A stretch of 27,299 nt of DNA, from positions 1-27,299 of the forward strand of contig CAZYCQ010000022.1 of assembly GCA_964645535.1 (NCBI GenBank), in the 5' to 3' direction. This document shows, piece after piece, positions 1 to 27,299 of the stretch. The stretch comes from an uncultured archaeon. Its GTDB lineage: Archaea; Asgardarchaeota; Heimdallarchaeia; Heimdallarchaeales; Kariarchaeaceae. Under the pieces are notes generated by a model, which had not been told where the DNA came from, made no database searches, and was given only the letters and a program-made list of their open reading frames with translations. Positions within the stretch are counted from its first letter, which is position 1, and every line of letters starts with the position of its first letter. Made by a program: the position numbers and the translations under genes.

Positions 1-1276
1 GTATTAATTATTGTAATATATTCAATAAATAATTGATTAATGCAGCGTCCTTCGGGATTTGACAATTTGTTGGTGATTGGCACTTTTTTGTATTGCCAAT
101 CAAATTTTCCTTGAATTTATTGCTCGATCGTTTATATTTCTTGGGTCATTCTCTTCAAATATTTTTCTGGATTTGTTCCGCGAACTTTTCGATAGATCAT
201 TATTTGCTTGCTGTCCTTATAATCTCTTAATTATGGTGATTCCTCTCTGCTCCTGCACATTTACGGTTTTGCCTGATTGTGCTTTAAAATGCGTGTTCTG
301 TCTATTGCTTCTTTCAGCTAACTCAACTTCCTCCATTCCCCTCTTTTCTCGATTTCTTTCCTTTCCTTTTTGATATTCCTAGAATTGTCGGAAAACGTCA
401 TGTAAAAACCATGCTGTGGTGCTTATCTCCTATTGCTGATCAACCTATTGTGCATCTCCTTTTCTTGCCTATCGTTCTCTGTTTTTGGTCAAGTGTTTAT
501 CTTGCCGCGAGGTTCACTTGATTGGGGTTGGTGTTGAATATGGTTCTTTGGGGTATCTATCCTTGTCAAAATTTGGGAACGGATTGGCTGTTTCTTCAAT
601 TTCCAAGATGTCTTAACAAAGATCTAAACCACAATTCAAACGATGGCGTGTCTTGTCTGTCAATGGTATATTTCCGATTTCCAATCTTTGATTCGGGTTG
701 GGTTTCCCATTTATGGAAAGCTCTCGTCTGCTTATAGGCTTTCTCAGTTCTTTCTTATTGTTGTTGCTTCTTGTTTTGGATGTTCTTTACCGCTGTTGAT
801 ACTCCTGTCAAATGTTGCGAACATCTATTCGACCTTTTTCCAATGGCATTTTCCAAAAAAGTGTCGTCTATGTCGATATTTGGCCTGCCGGTTATTGGCA
901 TTACACAATCCCTTCGGTGATGGCGGGAAATTTTCCTAGGTACACATGAATCAATAGATGTTCTTATGGATTATTGGTTTCCGTTTCCAACAAGTCCTTG
1001 AAATGCTGTTGAATTATCTGGTGTCAACAATTGACACTTATTTCGGATGGGGGTTTGGTAGGGTCTTTTAAAATCCGTCCAATCATTTCTCTATCCGGAC
1101 TGAGGTTCACGGTTTGTTTGTGCAAGCGATCTATTTGGTGTGTTGTATGTTGTTGGTATGTTGTAAGGCTGGGTTTGGGTAGGAAGTGCGAGGTGATGCG
1201 GTGTGTTTTGATCAATTGACTTGATCGATCCTGGTGGGTGGTTGGTGGTGGGTCTTTAGTGTGGTGTTTTTTTGAC

Positions 1277-1381
1277 TTGACATGATGTGACTGTGCATTA
1301 TACTGTCATGACATTACGATGGCTGTACATATATTGTCATGTCATGTCATAATGTCATGTCATGACTGTGCATTGACATGA
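1277..1381. repeat. Cluster of TGTCA/TGACA pentamer repeats, probable operator or iteron-like array
   Basis: Perfect palindrome TGTCATGACA at 1304-1313; (TGTCA)x3 at 1335-1349; (TGTCA)x2 at 1353-1362; direct repeat TGACTGTGCATT at 1288-1299 and 1363-1374; TTGACATGA at 1277-1285 and 1373-1381. The array lies directly upstream of an RHH-protein gene. Confidence 0.8.
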
Positions 1382-1425
1382 CGTCCCTCCACAAGCTTCA
1401 AAAGCTACCGTCAGAATCGAAGAAC

Positions 1426-1953
1426 ATGGCACGCAAGGGGCAACGGAGCATAACGATCTATGTTCCTGAGGCGAAATATGATGAGATCAAAAAGGCAAGT
1501 GAAGGGCTTAACATGACTATGAAGGACTATCTGCTCCATCTGCATGATACTGCTTCGGGATCGCACTCCGGGGTGTCCCTTGAGGAGAAATTCGATCTTA
1601 TCTTGGAAAAATTGGATCGTTTGGAAAAACAAGGGCTTCAGGTCTCTGTCTTGAATGCTTCTTCTTCCGGTAGACCTCAATCCACCAAATCCATCTATGA
1701 AGAGGTGGACGGTTTGGAAAAAGAGGACTGGACTAGATTGGAGGCTGCCTTCGGGTATACGCGAACCGAGAAGCAAAGGTTGGCCATTGCTAAAATCTAT
1801 TCATTGTTGAAACAACGGTATCCTTATGGGATTTCAGTTCAAGATGCCAGGCTTCTCACAAATTCCTCTGCCAAAACCAATCTTGAACGGATGGTACAAT
1901 GGGGTCTTGCAAAAAGGGAGGGTAATCGTTTTTTCCTCCTTATCCCCCAATGA
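1426..1953 (+). CDS. DNA-binding protein: N-terminal RHH, short coiled coil, C-terminal winged helix
   Basis: RSITIYVPEAKYDEIKKASEGLNMTMKDYL fits the CopG/Arc-type strand-helix-helix pattern. LEEKFDLILEKLDRLEK looks like a coiled coil. KIYSLLKQRYPYGISVQDARLLTNSSAKTNLERMVQWGLAKREGNRFFL fits a wHTH. ATG 1426 preferred; the ORF track starts at 1378, inside the repeat array. Confidence 0.7.
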   Translation: MARKGQRSITIYVPEAKYDEIKKASEGLNMTMKDYLLHLHDTASGSHSGVSLEEKFDLILEKLDRLEKQGLQVSVLNASSSGRPQSTKSIYEEVDGLEKEDWTRLEAAFGYTRTEKQRLAIAKIYSLLKQRYPYGISVQDARLLTNSSAKTNLERMVQWGLAKREGNRFFLLIPQ

Positions 1954-2935
1954 GCATCATTGCCCGGTCACTGACTGGTGGCTTATAGGTCAGGACATTG
2001 AAATCTGGATGTTCTTTCCATTTTCTGCTGACTCCCTCCCTGATGGTTGCCAAAATCACCTCATCATTGTCGTTGTTTCTCAGGAGTTCGCGTAGTGGAA
2101 TTTCATCAGGTGCATGGAGGCAGGGGCGAAGGGTTCCACTTGCGGTGATTCTTATGCGATTGCAGCTTGCACAGAAGGATTCGGTCACGCTGGGGATGAA
2201 GCCAATGCGTGCCTTGCGGTTTCTGAAACCATAAACCGTTGAGGTCTGCGACGGATCCTTTTTGGGCAATGGGATCGGTTCATCAATTCTGGCGAAGAGT
2301 TCCAGAAGATCGTTTTTTGAAAGGAAGAAGCTTCTGAAGTCCTCATTTCCATTGAACGGCATCAATTCGATGAATCTGACCTCGATGTCTTTCTGTTCGG
2401 AGAAGTTGAGGAATTGGTCGATTTCTCTGTCCGTGATTCCCTTGAGGGCTACGGCATTGATCTTTGTTTTGAATCCTTGTGCAATGGCTGCTTCAATCCC
2501 CTGCATCACTTCATTGAAGTGCTTCCTTTGGACGAGGTGGTTGAAGGTTTCCTCATTGGTGCTGTCAAGGGAGATGTTGACCGAATCAAGACCTGCCTTC
2601 TTAAGTGCGGGGGCAAGTTGTGCCAATTTGACTCCATTGGTGGTCATTCCGACCGTGATTTTCGGGCAGATTTCCTTGATGGCTCTTACAAGGCTATCGA
2701 TGCTTTTTCGGATGGTCGGTTCTCCCCCTGTCAAACGGTACTTATGGATGCCTGTGGAATGGAGAATCCTTGTAAGCCTGATTATTTCCTCGAATGTGAT
2801 GATTTCCTCTTTGGGGGAGAATTCGGGATCGGTTGGCATGCAGTACCGGCACCTGAAATTGCACCTGTCTGTAACCGAGATTCTGACATTGCCGATTTTC
2901 CGTCCGAACCTGTCAATGATCGGAGAATTGGTCAT
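1940..2935 (-). CDS. moaA: GTP 3',8-cyclase (molybdenum cofactor biosynthesis radical SAM enzyme)
   Basis: DRFGR..RISVTDRCNFRCRYCMP, RLTGGEP, C-terminal cluster FCASCNRIRITASG.LRPCL, terminal IGG. Start is ATG 2935 or GTG 2950. Confidence 0.96.
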   Translation of the reverse strand: MTNSPIIDRFGRKIGNVRISVTDRCNFRCRYCMPTDPEFSPKEEIITFEEIIRLTRILHSTGIHKYRLTGGEPTIRKSIDSLVRAIKEICPKITVGMTTNGVKLAQLAPALKKAGLDSVNISLDSTNEETFNHLVQRKHFNEVMQGIEAAIAQGFKTKINAVALKGITDREIDQFLNFSEQKDIEVRFIELMPFNGNEDFRSFFLSKNDLLELFARIDEPIPLPKKDPSQTSTVYGFRNRKARIGFIPSVTESFCASCNRIRITASGTLRPCLHAPDEIPLRELLRNNDNDEVILATIREGVSRKWKEHPDFNVLTYKPPVSDRAMMLIGG

Positions 2936-2971
2936 TGAGGAACAGTCCACATAGCTACATCCGTAATTTTG

Positions 2972-2978
2972 TATATAA
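2972..2978 (-). promoter_or_regulatory. Archaeal TATA box for moaA
   Basis: TTATATA on the minus strand, about 22-37 nt upstream of the candidate starts. Confidence 0.55.
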
Positions 2979-3114
2979 GGTATAGTTTGTCGATTTATCC
3001 TCTCTGATGAAAATTGAGGTGAATATGTGCATTATTCCGTCGGATGATGTAGGCTTGATGGGTGACGGCCATACAAACTATTGTTTTTGTAGCAAATTTC
3101 CGCGGATGGTTTTT

Positions 3115-3912
3115 TCAGGTCAATTCGATGACGTATTTCTTGCAATTGATAAGGGAATACCTATCCAGATGCACAATTCCCTTTTCATAGGCGATTTTGA
3201 AATGGAAGGTTCGGAAACGCAGTGAATCGGGCTGGTACTCCAGTAGGATTGAGCTGATTGGTTTTTGTGTACGTTGGCAGAGTAGCAGGGTGGGAAGGGC
3301 AAACTGATGTAGGCTGAATGATTCCCGCGGTTGTGTTCTCATCAGTTTTGCTTCGATGGTGATGATGCGGCTCTCGGATTCCAGGAAATTGTCCACCTCC
3401 ACTTGGGTGGCCTTCACTTCGAATGTTCTTCCCCCTATTGTCGCCAACCCTGAGACTTTTGTCTTGATTCTTCCTCCTAGCTTGAATTCTTCTGGGGTAT
3501 CCAAGAAGTCATTGATGAGGTGGAATTCCTTCATGAGTACGATTCCTGTTTCTTCATTGTGAAGGCTGACATTTCTCAAGATATCCAATGTGGCTGGGAT
3601 GGTGAGTGTTTTTTTCTCCTCCTTGGTGGTGCATTTGAGGCTGGGAAAGAGGGTGGGAAGGTTGAAGTCCCGTCTTCTGATAAGAACACATCCACCGTTG
3701 AGGTTGCGGAAATGTTCAAGACCTCTTTGACGCAATGCATTCGGAACTTCTGCGGCGGAATATGTGGGAATGAGATGTCTTGGACTGGCATTGATTTTTT
3801 TGAAATCTGCCGAATGGATTTGGAAAAAGATTTCGTCAGAGGAGAGCCAATCTGTCAATCGTTCTCTGAGGGACTCCAACAGCTCTTCCCATTTTTTCTC
3901 CCGTTGATTCAA
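3115..3912 (-). CDS. PD-(D/E)XK restriction-endonuclease-like protein (resembles the DUF6996/DUF6997 family)
   Basis: QVEVDNFLESESRIITIEAK followed by HQFALP resembles the family's QIEIDxxxE..IEAK..RQLYYP pattern. The N-terminal 'KKWEELL..FFQIHSADFKK..PR' is also family-like. Matched from memory. Confidence 0.6.
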   Translation of the reverse strand: MNQREKKWEELLESLRERLTDWLSSDEIFFQIHSADFKKINASPRHLIPTYSAAEVPNALRQRGLEHFRNLNGGCVLIRRRDFNLPTLFPSLKCTTKEEKKTLTIPATLDILRNVSLHNEETGIVLMKEFHLINDFLDTPEEFKLGGRIKTKVSGLATIGGRTFEVKATQVEVDNFLESESRIITIEAKLMRTQPRESFSLHQFALPTLLLCQRTQKPISSILLEYQPDSLRFRTFHFKIAYEKGIVHLDRYSLINCKKYVIELT

Positions 3913-4036
3913 TATATTGATGGATTTCCATCGACTAAAGAAGGATCCGCTTGCAGGATGCCTTTCTGTCTAAAAATGCTTGCTCATTTGATCAGAACTT
4001 TTATTTCATAAGGATTTAATATATATACGGTGTAAT

Positions 4037-5221
4037 TTGGTAGCCCCTGACCTTCTTTCGCTTTGGATTTCCGGCACCTTGCTTGCAGCGACTGTAGGGG
4101 TATCCATCTATGTTTTCCGAAAGGTGCAGGGTTCGTCAATTCTGCAAACTGTTGGAGGCTACATGCTGGCTTCTGCTTGGATGTTCCTGTCACTGCTGAA
4201 TGATCATGTTTCCATTTGGCTGATCAATTCTGACCCTCAGGGCACTGCATTTTTGACCATTCTCTTAATTCTTGCAGCTCTCATGGTCACCAATTCGCTC
4301 CATCGCGGGTTTCGGTTTGCCTCACACTTACGGCATTTTATTCTTTTCATGGGGTGGTTTCTGATTGGAATATTTTTTGTCCAGGTTGTGGTACCTGAAA
4401 GCATCATTATCCTAAGTCAGCAGGGTGAATCTTCTCCCAGTATCCATCCGATTGTTCTCATTCTCCTTATAGGATGGGCTTTCATCATCCTAGTATATCT
4501 TTTTACCTTTGACCTGAGAACAGTTAAGGGATTGGATAGGTATTTCCCTACTTACGTATTACAGGTTCCTCGTTTTATCGGTTTCGGAGGCATGGTTCTT
4601 TTTGTGATTCAACCGCTCGTGATACGGTTGGATCCGGACTTAGGTCGGAATTACCTTCTTTTGGTTGCGGATCGCTTATTGGTTCAGTTTGCCATCCTCT
4701 TTTTCATGGTGATTCTGCTGGATGATCCGACAGTTGCTCTTGAGATCGGTCGAAGGTTAAGGAAGTTATACGATGCGGGGGAGATTGGACTGGCTTTTTT
4801 CGGATTTGACGAAACCGGTCCCACATTATGGTTTTCCAAAGGAGATTTTGCTGCTGATCCTGATGGTATCTCCCGTCTTTTGTCCATTGGGCTGTCCGCA
4901 ATGGTTGCTTTGGGGCAGGATGATGAATATGTTGTTGGCTCGGTTCTGATCCCCATTGCCGGCAATCGGCATACTGCTTTGGGTCTCGGCAATTGGATGA
5001 AAGATGCCAGTCAGGCTGATCCAAGGATGAAGGGACGTACATTTGTGGTTGGTGTCGTCATTCTCCCCAATACCATTGCCTGGATATTTGACCATCGAGA
5101 ACATTTGGAAGCTTCCTTTACTCGTTTTCTGCAACACTATGAAGACCGTTCACAACTGTCTCCCGAAGCTTTTTATGAGTTTATGCGATCTGAATTGTTG
5201 GAGATTGGCATCTCTTCATGA
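4037..5221 (+). CDS. Seven-TM membrane protein with C-terminal cytoplasmic longin/uDENN-like domain
   Basis: Seven hydrophobic segments in the first ~230 aa, then GLAFFGFDETGP..ALGQ..DPRMKGRTFVVGVVI. TTG start is uncertain. Confidence 0.65.
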   Translation: MVAPDLLSLWISGTLLAATVGVSIYVFRKVQGSSILQTVGGYMLASAWMFLSLLNDHVSIWLINSDPQGTAFLTILLILAALMVTNSLHRGFRFASHLRHFILFMGWFLIGIFFVQVVVPESIIILSQQGESSPSIHPIVLILLIGWAFIILVYLFTFDLRTVKGLDRYFPTYVLQVPRFIGFGGMVLFVIQPLVIRLDPDLGRNYLLLVADRLLVQFAILFFMVILLDDPTVALEIGRRLRKLYDAGEIGLAFFGFDETGPTLWFSKGDFAADPDGISRLLSIGLSAMVALGQDDEYVVGSVLIPIAGNRHTALGLGNWMKDASQADPRMKGRTFVVGVVILPNTIAWIFDHREHLEASFTRFLQHYEDRSQLSPEAFYEFMRSELLEIGISS

Positions 5222-5257
5222 GGCAAGAGTTAAGAACGGTCGCGGTTACCTTTTCAT

Positions 5258-5836
5258 ATGGGTTTCTCTCCTCTTGGCAGTGCCTTCATTTTGAGCCTTG
5301 GTTTCCTTGGGGTTTCCATTTACCAGTTTCTTGAGGGGAACCTCACGGCTGGTAGATTTTGGCTTATGGTGACTACACTTGCCTTTTTCTTCACGTTTTT
5401 TTTCTTCCGTGCCTTGTACTATCTTCGTTATCGTGCCACCTTCAATGATGTCGGTTTTGTCTTCTTTCTTCCGCATGTTCCCCTTTTCTTTGCCTTTCTT
5501 TCGCGGCTTTTCCGGATCGAGGTGGATGATCTTGTGATTCTAGAACTCTTGAAACCTTGGGAGCTCCGGCTTTTTGCCAATTTTGTTGATCTTGTCAGTC
5601 TCCCCTTTTATCTTTTCAGCCTTTTTCTGCTCTTGAGAACTCATCTTCGCTATCCGTTCATCCGTCTGACGGGTCATGCAACTGATGGGCTTCCTTCGCG
5701 ATTGGTTGCCCTTTACATGACTGTCGAGGTTCCCTTTGTCTATTGGATTGTTGCTCTTCTTTTTGTCCCGAATCTTTCCCTTCTTCTTTTCGGGCTTTCT
5801 TTTCTTGTCATTGGATTCATAGGTTTCTTTGTTTGA
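5258..5836 (+). CDS. Multi-pass membrane protein, apparent paralog of the membrane domain of the RING protein at 6928-8016
   Basis: About six hydrophobic segments; colinear motif similarity to the E3 N-terminus (see findings). Confidence 0.75.
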   Translation: MGFSPLGSAFILSLGFLGVSIYQFLEGNLTAGRFWLMVTTLAFFFTFFFFRALYYLRYRATFNDVGFVFFLPHVPLFFAFLSRLFRIEVDDLVILELLKPWELRLFANFVDLVSLPFYLFSLFLLLRTHLRYPFIRLTGHATDGLPSRLVALYMTVEVPFVYWIVALLFVPNLSLLLFGLSFLVIGFIGFFV

Positions 5837-5841
5837 TTTTG

Positions 5842-6492
5842 CTACCTTGGTAGCTTTTCCTTCGGAATTTTTGTTTTTGGATCCTTGGGTCGTTTTTCGG
5901 AAGGGATTTTTGCACTTGATGGAAGATTTTTGGTACTTGGAGGTCTTTCATCTTTTACCACCCTGCTGATTTCTTTTGAGTGAATTCTGTTGGTTTTCAA
6001 GGTCTTGATAGGTTTGGGTTTTTCCTTTTTCTTTGGTTTCTTGGCAGGTACTGTCTTGACCTTGGTTTTTCCAATTGTCTTTGTCCGTGTGGGGACGGGG
6101 TTCTCTTTTTTTTGATTTTTTTCAATGCTTTTGACTGCAATGTTCTTCAGGGCTTTTTCTTTGACCTTTTTCGGTTTCTTGTCAATGTTTTTTTGTTTGA
6201 TGGATTTGGAACTGGTGGGGCGTTTTTCCTTTATTTTCATCTTGCTTGGGGAAGGGGGCTGTTTTTCCCTGATTGGGTTATTTGGTTTCCTTTCCACTGA
6301 GGTCTTGGGAATTGTCTTAAGCAATTTCTCGATCTTTACCTTTTTTTTCGGAGGAACGCTGGCTAGTCTCTGCCTAACTGTTTTTTTTGGAGGTTGATCT
6401 TTCTTTACTTCCGTTTTTGGAATGGTGTCCTTTGGAATCTTCTCTTTTGGTGTTTTCTGTTTGATTCGGTCTTTTTTGAAGGGAAGTTTCAT
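5842..6492 (-). CDS. Lys/Pro-rich, highly basic, predicted disordered protein (histone H1 tail-like composition)
   Basis: About 63 Lys in 216 aa by hand count; no Cys, Trp or Tyr. ATGA overlap with the upstream stop and a GGAGG ribosome-binding site support a real gene. Confidence 0.7.
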   Translation of the reverse strand: MKLPFKKDRIKQKTPKEKIPKDTIPKTEVKKDQPPKKTVRQRLASVPPKKKVKIEKLLKTIPKTSVERKPNNPIREKQPPSPSKMKIKEKRPTSSKSIKQKNIDKKPKKVKEKALKNIAVKSIEKNQKKENPVPTRTKTIGKTKVKTVPAKKPKKKEKPKPIKTLKTNRIHSKEISRVVKDERPPSTKNLPSSAKIPSEKRPKDPKTKIPKEKLPR

Positions 6493-6914
6493 TTCTTTCC
6501 TCCTTTCCTTAATTTTCGGTATTGTGAGATGAGATCCAACAGGATATCGGATATGGAAATGGAATTGGGTCCTCTGGAAGCGATTCCCTTTTCAAGCATG
6601 TATTTGGTCTTGATCTCATTCAATTTTCGGTGCACATCTGCTGAGACCACAATGGTCTTATCTGACCTAGGGCTTCTGGCATCACCTGCATCCTCTGGAA
6701 GTTTTTCCTTGATTGTTTCCTGCAAGTTGACTGATTTTCTCTCAAAGGCATCAAATACCCTTTTCAGAACATCTGTATAGGTAGGCACCCCTTCCTCGAA
6801 CTTGAGGTGGCGAATGGCCTGCCACGCCTCGAAAGAGAGCCTCAGGTTTTTGCCTCGGCTACTCACGGATTTTTCTGTGTTTGTGTGGTTATTAGGGTTT
6901 GTCTTCAAAGTCAT
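6489..6914 (-). CDS. Tandem RHH DNA-binding protein (archaeal VapB/CopG-like units)
   Basis: Two RHH-like units: KNLRLSFEAWQAIRHLK..TYTDVLKRVF and KTIVVSADVHRKLNEIK..SISDILLDLI. ATG 6914, preceded by GGTGG, is preferred over 6971. Confidence 0.7.
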   Translation of the reverse strand: MTLKTNPNNHTNTEKSVSSRGKNLRLSFEAWQAIRHLKFEEGVPTYTDVLKRVFDAFERKSVNLQETIKEKLPEDAGDARSPRSDKTIVVSADVHRKLNEIKTKYMLEKGIASRGPNSISISDILLDLISQYRKLRKGGKK

Positions 6915-6927
6915 TAACCCACCCAAC

Positions 6928-8016
6928 TTACTTGAGCTTTTTGAGCACTTGGCGGGAATACTGCGAGGCATCCAACTTCAATTTTGTGGATAACCGGCTG
7001 ACCGGTTTGGAGCAACGGGGGCACAGGTTGGATTCCCTTCTCCACTCCTTCAGTTCCTGTTCATGGGCAGGGAACTTACAATGTGGACAGAGTACGATTT
7101 TGCCATCGGAGGGGCGAATCGGTTCATAGCAGATGGTGCAGGCCAAATCTTCTTTTCTCACATGGCCTGTCGGCATGAGATTCGTGCCTGTCTTCTTTCC
7201 ATTTCCATTCGTTCGACGTTGGGGGCGGACTTGAATTTCTCTTCCTGGTTCAATTGTCGCAATGTCTGTTCTTCTGGGTCTAGAGGGTATTCCATTGCTT
7301 CTTCGTGATCTTCTTGGGGATCTACGGAGATAGTCATTAAGGAATGCATTGGAATGGGCTGCACGGAATGTCTCCTCTTGCCGTCGGCGTGATTGTCTGC
7401 GAAGGATGTGTCTTCCAAGTACATAGTATTTGACCGTAGAATAAAGCCAGAAGGCAACCGCCATCAGTGCCAATGGATCAATGATGTGTGTTTTCCATCC
7501 TATGTAAAGGAAGGACATGGCCATTGCGGAATGAACCAGAAATGGCACCAGCCGTGTCCTGAACAGTTTCCGATGCACTGCGAATCCCAGCCATTCTTTT
7601 CTATGGATTTTCCAGAAGATGTAGGACTGAAACAGCAAATGAGGTAGTCCCAACAAAATTGTATGGAAGAAAATCAGCCTGTAGCCGTTTATCAGAATTA
7701 CACTTCTCTCCACAAGGATAGGTTCCATTGTTTCCCCAACAAGGAAACCCAAAAGAATCACCACATATGGCAACCCGACGAACTGGGAGCTTGCAAGGAT
7801 TGAATCATACCTTTGGAAATATCTCCGTTCCCAGAGAATCCTTGAAGAGACCATAGTCCATACGGTAAGGTAGGCAATTAGGATTGTTCTTGACATGTTC
7901 CCTGCCAGCAGGTAGAGGAATGCAATGACCGAACCGATCAGCCAGATGGCCACATACATCTCTATTGTATTGAATAGCCGTTCGATTCTATCAAGCAACC
8001 CCTCAAACATTGTCAT
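6928..8016 (-). CDS. Membrane-embedded RING-type E3 ligase (multi-TM N-terminus, Arg-rich linker, C-terminal RING)
   Basis: About six TM segments; C-terminal CTIC..CPHCKFPAHEQELKEW..LCPRC at ~7013-7140; located in the E1/E2/JAMM operon; ATGA overlap with the JAMM stop. Confidence 0.85.
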   Translation of the reverse strand: MTMFEGLLDRIERLFNTIEMYVAIWLIGSVIAFLYLLAGNMSRTILIAYLTVWTMVSSRILWERRYFQRYDSILASSQFVGLPYVVILLGFLVGETMEPILVERSVILINGYRLIFFHTILLGLPHLLFQSYIFWKIHRKEWLGFAVHRKLFRTRLVPFLVHSAMAMSFLYIGWKTHIIDPLALMAVAFWLYSTVKYYVLGRHILRRQSRRRQEETFRAAHSNAFLNDYLRRSPRRSRRSNGIPSRPRRTDIATIEPGREIQVRPQRRTNGNGKKTGTNLMPTGHVRKEDLACTICYEPIRPSDGKIVLCPHCKFPAHEQELKEWRRESNLCPRCSKPVSRLSTKLKLDASQYSRQVLKKLK

Positions 8017-8699
8017 TCCTCCATCTGATTCATTAACAGCGATATGGCCGCAAAAGCTGCTTCAGGAGTCATGCCTTCTACCTCGGATTCGAGTCGATAA
8101 TACTCATGCCGTCCTGACAGCCTGAACACTTCAAATCCATAGGATTCCTTGGTGATCATTGTGGGGTCGATGACAATCGCGATCGAGCTTTCCCAAAGGG
8201 CTTGGTATCGTGCTTGGGTTCTGACATCATCGATGCTCAGATAGGGGGAATAGGATGGATGGGAATGAGCCCAGCCTACGATAAATTCGTTTTCTTGCTT
8301 TTTGCGGAGAATATCCATTACAGGTTCTGCCTCCAGAATATTCACGCTTACTGCATTGCCATGTCCTACTGGCCAATATTGACTAACAATGATCCGTTCA
8401 ATGGGAGTGTTCTCATCAACAAGGGTGCCTGTCAGCAATCCTATGACTTCCACCCATTGGGAGGGATGCCGTTTGGGATTGGCAAACTTGATGGCATGAG
8501 CGGCCATATTCAGATAGGCTTCGGACTTCATGACAACTTGGGACTGACGGGGGATGGACAAATCATCCCTTTCATTGATGTCCGCCTTATCAGTGTTGTG
8601 CTCTCCGGTGGCCGTCGGTTCGAGTGCCATGAGGCTTTCGATGCGTTCGATCCTATCCAGGATTTCCCGATATTCCGGAGGCATTTTTTCCGAGTTCAT
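8013..8699 (-). CDS. JAMM/MPN+ metallo-isopeptidase (Rpn11/CSN5-like deubiquitinase or Ubl maturase)
   Basis: EVIGLL..VGWAHSHPSYSPYLSIDD (E..HxH-x7-S-x2-D intact), then TQARYQ and IAIVIDP. Confidence 0.93.
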   Translation of the reverse strand: MNSEKMPPEYREILDRIERIESLMALEPTATGEHNTDKADINERDDLSIPRQSQVVMKSEAYLNMAAHAIKFANPKRHPSQWVEVIGLLTGTLVDENTPIERIIVSQYWPVGHGNAVSVNILEAEPVMDILRKKQENEFIVGWAHSHPSYSPYLSIDDVRTQARYQALWESSIAIVIDPTMITKESYGFEVFRLSGRHEYYRLESEVEGMTPEAAFAAISLLMNQMEE

Positions 8700-8702
8700 A
8701 AG

Positions 8703-9224
8703 TCACCAATATTCCTTTGCGTATTTTTTGTTGATTGCCTTGGCCTTCTTCATGAACTTCTTCCGATCATTGAGATATTGCAAGGCAGCTTCCTTATTGA
8801 AGACATCCTTGGGGTTGATGAAAGCCCCATCGATATTGAACATTGCCAAAATTGAATGGATGACCGTTCCGATGTTTTTCGAAGGGCTCCAGCCGTTGGG
8901 CTTGCCTACCAGTTCCTGATCAACCAAGGCCAGACAAATGTTTCTTTTTCCTTGGTATTCCTTGGGGTTGGGCCAAAAGTTGGGATGCCAGATGGGGGTG
9001 TGCAACCTGACAAATGGTGGCTTATATGGGTAATTCGGTCCATATTTGATTTCAAGTTTGTACTTGCCGCCTTCATAGGGTGTCCCTTTTGGTCCCTTGA
9101 ACCCAATGGCCAAATGTTCTATCGATTTCTTTGTTGGAGAGAACGATTTGACCTGATCGATCACTCCTTTTTTGTACAGGTGCTTCAGAATTTCATAATC
9201 TTTGATGATTCTTTTCTTTCTCAT
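8703..9224 (-). CDS. Ubiquitin-conjugating enzyme E2 (UBC fold)
   Basis: GPKGTPYEGG, YPYKPPFVR, WHPN, catalytic ICL, WSP, NKEAA. Confidence 0.95.
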   Translation of the reverse strand: MRKKRIIKDYEILKHLYKKGVIDQVKSFSPTKKSIEHLAIGFKGPKGTPYEGGKYKLEIKYGPNYPYKPPFVRLHTPIWHPNFWPNPKEYQGKRNICLALVDQELVGKPNGWSPSKNIGTVIHSILAMFNIDGAFINPKDVFNKEAALQYLNDRKKFMKKAKAINKKYAKEYW

Positions 9225-10507
9225 GGTTTTCGTCCCTCATTGTACTTGATTTTGACATAGATGTCGATATCCTCCTCATTTCGGATGAAGCCAAGGGCGT
9301 AAAGGGTTTCCCCTTGTCTGATGTTTTCCTCATGAAGTGTCCGGTCAAGGGCAAGGGGTTCCATGTCTTCGCCATCCATCCTGTAATAACTTGGATCCAG
9401 GTCTGGATTCCTTAGGTACCCCTCTTTCCGAAGCAGAAGCTCGAGATTTTCTATGACGAGGGATCTTGGAACCTTTATTGAGAGGATTTTGGGTGCCTGC
9501 GGTCCGCAGAGCTGACAATCTGGGTTGGGTGGTTTCTTCAGGTAGAAGAACTTTCCTGTCACGCCATTGTATATGGTATATTCTAAATTGACTTGACCAA
9601 TGTTTCTCCCATGCAATTGATGGAGTGCCTTTATCGCTTCCTGTGATTGGATGGACGCAATGACCGCATTTATGGTTATCACTGTTGGCTCATGGAAATC
9701 TATCATGGAAACTGCCTCATCCAATGTGAACTCCTTCTCGTGGGGGAAGTGTTCTCTCACCAGTCGGTTCGCATAGTTGAGCACCTTTTCCATCTCTTCT
9801 CTGTTTGAGGTGTCCGGTTCTCTTCCAGTCTGGGATTCAAAGAAGAGTTGTCCTTTCAAAAGGCAATGGGATCGTTTTCTGGGAACTCCTACAAGAGTGC
9901 ATGCCGCAAGCGTTTCCCTTTCCCGTTCCTTCAGTGGATCACATTGCAGGCAGGCATTGGCTTTGGGCATGTAGGTGTAGATATGTCCATAGTATGTCAT
10001 GGTGCCTCCATCAATCAGCGGCTTGCCATTGTGCACTGCTTGCCGTGCAAGGTCCCTTCTGGCCTCTACATTGTCCAATCCTGATATGTAGAGATCCACT
10101 TCTTCGAAGATCATTGGATCAAGGGATTGAAGTTTCCCGTGGTGAGGGATGTAACTTCCATAGGGATTCACTTCCTTCAATTTCCTCGCTGCCGCGACCG
10201 CTTTGGATTCCCCTTCCTCTGCACCGATAAAAAGAATCTGGCGGTTGAGGTTACTGTATTCAATCACATCCATGTCCACAAGATGGAGGGTTCCCACTCC
10301 TGCCATGGCAAGATTCTTGGCAATTTCTGTACCAAGCCCTCCAATTCCTGCGATGAGTACTGATGATCGCTTTAGGGTTTCTTGATCCCATCCAGGAAGG
10401 CGAAACTGACGATCCAAACGTTTGCGTTCGTCAGGTGTGAGACTGTCGGAAAAGAAATTTGATCTGTTTTTGTCCATATTATTCACGTCCAGGGTGTCGG
10501 TCTTCAC
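9221..10507 (-). CDS. Ubiquitin-like activating enzyme E1 (ThiF/MoeB fold, Uba3-like catalytic Cys domain, probable C-terminal ubiquitin-fold domain)
   Basis: RLDRQ, GIGGLG, DMDVIEYSNLNRQILF, LDN, DGGT, Zn pairs CLQC and CQLC, and CTLVGVPRKRSHC resembling Uba3 CTIAxxPRxPEHC. The GTG start overlaps the upstream TGA. Confidence 0.93.
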   Translation of the reverse strand: MKTDTLDVNNMDKNRSNFFSDSLTPDERKRLDRQFRLPGWDQETLKRSSVLIAGIGGLGTEIAKNLAMAGVGTLHLVDMDVIEYSNLNRQILFIGAEEGESKAVAAARKLKEVNPYGSYIPHHGKLQSLDPMIFEEVDLYISGLDNVEARRDLARQAVHNGKPLIDGGTMTYYGHIYTYMPKANACLQCDPLKERERETLAACTLVGVPRKRSHCLLKGQLFFESQTGREPDTSNREEMEKVLNYANRLVREHFPHEKEFTLDEAVSMIDFHEPTVITINAVIASIQSQEAIKALHQLHGRNIGQVNLEYTIYNGVTGKFFYLKKPPNPDCQLCGPQAPKILSIKVPRSLVIENLELLLRKEGYLRNPDLDPSYYRMDGEDMEPLALDRTLHEENIRQGETLYALGFIRNEEDIDIYVKIKYNEGRKP

Positions 10508-10824
10508 CAGACCCCTGCCGTGGAGAAAGGTATGATGAGCATGGTGTCGCCATCCTCAACATCATAATTGTCGACGATGTCATCATCATCACAGGTTCTT
10601 CCTCCAATCACGATATGGAATGACTGGGTGTCTGGGAGTCCGAACAGGGTGGCAAGGGTCTGCTTGATGTCACGGATGGAGGCATCGCGGGCAATCTCCA
10701 GCGTCTCCTGCCGATGGCTTGGGCCGACTGTACTTTCGACTTGGATCCGTACCTTCCCTGAAGGGGGTAACTCTTCATCCAAGCCATCAATGTCCAGTTC
10801 TTCAAATTCTCTGTCTTCGCTCAT
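10504..10824 (-). CDS. Ubiquitin-like protein 2 (acidic N-terminal extension, ends STAG-VW)
   Basis: Beta-grasp pattern SIRDIKQTLATLFGLP..FHIVIGGRTCDDDDIVDNYDVEDGDTMLII. ATG 10824 chosen by similarity to the Ubl1 N-terminus; the alternative is 10875. Confidence 0.88.
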   Translation of the reverse strand: MSEDREFEELDIDGLDEELPPSGKVRIQVESTVGPSHRQETLEIARDASIRDIKQTLATLFGLPDTQSFHIVIGGRTCDDDDIVDNYDVEDGDTMLIIPFSTAGVW

Positions 10825-10871
10825 AACTAACCTTGCCCAATACAAGGTAATGAACGTTTCCCACAGAGGAT

Positions 10872-11216
10872 TCATTTGCCTGCCGTTGAGACAGGTATCA
10901 GGAGAAGGGAGTCTCCATCCTCAACCCCGTAATTGTCGAGGGAATCATCCGGATCACAAGTGCGACCTGCATGGGAGATATGGAATTCATCTGGAGGCAA
11001 TCCAAAAATCTGTCCCACCGTATACTTGAGATCCCTGATGGGGGCGTCTTTGGCCACAACCAGCTTCTCCTGCTTCTGGTTTGGACCAACCGTGCTCTGG
11101 AAATACACCGTCACCTTTTTTCCCGCAGGGGTCTTGGAGGTGGCGGGTGTCTTCGACTTTATTTCATTGACCAAAAGGTCATCATCTTCAAATGACAAGT
11201 CTTCAAACTCGCTCAT
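10872..11216 (-). CDS. Ubiquitin-like protein 1 (acidic N-terminal extension, ends STAG-K)
   Basis: PIRDLKYTVGQIFGLPPDEFHISHAGRTCDPDDSLDNYGVEDGDSLLLI matches the ubiquitin/SUMO 'TLxDYxIxDGxTIHL' pattern. ATG 11216 is preceded by AGGTGAT. Confidence 0.9.
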   Translation of the reverse strand: MSEFEDLSFEDDDLLVNEIKSKTPATSKTPAGKKVTVYFQSTVGPNQKQEKLVVAKDAPIRDLKYTVGQIFGLPPDEFHISHAGRTCDPDDSLDNYGVEDGDSLLLIPVSTAGK

Positions 11217-11289
11217 AGTAATCACCTGGGTTGTGGACCATGCAAACACATGATCACAACAACACACAAACATATATTACATTCCAAAC

Positions 11290-11297
11290 TATATAAA
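11290..11297 (-). promoter_or_regulatory. Archaeal TATA box of the ubiquitin operon
   Basis: TTTATATA preceded by purine-rich GATAGG on the minus strand; the same GGTTTATATA core occurs upstream of clpB. Confidence 0.65.
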
Positions 11298-11505
11298 CCT
11301 ATCCATCATGCGACTGAATTCTGGGTAATTGTCAGTTGTCTGATTGGAGAGGGCTAGGAAAAGGGTTCAACTTGACTGATGGCTCGGATCAACATTGGCT
11401 ATGAGCCTCAACACCGAATATATCCAATATGTTTGAGAAATGCTTTTCTTGCTTCTTTTTTTTAAAATCTGAAAAGATAAAATAGTGTCTGAATGTAATA
11501 GAAAT

Positions 11506-12411
11506 TCAAGCATGTCGCGGAAGGACAAATCTTTGCATTGCAGCCGTGAACCTGTTTCTATTTCTAAAATTTTTCAAAAGGTGTTCTCCTTGACGTCCGC
11601 AGAGAATGGTCAATTGCTGAGCCCCCTTTTGCTCAAGGAATTCCTGTATTCTCCCTAACATGGCATCAGTTGCTTCTGTGTCGGGTACTGTCCGGGAGTA
11701 CACCGGTCCCATTCTCCACTTCCCTCTTGATTTTGTAAGTCGTGCCCATGCCCGTACTCCTCTTTCCAGAAAACAGAAATCCTTGATTTCCTCAACAAAT
11801 GTAGGGAGATTGGAAATCACATTTTTGGCAAATTCCGGAGAATAGCCTAGATTCTTTGCAAGCAGATCCGCTTTTTCTTTGGCGGAAATTCTTGTGCAAT
11901 CTTCTATATTGACATTATGCTCAAACGAGAATGCAGGGAGATCAATGATTGCACGATGCACCAAGGCTCCTTCCTGCTGAAATCCCTTTTCTTGCAGATA
12001 GTCATTGAACCCCCATGAGGGACTGACATTGCAGACAATGGCCTTGACCCCTTTGGTTTCGAGGATTCGGATACTTTCATTGATGAGGGCTTTTTCGATT
12101 TGCTCTGATCTAGGTCTTACTATTGGTGGTGACATTATACCCAAAGGTAGTGGAAGATCATTTGCATATAGTTCTGTCCCTGAAATGCTTGTCACGATCT
12201 TGGAAGTGATGAACCCTTTGATTTCTCCATCTACCCAATAAAGGCGGGTTGATGGATCACATTCATCACTGCGGTACAATCGTCTCAAGTATTCTTCTTC
12301 CGACTGATTAAAGAATTCCCATTCATTTTCCGCAATTTTACCGAGTCTGACTTGCTGTTCGATAAACCAGTTCAGTTTCTGTGGATCAAGGCTAACTATA
12401 TGTCCGCCCAT
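11506..12411 (-). CDS. GNAT-fold acetyltransferase-like protein, probably two GNAT domains
   Basis: DGEIKGFI..IEKALINESIRILETKGVKAI..YLQEKGF, and a second DAMLGRIQEFLEQKGAQQL unit. Confidence 0.6.
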   Translation of the reverse strand: MGGHIVSLDPQKLNWFIEQQVRLGKIAENEWEFFNQSEEEYLRRLYRSDECDPSTRLYWVDGEIKGFITSKIVTSISGTELYANDLPLPLGIMSPPIVRPRSEQIEKALINESIRILETKGVKAIVCNVSPSWGFNDYLQEKGFQQEGALVHRAIIDLPAFSFEHNVNIEDCTRISAKEKADLLAKNLGYSPEFAKNVISNLPTFVEEIKDFCFLERGVRAWARLTKSRGKWRMGPVYSRTVPDTEATDAMLGRIQEFLEQKGAQQLTILCGRQGEHLLKNFRNRNRFTAAMQRFVLPRHA

Positions 12412-12505
12412 CTTGTTCTCATTTGGATTGGGCGCATTTCTTTATTTTGCCTTTCGTTGTGTGGACATGCAAAATATTTTTATTTTTCCGACATGGTGCA
12501 GGGAT

Positions 12506-13021
12506 ATGGCAATCCCTGATGGTGTTGATCCCTTAGATCAAATCTATAGTGTCATTCCTTCAAAAGAGGTCAAGAAGGTTCTGAGCTATAGGTTCAATTT
12601 TTTCCGGGGCTTTCTGTTTGCTTTTCTGTTCTTTCAGGGAATACCATACTTTCTCAACTATTTGGAATATCGCTTTGTTGGATATGAGGCCCTCAAAAAA
12701 GAACTGAATGTGGCTACTGACAAGGAAGTTCTTGCAATCATTCTTCCAAGATCCATTGCTGGTTGGGGGGTTGCCTGTTTCTTTATTTCCCTTTTGGGTC
12801 TGCTTTTCACTTTCTTTTCTGCGCGATCTCCGTCGGTGGTCTACTCCCGTTCATACATTCCGTCAGGGGATCTTGCCTCAAAAATAGAGCAGGACAAGGA
12901 TGAGGTCACTGCTAACTTCTTTCATCCAAGATATGCCTTCTTTCATGGTGCTCTTCTCCAATCCATTTTCCAGTTGGTGATAAGTACCTATCTTGGGATG
13001 TTGGTCTTGACCTATTTCTGA
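12506..13021 (+). CDS. Hypothetical membrane protein (about 3 TM)
   Basis: Three hydrophobic segments. ATG 12506 follows an AT-rich TATA-like tract; the ORF track starts at 12413. Confidence 0.65.
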   Translation: MAIPDGVDPLDQIYSVIPSKEVKKVLSYRFNFFRGFLFAFLFFQGIPYFLNYLEYRFVGYEALKKELNVATDKEVLAIILPRSIAGWGVACFFISLLGLLFTFFSARSPSVVYSRSYIPSGDLASKIEQDKDEVTANFFHPRYAFFHGALLQSIFQLVISTYLGMLVLTYF

Positions 13022-13068
13022 ATCTCAGAGATCAGAACCCTAATATTGGATATGTGGAAAGCGGATTC

Positions 13069-14325
13069 ATGGCCACACGTTTTGCCCGGCTCGCCATATG
13101 GACTGATGCAGATATAGGCAATCAATTGGACTGGTATCGACATGTATCAACCAATACCATGCCGGCAAAGTTCCAAATTGCCAGACGGGTGATGGTTCCT
13201 GAATTCGATGGAATGTCTTCAGAGGAACTCTGGTCTGTCCATGCCAAAGCAACTGATGAATTCCTGAAACTTTGGAAAGAGGTCAGGTTAAATGGACAGT
13301 CGATTACTGCACTACCTGAAGCAACACCTTCTCTTATGGATCTCAATGTCGAGTTGGTTCAACGAATGGCAAGGAACTGTGTGTTCTGTCGGTGGAGGTG
13401 TGGAGTCGATCGATCCCAACCCGAAGGGGCAAAACGAGGCACCTGCCAATTGGGGCTTGAAAGCCGCGTTGGATCCTATTTTCATCATCGGGGTGAGGAA
13501 TTGATCTACAGGGGTACCCATGGTTCCGGAACGATCTTCTTCACCAGTTGCAACATGCGATGCGTTTTCTGTCAGAACGGCTCGATCAGCAAGGATCGTC
13601 TGAATGGATTGGTTGTCAATCCTGAAGACTTGGCGATGATAATCCGGCAGTTGCGTATCGAAGGATGCCATAATATCAATTTTGTCGGAGGGGATCCCAT
13701 TGTGCACCTGCACACGATAATCGAGGCAATTTCAAAGCTTCGGCTCCACATGGCGGATCAATTACCTGACCGTCTTCGGTCGCTCCAATCGGATTGGTGG
13801 TATGGTTACCGTCCTTCATTGAAACATGCCGACTATCAAGGTATGTTCAATGCTCCGATGCTTTGGAATTCCAATTTTTTCATGAGTGATGAGGCTATGG
13901 CAATCCTACGAACAGTCATGGACGTCTGGTTACCGGATCTCAAATTTTATTCCAAAGAATGCGCAAGGGAACTATCACGAACCCCTTGGTATTTTGAAAC
14001 TGTCAGCAAAAAGATCAAGCAGATCTACGATTGGGGTGAAAGCTTTTCCATTCGGCATCTGATCATGCCTAACCATGTGGAATGTTGCACCAAGCCCATT
14101 CTGGAATGGATCGCATCTGAAGTACCGAATGCTTTGGTCAATATTATGGATCAGTATCATCCTGATTCTTTCACGGATCCCAATTCTCCTGACTACAATT
14201 CTCGATATGTGGCCATTTCTCGTTTTCCGACACGGGAGGAGATCAAAAGGGCATATGAAATTGCAGATGAATTGGGAATTATCTATGAACAGATTACCTT
14301 TGAGAGATTCTATAGGAATGGCTGA
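13069..14325 (+). CDS. Radical SAM Fe-S protein, PflX / pyruvate formate-lyase activating enzyme-like family
   Basis: CVFCRWRCGVDR..C, GSGTIFFTSCNMRCVFCQN (CxxxCxxC), NINFVGGDP, LPDLKF, IRHLIMPNHVECCT, VNIMDQYHP. Confidence 0.88.
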   Translation: MATRFARLAIWTDADIGNQLDWYRHVSTNTMPAKFQIARRVMVPEFDGMSSEELWSVHAKATDEFLKLWKEVRLNGQSITALPEATPSLMDLNVELVQRMARNCVFCRWRCGVDRSQPEGAKRGTCQLGLESRVGSYFHHRGEELIYRGTHGSGTIFFTSCNMRCVFCQNGSISKDRLNGLVVNPEDLAMIIRQLRIEGCHNINFVGGDPIVHLHTIIEAISKLRLHMADQLPDRLRSLQSDWWYGYRPSLKHADYQGMFNAPMLWNSNFFMSDEAMAILRTVMDVWLPDLKFYSKECARELSRTPWYFETVSKKIKQIYDWGESFSIRHLIMPNHVECCTKPILEWIASEVPNALVNIMDQYHPDSFTDPNSPDYNSRYVAISRFPTREEIKRAYEIADELGIIYEQITFERFYRNG

Positions 14326-15506
14326 CGAATGAGTTCCACATCCACTTCCGTTTCCATATCGATTTCCGTAGTATCTTCAGGGATTTTGAGGATACCATCG
14401 GCCATGGTCAATGACATGATGTTGCTTGCCCCATATTTTGCAATCGGAATGGCAACTATGCCCTTATCGGTCATCTGGAGCTTTACCCGGACAAATTGGA
14501 GCCTTCCTTGTTTTGACTTGACTGGTTCTCCCATCTTCGCCCTTACTGTGACTGTCTGTCTATCAAAGGGAGAAATTCCGAGGGAATCTAGAATATATGG
14601 TCTGACAATGTATCGATACGTCAAATAGCATGCTACCGGATATCCCGGTAGGGAGAAGACCATTTTTCCACCAACCTTCCATGCGCCTACCGGTTTTCCT
14701 GGAGAAATGTCCAGGCCTTTGAACAGCCTTTGTCCTCTCTCATCTAGGATTTCGGGAATAAGGTCACGTGTTCCTTTTGATGTTCCTCCAATCACAAGAA
14801 GGATGTCCGATTGAAGCAACATCTTTGCAAGGGTCTTTTCGATCTGATCCTTCTTATCAAGTGCAAACCCGAAATGTATTGGGGTGCAGAAACTGTTTCT
14901 TATCATGTCAATGAGCATGATACTGTTGGATTCGATGATCTTTCCGCGAGGTATCGGTGGTGCGTCAAGAAGCTCATCTCCAGTGTTGAGGAGGCCGATT
15001 GTGGGTTTCTGTCGAACCTTGACGGAAAACCTGCCAAAGCTTCTCAGGGTGGACAATTCTGCTGCTGAAAGTACTTGCCCCTCTCTGATGGTCAATGATC
15101 CTCTCTTGGCATTTTCACCTTTTTTGATGATGTTCTCACCTACCTTGATCCTCTTTGTCGGCCTGATGATGTCTTCGGCAACAAATTCTATGTCCTCAAT
15201 TTTGATTACGGCATCCGTCTCGTCAGGTACAACCGCTCCTGTATTGATGCGGATGGCCTGGTTTGCCTCAAGGGGGATGATTCCCTCGTCCCCTGCATTC
15301 AATTGTCCAATCACTTGGAACTCATCCTTGGTTCCGAATCTGACGGCAAATCCGTCCATGGCGGATATAGGCCAATTGGGCTGGTCATACGGCGAGTGGA
15401 TGTCTTTGGCACAAATCCGACCTGCTGCCTCGGATATTGGTATGGTTTCCTCATTCATTTCGATATGATGTCCGGAGAGGATTTCCATGGCTTGACTTAG
15501 CCTCAT
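14310..15506 (-). CDS. moeA: Molybdopterin molybdenumtransferase
   Basis: SAMDGFAV, INTGAVVP..DAVIKIED, TGDEL, ESNS, GGTSKGTRD, PGKP, LPGYPVAC. Confidence 0.95.
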   Translation of the reverse strand: MRLSQAMEILSGHHIEMNEETIPISEAAGRICAKDIHSPYDQPNWPISAMDGFAVRFGTKDEFQVIGQLNAGDEGIIPLEANQAIRINTGAVVPDETDAVIKIEDIEFVAEDIIRPTKRIKVGENIIKKGENAKRGSLTIREGQVLSAAELSTLRSFGRFSVKVRQKPTIGLLNTGDELLDAPPIPRGKIIESNSIMLIDMIRNSFCTPIHFGFALDKKDQIEKTLAKMLLQSDILLVIGGTSKGTRDLIPEILDERGQRLFKGLDISPGKPVGAWKVGGKMVFSLPGYPVACYLTYRYIVRPYILDSLGISPFDRQTVTVRAKMGEPVKSKQGRLQFVRVKLQMTDKGIVAIPIAKYGASNIMSLTMADGILKIPEDTTEIDMETEVDVELIRQPFL

Positions 15507-15568
15507 TCAGGATTTTCTTGGTGTTTTAGTTAAAAAAAGGTGAGATGCCATTCCAAATTGGGGTATTA

Positions 15569-16132
15569 TCATCCATGAGTTTCAAGCATTTTTTCGATCA
15601 ACCATTCAAAGGCTTCCTTAACCCCATCTCCTGTCAAGGCGGATGTCTCAAATGAGCCGATCTCGATCTCCTTGTTGTCAATGTTTTCCTTGACATAATC
15701 AATGATCTGTTGCTTTTCCTTTTCAAAGAGCTTTCTTTCTCCTTCCAAATCGATCTTGTTGAAAATTATGGCAAGCTGCATATGCTTGATGATCCCTTGG
15801 CGATTGAAATCATCAATCCAAGGTTGGACATAGGTTTGGAGGTCTCCATCTGTAGTTACATCAAGCACAAGAAAGGCACCGTTGGTTCCTCGATAGTACA
15901 TGGCTCGATTTTTTTGGAAATTGGCATCTCCTGCGATGTCCCATATGACTAGGTCATGCTCTTCATTTCCTTTGCGGAACTTCATATAGGAGAGGTCAAC
16001 TCCAATCGTCTTCTTGTACTCACCTGCAAATCCAATACCCATAAACCGTTTTCTCAATGTGGTCTTGCCAACTCTTTCATTGCCCGTCAGAACCAGTTTG
16101 AAGATATATCGTTCCTCTCCAGGGACATTCAT
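15569..16132 (-). CDS. Ras-superfamily (Rab-like) small GTPase
   Basis: G1 GNERVGKT, G2 YKKTIGVD, G3 WDIAGD, YYRG, G4 NKID, G5 ETSAL; no C-terminal Cys. Confidence 0.92.
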   Translation of the reverse strand: MNVPGEERYIFKLVLTGNERVGKTTLRKRFMGIGFAGEYKKTIGVDLSYMKFRKGNEEHDLVIWDIAGDANFQKNRAMYYRGTNGAFLVLDVTTDGDLQTYVQPWIDDFNRQGIIKHMQLAIIFNKIDLEGERKLFEKEKQQIIDYVKENIDNKEIEIGSFETSALTGDGVKEAFEWLIEKMLETHG

Positions 16133-16155
16133 AGGTTGGAAATGTTTTTTCCATC

Positions 16156-16161
16156 TATAAA
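16156..16161 (-). promoter_or_regulatory. TATA box for the small GTPase, spacing compatible with a leaderless mRNA
   Basis: TTTATA on the minus strand about 24 nt before ATG 16132. Confidence 0.45.
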
Positions 16162-16218
16162 TATTCCTGTGAAATTTTTTCGATTCTGCCCAATTGCTTT
16201 TTTTTATATTTCACAAAA

Positions 16219-17733
16219 TCAATTGAACAATCGGGTATATTTCTGTTCAAGATAGTTTTTATGGTAATTGGTAGACAGTTGCTGTCCGGTAATTGCCTTG
16301 ATTAGGTCTGGAGGGTCGTATTTGCCTCCCAAAGAAAATGCCTCTTGGGTTAGCCAATCGATGGCTGGTTTCATGTTTCCTTCCCTTAAGGTATCTCTCC
16401 AATCCTTGACGGATTCACTCAGTTTGAAATAGATTTGCGACCCCATAAGGTCTCCCAATCCATACCCTTGAAAATATGCCCAATAGACGCTGTACCAATG
16501 CAGATCCTGCATGACCCCTTCCGTATCGTTCTGAACCTCGATCCCCAAATACTCTGCATATTTGTCGTTCCAGACTTGAGGGAGATCCTCAACATCAATT
16601 TCTCCCCTAAACAACATCCTCTCAATTTCAAAACGTATGATGATGTGTGTCAGATATGTCAATTCGTCTGCCTTCAGTCTACTCGGATTGGGGTTGATGA
16701 GGTTTGTTGCCAGATAGAACTCCTTCCAATCCACTTCTTTCAATGGGCCTTGGATGATCGATTGCAACTTGGGAAACATATATTCCCAAAATTCTGGAAG
16801 TTTTCCGATCTTGTTCTCCGTGAAACGTGAGTAACATTCCCCTATACTTGGATTCCTATACGAATTGATCGGTCTGCCCTCCCATTCCGGTTTTCTGCCA
16901 AGCCTGTCGAGTGCATGCCCAAGTTCATGGCAGGCTGCAAAGATGCTCCGTGTATACCTTGATTCATCATAATTCACCGTGATCCTGACGTCCATGGGTC
17001 CACATCCTATTGTCAGGGGATGTTCCACTTCACCGATCGCTCCTTTTGATTCTTCCCCCTCGAAGGGATATGTGTAAAATCTTGAAATCGTTTTGACTAC
17101 CTCATGCTGTACTGTCTTTGGAACATGATAGTCCAAAAAAGCCGTGTCTATTTCCCTGCTCATTTCCGAATACTTGTTCGTCATGGGTTTCAAATATCCA
17201 ATGGCCTCTGAAAACAGTGATGTGATTTTTGCCGATGTGAACCCCGGTTCTCTGACAAATATCAAGGCCTCAAAGGGATCGTCAATTTCTAAGGCTTTAC
17301 CTATCAGTTCTCCTCTTTGATATGTCAATTCAAAGTTCTTCTTCAATTCAGGAAGCACGATAGAGAAATCCATTTTTGCCTTGGCTTTCTTCCACACCTC
17401 TAATGTGGTATTGGCTTGGGCGGATTGGTTCTTCACAAATTCCTCCGGAAGTGCGGATCCGATCTTGATTGTCCTTTCCAGTATTTCAATGTCCCTCTGC
17501 TGTTCTTCCTCCAAGGGACGCTTTTTTGCATCTTCAATGGCCTGTTTCAATTCATCTGATGTCTGGAGCTTGTGAATCAATTGGCTCAAATAACCTACTT
17601 GGTTTGATCTATACTGAATTCCCATTCTAGGGAGGGTCGTGTTGGTGTCCCAATAAAGGACTGATGAAATTGAGCTTATCAGTTGTATTTCCTCATGGAT
17701 TTTAATCGCTCTTTCATATCCGCCAGCTATCAT
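16219..17733 (-). CDS. Carboxypeptidase, peptidase family M32 (carboxypeptidase Taq-like)
   Basis: LYWD, HPL, DVRIT, HELGH, RLKADELTY..HIIIRFEIE, GVMQDLHW. ATG 17733 is preferred to 17841. Confidence 0.92.
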   Translation of the reverse strand: MIAGGYERAIKIHEEIQLISSISSVLYWDTNTTLPRMGIQYRSNQVGYLSQLIHKLQTSDELKQAIEDAKKRPLEEEQQRDIEILERTIKIGSALPEEFVKNQSAQANTTLEVWKKAKAKMDFSIVLPELKKNFELTYQRGELIGKALEIDDPFEALIFVREPGFTSAKITSLFSEAIGYLKPMTNKYSEMSREIDTAFLDYHVPKTVQHEVVKTISRFYTYPFEGEESKGAIGEVEHPLTIGCGPMDVRITVNYDESRYTRSIFAACHELGHALDRLGRKPEWEGRPINSYRNPSIGECYSRFTENKIGKLPEFWEYMFPKLQSIIQGPLKEVDWKEFYLATNLINPNPSRLKADELTYLTHIIIRFEIERMLFRGEIDVEDLPQVWNDKYAEYLGIEVQNDTEGVMQDLHWYSVYWAYFQGYGLGDLMGSQIYFKLSESVKDWRDTLREGNMKPAIDWLTQEAFSLGGKYDPPDLIKAITGQQLSTNYHKNYLEQKYTRLFN

Positions 17734-17892
17734 ATTGATCACTTTAAGGTGTTGGAAAATGTAATGTTCTCTGAAGGGGTTGGTTGAAAATGTTACTCTT
17801 CGATTCTTGGAATCATGGTACTTTTCCAAAAAATCATTCATCTCTAGTCTTGAAAAGGGAAAAATTCAAATTCCTCCTCCATTAATTCACCT

Positions 17893-18285
17893 GTGTCGGA
17901 TTTACCAATCTCAACAGAAAAACCCTATCTCATTCATTTCAGCGCAATCTTGGTTCTTCTTTCTCTGTTCAATGTAAGATCCTATGTTGCAGATTTTAAA
18001 ATTGGCAGCCCCTCGGAGCTGGAATATCTAGAATGGTTGCTTTTGGTTTCCAACATCCTTTTGTTGAATGATGTTGCAAAACGATGGTTTGTTCTCATAA
18101 CTAATATTCTCAGTTTGATTTCCTTCTATTCGCTGCTTTTGGATATTGAGGAACATTTGGTGATGACCTCCCGATCCTCATCAATTGCTCTAGCATATCT
18201 CCTCCTGTCCCTTGCAGTGATCTTCCAAATAATTGCCCTGTTTTTTGGTGAAAGGATCACTGCAAAGATTTTCCAAATGAAATGA
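17893..18285 (+). CDS. Small hypothetical membrane protein (about 4 TM)
   Basis: 130-aa hydrophobic ORF filling the gap between two minus-strand genes; GTG start. Confidence 0.55.
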   Translation: MSDLPISTEKPYLIHFSAILVLLSLFNVRSYVADFKIGSPSELEYLEWLLLVSNILLLNDVAKRWFVLITNILSLISFYSLLLDIEEHLVMTSRSSSIALAYLLLSLAVIFQIIALFFGERITAKIFQMK

Positions 18286-18299
18286 ATTGCATGATCATA

Positions 18300-19022
18300 T
18301 TATTCATCTTCTGCATTTTCCCATTCGACATTGATTTCCTGATCTTCTTCAAGTTCTTCTGCAATTTCCTCTATTTCCTCGCCTACCTCTTCCACGATAT
18401 CTGCAACCGATTCAATGGTCTCATCAATCTGATCCACTGTTTCCTCTATGGCTTCCTCAATATTTTCAATGACCTCTTCAATGATGTCTTGACCGTCCTC
18501 CCCGAACTCATCAAGATCTACCTTGATCTCAAGATTGGCAAACCCTTTCTTCAATTGTTCTCCAATCTTTGCCAAGGCTTCCGCCTTGATTTTCAGCAAC
18601 TTTTCTTTTTCATCGATATTAAGGTCCTTGATATTGATGTGAAGATCCTCAAGTGGATCAAATGCTTTCTCGACCACCTGCATGGCATTTTCCATGACTG
18701 TTGTTACCACCTTTTGGATCTCTGAAATCAGGGGGAATAGTGTGGGAACCACTCCCATGGATGTTTTTAATGCTTGTTCCCTAATTTTCTCCTTGCTTTT
18801 GCGAATATTTTTCCTCGCCTCATCAAGATTTTTTTTCAAATTCTCATTGATCTCCTCCCTGATTTTCTCAGCAAAATCCTCCAGGTCCTCTCCGTCCATT
18901 CCTATTGTTGTCACGGTTTCAGGTTCCATGTGTGGGGGGATTCTCCTATTCTGAACCTCTTCCTTTATCTGGTTGATCCGTTCCCTTATGCGTTCAAGGT
19001 CATCATCAATGGTGCTCATCAC
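18300..19022 (-). CDS. Very acidic coiled-coil protein of unknown function
   Basis: Heptad-like helices with an E/D/I/V-rich C-terminal third; TTTTATAA about 20 nt upstream. Confidence 0.75.
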   Translation of the reverse strand: MMSTIDDDLERIRERINQIKEEVQNRRIPPHMEPETVTTIGMDGEDLEDFAEKIREEINENLKKNLDEARKNIRKSKEKIREQALKTSMGVVPTLFPLISEIQKVVTTVMENAMQVVEKAFDPLEDLHINIKDLNIDEKEKLLKIKAEALAKIGEQLKKGFANLEIKVDLDEFGEDGQDIIEEVIENIEEAIEETVDQIDETIESVADIVEEVGEEIEEIAEELEEDQEINVEWENAEDE

Positions 19023-19124
19023 ATCCTTCTTGATATTGTCTTATAAAAAACATGTTTCAAACCCGATGGCAAGGTTTCACCTATGGGTTAAAGGCATGCT
19101 TTTAGATCTATTTCACCGAGGTTG

Positions 19125-19139
19125 CGAAAGGTTTATATA
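19125..19139 (+). promoter_or_regulatory. BRE and TATA box of clpB
   Basis: CGAAAGG-TTTATATA, 55-70 nt upstream of ATG 19194; GGGGTG ribosome-binding site at 19182-19187. Confidence 0.7.
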
Positions 19140-19193
19140 TGATTACTATGATATGTTAATTATAATACATCACTTATCATAGGGGTGCGGCAC

Positions 19194-21788
19194 ATGGTAA
19201 ATCTAAACAAATTCACAACAAAATCACAGGAAGCCATCAGTCAGGCACAGACTTTGGCAACACAGTACGATCACGCATACTTGGACGAGTTCCATCTCGT
19301 CAAGGCTATGATGGATGAGGACAATGCCCTCATCGACCAGATCATCAACAAGGCCGGTATTAATTCCGACCTCTTCTACAACAAGATCAAACAGCGATTG
19401 GAAGGGAAACCCAAGGTTTCCGGGGCATCTCTCCAAATATCGCAGACCTTGAGCAAGATTCTTGCAAATGCCGAAAAGATCGCTCAACAACTCGGTGACC
19501 AATATGTCTCCGTTGATGTCCTCCTGTTAAGTGTCATCAAGGAATCTCAGGACATTCGGAGAATCATCAAGCAGATCAATCCCGGTGTAGACTACGAAGT
19601 CTTCCTCAAGGTGGTCAAGGAAATCAGGGGGACACAAAAAGTGGACAGTCAAGATGCAGAAGAAAAATTCCAGGCATTGGAAAAATACACCATCGATTTC
19701 ACAAAACTCGCAGCAGAAGGAAAACTTGATCCTGTCATCGGCAGGGATGATGAAATAAGACGGGTCATCCATGTTCTTTCACGCAGGACCAAGAACAACC
19801 CTGTGCTCATCGGTGAGCCAGGTGTCGGAAAGACTGCCATTGTTGAAGGGCTTGCCCAAAGAATTGTGAAGGGTGACGTCCCTGAATCACTGCGGGATGT
19901 CCGGCTCCTTGCACTTGATATGGGAAGTCTCATCGCGGGCGCAAAATACCGAGGAGAGTTCGAAGAACGGCTCAAAGCAGTTCTCAATGAAATCGAGCAA
20001 TCCAACGGCAAGATTATCCTCTTCATTGACGAAGCCCACACCATTGTAGGGGCTGGAGCATCTGAAGGTTCATTGGATGCCTCTAACCTGCTGAAACCCA
20101 TGTTGGCTAGGGGTAAACTCCGAACCATCGCGGCAACGACTTACGATGAGTACCGCAAATACTTCGAAAAGGATGCAGCTCTTGAACGTCGATTCCAACC
20201 GGTTTTCGTGGATCAACCCTCTGTCGAGGACACCATTTCCATCCTGAGAGGGCTCAAAGACAAGTATGAGGTCCATCACGGTGTAAGGATCCAAGACAAT
20301 GCCCTAGTGGCCGCTGCCACTCTCTCCCACCGATACATCACCGACAGGTTCCTTCCAGATAAGGCCATTGATCTCATTGATGAAGCTGCATCAAAGATTG
20401 CCATGGAACTTCAATCCATGCCTGAGGAACTTGAGAAAGTCCAAAGACGGATCAACCAGCTTGAGATCGAACGCTCCGTGGTGAAGAAGGAAAGCGATGC
20501 TGCCTCTCAGAGGAGATTGAAGCAGATCGAAGAGGAACTTGAGAAAGAGAAACAGGAGTTTGCCCGAATCAAGGCTCAATGGGAACAGGAAAAAGAGGTC
20601 TTTGATCAGATTGCCAAAATCAAGGGTGAAATCGAGGATCTCAAGATCGAAGCTGAAAGGGCACAACGGGCAGGCGACCTTGAAACTGTCGGTCGCATCA
20701 TGTATGGTCAGATCCCTCAATTGCAGGCCAAATTGGAAGAATTGCAGGCCAAAGCGGATGAGATGCGGAAGAGCGGCAAAACCTTCCTGAGGCAAGAAGT
20801 GAGCGAAGAGGACATTGCCGAAGTTGTTTCACGTTGGACTGGCATCCCGGTGTCCAAGATCACCCAAGAGGAAGCCGACAAGATTCTCCACATGGAGGAG
20901 TACCTACGCAAACGCGTCAAGGGACAGGATGAAGCAATTGAGGCACTGGCCCAAACCATCCGTCGATCCCGAGCTGGGCTATCCTCTGGAGAGAGACCTC
21001 TGGGATCATTCATGTTCCTCGGTCCCACAGGTGTTGGTAAGACTGAGCTGGCAAAGGCATTGGCTGAATTCCTCTTCGACTCAGAGAAATACATGGTTCG
21101 AATTGACATGAGTGAGTATATGGAAAAACATTCCGTAGCTCGGTTAATCGGTGCACCTCCTGGCTATGTAGGTCATGAGGAAGGAGGCCAGTTGACTGAG
21201 GCGGTTCGCAGGCATCCATACTCCGTCATCCTGTTTGACGAGATTGAAAAGGCTCACCAAGATGTCTTCAATATCCTCTTGCAGGTGTTGGATGATGGAA
21301 GGTTGACAGATTCAAAAGGACGTACCGTTGATTTCACCAACACGGTCATTATCTTCACCTCCAACATAGGTAGCCAACTCATCTTCGAGATGACCGGAAG
21401 GGGCGAGAGCTATGAATCCATCAAGAAAGCAGTCACCGATGAATTGAAGCACTTCTTCCGGCCGGAGTTCCTCAACAGGATCGATGAGATCGTTGTCTTC
21501 CACTCCCTCTCAGAGGATCTCATGGTGGATATCGTCAAGATCCAACTTGAAAGACTTTACAAACGTGTGGAGGCACAGGGTCTGAAGCTGAAGGTTGGTG
21601 ATGATGTCATCCATTATCTTGCCAAGGTCGGCTATGATCCTTCCTATGGTGCCCGCCCCTTGAAACGAGCCATCGCCAAGTATCTGGAGACGCCCTTGGC
21701 GAACTATCTCCTGTCTCACGAACTGAAGGAAAACACGGTTCTTGAGGCAAGGATGGATGGTGACAGAGTGGTCATCAGCCATTCATAA
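19194..21788 (+). CDS. clpB: ATP-dependent disaggregase ClpB
   Basis: Clp N domain, NBD1 GEPGVGKT and LFIDE, long coiled-coil M domain, NBD2 GPTGVGKT and [17 protein letters not shown]. Confidence 0.97.
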
Positions 21789-21790
21789 GG

Positions 21791-21824
21791 CCCGCCTCAC
21801 TCTTCAAGAAAAAAGGGGGGAGGG
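21791..21824. terminator. Candidate terminator between convergent clpB and the transglutaminase gene
   Basis: The minus strand reads CCCTCCCCCCTTTTTTCTT just after the stop at 21829; an imperfect hairpin is possible. Confidence 0.4.
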
Positions 21825-21828
21825 ACAC

Positions 21829-22962
21829 TCATTCAATAATATCTTCCATCAGGATTTTCCGGAGTTTTGCTTGTTTTGCCAGATATGCCCTTCTGCCAGC
21901 AAGGGTTGAATAGACGACAAACAGTACAGGAATTGCATTGAGGACGATAAAGACTGCACTTCTTGTCTTTGAAAAGTAACTTATCTCCAAGGAATTCACT
22001 ACAATGCGATATTCATTGAAGACTGTAGGATCGGAGATATTGGCTTTCGGAATCCAGCGGTATGACAGATGTCGATATGGCTTGTCCGGTCCTCTGGTCA
22101 GTGTAATCCGTTTCTCATCGGTTTTTAGCCAATTATCAAAAAAATTGGTGTTTCCCCTTGTTGGATCTGCTGGAAGCATACCCACCCCTTTCACATAGAA
22201 CATCGGATAGGCATGGGCTGCTGCGCCATCATCCGTTCCATTAAATCCTGTTGCAAAATCTGCCAGCCATGCGGTATGCTCAATGGCAGGAATTCCTCGG
22301 GCTCGAGATAAGGCTATGAACAGGGTTGTGTATTCATCACAATCTCCATAACCGTTCCTGAGGGCAAAACTTGCGCCCCTGATCTGGCTCAATAGCTTGT
22401 ACCGTATATAGGTCGATGAAAAGTTGTACGAGAGATAGGCGATATCCAATGGATTGTCGGAATCGGGGAATGTCCCTGCCACACTCTGGACTGCCGGATC
22501 GGTTGTATCCTCCAAGGGATTATATGCCATGAATAGTTTATAGAGGGGGTCGTTTTCATCATATGGAAATATTTTCAGATTGGCATTCACATAATCCAGC
22601 AGGTTAAGCGTCACGTTTGCCTTAATCGTCACCTTGAATGTCTGATTGACCTGAAAATCAGTGAAATCATATTGGATGAAGGAATTGTTGTACTCGTCCG
22701 TGGTTGTGAAATTCGGTGGCACCGAGATTTGTATTCCCTTTACTTCTTGAACCGGTTCCCAACTCTTCAACAGTGCCAATCGGATTGAAACGCGTGTCAG
22801 GTTCAACGGTCCCTCATTCTTGACCACATAGCTGTATTGAAGCTGGAAATCTGCTTTTCCTTGTAGGATATCGTCATTTTCTTCAAGGTAGAGGAAGACA
22901 AACCCACTCATGATAACAAGGAATGCCAAGCCAGCTACAAGAATCTTGTTTTCCAATTTCAT
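21829..22962 (-). CDS. Membrane-anchored transglutaminase-like protein with intact Cys-His-Asp triad
   Basis: GYGDCDEYTTLFIALSRARGIPA, AHAYP, PADPT; N-terminal signal/anchor and C-terminal TM with basic tail; ATGA overlap with the upstream fusion gene. Confidence 0.9.
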   Translation of the reverse strand: MKLENKILVAGLAFLVIMSGFVFLYLEENDDILQGKADFQLQYSYVVKNEGPLNLTRVSIRLALLKSWEPVQEVKGIQISVPPNFTTTDEYNNSFIQYDFTDFQVNQTFKVTIKANVTLNLLDYVNANLKIFPYDENDPLYKLFMAYNPLEDTTDPAVQSVAGTFPDSDNPLDIAYLSYNFSSTYIRYKLLSQIRGASFALRNGYGDCDEYTTLFIALSRARGIPAIEHTAWLADFATGFNGTDDGAAAHAYPMFYVKGVGMLPADPTRGNTNFFDNWLKTDEKRITLTRGPDKPYRHLSYRWIPKANISDPTVFNEYRIVVNSLEISYFSKTRSAVFIVLNAIPVLFVVYSTLAGRRAYLAKQAKLRKILMEDIIE

Positions 22963-25900
22963 TGTTCATCCTCCTGTTTCAGCATTTTGATAGTGCCCTG
23001 CCAATCCTTTTCCTTCCAGACCTTCCCAAGCTTGATCCCCATCGAAGCACATGCCAAAGGCGATTTCAATCTGTAGTCGATGGCAAGTTCCTCAATGAAA
23101 TCAAGTCGGTTCAACAGACTTGCCTGATTGATGTTCTGGATTTCCAATCCAGGTCTTTTGTTTATTTCCAGGACATAGATCTGTGTCTCGTCGCCCCTTT
23201 TTCCGAGGACGATATCCACTCCTGCATATCCCAGTCCACTGGATTTGTGTGCCAAACAGGCCACTGCAAGGATCTGCTTCCAATATGGAATCTTTCGTCC
23301 GATGATCCGTGATCTTGTGTCAGGATGCATTTCAACTGGATGCTGTTTCCATTCGGCATGGAAGATCTCTCCCGTTTCCATATCCACTCCTGCACCAATG
23401 GCTCCCTGTTTGAGGTTTGCCTTTCCATCACTTTCACTTGTGGGAAGTCTTGCCATGGCCATTACCGGTACTCCTCTAAAGACGATGACCCGAATATCTG
23501 GCAATCCTGTAGAAATTTCTGCCATGAAGTCATCAACAACTATCTTTTCCTCAATGATACAGATGTCATTTTCCGCAAGGGTCTGTGTAGAAAGATATTC
23601 CCCTTGGACAATTCTTTGGATCTCATTGGATATGGCCTGTGGTGCATATGTTTCACCGCCTATCAGAAAGTTTCCCCTCTCGTCCCTTTTTTGGACAACT
23701 ATGATCCCCATTCCTCCCAAACTTTGGGTAGGCTTAATGACAAATCCATTCTCAAACAGGCTCTCCTTGACAAGCCGCTCCATAATGGCAGGAATCTCTC
23801 TCATTTCGGTTACAATTCCATAGAGGTCTGGTGTGGGGACATTCCATTTCTCGAATTGAAGCTTCATGTCAAACTTGTTGATAAGCTGAAACACTTCTGG
23901 AGGATTGTATTTTGCGATATAGTTTCGGTTCCTGATGAGAATGCTCAGGGGTTGCTCCCCCTTTTTGAAGAGCCGCATGAACCTTCTTGTGTCCATGAAG
24001 GTATATTTTCTCCCTCTTCCATAGAACAAGATGATCGCAACCAAAAGCACCCAGATTTCTGGTGTCAAGGCAACAAAACGAACCCATGTATCATTGCTCA
24101 TGAGGTAATAGGCTCCCCAAGTAACAACCAGACTTGCAAGAAGGCGAGTGAATGCCATGTAATGGTCGTTTTGCTCGACATTGCCGACGTACCGGTCAGT
24201 GATCCATGGCAGGATGATAATTGGCACGAAAAGGGCTGAACTGAGAAATGGAATTCGGTAGATTTCACCAAGTAGTTCCATCACTCCAAGGTATGTGATA
24301 TTGAAAACCATCATGATCCCAATTCTGAAACCGACAGGGAAACCATAAGGTGATATCAAAACCCTTACAAGATACAGGAGTGTGAAAATGTTCAAAAAGA
24401 GTATCGTGCCCCAGAAGGGACCAATCTGAATCATCGAGATGACGAGAACACTTGGTGCAAAAAGTCCGTATGTCTCCAATCCCAAGGAATACTTGGTGAA
24501 CAAAATAAGAATGATCGCAAGTAGAAACCTGAACAGAAATAGGCTACGTTCCAGTACGAAAGTCGCCTCGAAAAGAAATAATCTCCCAATAGTGGCCAAT
24601 CCAATCATCAGCATGATGACAATAAATGTGTTGAAGATTTCCGTATCCGTCCAGTTCCCCTTTGATTTCGGAGTGTACATGATTTTTATTTCCTCCTTTG
24701 AGTAAGTTCGTGACCTACTGTATTTTGTGATAGCATCGGTCATACCCACAAGGGTCAAAAGATAGGGAATGACCCGTATTCCAAATTCAATCCAGTTTCT
24801 CTGAATTTGGCTTGCTCCTTCAGAAATGCCGATACTGACAAGATAGAACCATTCGGTTTTTGCAATATTGCCGGAATCATCAAACGCGACTATTCTGAAC
24901 TCAACCAATCCCTTTTCCTTGAAAGTACCCAACTCATATTTGAACAGGCCGTTTTCATCATATGTGCCATTAATGGTCATGGATCGGTTTACCGTTGCAG
25001 AATACCAGTTGATCTCAACATATTGAGCGGCAATATGGCTTTCTGGATCAATGATTTTGGCTCTTACAACATAGGTTCCTGAAAATTGCTTATAGTTGTC
25101 AAGATCAGGAATGAAGCTCTGTGTTATGAGAGGGGAAAACACATCTGGTAGTCCACCTTCCACATCTTGATTGGATCTTTCCCCTTCAGTAGCTTCATAT
25201 ATCAACCTCAACGCGAAAAAGGTTGAAGATACCCTTGATGTGAATCCTGGTCTCAACCCATACCCTCCATCCTCGTTTTTCAGGAAGTCGACAAAGGAAA
25301 GCACACTCTCCCAATCTATGCTTGCATTCAGCATTTTCTGAAGTGCAACTGCATGATATGTTGCCTCCATAGTTGGCTGTGTTCTATCAAGTGTATTGAC
25401 ATACCCTCCAGAGGGTTTTCTGTATTGTTCCAAGGTTTGGAGAATCCTTGTCGAATTGACCTGGTAACCCAACCAAAGGAGCAATCGGGTTGCCCTGAAT
25501 GTGGAAATCACCGAGGGTGAGGACAATGGCGAATTCTTGAAAAATCCTGTATTTGGATCTTGTTGCCGGAGAAGAAAATTTTTCAGATTGGTACGATTGA
25601 AGCTAGATGTTTCAAATGCATCAAGCAATTTCAGAATCGACATTCCCCAATAGGTATGGGTGATGTAAGCCAATTTTGCCCCCGGAAATTGGCCAATCCC
25701 TCCAGTTTCCACTTCTGATTTTTCAACGAAGGATACCATCTCTTGGTGATTGAGTAAAGGATCCCCAAGTGCTCGGAGTGCCAAGATTCCATAAAATGTA
25801 TACTTTATCCGTGCCGAAGCTCCTGGTCGTATGCCAAACCCGCCATCATCTGTTGAAAATGCATCCTCTAGAAATTTTCTGACCTGTGGATCTATGATTG

Positions 25901-27083
25901 AGTTGTTTTCCAGCAATCTTGATGCCAAAACAGCCTGTGCAGTGTGGATCATCGTTGGTACATCGCTTGGATAATCTCCGAATCCATAGGTGGGCGTAGG
26001 GGGAAAAAGCACAAATTCTAATGCACCAGAGAGGTCGACCGTATGTGGAAGCAAGCCTAATTTTTGGAGGTTTGCAATTATTCGAATGGAAAAGAAGGTA
26101 CTTTCTATATTTGGGGATGCGTCATTGCTGCTGGAAAGAAATCCAGAATTGGGTTCCTGATTTCCAATGATGTAATTGAACGCATTTTCAAGAAAATCCG
26201 TTGGAAATTCTCCTAAAAGGTTGGGTGCGTTTTCTCTGACCAATAGGTAGTACTCGATTGCCCTGACAGAAAATCCTGTTCGGGGCAGTCCTCCAATGTA
26301 CCCGGCAACTCCTCCGTTAGGGGAAGTCAAGGTGGAAATGAATCGAACAACATTGGTCAGATATGGATCGGTCTGGTTGAGAAGCACAAATGAGGCAAAA
26401 GCATAGTATGAAGCAAGTAGCTCTGCTGTTCCATTGGTCACCTCAGAATATCCACTTCCTGAAGTAATGAAGACAGGTTCCACATAGTTTCCCCTGAGGT
26501 AATCATCTACCCCTGTGGTATTCAGTTGCCGTTCAAAAGACCCAAAATGGTCATTCAACCATTTAGAGATCTGCAGGGCTCGATAAGTAGAAGTCACATC
26601 TGGTACGTCCCAATTCAAAAGGGGAAAGAACCCTCCTTCTGAAGTCTTCAGAAGGTTAAGAAAATCGATGACTTTCTGTGCCTCTGTCTTGTTGAACCAG
26701 TTTGGATATTCTGTCAGGGCGAATAGGCTTATCGCTTGAAAAGTAGACTCCATTGAAGGGCGTGACCCTTTCCAATTGGCCCAATGTCCATTTTCATAAG
26801 CAGATCGCAGGAATTCATTACCTGCCTCTGTGAGATTTGCAATCTGATCCACAAAAATCGGTTCTCCAACTTCCAAAAAGTTGTATATTGAACCCAAAAC
26901 ATAGAAGACATCGTCCATTGCTCTGAATATCTGTGAACCATCGTCTTGTGAGAACTTAATGAAATGCCCTGCATTGAATGTTGGGGTCACTCCTGAAATG
27001 TCACTTGCCCAAACCTCTTGCCTCGGCTCTGCATTCATTGAGAGCGATAGCAGGATGATTATGGCAAGGACTTTGCGACTCAT
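22959..27083 (-). CDS. Fusion: signal peptide + prenyltransferase/squalene-oxidase-type repeats + beta-rich domain + 7TM_transglut/CapC-like membrane domain + alpha-L-glutamate ligase-related (RimK-like) ATP-grasp
   Basis: About 10 repeats of GG(F/Y)..(S/Y)T(F/Y)xA(L/I) at ~25200-26830. Membrane domain with GLETYGLFAPSVL and LFVPIIIL at ~24020-24640. ATP-grasp motifs RNRNYIAKYN, FVIKP..GGMGI, PDIRVIVFRGVPVMAMARLPT.ESDGKANLKQGA, GLGYAGVDIV, LEINKRPGLEIQNIN at ~23100-23945. Confidence 0.88.
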   Translation of the reverse strand: MSRKVLAIIILLSLSMNAEPRQEVWASDISGVTPTFNAGHFIKFSQDDGSQIFRAMDDVFYVLGSIYNFLEVGEPIFVDQIANLTEAGNEFLRSAYENGHWANWKGSRPSMESTFQAISLFALTEYPNWFNKTEAQKVIDFLNLLKTSEGGFFPLLNWDVPDVTSTYRALQISKWLNDHFGSFERQLNTTGVDDYLRGNYVEPVFITSGSGYSEVTNGTAELLASYYAFASFVLLNQTDPYLTNVVRFISTLTSPNGGVAGYIGGLPRTGFSVRAIEYYLLVRENAPNLLGEFPTDFLENAFNYIIGNQEPNSGFLSSSNDASPNIESTFFSIRIIANLQKLGLLPHTVDLSGALEFVLFPPTPTYGFGDYPSDVPTMIHTAQAVLASRLLENNSIIDPQVRKFLEDAFSTDDGGFGIRPGASARIKYTFYGILALRALGDPLLNHQEMVSFVEKSEVETGGIGQFPGAKLAYITHTYWGMSILKLLDAFETSSFNRTNLKNFLLRQQDPNTGFFKNSPLSSPSVISTFRATRLLLWLGYQVNSTRILQTLEQYRKPSGGYVNTLDRTQPTMEATYHAVALQKMLNASIDWESVLSFVDFLKNEDGGYGLRPGFTSRVSSTFFALRLIYEATEGERSNQDVEGGLPDVFSPLITQSFIPDLDNYKQFSGTYVVRAKIIDPESHIAAQYVEINWYSATVNRSMTINGTYDENGLFKYELGTFKEKGLVEFRIVAFDDSGNIAKTEWFYLVSIGISEGASQIQRNWIEFGIRVIPYLLTLVGMTDAITKYSRSRTYSKEEIKIMYTPKSKGNWTDTEIFNTFIVIMLMIGLATIGRLFLFEATFVLERSLFLFRFLLAIILILFTKYSLGLETYGLFAPSVLVISMIQIGPFWGTILFLNIFTLLYLVRVLISPYGFPVGFRIGIMMVFNITYLGVMELLGEIYRIPFLSSALFVPIIILPWITDRYVGNVEQNDHYMAFTRLLASLVVTWGAYYLMSNDTWVRFVALTPEIWVLLVAIILFYGRGRKYTFMDTRRFMRLFKKGEQPLSILIRNRNYIAKYNPPEVFQLINKFDMKLQFEKWNVPTPDLYGIVTEMREIPAIMERLVKESLFENGFVIKPTQSLGGMGIIVVQKRDERGNFLIGGETYAPQAISNEIQRIVQGEYLSTQTLAENDICIIEEKIVVDDFMAEISTGLPDIRVIVFRGVPVMAMARLPTSESDGKANLKQGAIGAGVDMETGEIFHAEWKQHPVEMHPDTRSRIIGRKIPYWKQILAVACLAHKSSGLGYAGVDIVLGKRGDETQIYVLEINKRPGLEIQNINQASLLNRLDFIEELAIDYRLKSPLACASMGIKLGKVWKEKDWQGTIKMLKQEDEQ

Positions 27084-27086
27084 GGC

Positions 27087-27299
27087 TCATCTCCGGATTT
27101 TCAGGATCAAAAGGGTAACCAGCGTGACCCCAATCGACCCTGCAACTACCAATACAAAAATGAGTTGCTGATTGTTTCCTGTTTGAATGGGTTGGGTCGG
27201 TGTTGAATTGACACTTGATGTGCTGGTTGTTGTATTCATCACCGTTTGACTTGTATTGGTGGGCTGTGCTGTGTCCGTTGGCTGGCTTGTATTGGTGGG
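27087..27299 (-). CDS. 3' end of a cell-surface protein: S/T/Q/P-rich linker, TM anchor, basic tail (5' part outside window)
   Basis: Not in the ORF track. Hand translation from 27299: PTNTSQPTDTAQPTNTSQTVMNTTTSTSSVNSTPTQPIQTGNNQQLIFVLVVAGSIGVTLVTLLILKIRR*. The stop lies 3 nt before the fusion ATG. Confidence 0.8.
   Translation of the reverse strand, partial: PTNTSQPTDTAQPTNTSQTVMNTTTSTSSVNSTPTQPIQTGNNQQLIFVLVVAGSIGVTLVTLLILKIRR
27250..27299. repeat. Intragenic repeat with 36-bp period
   Basis: CTTGTATTGGTGGG at 27250-27263 and 27286-27299, encoding PTNTS twice. Confidence 0.7.

Follow-up and report, generated by a model that had tools for sequence, protein, structure and literature searches.

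A small gene beside a ubiquitin-like (Ubl) conjugation operon of Heimdallarchaeia encodes a 192 amino acid long membrane protein, hereafter A, which is confirmed here to be distantly paralogous to the membrane domain of the operon's candidate E3 ligase. The pair formed by A and this E3 is a real and conserved feature that appears not to have been described. We propose, with about even confidence, that domain duplication gave rise to A and that A serves as a non-catalytic subunit in a membrane ligase for Ubl; the partnership itself is deduced from genomic context.

The window, i.e. the whole stretch of 27,299 nucleotides that was analyzed, carries on its minus strand, from position 11273 to 5842, two Ubl genes followed by the genes for E1, E2, a JAMM isopeptidase, a transmembrane RING (TM-RING) protein, a 160 amino acid protein and a Lys-rich 216 amino acid protein. 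The two Ubl proteins (10872..11273 and 10504..10875, minus strand) terminate in STAG plus one and STAG plus two residues, respectively; STAG is located at or near the C-terminus in 57/57 Ubl homologs, and the canonical Gly-Gly is absent. E1 (9221..10507, minus strand) is a member of the ThiF family with a C-terminal ubiquitin-fold region. The HPN...C motif of the E2 conjugating enzyme (8703..9224, minus strand) is found in 47/47 homologs, and the metal motif of the JAMM/JAB isopeptidase (8013..8699, minus strand) is intact in all 54 of its 54 homologs. Clustered Ubl, E1, E2, JAMM and RING genes with their catalytic motifs identify the locus as an archaeal Ubl conjugation operon.

The TM-RING protein (6928..8016, minus strand) is 362 amino acids long and consists of a six-helix membrane domain (residues 18-208; 7393..7965, minus strand) that is homologous to A, a basic low-complexity linker and a C-terminal RING-like finger (residues 293-335; 7012..7140, minus strand) with the pattern C4-H-E-C2. 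A, which has six TM helices and lacks a RING, is encoded on the plus strand (5258..5836). As the initial, sequence-only reading of this DNA had stated, both open reading frames are present and convergent. They are separated by two genes: one for the 160 amino acid protein of cluster c7 (6489..6971, minus strand), which is associated with the operon throughout the class and is possibly a DNA-binding regulator, and one for the low-complexity, Lys/Pro-rich 216 amino acid protein (5842..6492, minus strand), which lies 5 nt from the end of the A gene. A is a real gene, because its frame is intact in about 50 genomes and its identity to a relative is 0.76/0.92/0.45 at the three codon positions.

In the RING-like finger, seven Cys/His ligands are conserved, and the sixth ligand position is taken by Glu in 69 of 71 family members. 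A RING is present on every long homolog inspected to its end. Pfam RING matches of the finger stay below the cut-off, and the match to Prok-RING_1 (PF14446) is weak (E 0.005). The finger shares the spacing C-x2-C...C-x2-C-x4-H with Prok-RING_1, which belongs to prokaryotic Ubl-E1-E2-JAB-RING operons, but differs from it by the Glu at the sixth ligand position. As judged from its sequence, the TM-RING protein is a candidate E3 ligase with a variant RING. Among the Atlas feature neighbors, those from Chloroflexota contain PF14446 in 24-33% of members (score 0.8, a lead only).

The kinship of A and the E3 membrane domain only becomes clear at the level of families. Four blocks of similarity had been quoted in the sequence-only reading; all of them exist and are colinear at offsets of +8 to +11, and the identity of 8/26 given for one of them is correct. 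Blocks 2 and 3 agree in register with the profile alignment, in which residue 51 of A pairs with residue 63 of E3, while block 1 is off by 4 residues and block 4, which falls into a low-confidence region, by one. Taken alone, the two window proteins give a marginal pairwise signal: BLASTP returns E 0.11 on a segment other than the quoted blocks, a shuffle test p 0.02-0.05, and HHalign with shallow profiles of 5x3 sequences 0.1%. Homologs were gathered from 400 Asgard genomes, the A and E3 families were kept separate, and their profiles were compared. HHalign of the 50x50 family profiles yields a probability of 95.6-96.0% (E 1e-8 to 3.9e-9) over 159 columns. The comparison with shuffled controls that had been suggested beforehand gives a score of 59 for the real pair and at most 29.1 for local shuffles that preserve the hydropathy pattern; column shuffles reach at most 22.5, the reversed profile 11 and five unrelated TM families of the same loci at most 21. 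In addition, the E3 profile matches 18/49 A proteins at E<1e-3, with the best unrelated open reading frame in the window's genome at E 0.011, and direct matches across the families also occur in genomes G046, G049, G052 and G013. Residues F67, P75 and P116 of A occupy columns that are common to A, the Heimdall E3 and the Lokiarchaeia E3. The earlier claim of an uncharacterized TM domain that exists in a RING-bearing and a RING-less copy is supported. An upstream 394 amino acid 7TM protein was also considered as a paralog of A and rejected (shuffle p 0.9; the genome paralogs of that protein exclude A).

AlphaFold predicts both A and the E3 membrane domain with confidence (pLDDT 94.4 and 93.7; pTM 0.87 for both). 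The order of elements is the same in the two models: three helices are followed by a beta-hairpin, one helix, a short hairpin and two further helices, and a short, re-entrant-looking element precedes helix 3; the E3 model has one additional N-terminal helix. In A, the helices comprise residues 5-25, 29-57, 65-84, 109-130, 147-168 and 173-191, with an outer beta-hairpin at 91-108 and a short inner hairpin at 134-146. Both families have basic loops 2 and 4 (K+R 2.4/4.9 in A and 4.1/6.4 in E3) and acidic loops 1 and 3. According to the positive-inside rule, the N- and C-termini and loops 2 and 4 of both domains should therefore be cytoplasmic and the RING should be located inside, so that the two domains agree in predicted element order and in deduced topology.

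Complex prediction for the E3 membrane domain with A returned scores of 0.04 and 0.08 against a mark of 0.32, which are counted neither way on binding. With Foldseek, neither model found a PDB match at E<=0.001, and the best hits of a wide VIA-align search (Z 7.9 and 8.0) are generic helical bundles. Structure matches in the ESM Atlas are bacterial TM proteins that reach a TM by query of at most 0.43 over residues 64-192; ESM Atlas features for A stay under 0.9. Scanning the membrane domains against Pfam, NCBIfam and PDB sequences yielded nothing consistent and no family assignment, and in the searches run neither the membrane domain nor its stand-alone copy was found outside Asgard genomes. 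Such blank fold searches are no proof of a new fold.

The genomic association of A with the E3 is strong. Within the window's class, 54 genomes contain A and 51 contain the E3 domain, with both in 50; no A was found in genomes of other classes. Co-occurrence and synteny, which the sequence-only reading had proposed to check, are thus strongly upheld: 50 of the 55 genomes having either gene have both, and A directly follows E3 on the same strand in 42/50, counts that represent non-independent events because the genomes of Heimdallarchaeia are related. Where measured, the stop-to-start gaps between E3 and A are mostly 4-88 nt. Genomes of the Hodarchaeales-type family mostly show the order Ubl-Ubl-E1-E2-JAMM-E3-A; those of the AB_125 family (f3) keep E2-JAMM-E3-A intact, with Ubl and E1 located farther downstream. 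Carriers include Heimdallarchaeota AB_125, B3_Heim and Ca. Hodarchaeum mangrovi, and a Lys/Pro-rich gene adjoins A in all three well-sampled host families. Both genes are absent from two single-contig genomes of the same order as the window (G015 and G016). A without the system was seen in four fragmented assemblies, which are 68-88% complete, and otherwise not found. The pairwise identities of A and of E3 correlate with 0.94, which reflects common host descent and is no evidence of co-evolution.

The convergent placement described in the sequence-only reading is true for the window, but the state of the family is the tandem one. Only the window genome and G052 have a convergent pair (2/50), and in 6/50 genomes A and E3 are found on different contigs, in at least one case due to an assembly break. 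In the window's family, A and E3 are inverted or at separate loci in five genomes (G000, G052, G045, G053 and G054); in G053, a block of A, the Lys-rich gene and c7 stands apart from E3. We infer that this three-gene block was inverted relative to E3 in the window lineage. Since one such inversion generates the window order, convergence would be a derived state, and because of the inverted or separate loci in these five genomes, co-transcription is dispensable. A promoter and terminator scan, which is uninformative for archaea, found no excess of promoters.

Outside the window's class, the domain was found without A. Of 381 Asgard genomes searched with a merged profile, 171 contain the domain, and 116 of them lie outside this class, most in one large family with members named Lokiarchaeota or Promethearchaeota. 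In 19 such loci inspected, the TM-RING gene directly follows JAMM in the same operon and no A adjoins. The A profile gave no match in 135 genomes of the Lokiarchaeota/Promethearchaeota family, and no stand-alone copy of the domain was detected in the 116 non-Heimdall genomes bearing it. Second hits in non-Heimdall genomes were rejected as stand-alone copies: one is a second TM-RING, another a gene split at contig ends and a third a short, weak hit in a 947 amino acid frame. TM open reading frames adjoining two Lokiarchaeia E3 genes were likewise rejected as A (HHalign under 4%). By HHalign, the membrane domain of the Lokiarchaeia E3 matches that of the Heimdall E3 with 98% and A with 80%. The TM-RING protein of Lokiarchaeia/Promethearchaeota, annotated as 'hypothetical protein', thus resembles the Heimdall protein as an orthologous E3 after JAMM with the same RING variant and a homologous domain, but differs in having no detected stand-alone copy. 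Because 116 genomes have TM-RING proteins with no such copy detected, A is not a general requirement of this ligase type.

In a phylogenetic tree, a well-supported branch separates each of the three groups, A, the Heimdall E3 and the Lokiarchaeia E3, from the other two. The A and E3 subtrees contain the same host groups, and the duplication therefore predates the split of the Heimdall families. The three-group tree is unrooted and leaves the duplication unordered relative to the split between Lokiarchaeia and Heimdallarchaeia, with a gain in Heimdallarchaeia and a loss in Lokiarchaeia being indistinguishable.

Conserved residues are divided between the two proteins. In 82% of genome pairs, conservation is higher for A than for the membrane domain of E3 (42% vs 37% identity). 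Its family-conserved cytoplasmic residues are R/K51, A60, T61, N63, E/D64, R127, R131, Y132, R136 and G144, while the E3 membrane domain conserves E63, A75, S76, F79, P83, P125 and R149. N63 is present in 49/49 A proteins and 19/19 Lokiarchaeia E3 proteins and in none of the Heimdall E3 proteins; F129 shows the same distribution (44/49, 18/19 and 4/50, respectively), and R127 and Y132 follow it as a weaker trend, being common to A and the Lokiarchaeia E3 and lost in the Heimdall E3. Conversely, R/K51 of A stands opposite the invariant E63 of the Heimdall E3, and R/K51, E/D64, R131 and R136 together contrast with the invariant E63 and A75/S76. According to the deduced topology, all of these diverging conserved residues are on the cytoplasmic side. 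As A and E3 keep different cytoplasmic residues, A is no decaying duplicate, and the pattern is as expected if two copies divide the tasks of one ancestor. The charges at positions 51/63 may just as well form intramolecular salt bridges, since A has E64 and E3 has R149.

The sequence-only reading had offered three roles for A, namely part of a heteromeric ligase complex, a substrate receptor or a decoy. If A is a subunit of the ligase, the ancestral state would have been a single TM-RING protein, as in Lokiarchaeia, that probably self-associated via its membrane domain. Tandem duplication of this domain would have generated the RING-less copy, and this copy, A, would now act together with the RING chain as a hetero-oligomeric ligase in the membrane, with the Ubl that ends in Ala-Gly as its modifier. 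Recruitment of the charged E2 would fall to the RING chain, and A would provide a scaffold or a substrate-binding surface via an Arg/Asn/Tyr patch in its cytoplasmic loops. Such a ligase would act like the yeast Asi complex, in which RING subunits are combined with a RING-less TM recognition subunit, the likeness being one of function. Genomic coupling of a catalytic and a non-catalytic chain, taken here as a mark of a heteromeric ligase, is observed at the frequencies given above for related genomes (50/55 and 42/50). Several points count against a partnership: a tandem position is also the leftover of any duplication, the TM-RING protein was found without a stand-alone copy in the 116 non-Heimdall genomes, the five inverted or separated loci of the window's family show co-transcription to be dispensable, and the opposite charges at 51/63 may pair within each chain.

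Clearly less probable than an even proposition, yet the best surviving alternative, is that A works in the same pathway without being a stable subunit, i.e. as a separate sensor, a receptor, a dedicated substrate regulated by the ligase, or a membrane recruiter of another component such as JAMM, an AAA+ ATPase or the Lys-rich protein. The invariant cytoplasmic motif R127, R131, Y132, R136 and G144 of A, which is not common to the E3 domain, would fit such a role, as would the broken loci, in which A goes with the Lys-rich and c7 genes and not with E3. However, a paralog of the ligase membrane domain adjoins the ligase across four host families, for which a subunit is the simpler reading, and the order E2-JAMM-E3-A persisted in f3 although Ubl and E1 moved.

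It is unlikely that A is a negative regulator which enters E3 oligomers or binds substrates as a decoy and thereby damps ligase activity. Dominant-negative regulators often arise from a RING-less copy of an oligomerizing domain, and the ligase is present without A in other Asgard classes, both of which favor this idea. Yet the near one-to-one, single-copy co-occurrence and the tandem order suggest constitutive co-expression, and A, which is under tighter constraint than the E3 domain and carries private motifs, exceeds the needs of a mimic. Improbable in our view is also that the six-helix domain is a small channel, transporter or ligand sensor, with A acting alone and the Ubl link being historical only. 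Invariant polar and charged residues close to the cytoplasmic face and the re-entrant-looking element before helix 3 of both models are compatible with this function, but it is difficult to reconcile with the RING on every long homolog inspected to its end and with the finding that, outside system-bearing genomes, A was found only in the four fragmented assemblies. Compositional coincidence between hydrophobic proteins is hardly credible and effectively refuted already: the two window proteins alone reach just p 0.02-0.05, but the real profile score is twice the best control, HMM matches extend across the families, the F, P and P columns are common to all three groups and the hairpins occupy the same positions in both models.

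Passages on Ca. Caldiarchaeum subterraneum in PMC5654768 describe an operon-encoded archaeal ubiquitylation system of Ub, E1, E2, a small RING finger protein and Rpn11, and passages of bioRxiv 10.1101/2023.07.25.550441 an E1/E2/RING cascade in Helarchaeia; according to these passages, both reconstituted systems use a Gly-Gly ubiquitin and small RING proteins. The window locus contains the same gene classes in an operon, with intact catalytic motifs in E2 and JAMM. In contrast to these systems, its modifier ends in Ala-Gly, the RING shares a chain with a six-helix membrane domain and has Glu as sixth ligand, and a RING-less TM paralog is added. The A-E3 pair is not described in the keyword-matched main-text passages of PMC5654768, bioRxiv 10.1101/2023.07.25.550441, PMC9192718 and PMC11188069, and a keyword search of the literature, which covered main texts and a minority of subscription papers, did not find it either.

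The closest functional analogy is provided by the Asi1/Asi2/Asi3 complex of the yeast inner nuclear membrane, in which Asi2 binds the TM domains of substrates (PMC6941229, PMC8170509). Both systems combine one or more membrane RING subunits with a non-catalytic multipass subunit. They differ in that Asi1 and Asi3 carry the catalytic domains and Asi2 is the adaptor, whereas in the present pair it is the chain lacking a RING that is paralogous to the ligase membrane domain. Asi proteins are not listed among the Pfam or structure matches, from whose libraries solved Asi structures may be absent. The Hrd1 complex of ERAD comprises Hrd1, Hrd3, Der1 and Usa1; the finger of Hrd1 is a RING-H2, and its partners come from other families. 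No Hrd1 partner is known to be a copy of the Hrd1 TM domain. Hrd1 resembles the E3 described here in having a multipass membrane domain followed by a cytoplasmic RING and non-catalytic membrane partners, but this comparison, already drawn in the sequence-only reading, is an analogy only: Hrd1 and Derlin are not listed among the matches of the membrane domain, a listing that may omit related families, and no gene for a luminal receptor or a Cdc48 adaptor was recognized in the conserved neighborhood.

The type of archaeal Ubl operon was known already; the present analysis adds a probable inversion as explanation of the window layout, the outgroup state and the residue split between A and E3. A hallmark of quality control in eukaryotic organelles is the use of membrane-embedded E3 ligases with partner subunits that lack catalytic activity. 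Heimdallarchaeia are the archaeal class closest to eukaryotes. Tentatively, and with clearly less than even confidence, we suggest that Heimdallarchaeia, including Hodarchaeales, possess a membrane ligase of two subunits and pseudo-symmetric build for a second, Ala-Gly-type Ubl. Based on an uncharacterized six-helix domain, this ligase would have undergone a transition from homo- to hetero-oligomer and would serve Asi- or ERAD-like recognition or quality control of membrane proteins, with an independent origin. As no eukaryotic homolog of the domain has been identified, this system may be a parallel invention and not an ancestor. The compact six- to seven-gene operon allows reconstitution to ask if Ubl tagging of membrane proteins by multi-subunit ligases predates eukaryotes, and the one-gene version of Lokiarchaeia and the two-gene version of Heimdallarchaeia offer a natural before-and-after pair for the transition from a homomer to a heteromer.

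Both Ubls of the window (10504-11273) have STAG at or close to their C-terminal end, as does every one of the 57 homologs collected; the motif is Ala-Gly, without Gly-Gly. In some of these proteins short extensions follow STAG, and these could be trimmed by the JAMM protein. In the RING-like finger of the E3 candidate (window 7012-7140), the sixth ligand position is Glu in 69 of 71 homologs from the Heimdall and Loki groups, and the fourth residue past this position is an invariant Trp.

In each host family, A, the RING-less six-TM paralog of the E3 membrane domain, is flanked by proteins similar in composition (clusters c6 and c9) to the Lys/Pro-rich protein at 5842-6492, which contains approx. 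25% Lys and 12% Pro with short KIP-type repeats. A family match was sought for the latter and none was found; its HMM match to c6 is weak (E 8e-6) and of low complexity. The 160-aa protein at 6489-6971 (cluster c7) is encoded 3' of E3 in the window, but in the Hodarchaeales-type family the c7 gene lies on the upstream side of the Ubl genes, in divergent orientation; it is a candidate regulator of the operon. On the same strand as A and 36 nt upstream, positions 4037-5221 encode a multi-TM protein of 394 aa whose C-terminal domain is soluble. This protein has three paralogs at other places in the window's genome, and its adjacency to A is restricted to close relatives (L001, L005). It is not homologous to A.

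In L005 (NCBI GCA_026997455.1), the A gene (2815-3481) is split by a frameshift accompanied by a short duplication, which is probably an assembly error; the split gene is absent from the gene-caller predictions. At L085 (G064:C1, about 770790), the E3 frame is broken past approx. 145 aa, and A was not found in this single-contig, 70% complete genome.

In the Lokiarchaeia-type loci L134-L147, an ORF of approx. 270 aa lies on the opposite strand, upstream of the Ubl-E1-E2-JAMM-E3 operon. It contains two predicted TM segments and matches the Ubl profile at 48-62 bits, and possibly encodes a membrane-anchored Ubl. One Lokiarchaeia-type genome encodes a second full TM-RING paralog (L200, G155:C156), a 382-aa frame whose RING variant matches that of E3. 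In the window's genome (G000), a small Ubl-like ORF adjoins another E1-like gene, the second of the genome (C20:8947-10204), and additional JAMM and E2-like genes are located elsewhere (C6, C28); these genes probably constitute a separate modifier system.

Follow-up and report, generated by a model that had tools for sequence, protein, structure and literature searches.

A membrane-RING ubiquitin-like conjugation locus in a Kariarchaeaceae archaeon: gene content, conservation and a proposed mode of action

A tight cluster of genes in an uncultured Kariarchaeaceae archaeon encodes two ubiquitin-like tags, enzymes of a conjugation cascade and a predicted membrane RING protein, raising the question of what such a system modifies and where in the cell it acts. 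We analyzed this cluster within a window of 27,299 nucleotides (contig CAZYCQ010000022.1), the whole stretch of DNA considered here.

Gene content and layout

A sequence-only reading had listed eight consecutive minus-strand genes encoding Ubl1, Ubl2, E1, E2, JAMM, a membrane RING protein, a tandem ribbon-helix-helix (RHH) protein and a Lys-rich protein, and the open reading frame (ORF) list bears this out (Table 1). Read from the sequence, the gene junctions are as tight as described: Ubl2 and E1 overlap by GTGA, the E1/E2, JAMM/RING and RHH/Lys-rich pairs each overlap by ATGA, and 3 nt separate E2 from JAMM. The TATA box reported upstream of Ubl1 was also confirmed. Based on orthologue alignments and the sequence, we moved three start codons: Ubl1 to 11216, Ubl2 to 10824, leaving a gap of 47 nt to Ubl1, and RHH to 6914, where a 13-nt gap holds a GGTGG Shine-Dalgarno-like site. 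The leader contains TGTTTG twice, spaced 24 nt apart, and possibly a leaderless Cys-rich upstream ORF (MFVCCC...). It is near-invariant in three congeners, with DNA farther upstream not alignable; it occurs once in its own genome and was not found 5' of Ubl in five genomes of family f2 that lack RHH.

Table 1. Features of the locus, in window coordinates; the ORF column gives spans before start codons were moved
Feature	ORF	Span	Strand	Basis or remark
TATA box TTTATATA		11291..11298	-	Upstream of Ubl1; kept in two congeners
GT-rich leader		11217..11273	-	Spans TATA box to Ubl1 start; conserved
Ubl1, 114 aa	10872-11273	10872..11216	-	Pfam ubiquitin E 5e-6
Ubl2, 106 aa	10504-10875	10504..10824	-	Pfam ubiquitin E 6e-5, under cut-off
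E1, 428 aa	9221-10507	9221..10507	-	ThiF E 1e-54
E2, 173 aa	8703-9224	8703..9224	-	UQ_con E 2e-25; UBC fold
JAMM metalloprotease, Rpn11-like, 228 aa	8013-8699	8013..8699	-	JAB E 1e-13
Membrane RING E3, 362 aa	6928-8016	6928..8016	-	AF2 model; RING/U-box fold matches
Tandem ribbon-helix-helix protein, 141 aa	6489-6971	6489..6914	-	AF2 and Foldseek
Lys/Pro-rich low-complexity protein, 216 aa	5842-6492	5842..6492	-	Composition and motifs
TM192, membrane protein, 192 aa		5258..5836	+	Convergent with Lys-rich gene

The proposal that the locus encodes a full cascade of Ubl, E1, E2 and JAMM together with a multi-pass membrane RING protein is supported, with catalytic motifs intact. Judged by its motifs, E1 is of the eukaryotic type: GxGxxG (54-59) marks a predicted ATP site, two CxxC pairs (186 and 331) would supply the zinc cysteines, and Cys203 is the loop cysteine, set in C-T-L-V-G...H-C. 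The C-terminal part of E1 is beta-grasp-like, with a weak YukD match at residues 354-403, and the top PDB matches of the enzyme are UBA1, SAE2 and UBA3 (~1e-30). E2 has an HPN motif (80-82) and catalytic Cys97, matches Ubc1, Cdc34 and UbcH7 in the PDB (~1e-16) and is 72-86% identical across the order. The JAMM protein keeps its metal site (Glu84, H145-x-H-x7-S-x2-D158) behind a helical N-terminal extension and matches Rpn11/PSMD14 (1e-14) and the Caldiarchaeum Rpn11-like protein (6fju).

Both tags, predicted beta-grasp proteins, close with Ala-Gly and then one or two further residues. Ubl1 comprises an acidic N-tail, an I-K-S-K-T-P / S-K-T-P linker, the beta-grasp domain and a ...STAG end followed by K; it matches ubiquitin and Caldiarchaeum Ub (6fj7) in the PDB and is 74-89% identical to its orthologues across the order. 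The ...STAG end is kept in most Heimdall- and Loki-group Ubl1 orthologues examined. Its paralogue Ubl2 has two Lys, no KTP motif and ...STAG followed by VW.

The RING protein has about six transmembrane helices (residues 18-219), followed by a basic, disordered Arg/Ser-rich linker of roughly 70 residues (about 209-276). A RING-like domain with the pattern C-x2-C-x13-C-x2-C-x4-H-x13-C-x2-C (293-335) lies in the C-terminal part. The membrane assignment of the protein is based on six long hydrophobic AF2 helices, hydropathy and a positive-inside charge pattern; the topology is taken from hydropathy together with the AF2 model, which is of medium confidence (pLDDT 71.5). The zf-RING_2 match of the window protein (E 1e-4) lies under the Pfam gathering score, and 11/14 orthologues match this family. 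Of the Cys/His ligands, no more than seven are invariant, and Glu321 may serve as the eighth.

A ninth component, TM192, had been overlooked. Profile comparison identifies it as a putative RING-less paralogue of the E3 membrane domain: hhalign aligned it to the E3 family over 165 columns (probability 94.7%, E 6e-8), and the E3 membrane-domain profile retrieved the TM192 family library-wide (E 6e-8 to 6e-5). A syntenic TM192 gene occurs in 23 Heimdall-group loci, but no Loki-group locus examined has one.

Conservation among Asgard archaea

In our gene-neighborhood survey, Ubl-E1-E2-JAMM-membrane RING was colinear across Heimdall- and Loki-group Asgard archaea. The RING gene directly followed E2-JAMM in 16/16 loci taken from the order, and of 60 further Asgard loci, most kept the full Ubl-E1-E2-JAMM-RING series where contigs were not cut short. 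RING ORFs in those 60 loci were 357-417 aa long, and eleven examined had 4-6 hydrophobic segments. The eight genes together are not a conserved unit, as RHH is limited by family and the strand or contig of the Lys-rich gene varies. No copy of the system turned up in two closed genomes of the order, nor in a congeneric genome that is 93% complete; the system is therefore dispensable.

The enzyme core belongs to a type of archaeal operon described before. In Candidatus Caldiarchaeum subterraneum, one operon encodes Rpn11, Ub, an E2-like, an E1-like and a small RING finger protein (PMC5654768, PMC6043591). Both systems join the same five activities in one operon with eukaryote-like enzymes, and both encode a tag precursor with extra C-terminal residues, which the Rpn11-like JAMM removes in Caldiarchaeum and would remove here; the structural matches 6fju and 6fj7 come from Caldiarchaeum. 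The window tag differs in ending in Ala-Gly rather than Gly-Gly and in its long acidic, K-T-P-bearing N-tail; its E3 has six predicted membrane helices, whereas the RING of Caldiarchaeum is small and soluble; and the window adds a second tag, the RING-less E3 paralogue, the Lys-rich partner and RHH. The contrast that had been drawn with typical archaeal operons stands against Caldiarchaeum but not within Asgard archaea, where this operon normally carries a membrane RING and loci with two Ubls are common. Among genomes of the order, only genus g1 was seen to have a second Ubl; since many Loki loci also have two, a second Ubl is not peculiar to the window's genus.

Asgard archaea also have an ESCRT-linked Gly-Gly ubiquitin with E1, E2 and a small, soluble RING E3, for which UEV-Vps23 is a reported substrate (PMC9192718; bioRxiv 10.1101/2023.07.25.550441). 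That system shares phylum and kind of cascade with ours but is a separate gene set: the window operon is not beside ESCRT genes, and its E3 is predicted to lie in the membrane. Elsewhere in the window's own genome we found a compact E1 gene adjacent to one for a GG-type Ub, as well as separate E2 and UEV genes, which marks the eight-gene locus as a second, distinct system. In the literature searched, no paper describes the membrane E3, its RING-less twin or the motif-sharing Lys-rich partner.

The Lys-rich partner and a shared motif

The Lys-rich protein (29% Lys, 14% Pro) carries I-K-Q-K-T-P and K-I-P-K repeats at both ends. Its gene is a neighbor of the operon in about 19 Heimdall-group loci and is also present in Loki-group loci wherever the fetched flank reaches far enough; it lies on the opposite strand in family f2 and the Loki group. 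That the neighborhood is kept through inversions and changes of strand points to a functional connection. Among 11,894 ORFs of its own genome, 11 have two K[TI]P within 15 residues and three have I-x-x-K-T-P; Ubl1 and the Lys-rich protein belong to both sets. Ubl tails of both the Heimdall and the Loki group retain the motif. Sharing this rare motif with the Ubl1 tail makes the Lys-rich protein a candidate built-in substrate, and the earlier suggestion of a co-encoded substrate is reasonable in its case, based on conserved synteny and a motif noticed post hoc. We propose it as a candidate dedicated partner or substrate.

SUMO offers a possible working analogy. Ubc9 reads a short Lys-containing consensus (psi-K-x-E), and SUMO2/3 chains form via such a site in the flexible N-tail. 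Here, too, a short Lys motif lies in the disordered N-tail of a tag and in a candidate substrate, with one paralogue lacking it (Ubl2 here, SUMO1 there). The motif itself differs (I-x-x-K-T-P), its recognition by the window E2 is an analogy only, and by Pfam and PDB matches the window tag is no closer to SUMO than to ubiquitin.

The motifs might instead serve for docking, the Lys-rich or coiled-coil protein being a scaffold that recruits Ubl or enzymes to the E3 while the real substrates lie elsewhere. The Loki orthologue, a long acidic/basic coiled coil, carries the motif at both ends of a dimer-forming coil, and the Ubl tail, bearing the identical motif, might occupy the same pocket; the invariant Lys inside the motif, however, fits an acceptor role, and we consider docking unlikely, if worth weighing.

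Membrane domain, DNA-binding protein and proposed mode of action

The sequence-only reading had also offered a proto-ERAD role. On such a view, membrane proteins that are misfolded or in excess would be marked by the RING ligase for extraction and breakdown by the proteasome, with the Lys-rich protein as an adaptor only. Hrd1, Doa10/MARCH6 and the MARCH family are eukaryotic polytopic RING ligases (review PMC4021871), and the window E3 resembles them in architecture, with a multi-pass membrane domain and a cytosolic RING that would recruit a UBC-type E2. The JAMM protein is closest to proteasomal Rpn11, and Cdc48 and the 20S proteasome are present in archaea (PMC13328587), which also counts for this reading. 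Against it, the membrane domain forms a small family (98 cluster representatives among 1.84 billion in a profile search) with no larger superfamily in the same library, and its fold matches are nothing more than generic helix bundles (Z up to 8.6), with no Hrd1, Doa10 or MARCH structure among them. The neighbors examined in the window and related loci include no Cdc48, derlin/rhomboid or proteasome gene, and the conserved neighbor is a soluble motif-bearing protein rather than a chaperone or lectin. Lacking a sequence or fold link to Hrd1 or Doa10, and with no ERAD partners nearby, a proto-ERAD role is without homology support and, in our view, distinctly improbable.

A second suggestion was membrane-to-DNA signaling; RHH and the Lys-rich protein would then be DNA-binding substrates whose tagging at the membrane alters expression or chromatin. 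Support for the tandem RHH call comes from the AF2 model, in which a beta-alpha-alpha unit appears twice, as in single-chain tandem RHH proteins, where two such units form a pseudo-dimer (TraY of F plasmid, VirC2, engineered single-chain Arc). The top Foldseek matches (TraY, single-chain Arc, DndE and VirC2) are weak, however (best E 0.04); Pfam assigns no family to RHH or the Lys-rich protein, and VAPB_antitox matches weakly in 6/9 RHH family members. The Lys-rich protein is very basic with T/S-P-K-like units, and its gene is translationally coupled to RHH (ATGA) and linked to it in six genomes. RHH follows the Lys-rich gene, not the operon: in one genome (G002), the two lie together on a different contig from the operon. 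Yet RHH, present in 8/11 Kariarchaeaceae genomes, was found in 0/29 genomes searched from families f2-f4, many of which keep the remaining system, and it has no K-T-P motif. The DNA-binding fold at the locus varies by lineage (RHH here, a double wHTH replacing it in Loki, TPR-wHTH in G002), a pattern of local transcription regulators, and the Loki coiled coil makes an H1-like DNA binder unlikely. Signaling to DNA is a weak reading and very unlikely; RHH is probably a lineage-specific local DNA-binding transcription regulator.

Least credible is an antiviral module of the bacterial Bil or CBASS-Cap2/Cap3 kind, which would attach Ubl to proteins of an invader or to effectors. In its favor, the system is patchily distributed and dispensable in this order, and its E1 matches PADLOC 'E1-E2' models (up to E 2e-18). 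That match comes only from a generic adenylation domain, however, and E2, JAMM, RING and Ubls are without a PADLOC match; the closest matches of the enzymes are eukaryotic (UBA1/SAE2, UBC and Rpn11), gene order and similar neighbors are kept from Heimdall to Loki, and the locus has no effector gene.

We favor, at a probability of roughly 0.6, the reading that the locus is the Kariarchaeaceae version of an Asgard-wide Ubl conjugation system acting at the cytoplasmic face of the membrane. JAMM would cut the extra C-terminal residues off the tags and later strip tags from conjugates; the tag would pass as a thioester on E1 and then E2, and the membrane RING protein would place E2~Ubl at the membrane. 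TM192 is probably a partner or regulatory subunit, and RHH probably regulates transcription of the locus in this lineage. Preferred acceptors would be the Lys of I-x-x-K-T-P motifs, confined to the Ubl1 N-tail and both ends of the neighboring Lys-rich protein. Ubl2, motif-free with its two Lys, could not be extended. With the motifs so placed, Ubl1 might build chains, the Lys-rich protein being a possible built-in substrate or scaffold.

Operon layout and distribution among Asgard archaea

In this window, which derives from a Heimdall-group Asgard MAG, the sequence-only reading had placed a complete eight-gene ubiquitin-like (Ubl) operon at 5842-11297, and its genes, tight junctions and TATA box were all borne out by the order of the ORFs, their Pfam families, the revised starts and junctions, and the TATA box itself. 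The minus-strand ORFs follow one another as Ubl1, Ubl2, E1, E2, JAMM, membrane RING E3, RHH and Lys-rich protein. Pfam assigned the ubiquitin family to ORFs 1 and 2 (E 5e-6 and 6e-5), ThiF to ORF 3 (E 1e-54), UQ_con to ORF 4 (2e-25), JAB to ORF 5 (1e-13) and, below its cut-off, zf-RING_2 to the C-terminus of ORF 6 (E 1e-4). The RHH and Lys-rich ORFs matched no family in Pfam or NCBIfam, and in NCBIfam the E1 drew only generic ThiF/MoeB families and the JAMM protein a weak desampylase match. The starts of Ubl1, Ubl2 and RHH were set using orthologue alignments together with the DNA; after this revision neighbouring genes either overlap by GTGA or ATGA or are separated by gaps of 3, 13 and 47 nt, with a ribosome-binding-like GGTGG inside the 13-nt gap ahead of the RHH gene.

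Positions of the operon features and of related genes at other loci (L) and contigs (C; G000 is the window's own genome)
Feature	Position	Strand	Remarks
Flanking gene	4037-5221	+	394-aa multi-pass membrane protein; no Pfam family
TM192 gene	5258-5836	+	192-aa membrane protein; convergent, facing the Lys-rich gene
Eight successive ORFs	5842-11273	-	ORF listing
RHH start	6914	-	revised
JAMM gene	8013-8699	-	residues 1-50: N-terminal extension
Ubl2 start	10824	-	revised
Ubl1 start	11216	-	revised
Leader	11217-11273	-	57 nt, TATA box to Ubl1 start
TATA box TTTATATA	11298-11291	-	read from sequence
Flanking gene	11506-12411	-	301 aa; no Pfam family
Second ubiquitin (G000:C20)	L109:4972-5220	+	82 aa
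Compact E1	L109:5201-6208	+	335 aa; overlaps second-ubiquitin gene
UBC E2	G000:C28:14651-15022		better-scoring
TPR plus winged-helix protein	L014:5641-7680	+	679 aa; congener G002
2-TM ubiquitin-like protein	L066:2069-2857	-	Loki group, in cluster
Double wHTH regulator	L066:2937-3614	-	Loki group, in cluster
Genes downstream of membrane RING gene	L100:7307-8074; L100:8369-9262	+	255 and 297 aa; one Promethearchaeia locus
Two genes between TM192 and Lys-rich gene	L027:7944-9492; L026:3912-5437		genera g2 and g6

Part of this arrangement reaches far beyond the window. Genes for E2, JAMM and membrane RING protein were adjacent in 16/16 loci taken from the order, and in another 60 loci retrieved with the E3 alignment (Promethearchaeota/Loki plus Hod-, Hermod-, Thor-, Odin- and Borr-archaea) Ubl, E1, E2, JAMM and RING genes were colinear wherever contigs were not cut short. 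The RING ORFs of these further loci measure 357-417 aa, with 4-6 hydrophobic segments in the eleven examined. Given this colinearity and these RING proteins, the five-gene core is Asgard-wide and a membrane E3 is its normal form. A gene-neighbourhood survey, which the sequence-only reading had proposed as a check, thus upheld the core across Asgard archaea but not the RHH gene, which was limited to the family Kariarchaeaceae (f1). Many Loki-group loci hold two or three Ubl genes; within the order, a second Ubl was observed only in the window's genus (g1). In G003, G012, G015 and G020 (two closed genomes of the order, one genome of 95% completeness and one same-genus genome of 93%), queries with the E3 and the operon E2 did not find the system, neither an E2 orthologue nor the E3 membrane domain being detected. 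The system is dispensable and patchy, not universal.

The membrane RING protein and its RING-less relative

An AF2 model of the E3, built on 14 orthologues (pLDDT 71.5), consists of six long helices (residues 18-219), a disordered Arg/Ser-rich stretch (209-276, with 21 Arg/Lys) and a compact C-terminal domain. This last domain resembles RING and U-box structures (3lrq, probability 1.0), superposing on RNF165 with a TM score of 0.77 (rmsd 1.6 over 49 columns) and matching Ring1b at Z 7.2. Among the orthologues, 11/14 matched zf-RING_2 and six matched Prok-RING_1; only seven Cys/His of the RING-like domain are invariant, and an invariant Glu stands where an eighth ligand would be expected. A strict hydropathy threshold returned only three segments in the window's E3, the count of six helices resting on the AF2 model and looser hydropathy. 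Charges follow a positive-inside pattern (loops 62-78 and 131-154 and the linker basic, loop 98-105 acidic), which would leave the N- and C-termini and the RING domain on the cytoplasmic side.

The sequence-only reading had offered a proto-ERAD-like quality control system as one possibility. In architecture the window's E3 resembles the ERAD ligases Hrd1 and Doa10/MARCH, joining a polytopic membrane domain to a cytosolic RING. Homology to them is not supported: in fold searches with the whole model the membrane part drew generic helical bundles only (Z up to 8.6), and a profile of the membrane domain retrieved only 98 cluster representatives out of 1.84 billion proteins. A word-based search with the E3 found 4 proteins only. 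No Hrd1, Doa10 or MARCH chain was among the Foldseek or VIA matches of the E3, and no gene for Cdc48, a derlin-type partner or the proteasome was seen among the neighbours examined in the window and at related loci. The proto-ERAD reading is among the least supported parts of the sequence-only interpretation.

The gene set of the sequence-only reading lacked TM192, which is a ninth, overlooked component. Its gene is a direct neighbour of the E3's in 23 loci of the Heimdall group and in 0 of the Loki group. In a profile-profile comparison TM192 matched the E3 family with a probability of 94.7% (E 6e-8) over 165 columns, the whole membrane domain, and a profile built from the membrane domain of the E3 retrieved TM192 relatives library-wide (E 6e-8 to 6e-5). 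These two results make TM192 a paralogue of the E3's membrane domain that lacks a RING. The kinship is visible with profiles only; a BLASTP comparison of TM192 with the E3 fell short of significance (E 0.11). A complex prediction of TM192 with E3 residues 1-212 scored 0.13, which is below the mark and neutral on binding. Protein-atlas look-ups returned low-scoring unnamed clusters only, both for TM192 and for the RHH protein. In genera g2 and g6, TM192 and the Lys-rich gene are separated by two more conserved genes, coding for proteins of ~112 aa and of ~396 aa, the latter with a hydrophobic C-terminal end.

Tags, enzymes and comparison with known systems

Structural matches of Ubl1 were ubiquitin and the Caldiarchaeum ubiquitin. 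Ubl1 ends in ...STAG followed by K and Ubl2 in ...STAG followed by VW; the ...STAG end is conserved, and together with the Pfam ubiquitin matches it fits a beta-grasp tag whose C-terminal Gly is open to activation. Instead of Gly-Gly, almost every orthologue aligned carries Ala-Gly, which is retained even in one second-copy Loki Ubl where Ile replaces Thr. Many orthologue genes terminate directly after the Gly, so C-terminal trimming would be needed in some species only; the main task of the JAMM protein is probably removal of the tag rather than trimming. Loki-group loci have in their cluster, as at L066, a 2-TM protein whose ubiquitin-like C-terminus lacks a terminal Gly (Pfam ubiquitin E 1e-4). 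The two proteins encoded downstream of the membrane RING gene at locus L100 have an N-terminal CxxC and, at the C-terminus, ...SSTAG followed by an extension, and look like fused, larger tag precursors.

The operon enzymes look active and eukaryote-like, judging by their residues and relatives. The E1 combines an adenylation domain (GxGxxG) with zinc cysteines (two CxxC pairs) and a putative catalytic loop (Cys203 within C-T-L-V-G...H-C), its best PDB relatives being UBA1, SAE2 and UBA3 (~1e-30). The UBC-fold E2 has HPN at 80-82 and a catalytic Cys (Cys97), with Ubc1, Cdc34 and UbcH7 as best relatives, and the JAMM protein has Glu84 and H-x-H-x7-S-x2-D (H145 to D158) and is closest to Rpn11/PSMD14 (1e-14) and a Caldiarchaeum Rpn11-like protein. 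Before the MPN domain of the JAMM protein runs a conserved N-terminal helical extension (P-x-E-Y...I-E-x-L-E) common to the Heimdall and Loki groups.

As a complete set, the genes did not match the antiviral Ubl systems of bacteria (Bil, CBASS Cap2/Cap3): the PADLOC 'E1-E2' models were matched by the E1 adenylation domain only, and the other eight proteins had no match. On another contig, the window's own genome also encodes a ubiquitin that ends in Gly-Gly plus YGNF and, overlapping it, a compact E1; elsewhere it contains a better-scoring UBC E2 and, on contig C52, a UEV-like gene. The window operon is thus a second, distinct tagging system. The ESCRT-linked ubiquitin (PMC9192718; bioRxiv 10.1101/2023.07.25.550441) is not the system of the window operon. 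Published reconstitutions of the Caldiarchaeum operon used a small soluble RING, and the same papers state that Asgard archaea have similar operons (PMC5654768, PMC6043591). The operon core is a known kind of system, and the variant formed by the membrane E3 and its partners is, as far as we can tell, undescribed. Full-text literature searches found no membrane domain on an Asgard operon RING protein, key subscription papers being outside reach, and the searchable papers contained no TM192-like paralogue, Ala-Gly end or motif-bearing partner, so that an earlier description may exist. The window adds the Kariarchaeaceae variant, which has the RHH protein, a partner of low complexity, TM192 and a second tag without the motif.

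The RHH protein, the Lys-rich partner and a shared motif

The RHH protein repeats a beta-alpha-alpha unit twice in one chain (AF2 secondary structure E22-26/H28-41/H46-59 and E86-90/H92-109/H121-138), which is the fold of the RHH superfamily (MetJ/Arc/CopG). Its top fold matches, with weak E-values, were the single-chain tandem RHH proteins TraY, single-chain Arc and VirC2. The gene occurs in 8/11 f1 genomes and 0/29 genomes of f2-f4, accompanying the Lys-rich gene in six genomes and coming after the E1 gene in one. In the congener G002, the RHH/Lys-rich/TM192 unit and the operon are on separate contigs, and the membrane RING gene is followed by that of a TPR plus winged-helix (MalT-like) protein; Loki loci have a double wHTH (ArsR/HrcA-like) regulator inside the cluster, as at L066. 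Since one DNA-binding fold replaces another at a conserved locus, we read the RHH protein as a probable local transcription regulator rather than a substrate, which leaves the suggested membrane-to-DNA signalling circuit among the least supported readings too. The leader, nearly invariant in three congeners, contains TGTTTG twice, 24 nt apart, and the DNA farther upstream is not alignable. A search upstream of Ubl in five RHH-less f2 genomes did not find this element. It may be an RHH operator, or alternatively an RNA or peptide leader. The same stretch could encode a leaderless Cys-rich uORF (MFVCCC...), in frame with Ubl1 in the window's genome only.

The Lys-rich protein belongs to no family, yet is a constant neighbour. 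In family f2 its gene and TM192 are arranged tail to tail, with E2-JAMM-RING on the other strand from the Lys-rich gene, and in Loki its position is upstream and its transcription divergent. Long antisense ORFs exist, and we considered whether this ORF might be a low-complexity artefact; this was rejected because the gene is coupled to the RHH gene through ATGA and its terminal motifs are kept across genera. The middle is not conserved: in the Heimdall group it is low-complexity sequence rich in Lys, Pro and Ser, in Loki a coiled coil of 280-470 aa. The conserved parts are short motifs at the two termini, namely I-x-x-K-T-P and K-[IT]-P-K repeats. From Heimdall to Loki, I-x-x-K-T-P also appears in the Ubls, in the linker between an acidic N-tail and the beta-grasp domain; Ubl2 of genus g1 is without it.

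In an own-genome scan, a pattern of at least three K[TI]P per 30 residues had no match, so the requirement was relaxed to two within 15 residues. That pattern occurred in 11/11,894 ORFs and I-x-x-K-T-P in 3/11,894, Ubl1 and the Lys-rich protein being included each time, and these counts are descriptive only, as the motif was spotted after the sequences were seen. Conservation of the motif across classes is a stronger argument than its rarity in one genome.

One specific mechanism would connect these parts, and we give it roughly one chance in five. The RING protein, perhaps as a pair with TM192, would hold the E2 at the membrane, and the E2 would join the Ala-Gly tag to the Lys of I-x-x-K-T-P. 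Because the motif lies in the tail of the tag and at both ends of the Lys-rich or coiled-coil partner, the products would be tag chains and a covalently cross-linked protein layer under the membrane. In the Heimdall group, the RING-less paralogue and the motif-less tag suggest regulation by subunit choice and chain capping.

Membrane-based tagging with ubiquitin-type modifiers, as in ERAD, endocytic sorting and organelle quality control, is seen as a eukaryotic elaboration, and to our knowledge the archaeal systems reconstituted so far have small soluble RING proteins. Here, a conserved operon in archaeal relatives of eukaryotes has a membrane-embedded protein as its sole E3 and, adjacent to it, a candidate substrate with an acceptor-like motif. 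This small, defined set of proteins opens membrane-directed tagging before eukaryotes to reconstitution and testing. If the motif-directed machine is real, it would represent a structural use of ubiquitin-like tagging that predates eukaryotes.

Follow-up and report, generated by a model that had tools for sequence, protein, structure and literature searches.

Two adjacent genes for paralogous ubiquitin-like proteins (Ubl1 and Ubl2) open a predicted conjugation operon in a 27,299-nucleotide stretch of DNA from an uncultured archaeon (the window). We read them as two conjugation-competent members of an Asgard modifier family that ends in Ala-Gly, served by one shared cascade and with Ubl2 acting as a distinct second tag, and we give this reading a probability of roughly 60%. 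The gene structure, paralogy, family membership, conservation and operon context on which it builds were observed directly, and from them we infer all enzymatic steps and the division of labour between the two proteins. The host is a Heimdall-group archaeon of a hot spring, probably from the Kariarchaeaceae. In a search of sequencing runs for the locus, all hits were DNA runs from a single hot-spring study, and no RNA run contained it.

Gene models and operon layout

The operon has the order Ubl1-Ubl2-E1-E2-JAMM-membrane RING, with overlapping or closely spaced genes on one strand (Table 1), and the same gene order is seen again in related genomes. Pfam ubiquitin, ThiF, UQ_con, JAB and RING domains are found on these six consecutive genes. 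The GTG start codon of the E1 gene (10505-10507) shares its bases with the end of Ubl2, namely the last base of the Trp codon and the first two of the TGA stop codon (10504-10506), and E1 orthologues come after the Ubl gene or genes in all related operons examined. The E1 also has a C-terminal domain that is weakly beta-grasp-like. The RING protein is hydrophobic and multi-pass, and its position is kept in related operons. The JAMM protein is a candidate enzyme for both processing and deconjugation.

Table 1. Features of the two-Ubl operon, in window coordinates.
Feature	Position	Strand	Description
TATA-box-like element	11290..11297	-	TTTATATA; putative; ~75 nt upstream of Ubl1 start
Ubl1 gene	10872..11216	-	114 aa + stop (ORF/translation); canonical IPxSTAG member
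Ubl1 acidic N-terminal segment	11160..11216	-	aa 1-19, MSEFEDLSFEDDD...; predicted disordered; pLDDT <50
Ubl1 lysine linker	11115..11159	-	aa 20-34, IKSKTPATSKTPAGKK; two SKTP units
Ubl1 C-terminal tail	10875..10892	-	V109-S-T-A-G113 + K114; K114 codon 10875-10877; one-residue pro-peptide
Ubl2 gene	10504..10824	-	106 aa + stop; starts MSEDREFEEL; without SKTP linker
Ubl2 end	10507..10518	-	Ala103-Gly104 (10513-10518), then pro-peptide Val-Trp (10507-10512)
E1-like activating enzyme	9221..10507	-	428 aa; Pfam ThiF E=1.1e-54
E2-like conjugating enzyme	8703..9224	-	173 aa; canonical UBC fold family, HPN...C motif; Pfam UQ_con E=2.1e-25
JAMM/MPN+ metalloprotease	8013..8699	-	228 aa; intact HSHPSYSPYLSIDD motif; Pfam JAB E=1.3e-13
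Membrane protein with C-terminal RING finger	6928..8016	-	362 aa; candidate E3; zf-RING_2 E=1.3e-4, below cut-off

The Ubl1 start is preceded, 6 nt upstream, by the ribosome-binding site GGTGAT. Gene callers picked longer ORFs (133 aa for Ubl1 and 123 aa for Ubl2), which were rejected for want of orthologue support. In G002, a genome of the same genus, a stop codon immediately precedes the conserved Met, and the Ubl2 orthologue P0111 is 106 aa long.

By homology with the reconstituted Caldiarchaeum system, the JAMM protease would remove the pro-peptides (K from Ubl1 and VW from Ubl2) and later deconjugate the modifiers, the single E1 would adenylate Gly113 of Ubl1 and Gly104 of Ubl2, and the E2 and the membrane RING protein would pass both Ubls to target lysines, probably at the membrane. 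Ubl1 is the conserved canonical modifier, its FEDL/SKTP N-tail would be a functional module that may serve as acceptor for Ubl-Ubl linkage or as a recognition element, and Ubl2 would be a tag whose reading or extension differs from that of Ubl1. The same genome encodes a second system on contig C20, where a Gly-Gly Ubl (ending in TEGG-YGNF) adjoins a 335-aa E1. The end of this Ubl aligns with STAG, and the Ala-Gly tail probably keeps the cascade described here orthogonal to the Gly-Gly Ubl-E1 pair.

The two Ubls and their Asgard family

Ubl1 and Ubl2 are identical at 48 of 85 positions (56%, E=5e-28 in BLASTP). The initial annotation, made from the sequence of the window, had placed two paralogous Ubls at 10504-11216 on the minus strand, and its coordinates and strand are right. 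The motifs that it listed as common to both proteins (STVGP, GRTCD, DNY[GD]VEDGD and IP[VF]STAG) are all found, and a base-by-base reading gives the ends that it described, Ala-Gly-Lys-stop for Ubl1 (GCA-GGC-AAA-TGA) and Ala-Gly-Val-Trp-stop for Ubl2 (GCA-GGG-GTC-TGG-TGA), with Gly-Gly absent from both. Both N-termini are acidic, as it had also noted; the net charge comes to about -8 in Ubl1 and about -17 in Ubl2. The suggestion that the GRTCD Cys might be conserved does not hold, and the residue was rejected as a reactive or regulatory one: the position varies between C, L and M in homologues and aligns with the buried Leu50 of ubiquitin.

Ubl1 passes the cut-off of the Pfam ubiquitin family (PF00240) with 27.3 bits vs 25.4, and Ubl2, at 23.6 bits, falls slightly below this curated cut-off. 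A profile of the Ubl family matches PDB ubiquitin chains. AlphaFold2 models predict a beta-grasp core at residues 33-108 of Ubl1 and 24-99 of Ubl2, each behind a disordered N-tail, with core pLDDT >90 and the element order beta-beta-alpha-beta-beta in both. The top Foldseek matches of the Ubl1 model are ubiquitins, the best solved one being Caldiarchaeum ubiquitin with its Rpn11 homologue (6fno/6fnn), and in alignment the C-terminal tail of Ubl1 equals ubiquitin LRLRGG in length. Both Ubls end in Ala-Gly in place of the C-terminal di-glycine of the ubiquitin family. The gene set of an archaeal ubiquitylation operon (modifier, ThiF E1, UBC E2, RING and Rpn11-like JAMM) is present, although the modifier is encoded by two genes rather than one, and in place of a small soluble RING a hydrophobic protein of 362 aa carries the RING at its C-terminus.

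It is very improbable that Ubl1 and Ubl2 belong to the MoaD/ThiS/SAMP/Urm1 type of sulfur carriers, which would work with a MoeB-like E1 and would not modify proteins. The top NCBIfam models of the E1 are MoeB/ThiF, although its MoeB/ThiF/UbaA scores all lie far below the cut-offs, and one database source labels a poly-Ubl relative 'molybdopterin converting factor small subunit', yet neither Ubl matches ThiS or MoaD in Pfam at E up to 0.1, and ubiquitin is the top family. The nearest fold is that of Caldiarchaeum and eukaryotic ubiquitin, the operon encodes a canonical UBC E2 along with a RING protein and an Rpn11-like JAMM, the E1 has no reported rhodanese or sulfurtransferase domain, and long N-tails and poly-Ubl genes are atypical of sulfur carriers. 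A defence system of a known type, such as the bacterial Bil/CBASS antiviral operons, was likewise rejected. The PADLOC hits were confined to the E1, whose adenylation domain gave generic matches to E1-E2 fusion models; the Ubls, E2, JAMM and RING gave nothing.

A search with Ubl1 found 109 homologues, which come from Asgard MAGs wherever a source is named, in a family of more than 100 clusters. The Ala-Gly end is present in 103 of 105 cluster representatives. In the family alignment, T42, G44, F78, G84, Y96, G101, L105, I107, P108, S110, A112 and G113 (Ubl1 numbering) are invariant, and F4, K22, P24, K28 and P30 are at least 90% conserved. Like the IPxSTAG end, the disordered N-tail of the family is nearly invariant; it bears an acidic FEDL motif as well as two SKTP lysines. 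These lysines, K22 and K28, are nearly invariant over Heimdall-, Odin- and Loki-type sequences, a pattern that fits a functional, possibly acceptor, role. Within the whole genome, the double SKTP motif occurs in Ubl1 only. A separate proposal, that S-K-T-P is a general acceptor consensus common to Ubl1 and to the product of the gene that closes the operon (5842-6492, lysine-rich), was rejected, as that protein has loose K[TI]P units only. This gene was unmatched in the two same-genus loci examined, in a type of search that low-complexity proteins can escape.

Extensions past Ala-Gly vary from 0 to 13 aa among the 105 homologues; 38 of these (36%) stop exactly at Ala-Gly, as do both copies in G002. 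Relatives of Ubl1 also occur as C-terminal domains of larger proteins ending in STAG, and as head-to-tail genes with two or three full units (P0114, P0115, P0070 and P0076). Because these poly-Ubl genes exist, processing after Gly has to take place somewhere in the family. The initial proposal that masked C-ends are trimmed is thus sustained as far as post-Gly processing in the family goes; as a conserved gate, trimming is contradicted by the many homologues and the two G002 copies that end at Ala-Gly.

Ubl2 and the tandem arrangement

Ubl2 is found in 2 clusters among 5.8 billion proteins and in two GTDB relatives. A metagenome scan with Ubl2 alone gave zero relatives, and a scan with the Ubl2-clade alignment gave three loci, with no Ubl2 orthologue among them. 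In all four known cases (G000, G001, G002 and P0111) Ubl2 is intact and keeps IPxSTAG. The Ubl2 clade sits on a long stem and is supported at 96% SH-aLRT, in a tree of about 117 columns that comes from a quick-mode run and for which long-branch warnings were given. For the same species pairs, dN is 0.29-0.31 in Ubl2 vs 0.08-0.12 in Ubl1, about threefold higher; dS is saturated and allows no proper dN/dS estimate, so only the dN ratio and the fact that dN << dS are used. These comparisons indicate that Ubl2 is a genus-level paralogue that arose by tandem duplication and on which purifying selection continues to act.

Ubl2-specific changes at conserved sites are the loss of S21-K22-T23-P24 and of K28, together with F39V, S81V/A and H82I. 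Ubl1 S81 and H82 align with I44 and F45 of ubiquitin. At the equivalent positions the four Ubl2 orthologues have V/V/V/A and I/I/I/I, and the Ubl2 of the window has Val72 and Ile73 in place of the Ser and His of the family. Because the SKTP module is lost and the Ile44/Phe45 surface is changed, Ubl2 is most likely a second, functionally distinct tag rather than a mere spare copy, as judged from few substitutions in four orthologues.

The threefold faster non-synonymous rate, the very narrow distribution, the varying lysine counts of the orthologues and the sufficiency of a single Ubl in most related operons would also be expected if Ubl2 were a redundant or slowly degenerating duplicate, with the same cascade and targets as Ubl1 and with differences due to drift under relaxed constraint. 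We consider this unlikely. The frame is intact in four of four genomes, dN lies far under the saturated dS, and 33 columns are invariant within the Ubl2 clade, the whole IPxSTAG tail included. Replacements of the same hydrophobic kind at the I44/F45-equivalent positions in all four orthologues look like a fixed new state, not drift, and other lineages have retained independent tandem duplications.

The altered I44/F45-like surface could have yet another meaning, since Ubl2 is also extremely acidic (net charge about -17) and without the tail module of the family. Ubl2 might remain unconjugated and act as a non-covalent regulator or decoy that uses its hydrophobic patch to occupy, for example, the E1, E2, JAMM or a receptor. 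We hold this to be improbable, because the conjugation tail IPxSTAG is invariant within the clade, the Ubl2 proteins of G001 and G002 end exactly at Gly and would be ready for activation without processing, and the Ubl2 gene is translationally coupled to the E1 gene.

The two proteins differ further in lysine content. Counts on the translations agree with the initial annotation, 10 lysines in Ubl1 (five within residues 20-34, four in the core, plus the terminal K114) and 2 in Ubl2 (K22 and K54), and at three aligned positions a Lys in Ubl1 corresponds to Arg in Ubl2. Among the long ORFs of this genome, Ubl2 with 1.9% Lys lies at about the 3rd percentile and Ubl1 with 8-9% at only the 79-86th; at the mean Lys content of the genome, a stretch of 104 residues would contain at most two Lys with a probability of about 0.04. 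The asymmetry is real and statistically modest.

On the strength of this asymmetry the pair had been proposed to form a minimal ubiquitin code, in which Ubl1 would build chains through its N-tail lysines as SUMO does, the lysine-poor Ubl2 would be a mono-modifier or terminator, and JAMM trimming would license both. Besides the near-invariance of K22 and K28, this proposal is favoured by the absence of both SKTP units from all four Ubl2 orthologues, by the fewer tail lysines and degraded motif in the second copy of each tandem pair, and by the several Ub-Ub linkages that the Caldiarchaeum modifier CsUb makes in vitro (PMC5654768). However, the lysine asymmetry is only partly conserved in homologue pairs: the four Ubl2 orthologues have 2, 2, 5 and 5 Lys, two of them with tail lysines (2 in G001 and 4 in P0111), which does not describe a lysine-free cap, and in other lineages the second copies carry 4-8. 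For the reason given above, trimming does not act as a gate in general, SKTP differs from the SUMO psi-K-x-E consensus, and the conserved tail is equally explicable as a binding or phosphorylation motif. The code as a whole is therefore unlikely, and the division into a chain-building Ubl1 and a capping Ubl2 is a possible but speculative part of it.

Tandem pairs in the same operon type occur in the genus of the window (G000-G002), in a second genus of the same family (G011) and in a second family (G049, G051, G053, G055 and G059); the scan with the Ubl2-clade alignment added a metagenome locus (L060). The second copies of the second family form a separate clade with 99% support, which indicates that tandem pairs arose independently at least twice in this operon type. 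Within one genus of the order's second family, a single Ubl copy is present in 23 of 25 genomes. The operon was not found in G003, a 93% complete genome of the window's genus, so its function would be dispensable, and a patchy distribution of this kind may be compatible with an accessory role.

A bolder version of the distinct-tag reading, which we put forward tentatively and think unlikely to hold in full, is that of a true two-modifier system in Heimdall-group Asgard archaea, on one E1-E2-E3-protease set, in which tag identity, possibly together with chain capping, would encode different fates. One tag would be conserved, with extension or recognition through the invariant S-K-T-P lysines of its N-tail, and the other, repeatedly re-invented, would lack this module and present a different Ile44-like reader surface. 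If true, such a system, alongside the polyubiquitin-like precursor genes, would foreshadow among prokaryotes the split into Ub, SUMO and NEDD8.

Relation to known ubiquitin-like systems

Research on the ubiquitin systems of Asgard archaea treats them as the root of eukaryotic ubiquitin signalling, and those characterised each have a single ubiquitin, of the Gly-Gly kind. The present analysis adds a distinct and widespread Asgard modifier family with an Ala-Gly end and a conserved N-tail module, and the occurrence of Ala-Gly and Gly-Gly systems in one cell would be a natural case of two orthogonal cascades. The modifier was duplicated repeatedly within the operon, so that Ubl diversification, a eukaryotic hallmark, is already seen in the archaeal relatives. 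As small proteins of a hot-spring organism, these modifiers and their partners should lend themselves to testing in vitro, as for Caldiarchaeum. No description of an Ala-Gly Asgard Ubl family or of tandem Ubl pairs was found in the literature searched, the coverage of which is incomplete and leaves novelty unproven.

The operon of Caldiarchaeum subterraneum (CsUb, E1, E2, RING and CsRpn11; PDB 6fj7, 6fnn and 6fno) also combines a beta-grasp modifier with a ThiF-type E1, a UBC-type E2, a RING protein and an Rpn11-like JAMM. CsUb, the best structural match of the Ubl1 model, is likewise a precursor with a C-terminal pro-peptide, and it has been demonstrated experimentally that the JAMM of the operon matures it and that the E1 refuses the precursor (PMC5654768, PMC6043591). 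However, CsUb has a Gly-Gly end, no long N-tail and a single gene, whereas the modifiers described here have Ala-Gly, a conserved 30-residue acidic/SKTP N-tail and two genes. The Caldiarchaeum RING is small and soluble, and here the RING is carried on a multi-pass membrane protein.

E1, E2 and RING partners and a cleavable C-terminal extension are also features of the Heimdall/Odin ubiquitin (PMC9192718) and of the Helarchaeia pro-ubiquitin, in which Gly-Gly is followed by Ser-Pro-Lys-Asn and which is ESCRT-linked (bioRxiv 10.1101/2023.07.25.550441). These Asgard ubiquitins have a di-glycine and ESCRT neighbours, whereas the Ala-Gly modifiers are encoded in their own E1-E2-JAMM-membrane-RING operon.

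Among eukaryotic modifiers, SUMO resembles Ubl1 in being made as a precursor and in having a flexible, lysine-bearing N-extension before the beta-grasp core. SUMO paralogues differ in chain formation (SUMO1 vs SUMO2/3). Mature SUMO, however, has Gly-Gly, a psi-K-x-E acceptor and cysteine proteases, in contrast to the Ala-Gly, S-K-T-P and JAMM found here. The SUMO-like tails of the initial annotation are accordingly not borne out in sequence; Rad60-SLD Pfam scores of 17.9 and 21.2 bits lie below the 23.8 cut-off, and ubiquitin matches better.

UFM1 and ATG8 need C-terminal trimming, and UFM1, ATG8 and ATG12 have a non-Gly residue before the reactive Gly, as in Ubl1 and Ubl2. They work with dedicated non-canonical E1 and E2 enzymes (UBA5/UFC1, ATG7/ATG3 or ATG10) and with cysteine proteases, in contrast to the UQ_con E2 and JAMM of this operon, and neither Ubl has similarity to Pfam families of the UFM1/ATG8/ATG12 type at E up to 0.1.

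Within the window itself, poly-Ubl and Ubl-fusion forms are absent. Eukaryotic polyubiquitin also consists of head-to-tail units, but in the relatives of Ubl1 each repeat keeps an N-tail of 30-40 residues. In Ub-ribosomal fusions ubiquitin is N-terminal, whereas in the fusions of Ubl1 relatives the Ubl lies C-terminal to its partner.

The operon and its two modifiers

Contig C22 derives from an Asgard genome of 3.6 Mb that is 89% complete, and the sequencing runs holding the locus are hot-spring metagenomes only. Six minus-strand genes, from Ubl1 through the RING protein, are arranged head to tail.

Features of the Ubl operon and its flanks on contig C22
Feature	Position	Strand	Basis or character
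301-aa ORF	11506-12411	-	no Pfam match at E up to 0.1
Ubl1	11216..10872	-	ORF; GGTGAT ribosome-binding site
Ubl2	10824..10504	-	ORF; stop overlaps E1 start codon
E1, ThiF-type	10507..9221	-	domain scan
E2, canonical UBC	9224..8703	-	domain scan
JAMM/MPN+ protease	8699..8013	-	H-x-H-x7-S-x2-D motif intact
Hydrophobic protein, 362 aa, C-terminal RING finger	8016..6928	-	domain scan
Last gene of operon	5842-6492	-	product very rich in Lys, Pro, Thr and Ser

In database gene calls both Ubls start further upstream, which gives Ubl2 123 aa (MNPLWETF...; window 10825-10875) and Ubl1 133 aa (MFVCCCDH...; 11217-11273). These are probably mis-called starts, the shorter forms being favoured by orthologue starts and ribosome-binding sites: Ubl2 orthologues begin at the Met of MSEDREFEEL, and the same-genus genome G002 has a stop codon immediately before that Met. 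There is an ATG at 10875 that shares bases with the Ubl1 stop (ATGA), so a longer Ubl2 isoform may exist as a minor product. The 301-aa ORF sits just upstream of the operon's promoter region. The product of the operon's last gene carries loose K[TI]P units (QKTPK, EKIPK, KTIPK, TKIPK) that faintly resemble the Ubl1 linker, and no orthologue was found at the two same-genus loci examined; alongside the strongly acidic Ubls, it could act as a substrate or partner.

Ubl1 and Ubl2 are paralogues, 56% identical over 85 residues (E=5e-28), and their description in the initial annotation was borne out. The four motifs said to be common to both are all present, the termini are Ala-Gly-Lys in Ubl1 and Ala-Gly-Val-Trp in Ubl2, both N-termini are acidic, and lysine content is opposite (10 Lys vs 2). 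Compared with the genome's long ORFs, Ubl2 falls near the 3rd percentile for lysine and Ubl1 at an unremarkable 79-86th, so the contrast is mainly a depletion in Ubl2. AlphaFold2 predicts confident beta-grasp cores (Ubl1 33-108, Ubl2 24-99) with disordered N-tails, and among solved structures the best match is the ubiquitin of Caldiarchaeum, in a complex with its Rpn11 homologue. Among the positions of ubiquitin's seven lysines, Ubl1 has Lys at the Lys11 and Lys27 equivalents and Ubl2 at the Lys27 equivalent only; Arg85, beside the Cys of the GRTCD motif, aligns with Lys48. That Cys, whose conservation had been put forward as a point to check, can also be L or M in family members; it is a core residue, aligned with ubiquitin's Leu50, which is buried.

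A ubiquitin-like family ending in Ala-Gly

Homologues of Ubl1 form 109 clusters, bearing the names Kariarchaeaceae, Heimdallarchaeota, Hodarchaeales, Odinarchaeota and Lokiarchaeota. The C-terminal I-P-x-S-T-A-G shows little or no variation, Ala-Gly being present in 103 of 105 clusters; a profile alignment gives this tail the same length as ubiquitin's and places Ala opposite Gly75. The N-tail (consensus MSEFEDLxFD...IKSKTPAxSKTPAGKK) is unexpectedly conserved for a disordered segment: F4, K22, P24, K28 and P30 are each conserved in at least 90% of the family, and the double SKTP unit occurs in Ubl1 and nowhere else in the genome. We infer from these sequences that the N-tail of Ubl1 is a functional module.

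A profile search of 1.8 billion representatives recovered other forms of the family. The genes P0114 (372 aa), P0115 (250 aa) and P0105, together with P0070 and P0076 from a separate analysis, encode two or three complete STAG-Ubl units head to tail, each unit with its own acidic/KSKTP tail, and are polyubiquitin-like precursors in Asgard metagenomes; the name "molybdopterin converting factor small subunit" given to P0114 in one source looks like a mis-annotation. In a set of fusion proteins of 270-560 aa (P0161, P0176, P0188, P0189, P0221, P0228, P0260, also P0166 and P0215), a CPxC zinc-ribbon and coiled-coil or other N-terminal region precedes a KTP tail, and the C-terminal Ubl closes with IPSSTAG or IPSSRAG. 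Where a source is named, it is a MAG labelled Loki/Promethearchaeota, Thor or Heimdall. The proteins of this set may be conjugatable via their own C-terminus. A 227-aa protein on contig C118 of genome G008 (L043:4012-4695, +) joins a long, lysine-rich N-region, in which K[TVI]P units (TIKSKVPT, MTKTPK) occur, to a divergent Ubl ending IPVSIAA; lacking the terminal Gly, it is probably non-conjugatable.

The masked C-ends had been read as a maturation gate operated by the JAMM protease. Trimming is indeed needed in the window and in the poly-Ubl genes, but 38 of 105 representatives end exactly at Gly, and the 1-13 residues beyond it in the other 67 have no conserved sequence. Within the genus, both G002 copies stop at Gly, while in G001 Ubl1 has one extra Ala and Ubl2 nothing extra, yet the JAMM gene is kept in all these operons. 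Trimming is not a regulatory gate that the family conserves. What is conserved in the role of the JAMM protease is more likely deconjugation, maturation being secondary, and the behaviour of CsRpn11 from Caldiarchaeum matches this division (PMC5654768, PMC6043591).

Ubl2 as a divergent second copy

Besides Ubl2 itself, a search of 5.8 billion proteins with this sequence returned only one protein, 84% identical to it; orthologues from two species of the genus came from whole-genome searches. In a maximum-likelihood tree (quick mode, 117 columns, with long-branch warnings) the four Ubl2 sequences form a clade with 96% SH-aLRT, a long stem and long tips, its sister being the second copy in G011, a genome from a different genus within the family; canonical copies from the same genomes have short branches. 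For the same species pairs, dN is 0.29-0.31 in Ubl2 vs 0.08-0.12 in Ubl1, with dS saturated; Ubl2 thus evolves fast, yet under selection.

At sites at least 85% conserved in canonical copies, counted where all four Ubl2 differ, the S21-K22-T23-P24 unit and K28 are lost, F39 is Val, S81 is Val or Ala and H82 is Ile, the last two being the Ile44/Phe45 positions of ubiquitin. The conjugation tail is unchanged. Total lysines in the four are 2, 2, 5 and 5. The conserved difference is loss of the tail module, not lysine poverty; the initial annotation had proposed to follow the lysine asymmetry across homologue pairs.

On sequence grounds, Ubl2 would be a distinct second tag. One version of this idea, with Ubl1 as chain builder and Ubl2 as cap, fits the conservation of K22 and K28 in the family but is unlikely, given that Ubl2 orthologues retain 2-5 Lys, including N-tail lysines in G001 and in orthologue P0111.

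Tandem operons with the order Ubl-Ubl-E1-E2-JAMM-membrane-RING are present in three genomes of the window's genus, in G011, in metagenome locus L060 and in five genomes from a different family, in which the RING gene is followed by a RING-less paralogue of the ligase membrane domain. Second copies of that family form their own clade (99% support) in a different part of the tree, indicating at least two independent duplications. In every pair the first gene is canonical; in the second the KTP motif is reduced or missing and the Ser-His site, or a position beside it, is changed. Most of the remaining operons carry a single Ubl, as do 23 of 25 genomes of one genus in a related family. A search of same-genus G003 (93% complete, 10 contigs) recovered neither the operon nor a STAG-Ubl nor an E1 orthologue (best match a 37%-identical paralogue). 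Nor was the operon recovered from G012, which belongs to another genus in the family that otherwise has single-Ubl operons, or from the searched genomes G014 and G048, which come from one other family each of the order and the class. This patchy distribution suggests that the Ala-Gly system is accessory.

Relation to known systems

Gene structures, family, conservation and context are established. If the operon works as the reconstituted Caldiarchaeum cascade does, the JAMM protease would trim the Ubl C-ends, E1 would activate the terminal Gly, E2 and the RING protein would pass the Ubl to lysines, and the JAMM protease would reverse conjugation.

At L049:1459-2695 (+) on contig C20, the same genome has a second ubiquitin-family gene (82 aa, PF00240 49 bits), whose product ends TEGG-YGNF, an end that aligns with STAG; the gene of a 335-aa ThiF-type E1 comes directly after it, and an amino-acid kinase gene and aTrm56 are neighbours. 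This is a separate Gly-Gly cascade. It makes the Ala-Gly system a second one, and having different tails plausibly keeps the two apart, as Fuchs et al. argued for CsRpn11 vs CsJAMM (PMC6043591).

Profile and domain tests ruled out assignment of the system to SUMO, UFM1, ATG8, sulfur carriers or a known defence operon. Published Asgard ubiquitin work describes Gly-Gly forms (10.1101/2023.07.25.550441, PMC9192718), and our literature search found nothing on an Ala-Gly Asgard family or tandem Ubl pairs. The operon is of the same kind as the Caldiarchaeum and Asgard operon systems and would work alike, but differs from them in its Ala-Gly end, conserved N-tail, membrane RING and duplicated modifier.

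Follow-up and report, generated by a model that had tools for sequence, protein, structure and literature searches.

A three-gene archaeal cassette with a membrane-tethered ATP-grasp ligase and a transglutaminase-like protein: a candidate relative of the bacterial Rlo system

Introduction

What might an archaeon make with an ATP-grasp ligase that is fused to a membrane domain and encoded between two surface proteins, one of them transglutaminase-like? The question is raised by the end of a stretch of archaeal DNA of 27,299 nucleotides (GCA_964645535.1, CAZYCQ010000022.1:1-27299; hereafter the window), whose host is a Heimdall-type Asgard archaeon. The envelopes of Asgard archaea, of Thermoplasmatota and of the DPANN groups Woesearchaeota and Micrarchaeota are barely known, and the cassette described here is a candidate surface-modification machine. 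A related bacterial gene association was reportedly first described by Iyer et al. in 2009. In Pseudomonas aeruginosa it takes the form of the RloABC operon, which encodes a 7TM_transglut protein (RloB), an ATP-grasp protein (RloC) and a protease (RloA); deletion of rloB or rloC rescues protease-less mutants, and the Rlo phenotypes are pleiotropic stress phenotypes (bioRxiv 10.1101/2025.03.18.643919). The families of this operon are defined by the Pfam models PF14400, PF14402 and PF14397 and by the NCBIfam models NF052267 and TIGR02291. A literature search by the Pfam names and accessions of the cassette returned no paper, and no described precedent for an archaeal form of Rlo was found; a search combining Asgard, transglutaminase and ATP-grasp returned only a pseudomurein paper.

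Organization of the locus

Three open reading frames, all on the minus strand, make up the cassette (Table 1), and the first of them is open at the end of the window. The original prediction regarded them as coupled, and both junctions read as it claimed: TGA-GCC-ATG, with a 3-nt gap, between genes 1 and 2, and ATGA, with a 4-nt overlap, between genes 2 and 3. From these tight junctions, a TATA-like TTTAAAT ~25 nt upstream of gene 1 and the T-rich tract after gene 3, the locus is predicted to be one operon. A convergent clpB gene ends at 21788.

Table 1. Features of the cassette, in window coordinates.
Feature	Position	Strand	Basis or remark
Gene 1, 3' end, free barrel protein	27087-27299	-	Stalk, C-terminal TM helix and KIRR tail; same layout in orthologues of other Asgard loci
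Gene 2, barrel/nine-TM/ATP-grasp fusion, 1374 aa	22959-27083	-	ORF, Pfam domains, full-length homologues
Gene 2, predicted signal peptide (residues 1-19)	27027-27083	-	Read by eye: basic n-region, then hydrophobic core
Gene 2, extracellular double alpha/alpha barrel (residues ~38-633)	25185-26972	-	AF2 model, Foldseek, PDB profile search, motif check
Gene 2, beta-sandwich domain between barrels and membrane (residues 652-751)	24831-25130	-	Secondary structure of model
Gene 2, membrane domain (residues 767-1024)	24012-24785	-	PF14402, model helices, homologue hydropathy, bacterial-fusion alignment
Gene 2, cytoplasmic ATP-grasp ligase domain (residues ~1027-1335)	23079-24005	-	PF14397, TIGR02291, VIA, Foldseek, invariant columns
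Gene 3, transglutaminase-like protein, 377 aa	21829-22962	-	PF01841, hydrophobic segments, hhalign, 6g49 alignment
Gene 3, N-terminal TM	22888-22944	-	Hydrophobic segment; beta-sandwich, then TGase core, after it
Gene 3, TGase core	22162-22458	-	
Gene 3, C-terminal TM	21901-21957	-	Basic cytoplasmic tail after it
C208 codon, predicted nucleophile	22339-22341	-	Sole Cys of the gene 3 protein
H250 codon	22213-22215	-	Invariant in 25/25 cassette orthologues
D266 codon	22165-22167	-	Invariant in 25/25 cassette orthologues
T-rich tract directly past gene 3 stop	21806-21814	-	Plausible archaeal terminator

Gene 1 had been read as a small TM-anchored, S/T/Q-rich surface protein, and this reading has to be given up. 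A 100-N scaffold gap at contig positions 27300-27399 interrupts the gene within a 12-aa tandem repeat, and the window ends there. The 70-aa fragment on the window side (S/T/Q/P-rich, with PTDTAQPTNTSQ-type 12-aa repeats, one TM helix and a KIRR end) is only the tail of a longer protein, a prenyltransferase-fold double barrel whose length is at least 830 aa. Beyond the gap, the coding sequence runs to an ATG at contig position 29689; this part specifies a signal peptide, a double barrel matching PF00432 (E 1.9e-61) and a beta domain. The Gln-rich stalk was also considered as a conserved transglutaminase substrate and was ruled out: orthologous stalks are S/T-rich and often have no Gln.

The gene 2 fusion protein

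The 1374-aa protein matches PF00432 (prenyltransferase-type repeats), PF14402 (7TM_transglut; 50.5 bits against a cut-off of 25) and PF14397 (ATP-grasp; 187.5 bits against 31.4), and its full-length homologues, of 1339-1509 aa, all carry the same three Pfam domains. The original prediction had recognized the fusion of ATP-grasp and membrane domains, both of which are present, and had missed the N-terminal half, a double barrel paralogous to that of gene 1, which the predicted signal peptide and the topology place outside the cell. In the AF2 model (pLDDT 90, pTM 0.87), the barrels have the prenyltransferase-beta/class II terpene-cyclase fold. Foldseek matched them to the beta subunits of RabGGTase and GGTase-III (TM 0.7, rmsd 2.1 A over ~265 columns), and a PDB profile search gave an E-value of 4e-17. 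With these enzymes they share the alpha/alpha barrel and PF00432, and there are two barrels, as in the cyclases, even if superposition of both on class II terpene cyclases is loose (rmsd 11-13 A). They differ in being extracellular and in their motifs: a motif check found no Cys in residues 1-1174, and neither DxDD or a related motif nor the CxEQ thioester motif in the ectodomain. Three roles were ruled out for the barrels, namely protein prenyltransferase beta subunit (no Cys, hence no Zn site, and an extracellular location), class II terpene cyclase (no DxDD) and thioester domain of the alpha-2-macroglobulin/complement TED type (neither Cys nor CxEQ). Because both the Cys of a Zn site and DxDD are absent, the barrels are most likely binding modules rather than enzymes; such a role for the prenyltransferase fold outside the cell would be unusual.

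The membrane domain is predicted, from the model and from homologues, to have nine helices, with its N-terminus outside and its C-terminus inside. The domain starts with an anchor-like TM0; then come a basic loop on the cytoplasmic side, an additional helix and the conserved seven-helix 7TM_transglut core, so that an even number of helices follows TM0 and its loop. TM0 reaches a KD value of at least 1.68 in 20 of the 22 homologues and is followed there by 4-10 K/R; the domain aligns helix by helix with bacterial fusions, whose register begins one helix later. A seven-helix topology, with helix 767-796 as a non-membrane linker, was dropped in view of this hydropathy, the basic loop and the bacterial register. 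N-glycosylation sequons number 11 against 6.8 expected and 8 against 3.0 expected in the predicted ectodomains, and 0 in the ATP-grasp domain. The most conserved residues of the 7TM domain lie at both membrane faces.

The C-terminal domain is, as judged from motifs and modelled fold, a catalytically equipped ATP-grasp of RimK/LysX/ArgX type, predicted to lie on the cytoplasmic side as first proposed. Across 22 Asgard and 32 mixed sequences no change occurs at K1117, in the G1123-G1126 loop or at E1178, D1290, E1306 and N1308, which means that the ATP-grasp hallmarks (the Lys, the Gly-rich loop and the Asp/Glu/Asn metal site) are kept throughout archaeal and bacterial relatives. The Foldseek and VIA lists for a 609-residue model were filled with ATP-grasp matches. 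In the VIA comparison the domain is closest to ArgX (Z 16.5) and RimK (Z 15.9), the match spanning the N, central and C subdomains, and Foldseek agrees on the RimK/LysX type. RimK/RimB and LysX/ArgX thus resemble the ligase over its whole length and share its ATP and metal motifs, but they are soluble, have known protein substrates (S6, LysW) and show weak sequence similarity: a phmmer search of PDB with the ATP-grasp region found no match, the link coming only from profile and fold searches, and RimK equivalog scores are far under the cut-off. TIGR02291 scores 229 bits, under its equivalog cut-off of 314. Other close relatives of the domain are fused to peptidases, either a PF05618 retropepsin-like protease or a PF08014 MATCAP carboxypeptidase, and ArgX/LysX and RimK, its nearest folds, act on C-terminal carboxylates of proteins; together these point to peptide chemistry.

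The transglutaminase-like protein

The 377-aa product of gene 3 matches PF01841 (37.3 bits against a cut-off of 23). It had been described as anchored at both ends, with an intact Cys-His-Asp triad, and both statements hold. Hydrophobic segments span residues 7-25 and 336-354. In an alignment to the transglutaminase domain of P. aeruginosa TgpA (PDB 6g49), the closest solved sequence relative of the core, C208, H250 and D266 fall on its Cys, His and Asp; the similarity is confined to the core (E 1.9e-7), and TgpA has another domain context and other partners. From the hydrophobic segments and the sequon counts, the ectodomain is predicted to face outward and not to be cytoplasmic. The nucleophile is replaced by Ser in 12 of 25 cassette orthologues, at loci of Thermoplasmatota, Woesearchaeota, Micrarchaeota and Thaumarchaeota and at one locus of Promethearchaeota (Asgard group). 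This Ser in relatives outside the Asgard clade of the window weakens classical thioester transglutaminase chemistry as the conserved function; in the Ser clade, either the enzyme works by another chemistry or its ectodomain has in part a structural role. The natural Cys/Ser swap offers a ready test of whether papain/transglutaminase folds work with serine.

Conservation and distribution

Co-conservation of the three genes, as had been expected, was found both by synteny and in a genome survey. Among 26 loci whose neighbourhoods were clustered, from Asgard archaea, Thermoplasmatota, Woesearchaeota, Micrarchaeota and Thaumarchaeota, the arrangement [barrel protein]-[(barrel-)membrane domain-ATP-grasp]-[transglutaminase-like] recurs at 24, with the same order, strand and tight spacing despite variable flanks. 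No further neighbour gene is conserved across the 26 loci. A survey of 400 Asgard genomes found the ligase in 17; the strong transglutaminase orthologues, 16 in number, all fall within these 17 genomes, and 14 of them adjoin the ligase on the same contig. Since the distribution is so patchy, the cassette is an accessory function.

Comparison with bacterial systems

The proteobacterial parallel drawn in the original prediction, an ATP-grasp encoded beside an inactive-transglutaminase-7TM protein and an aspartyl protease, corresponds to the RloABC operon. In an hhalign comparison, the beta-sandwich and core of the archaeal transglutaminase match the periplasmic module found in bacterial TGase-7TM-ATP-grasp fusions (99% probability, E 4e-18), and because this profile comparison equates gene 3 with the RloB periplasmic module, the cassette is taken as a putative archaeal RloB/RloC analogue with added barrels and without the RloA protease. 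Shared with RloABC are a cytoplasmic RimK-related ATP-grasp, putatively of RloC type, a 7TM_transglut core of RloB type and an RloB-type ectodomain, all encoded together. The differences lie in the wiring. Here the 7TM core is fused to the ligase and not to the transglutaminase module. The latter is encoded by a gene of its own, has an anchor at each end and retains Cys-His-Asp, whereas RloB is called inactive. The cassette has, in addition, two extracellular double barrels of prenyltransferase fold, and no RloA-type retropepsin-like protease (PF05618) was found at the 26 clustered loci or in the host genome of the window (89% complete). The gene 2 protein also scores under both curated NCBIfam cut-offs, the full-length RloB model NF052267 matching the 7TM part of gene 2 with 27.6 against 900. 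The archaeal arrangement may in turn inform the poorly understood bacterial Rlo envelope system.

Bacterial single-chain TGase-7TM-ATP-grasp proteins (~820 aa, e.g. in Cellvibrionaceae) also consist of a transglutaminase module, a 7TM core and an ATP-grasp, but all on one chain and with no barrels; sequence identity in the 7TM and ATP-grasp regions is 25-32%, and the Cys and His of the transglutaminase core are kept. Many metagenomic 7TM-ATP-grasp proteins of ~540-590 aa also exist. By analogy, the Pgs/Cap poly-gamma-glutamate and pseudomurein pathways may follow a like logic, with a membrane-bound ATP-dependent amide ligase inside, membrane passage, and a papain-fold enzyme or transpeptidase outside; the cassette, however, has no homology to PgsB or to Mur-type ligases, and we know of no polymer from these wall-less archaea.

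Proposed function and alternatives

The reading that we favour, tentatively and short of calling it probable, is a three-protein trans-membrane machine, with the ligase inside, the seven-helix core, and two non-catalytic barrels and the transglutaminase-fold enzyme outside. The ligase would use ATP to attach one or more amino acids (going by family, Glu is the likeliest candidate) to a carboxylate group on some peptide-like substrate at the membrane, and the seven-helix core would pass the product outside or couple it to the outside; by pure inference, this core might act as a transporter. The transglutaminase-fold enzyme, in place of the missing RloA protease, would process the product through an acyl-enzyme intermediate, by transfer to an acceptor or by hydrolysis, while the barrels would serve as binding or scaffold modules. 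The ligase-7TM fusion, the kept catalytic triad and an outside enzyme in the position of RloA all support a product made inside and processed outside, and the rescue of protease-less mutants by loss of rloB or rloC fits RloBC making something that needs processing outside the cytoplasm. Against this mechanism counts that no substrate, product or transport activity is on record in the literature for any bacterial or archaeal member; the TIGR02291 and RloB scores under cut-off, the Ser nucleophile of other groups and the patchy distribution also weigh against it.

It is unlikely that the ligase makes poly-glutamate or another homopolymer, exported by the membrane domain and cross-linked by the transglutaminase to surface proteins, the barrel-protein stalk being one example. 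Poly-alpha-Glu is the product of RimK, which has one of the two closest folds, the stalk in the window is Gln-rich, the triad is intact, and exported archaeal transglutaminases have been proposed as pseudomurein cross-linkers. However, the Gln of the stalk varies among orthologues, no acceptor is known, proteases have the papain-like/TGase fold as often as cross-linkers do, and the Ser-nucleophile clade speaks against a shared function by classical thioester transamidation. That the cassette makes and exports poly-Glu and cross-links it, as originally proposed, is at the level of inference.

Equally unlikely is control from the outside in, whereby the ectodomains would bind a ligand, either of the envelope or from the environment, whose signal the seven-helix domain would relay so that the ATP-grasp modifies a cytoplasmic target, as RimK does ribosomal protein S6, with no export. 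A ligase hard-wired to a 7TM domain whose top-conserved residues lie at both membrane faces would suit such a relay, as would the pleiotropic stress phenotypes of Rlo and the cytoplasmic protein targets of RimK/LysX relatives. It leaves unexplained, though, the invariant extracellular catalytic triad (Cys or Ser) and the rescue of secreted-protease loss by RloB/C loss in Pseudomonas.

A lipid or glycan substrate is less probable again: the ATP-grasp would amidate a carboxylate, either on a sugar acid linked to an isoprenoid or on the head group of a lipid, and after flipping by the membrane domain the barrels would hold the isoprenoid carrier and the transglutaminase-like enzyme would transfer the cargo. 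Archaeal lipids and carriers are isoprenoid, the solved proteins nearest to the barrels bind isoprenoid diphosphates, and PF14397 owes its Pfam name to a link with sugar transfer; the barrels, however, have neither Zn ligands nor DxDD, no glycosyltransferase or other glycan gene is conserved beside the cassette, and the closest ATP-grasp relatives are fused to peptidases and not to sugar enzymes.

Improbable, too, is a minimal murein- or pseudomurein-like pathway, in which the tethered ligase would assemble a poly-amino acid or short peptide on a carrier in the membrane (possibly isoprenoid), the core would flip it, the barrels would hold it and the transglutaminase-fold enzyme, with its Cys or Ser nucleophile, would transpeptidate it onto surface-protein stalks. 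If true, it would also explain what bacterial RloBC make, and a peptide-based envelope would concern archaea that have no classical wall.

The ligase might instead act on its own partners in the manner of RimK on S6, extending or tagging the transglutaminase-like protein or the barrel protein at its cytoplasmic C-terminal tail and so controlling assembly or turnover of the complex, which we consider very improbable. LysX, ArgX and RimK work on protein C-termini, and in the Asgard transglutaminase-like proteins this tail shows conservation, a basic helix preceding an L-L-x-P/D/E motif near the end, the window's copy ending in Glu. Set against this, the C-terminal residue itself is variable, the Ser-clade proteins have short basic tails only, and the tails of barrel-protein orthologues finish with Arg or Lys.

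That unrelated membrane and surface genes lie side by side by chance, a reading for which no support was found, has a negligible probability and is refuted by the synteny across five archaeal groups with variable flanks, co-occurrence in the genome survey being perfect and the trees of fused and free barrels mirroring one another.

Organization of the cassette and its surroundings

ORF calling fills positions 21829-27299 of the window with three minus-strand ORFs, which encode a free barrel protein (gene 1), a fusion of barrel, membrane domain and ATP-grasp (gene 2) and a transglutaminase-like protein (gene 3). The 3-nt gap claimed between genes 1 and 2 and the ATGA overlap claimed for genes 2 and 3 are both present (junctions TGA-GCC-ATG and ATGA, respectively), and the stop codon of gene 3 is followed by a T-rich tract. 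A scaffold gap of 100 N (contig positions 27300-27399) borders the window and interrupts a 36-nt tandem repeat of gene 1 encoding PTDTAQPTNTSQ-type units. Past this gap, gene 1 runs on to its ATG (contig position 29689), with a TTTAAAT element approximately 25 nt upstream; the two sides of the gap are not in the same reading frame, so the length of gene 1 in the assembly is provisional. With a divergent uvrA beyond the gene 1 start and a convergent clpB on the other side, the cassette is flanked by unrelated housekeeping genes, and neither clpB nor the 240-aa helical protein nor the M32 carboxypeptidase is kept beside the cassette in other loci.

Features of the cassette region and its downstream neighbours (window positions).
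Feature	Position	Strand	Description
M32 carboxypeptidase	16219-17841	-	
240-aa helical protein	18300-19022	-	weak sub-threshold apolipoprotein-family matches
clpB	19185-21788	+	downstream of cassette, convergent
gene 3	21829-22962	-	377-aa ORF
gene 2	22959-27083	-	1374-aa ORF
gene 1 (3' part)	from 27087, open at window end 27299	-	ORF

Conservation of the cassette

The three-gene cassette has a recurring architecture and its genes are inherited together. A protein search returned about 28 clusters of full-length gene 2 homologues (1339-1509 aa), those with an organism name belonging to Odin-, Thor- and Heimdallarchaeota, and a genome scan returned 43 loci. Wherever a gene for the membrane domain-ATP-grasp protein (membrane-ligase) had sufficient flank, a transglutaminase-like gene lay directly downstream on the same strand, the Natronomonas locus being the exception. 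In this cultured haloarchaeon (Natronomonas sp. EA1, L025:9587-11893), a 768-aa 7TM-ATP-grasp protein has a different N-terminal region, and neither a transglutaminase nor a barrel gene adjoins its gene. Clustering of all ORFs of 26 loci gave two widespread families, barrel/ligase and transglutaminase, and no further conserved neighbour. A lack of co-conservation would have refuted the original prediction; this synteny and a survey of 400 Asgard genomes, 17 of which have the membrane-ligase, show instead that the genes are co-conserved. Of these 17 genomes, 16 also have a strong transglutaminase orthologue (E 1e-46 or better), which no genome outside the 17 has, and in 14 of the 16 the two genes are adjacent on one contig; the 17th genome has just a ligase that is truncated and lies at the end of a contig. 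No paper describing the archaeal cassette was found in the searchable literature.

Thermoplasmatota, Woesearchaeota and Micrarchaeota have one gene for the barrel protein (890-1004 aa) and another for the membrane-ligase (540-617 aa), and a few Asgard loci are split too; in Heimdall/Thor-type loci the ligase carries a second, fused barrel. One Heimdall-type locus (L013:1214-5387) has an 823-aa ORF for the barrel part and a 565-aa ORF for the membrane-ligase part, and similar Asgard membrane-ligase forms of about 560 aa are present in metagenomes, so split and fused forms coexist within the clade. In a barrel tree (a quick search with midpoint root only), fused barrels, free Asgard barrels and free barrels of other archaea form three well-supported groups, with the free Asgard group neighbouring the free barrels from other archaea and the fused and free Asgard groups branching in parallel.

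The barrel proteins and the membrane-ligase

The product of gene 1 had been taken for a surface protein; its tail inside the window is indeed a stalk rich in S/T/Q/P with a single transmembrane helix and KIRR, but it is the end of a large barrel protein, the 763 aa ahead of the gap containing prenyltransferase-type repeats (PF00432, E 1.9e-61) as well as a signal peptide. Asgard orthologues in other loci (680-837 aa) have the same layout.

Gene 2 matches PF00432 repeats, PF14402 (7TM_transglut, residues 855-1038) and PF14397 (ATP-grasp, residues 1051-1331); among NCBIfam models, TIGR02291 scores 229 bits, under its cut-off of 314, and RloB matches partially, over the 7TM part. An AF2 model of the ectodomain (residues 20-765; pLDDT 90, pTM 0.87) has some 24 helices and then a beta-sandwich and is closest to RabGGTase/GGTase-III beta subunits (target TM 0.7, rmsd 2.1 A), with which a PDB profile search concurs (E 4e-17); the superposition with two-barrel class II cyclases is no more than loose. 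Cys, DxDD and CxEQ are all absent from the ectodomain, so that prenyltransferase, cyclase and thioester domains are excluded and a binding or scaffolding role is the simplest reading. In the model of residues 766-1374 (pLDDT 88, pTM 0.82), a helical membrane domain precedes an ATP-grasp that is complete and, among solved folds, most similar to ArgX/LysX (Z 16.5) and RimK (Z 15.9). Archaeal and bacterial relatives all share K1117, the Gly-rich loop, E1178, D1290, E1306 and N1308.

Helix 767-787 is of moderate hydrophobicity here, while in 20 of 22 homologues its counterpart reaches KD of at least 1.68, and 4-10 Lys/Arg invariably come after it; from these sequences it looks like a membrane anchor kept from a free barrel protein. 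The core shared with bacterial transglutaminase-7TM-ATP-grasp fusions begins one helix later, and gene 2 would thus have nine helices (the anchor and one additional helix ahead of a seven-helix core), unfused archaeal forms eight and bacterial forms seven. Nine helices would place the barrels outside and the ligase inside. Invariant residues of the seven-helix core are predicted at both faces of the membrane, E936, E940, D998 and E1009 on the outer side and R920, D963 and R964 on the inner. The distribution of N-glycosylation sequons (11 in the barrels against 6.8 expected, 8 in the transglutaminase ectodomain against 3.0, and none in the ATP-grasp domain) fits the predicted location of barrels and transglutaminase outside and of the ATP-grasp inside.

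The transglutaminase-like protein

Gene 3 matches PF01841 (37.3 bits). The double anchoring and intact Cys-His-Asp triad claimed for it were confirmed, as it bears a hydrophobic helix at each end and, in an alignment with the TgpA transglutaminase domain (6g49), C208, its sole Cys (codon at 22339-22341), H250 and D266 fall on the catalytic residues. The second helix is followed by a basic tail on the predicted cytoplasmic side, which would place the catalytic domain outside. This tail (21829-21900) consists of a basic helix and then L-L-x-P/D/E near the C-terminus, conserved among Asgard orthologues, the last residue here being Glu; a role in docking or as a substrate of the ligase is possible. 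Ser-type proteins have a tail that is short and basic only.

In the alignment of cassette transglutaminases, the 13 Heimdall/Thor-type sequences have a Cys nucleophile and the other 12 (Thermoplasmatota, Woesearchaeota, Micrarchaeota, Thaumarchaeota and Promethearchaeota) all have Ser, with the triad His and Asp invariant in both types. Papain-like folds with serine in place of Cys are known and may keep activity, and the retention of either residue beside invariant His and Asp argues for a conserved catalytic site.

Relation to the bacterial Rlo system

The proteobacterial gene set cited in the original prediction is real and corresponds to the rloABC operon of Pseudomonas aeruginosa, which encodes a secreted retropepsin-like protease (RloA), an inactive-transglutaminase-7TM protein (RloB) and an ATP-grasp protein (RloC); protease-less mutants have osmotic, antibiotic, biofilm and shape defects that are rescued by loss of rloB or rloC (bioRxiv 10.1101/2025.03.18.643919). 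In profile-profile comparison, the archaeal transglutaminase protein (beta-sandwich and core) matches the N-terminal module of the bacterial single-chain fusions (99% probability, E 4e-18), which makes the archaeal cassette equivalent to RloB plus RloC, divided at a different point and with barrels added. RloA (PF05618) was found neither in the cassette loci nor in the source genome (89% complete). Cys and His of the transglutaminase module are invariant in the single-chain bacterial proteins (P0032-P0054), for which the label 'inactive' may fail.

Possible mechanism

We tentatively favour a general model in which the ATP-grasp would carry out a ligation inside the cell, the product would be passed through the membrane and it would then be processed outside, by cross-linking or hydrolysis. 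The more specific original prediction, that exported poly-Glu is cross-linked by the transglutaminase, ranks lower and is unlikely; the change from Cys to Ser in 12 sequences speaks against classical thioester transamidation as the common reaction. Also ranking below the make, pass and process model are outside-in signalling, which we consider improbable, and a ligase substrate linked to lipid or glycan, which appears rather more doubtful. Modification of the tails of partner proteins by the ligase is very improbable.

Close metagenomic relatives of the ATP-grasp (P0043-P0081) are fused to the retropepsin-like protease PF05618 and/or the MATCAP tyrosine-carboxypeptidase family PF08014, which favours peptide C-terminal chemistry; these fusions are reminiscent of the ligase/peptidase pairs TTL/MATCAP and RimK/RimB.

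Follow-up and report, generated by a model that had tools for sequence, protein, structure and literature searches.

A gene in an uncultured Kariarchaeaceae archaeon (Asgardarchaeota) encodes, in one polypeptide, alpha/alpha barrels of the prenyltransferase type, a membrane domain and an ATP-grasp ligase, and the question it raises is what such a chain could be for. The initial annotation of the window (the whole stretch analysed, 27,299 nucleotides of contig CAZYCQ010000022.1) had proposed a receptor-ligase, in which an extracellular toroid would gate the enzyme inside. The features on which our answer rests are the following.

22959-27083, minus strand: fusion gene, 1374 aa, with signal peptide, two alpha/alpha barrels, beta domain, anchor helix, linker, RloB-type membrane domain and RloC-type ATP-grasp
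27027-27083, minus strand: putative signal peptide, residues 1-19, a hydrophobic stretch
26049-26978, minus strand: barrel 1, residues ~36-345, prenyltransferase-type (alpha/alpha)6, from structure model, conservation and repeat list
25179-26048, minus strand: barrel 2, residues ~346-635, lacking Zn ligands, from structure model, conservation and HMM alignment
24804-25148, minus strand: beta-sandwich stalk domain, residues ~646-760
24714-24785, minus strand: anchor helix TM0, residues ~767-790, by which the barrel protein is anchored at its C-terminus where the two parts are split
24678-24698, minus strand: Shine-Dalgarno-like heptamer inside the gene (24692-24698), followed after 11 nt by the in-frame ATG of Met802 (24678-24680), where relatives are split
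24012-24647, minus strand: 7TM_transglut membrane domain, residues ~813-1024, with eight predicted helices and both ends inside
23079-23966, minus strand: cytoplasmic ATP-grasp ligase, residues ~1040-1335, from Pfam, NCBIfam, conservation and structure comparison
21829-22962, minus strand: transglutaminase-fold (TG) membrane protein, 377 aa, with N- and C-terminal helices, a beta domain and a core with C208-H250-D266
27087-27299, minus strand: 3′ end of an upstream paralogous barrel gene, encoding a Ser/Thr-rich linker, a membrane helix and a basic tail

The fusion protein and its membrane topology

The three genes (the upstream double-barrel paralogue, the fusion and the TG gene, which overlaps the fusion stop by 4 nt) form an operon, for which a scan for promoters and terminators gave results at chance level; the remainder of the upstream gene lies beyond the window and runs to contig position 29689, past a gap of 100 N (27300-27399). 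The fusion is a single frame that enters the ATP-grasp without interruption, as had been read at the outset, and Pfam recognizes in its product Prenyltrans (121 bits, in four stretches), 7TM_transglut (855-1038, 50.5 bits against a cut-off of 25) and ATPgrasp_ST (PF14397; 1051-1331, 187.5 bits against 31.4). The seam within it resembles a gene boundary and split forms are known, which might suggest two adjacent genes wrongly joined by assembly or gene calling; against this stand 27 fused full-length sequences, that is, 26 orthologues in NCBI, ENA and Logan assemblies besides the query, with 39-77% identity to it and from independent samples and assemblers, by which the artefact is refuted and its probability made negligible. 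In six further genomes, moreover, each full-length match is one open frame. The fusion is thus confirmed as genuine, and it has been kept in full-length orthologues.

The extracellular part had been described as some ten repeats without cysteine and without the DxC zinc site, followed by a beta-rich domain. The repeats and their barrel character hold, although the model (pLDDT 91.6, pTM 0.88) counts twelve, arranged as two six-repeat barrels. The only cysteines of the protein are at 1175, 1276 and 1345, residues 1-1174, with the whole ectodomain, having none, and the Zn ligands D238/C240/H290 of RabGGTase-beta align with T377/I379/Y428 in the HMM alignment, so that both this alignment and the cysteine list agree on the absence of Asp-x-Cys and His from the barrels. 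The residues ~646-760 are all-beta in the model, as had been supposed, probably with an Ig-like fold. The structures closest to the barrels are isoprenoid-binding prenyltransferases (Z 29.7, rmsd 2.8, 296 aligned), glycoside-processing barrels being more distant. Catalysis of the prenyltransferase kind was rejected, as its motifs are absent, and so was a class II terpene cyclase of the squalene-hopene type, there being no conserved DxDD among the 12 repeats and SQHop remaining below its cut-off (E 0.028). The family has nevertheless kept certain positions invariant, acidic or aromatic for the most part in barrel 1 (D57, W104, E112, Q116, W158, D159, D162, E214) and basic or aromatic in barrel 2 (K427, Y428, R437, Y473, W479, R530), and it is conceivable that barrel 1, with its invariant acidic cavity, has a catalytic function instead of serving as a scaffold. 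A likeness to Ribophorin II, seen as faint Pfam and cluster labels on relatives only and absent from the top 50 structural matches, was left as a lead.

The richness in NxS/T sequons that had been remarked upon is a property of the family: the ectodomains carry 11.6 against 7.4 expected, with 24 of 27 sequences above expectation, and the cytoplasmic parts 1.6 against 1.6, whereas in this protein alone the excess (9 against 5.8, p=0.11) is not significant. Both paralogous double-barrel proteins of the operon have sequons of the outside type, membrane anchors and no known catalytic motifs.

The membrane bundle was likewise foreseen, as seven helices; nine are predicted, namely the anchor helix 767-790 and, behind a disordered Lys/Arg-rich linker, eight more. 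PF14402 is matched in 27 of 27 orthologues, and residues in common with bacterial RloB include G868, G873, F875, P877, R907, R920, P954, D963, P1008 and E1009; none of the solved structures matched the domain by sequence, and in the fold searches the matches went to the ATP-grasp. Most orthologues share the short hydrophobic N-terminus. The loops predicted to be inside have many Lys and Arg and those outside few, which places the barrels and the ligase on opposite sides of the membrane, in agreement with the predicted topology and with the orientation first proposed. A homology to CapC/PgsC, suggested by eye, found no support and is not used here, although a distant one is conceivable: HHalign gave 18.9 (prob 1.5) against 17.9 for the reversed profile and up to 25.4 for block-shuffled ones, and PF14102 (CapC) has no match in this genome.

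The seam and the idea of a single-chain receptor

In three independent assemblies (L029, L030, L153) the barrel-beta-TM part and the 7TM-ligase part are two genes, cut at one and the same seam, the ligase part starting there; in outgroup archaea the two parts are always separate genes, or the barrel is absent (L139). Separate encoding in some relatives is therefore a fact, without any sign of an assembly artefact to accompany it. In trees the split forms nest inside the fused clade, and secondary fission of a fused gene is favoured as their origin, although in the AU test neither their placement outside the fused clade (p=0.067) nor their placement together (p=0.10) is rejected.

The fused genes seem to have kept the start at which their split relatives begin. 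The seam codon is ATG (Met802 here) in 14 of 16 and TTG in one more, and 13 of the 14 seam ATGs have a Shine-Dalgarno energy of -5 kcal/mol or below, against 21% of 369 other internal Met codons, figures in which related genomes are counted as independent and the anti-SD is the canonical one, which may differ from the 16S end of the genome itself. The SD-like signal has its maximum no more than one codon away from the ATG, where the mRNA is weakly folded, and in most fused genes it is stronger than under synonymous re-coding, with the reservation that the Lys/Glu/Gly-rich linker is purine-rich regardless; in this window alone it is no stronger (p=0.2).

A split at one seam, together with a conserved internal ATG and its SD, implies that the link to the barrel is dispensable, and this argues against the single-chain receptor-ligase, in which a ligand sensed by the barrels on the outside would control, by way of the chain, the ligase on the inside. 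The persistence of the fusion across several Asgard lineages, the cavities with invariant residues and the transmembrane topology speak for such a receptor; the separate genes in three split loci and in all the outgroup archaea read, the loss of the barrel in L139, and a linker (794-810) that is disordered (pLDDT <50) and weakly conserved, besides carrying the internal start signal, make it improbable. Signalling may instead pass through a non-covalent membrane complex. Of the original proposal of a non-catalytic scaffold, polymer guide or sensor, then, the extracellular position, the missing Zn site and a plausible scaffold or guide role remain, and the receptor-ligase is weakened.

The ligase, the transglutaminase and their possible product

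The ligase active site is intact and of the RloC/RimK-type ATP-grasp class, with K1074, K1117, E1178, D1196, R1198, R1212, N1223, D1290, E1306 and N1308 invariant in 27 orthologues. Its best NCBIfam match is TIGR02291, alpha-L-glutamate ligase-like (E 6e-68), although at 229 bits it does not reach the equivalog cut-off for RloC (314.2 bits); its closest neighbours among the Atlas models are likewise alpha-L-glutamate ligase-like, and the best Foldseek match is RimK, a poly-alpha-glutamate synthetase (Z 16.1, rmsd 3.0, 214 aligned; for ArgX Z 16.6, rmsd 3.0, 217 aligned). The substrate, judging by relatives, is presumably glutamate. Partners in the RloC-type ligase family include glutamate-peptide hydrolase types, found as a RimB-like retropepsin in the archaeal locus L138 and as ligase-aspartyl protease and ligase-MATCAP fusions.

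The TG fold (PF01841) serves both cross-linking and hydrolysis. The barrels had been thought to take the place of the inactive transglutaminase domain of bacterial homologues, which is not the case: that domain is the adjacent gene, whose product is homologous to the N-terminal half of RloB (248 columns, prob 98.6, E 1.3e-15 in HHalign), and in one protein (P0140) TG, 7TM and ligase lie on one chain. Of 17 genomes that encode the ligase, 16 have a TG orthologue as well, the contig of the seventeenth breaking inside the fusion gene; among 383 other genomes searched, none has one. No Asgard locus of the fused clade has lost the triad C208-H250-D266. Of 20 aligned sequences 16 have the Cys, which is present in L135 as well as throughout the fused clade; the other four, the outgroup-type loci L134, L138, L140 and L146, have Ser, which shows TG catalysis to be dispensable in the wider family. 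The predicted pairing of TG with fusion residues 640-1045 scored 0.53 against 0.00 for the best control, with at least 65% of contacts agreeing between runs and a partner pLDDT of at least 82, the mark applied being one that 58 of 80 solved and 2 of 110 mismatched pairs reach (7 of the 80, and both mismatches, at 0.60 or below) and that pairs made by splitting one gene often pass; this hints that TG may dock with the membrane region of the fusion. Since no RloA-type retropepsin (PF05618) was found in five Asgard genomes that carry the system and are 89-93% complete, nor in the operon, TG is the operon's only candidate for a hydrolase.

The reading that we prefer, to which we would give a little less than an even chance, is that of a synthase-exporter, seated in the membrane, for a peptide of the polyglutamate type; TG would trim or anchor the product outside, and the barrels would serve at the surface as scaffolds or acceptors, a chemistry that we infer. 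The cytoplasmic ATP-grasp would ligate glutamate into the peptide, which would be fed through the RloB-type membrane domain, where the conserved inside arginines (K/R864, R907, R920, R964) could guide the polyanion; TG, docked on that domain, would cut the emerging chain via a thioacyl intermediate, and would then free it or pass it to a surface amine. The double-barrel proteins would be scaffolds, binders or acceptors of the product and not switches, and the start at Met802 would allow the gene to yield both a barrel-tethered form and a 573-aa barrel-free synthase. A bolder form of this, rather unlikely as it stands, is a covalently anchored peptide coat in some Asgard archaea, in which the two-start gene gives the synthase-exporter, with a tethered barrel or without it, and TG moves the exported chains onto the barrel glycoproteins.

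Two other explanations dispense with an exported peptide or change its nature. LapD/LapG is the model for inside-out control of an outside protease acting on adhesins, and by analogy the ligase could glutamylate a cytoplasmic target or the membrane domain, whose state would control TG as an outside protease, the barrels being adhesins that are shed or remodelled. The upstream barrel protein is adhesin-like, with its Ser/Thr-rich stalk and C-terminal anchor, the TG triad is intact, and the RimB-like retropepsin (PF05618) of the outgroup archaeal locus L138 has no signal peptide, which fits an inside product. RimK-type ligases, too, modify cytoplasmic proteins (PMC12239564), but the Pseudomonas protease that cuts polyglutamate is a secreted one and acts genetically against RloBC, an indication that the product lies outside (PMC12239564), and the operon of barrel, ligase and TG persists where the TG Cys is Ser; we therefore hold such control to be unlikely. 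Somewhat more doubtful still is a modification of glycans or lipids, in which the ligase would add an amino acid to a lipid or lipid-linked sugar at the membrane domain, the barrels would bind glycan or isoprenoid and TG would cross-link surface proteins: the Pfam family name (sugar-transfer associated ATP-grasp), the structural neighbours of the barrels and the invariant Asp, Glu and Trp of barrel 1 would accord with it, but glycosyltransferase and flippase genes are not conserved neighbours in the loci read, and the ligase is of the RloC type, whose partners are peptidases.

If true, the peptide-coat reading would mean that polyglutamate capsules can be linked to protein by a route not described before; it would also show the "inactive" RloB domain in its catalytic form and disclose the chemistry of the whole Rlo family. 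The archaeal version makes RloBC chemistry more testable, as ligase and membrane domain would occur as a natural 573-aa chain, purifiable alone, as the counterpart here of the dead RloB domain has a full triad and so offers an enzyme to assay, and as the operon names candidate surface acceptors. It would also be a candidate envelope-building pathway for Asgard archaea, whose surfaces are poorly known, and a start signal retained inside a fused gene between proteins ~40-50% identical would illustrate clearly how a fusion can go on giving its ancestral stand-alone part.

Relation to known systems

The barrels have in common with protein prenyltransferase beta subunits (RabGGTase, GGTase-I, FTase; HMM E 8e-20) the repeat and the (alpha/alpha)6 barrel, but form a tandem pair that is extracellular, membrane-anchored and devoid of Cys and Zn ligands. 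The poly-alpha-glutamate ligase and protease RimK/RimB, and LysX/ArgX, share the ATP-grasp fold and catalytic residues with the fusion ligase; RimK and LysX/ArgX, however, are soluble and cytoplasmic, with only 16-20% identity, whereas the fusion ligase lies directly behind a membrane domain. With CapBCAD/PgsBCA of Bacillus there is analogy only, in the order of a cytoplasmic amide ligase, a membrane translocase and, outside, a transpeptidase or hydrolase by which the chain, there poly-gamma-glutamate, is anchored or set free: CapB is a Mur-type ligase, which the ATP-grasp of the fusion is not, and CapD is an Ntn hydrolase without the TG fold.

The closest relative is RloABC of Pseudomonas aeruginosa, in which RloA is a secreted retropepsin that cleaves runs of at least eight glutamates, RloB an inactive transglutaminase with 7TM, and RloC an ATP-grasp, and in which the loss of rloA is suppressed by the loss of rloB or rloC (PMC12239564). 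RloBC occurs widely among the Proteobacteria and is important in envelope stress, its chemistry being unsolved (PMC12239564). The Asgard system is a new three-gene archaeal variant of it, of which a search of the open literature found no published description. They have in common the membrane domain (PF14402, with its conserved G-x-x-T-x-G-x-F-x-P and Arg residues), the ligase family (PF14397, best match TIGR02291), a homologous TG domain and the same layout, with the ligase inside and the hydrolase outside. They differ in that RloB, one chain in bacteria, is cut in two in Asgard, its membrane half joined to the ligase (so that the fusion scores 27.6 against the 900 bits of NF052267, the RloB model with inactive TG before 7TM) and its TG half separate with an intact triad, and in that the Asgard system adds two double-barrel surface proteins, one of them fused in front, and a conserved internal start signal.

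The fusion gene, its domains and its topology

The fusion of repeat barrels with a membrane domain and an ATP-grasp ligase is real and conserved. As the initial annotation had claimed, barrels and ligase lie in one uninterrupted frame, in which the Pfam matches run from prenyltransferase repeats through 7TM_transglut to ATPgrasp_ST. A further 26 full-length proteins share the fusion, and the labels of some assign them to Heimdall-, Thor- or Odinarchaeota; such relatives, like the ubiquitin operon listed below, suggest that the window comes from an Asgard archaeon. A membrane-ligase profile matches 17/400 genomes of the phylum, the majority carrying the fused form.

Features of the window
27087-27299: C-terminus of the upstream barrel paralogue (Ser/Thr-rich stalk, anchor helix, basic tail)
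22959-27083 (-): fusion ORF, 1374 aa, stop-free
21829-22962 (-): transglutaminase-fold (TG) gene, 377 aa
19185-21788 (+): ClpB of bacterial type (score over the TIGR03346 cut-off); converges with the TG gene, diverges from the next
18300-19022 (-): apolipoprotein-like helical repeat protein, 240 aa
15569-16132 (-): Ras-family small GTPase, between M32 carboxypeptidase and moeA
6928-11273 (-): Asgard-type ubiquitin operon, a known eukaryotic-signature cluster
10872-11273 (-): ubiquitin
9221-10507 (-): E1/ThiF
8703-9224 (-): E2
8013-8699 (-): JAB deubiquitinase
6928-8016 (-): membrane RING-like protein (weak zf-RING_2 match, under cut-off)

The predicted model of residues 36-765 (pLDDT 91.6) contains the expected beta-rich domain and two six-repeat barrels, so that the repeat barrels stand, but not the original count of about ten repeats. 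Their nearest fold is that of protein prenyltransferase beta subunits (Z 29.7, rmsd 2.8, 296 aligned), and the proposed loss of the zinc site is borne out, as T377, I379 and Y428 occupy the ligand positions and the first Cys is residue 1175; the abundance of sequons holds family-wide, whereas the enrichment is not significant in the window protein alone. In the model of residues 766-1374 (pLDDT 81.7), an anchor helix leads through a disordered linker into eight more helices, which the ATP-grasp follows; Lys/Arg per loop alternate (5.7, 0.3, 1.6, 0.0, 2.4, 0.6, 1.4, 0.3, 6.9), the pattern expected if, as had been supposed, the barrels are outside and the ligase inside.

Split forms and the start signal at the seam

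In three loci (L029, L030, L153) the barrel-beta-TM part (820-825 aa) and the 7TM-ligase (556-565 aa) are separate genes, 4-21 nt apart. The Asgard clade has an SH-aLRT of 100 and the split forms nest within it in trees; their placement outside it is not rejected by the AU test (p=0.067). At the corresponding linker position of the fused genes, the seam (Met802 here), 14/16 have ATG and one more TTG, and the median Shine-Dalgarno (SD) energy is -7.05 kcal/mol as against -2.6 over the 369 internal Met codons elsewhere, a comparison whose p-values overstate, because the genomes, being related, do not count as independent, and the linker is rich in purines. The signal exceeds synonymous re-coding in most fused genes, peaks at most one codon from the seam ATG, and lies in weakly folded mRNA; in the window (-10.0) it is stronger than at any of the 30 remaining internal Met codons, and similar to the values at the genuine starts, -8.2 for the fusion and -11.6 for TG. 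Its retention at about 40-50% protein identity suggests that it is in use, and would yield a 573-aa barrel-free product.

The TG gene and its variants

The TG gene follows the fusion in all loci long enough to read, and a paralogous barrel gene precedes the fusion in those of the fused clade; here the apparent frame of this paralogue is shifted by a 100-N assembly gap past the window (G000:C22:27300-27399, within its tandem-repeat Ser/Thr linker), its true C-terminus being at window 27087-27299. TG orthologues occur in 16/17 ligase genomes vs 0/383 others, and in the single exception the contig breaks inside the fusion. The initial annotation had the barrel replacing the TG domain, which does not hold: the adjacent TG matches the N-terminal half of RloB-like proteins, in an alignment from its first helix through the core (prob 98.6, E 1.3e-15, 248 columns), and one natural chain (P0140) joins TG, 7TM and ligase, so that RloB has here been cut in two and its TG not replaced. 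A complex predicted for TG and residues 640-1045 lends weak support (0.53, with the best control at 0.00; agreement between runs in at least 65% of contacts, partner pLDDT at least 82). The mark was reached by 58/80 solved and 2/110 mismatched pairs, scores up to 0.60 among these comprising 7/80 solved pairs and both mismatches, and split-gene halves tend to pass it. A sequence search found no solved RloB structure.

L135 and every locus of the fused clade keep the whole C208-H250-D266 triad; L134, L138, L140 and L146 have Ser for Cys. The more distant archaeal-type loci (L134, L135, L138 and L140, the last labelled Woesearchaeota) encode a single barrel protein, the 7TM-ligase apart from it, and TG; in L139 an S8 peptidase stands in the barrel's stead.

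In P0140 itself (L137:6001-8320, +), a Ser-type TG and 7TM are followed by the ATP-grasp as far as its middle; the other half of the ligase lies in an overlapping frame (7901-8320), which implies a frameshift or an error in sequencing. In P0142 an S8 peptidase is fused to 7TM and ligase, and in CPR-type bacteria (ESM Atlas) an aspartyl protease or MATCAP carboxypeptidase is fused to the same ligase family, whose partner hydrolase thus appears interchangeable. The L138 operon (barrel, 7TM-ligase, TG) ends in a 121-aa RimB-like retropepsin without signal peptide (7433-7798, +). One Asgard genome has, at L146 (G083:C445:1-4555), the version of the outgroup, with the 7TM-ligase on its own and a Ser-type TG, instead of the fused-clade one; this may be a separate acquisition or a binning error.

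Possible function and relation to known systems

The ligase is of the RloC type, with intact ATP-grasp residues and RimK and ArgX as nearest structures; the inside-face arginines of the membrane domain are common to bacterial RloB, and TG is predicted to be outside with its full triad. In Pseudomonas, RloA is secreted and cleaves stretches of at least eight glutamates, and rloA loss is suppressed by rloB or rloC loss (PMC12239564). Our leading reading, held tentatively, is that the ligase would make a polyglutamate-type chain, which the membrane domain would export, TG would trim or anchor, and the barrels would hold or accept.

An inside-out control of shedding we consider unlikely; amidation of a glycan or lipid seems less likely again. 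The receptor-ligase of the initial annotation is the least likely of these three.

Returning to polyglutamate-type export, the CapBCD capsule system is similar in function alone, and scores for CapC homology of the membrane domain did not beat controls. Literature searches, with subscription journals outside their scope, found no published description of the archaeal system. The three-gene system probably works like RloABC (secreted retropepsin RloA, inactive TG plus 7TM in RloB, ATP-grasp RloC), but by definition it is not a member, because RloA was not found in five genomes tested, RloB is split into two genes, the TG triad is kept, and barrel proteins have been added.
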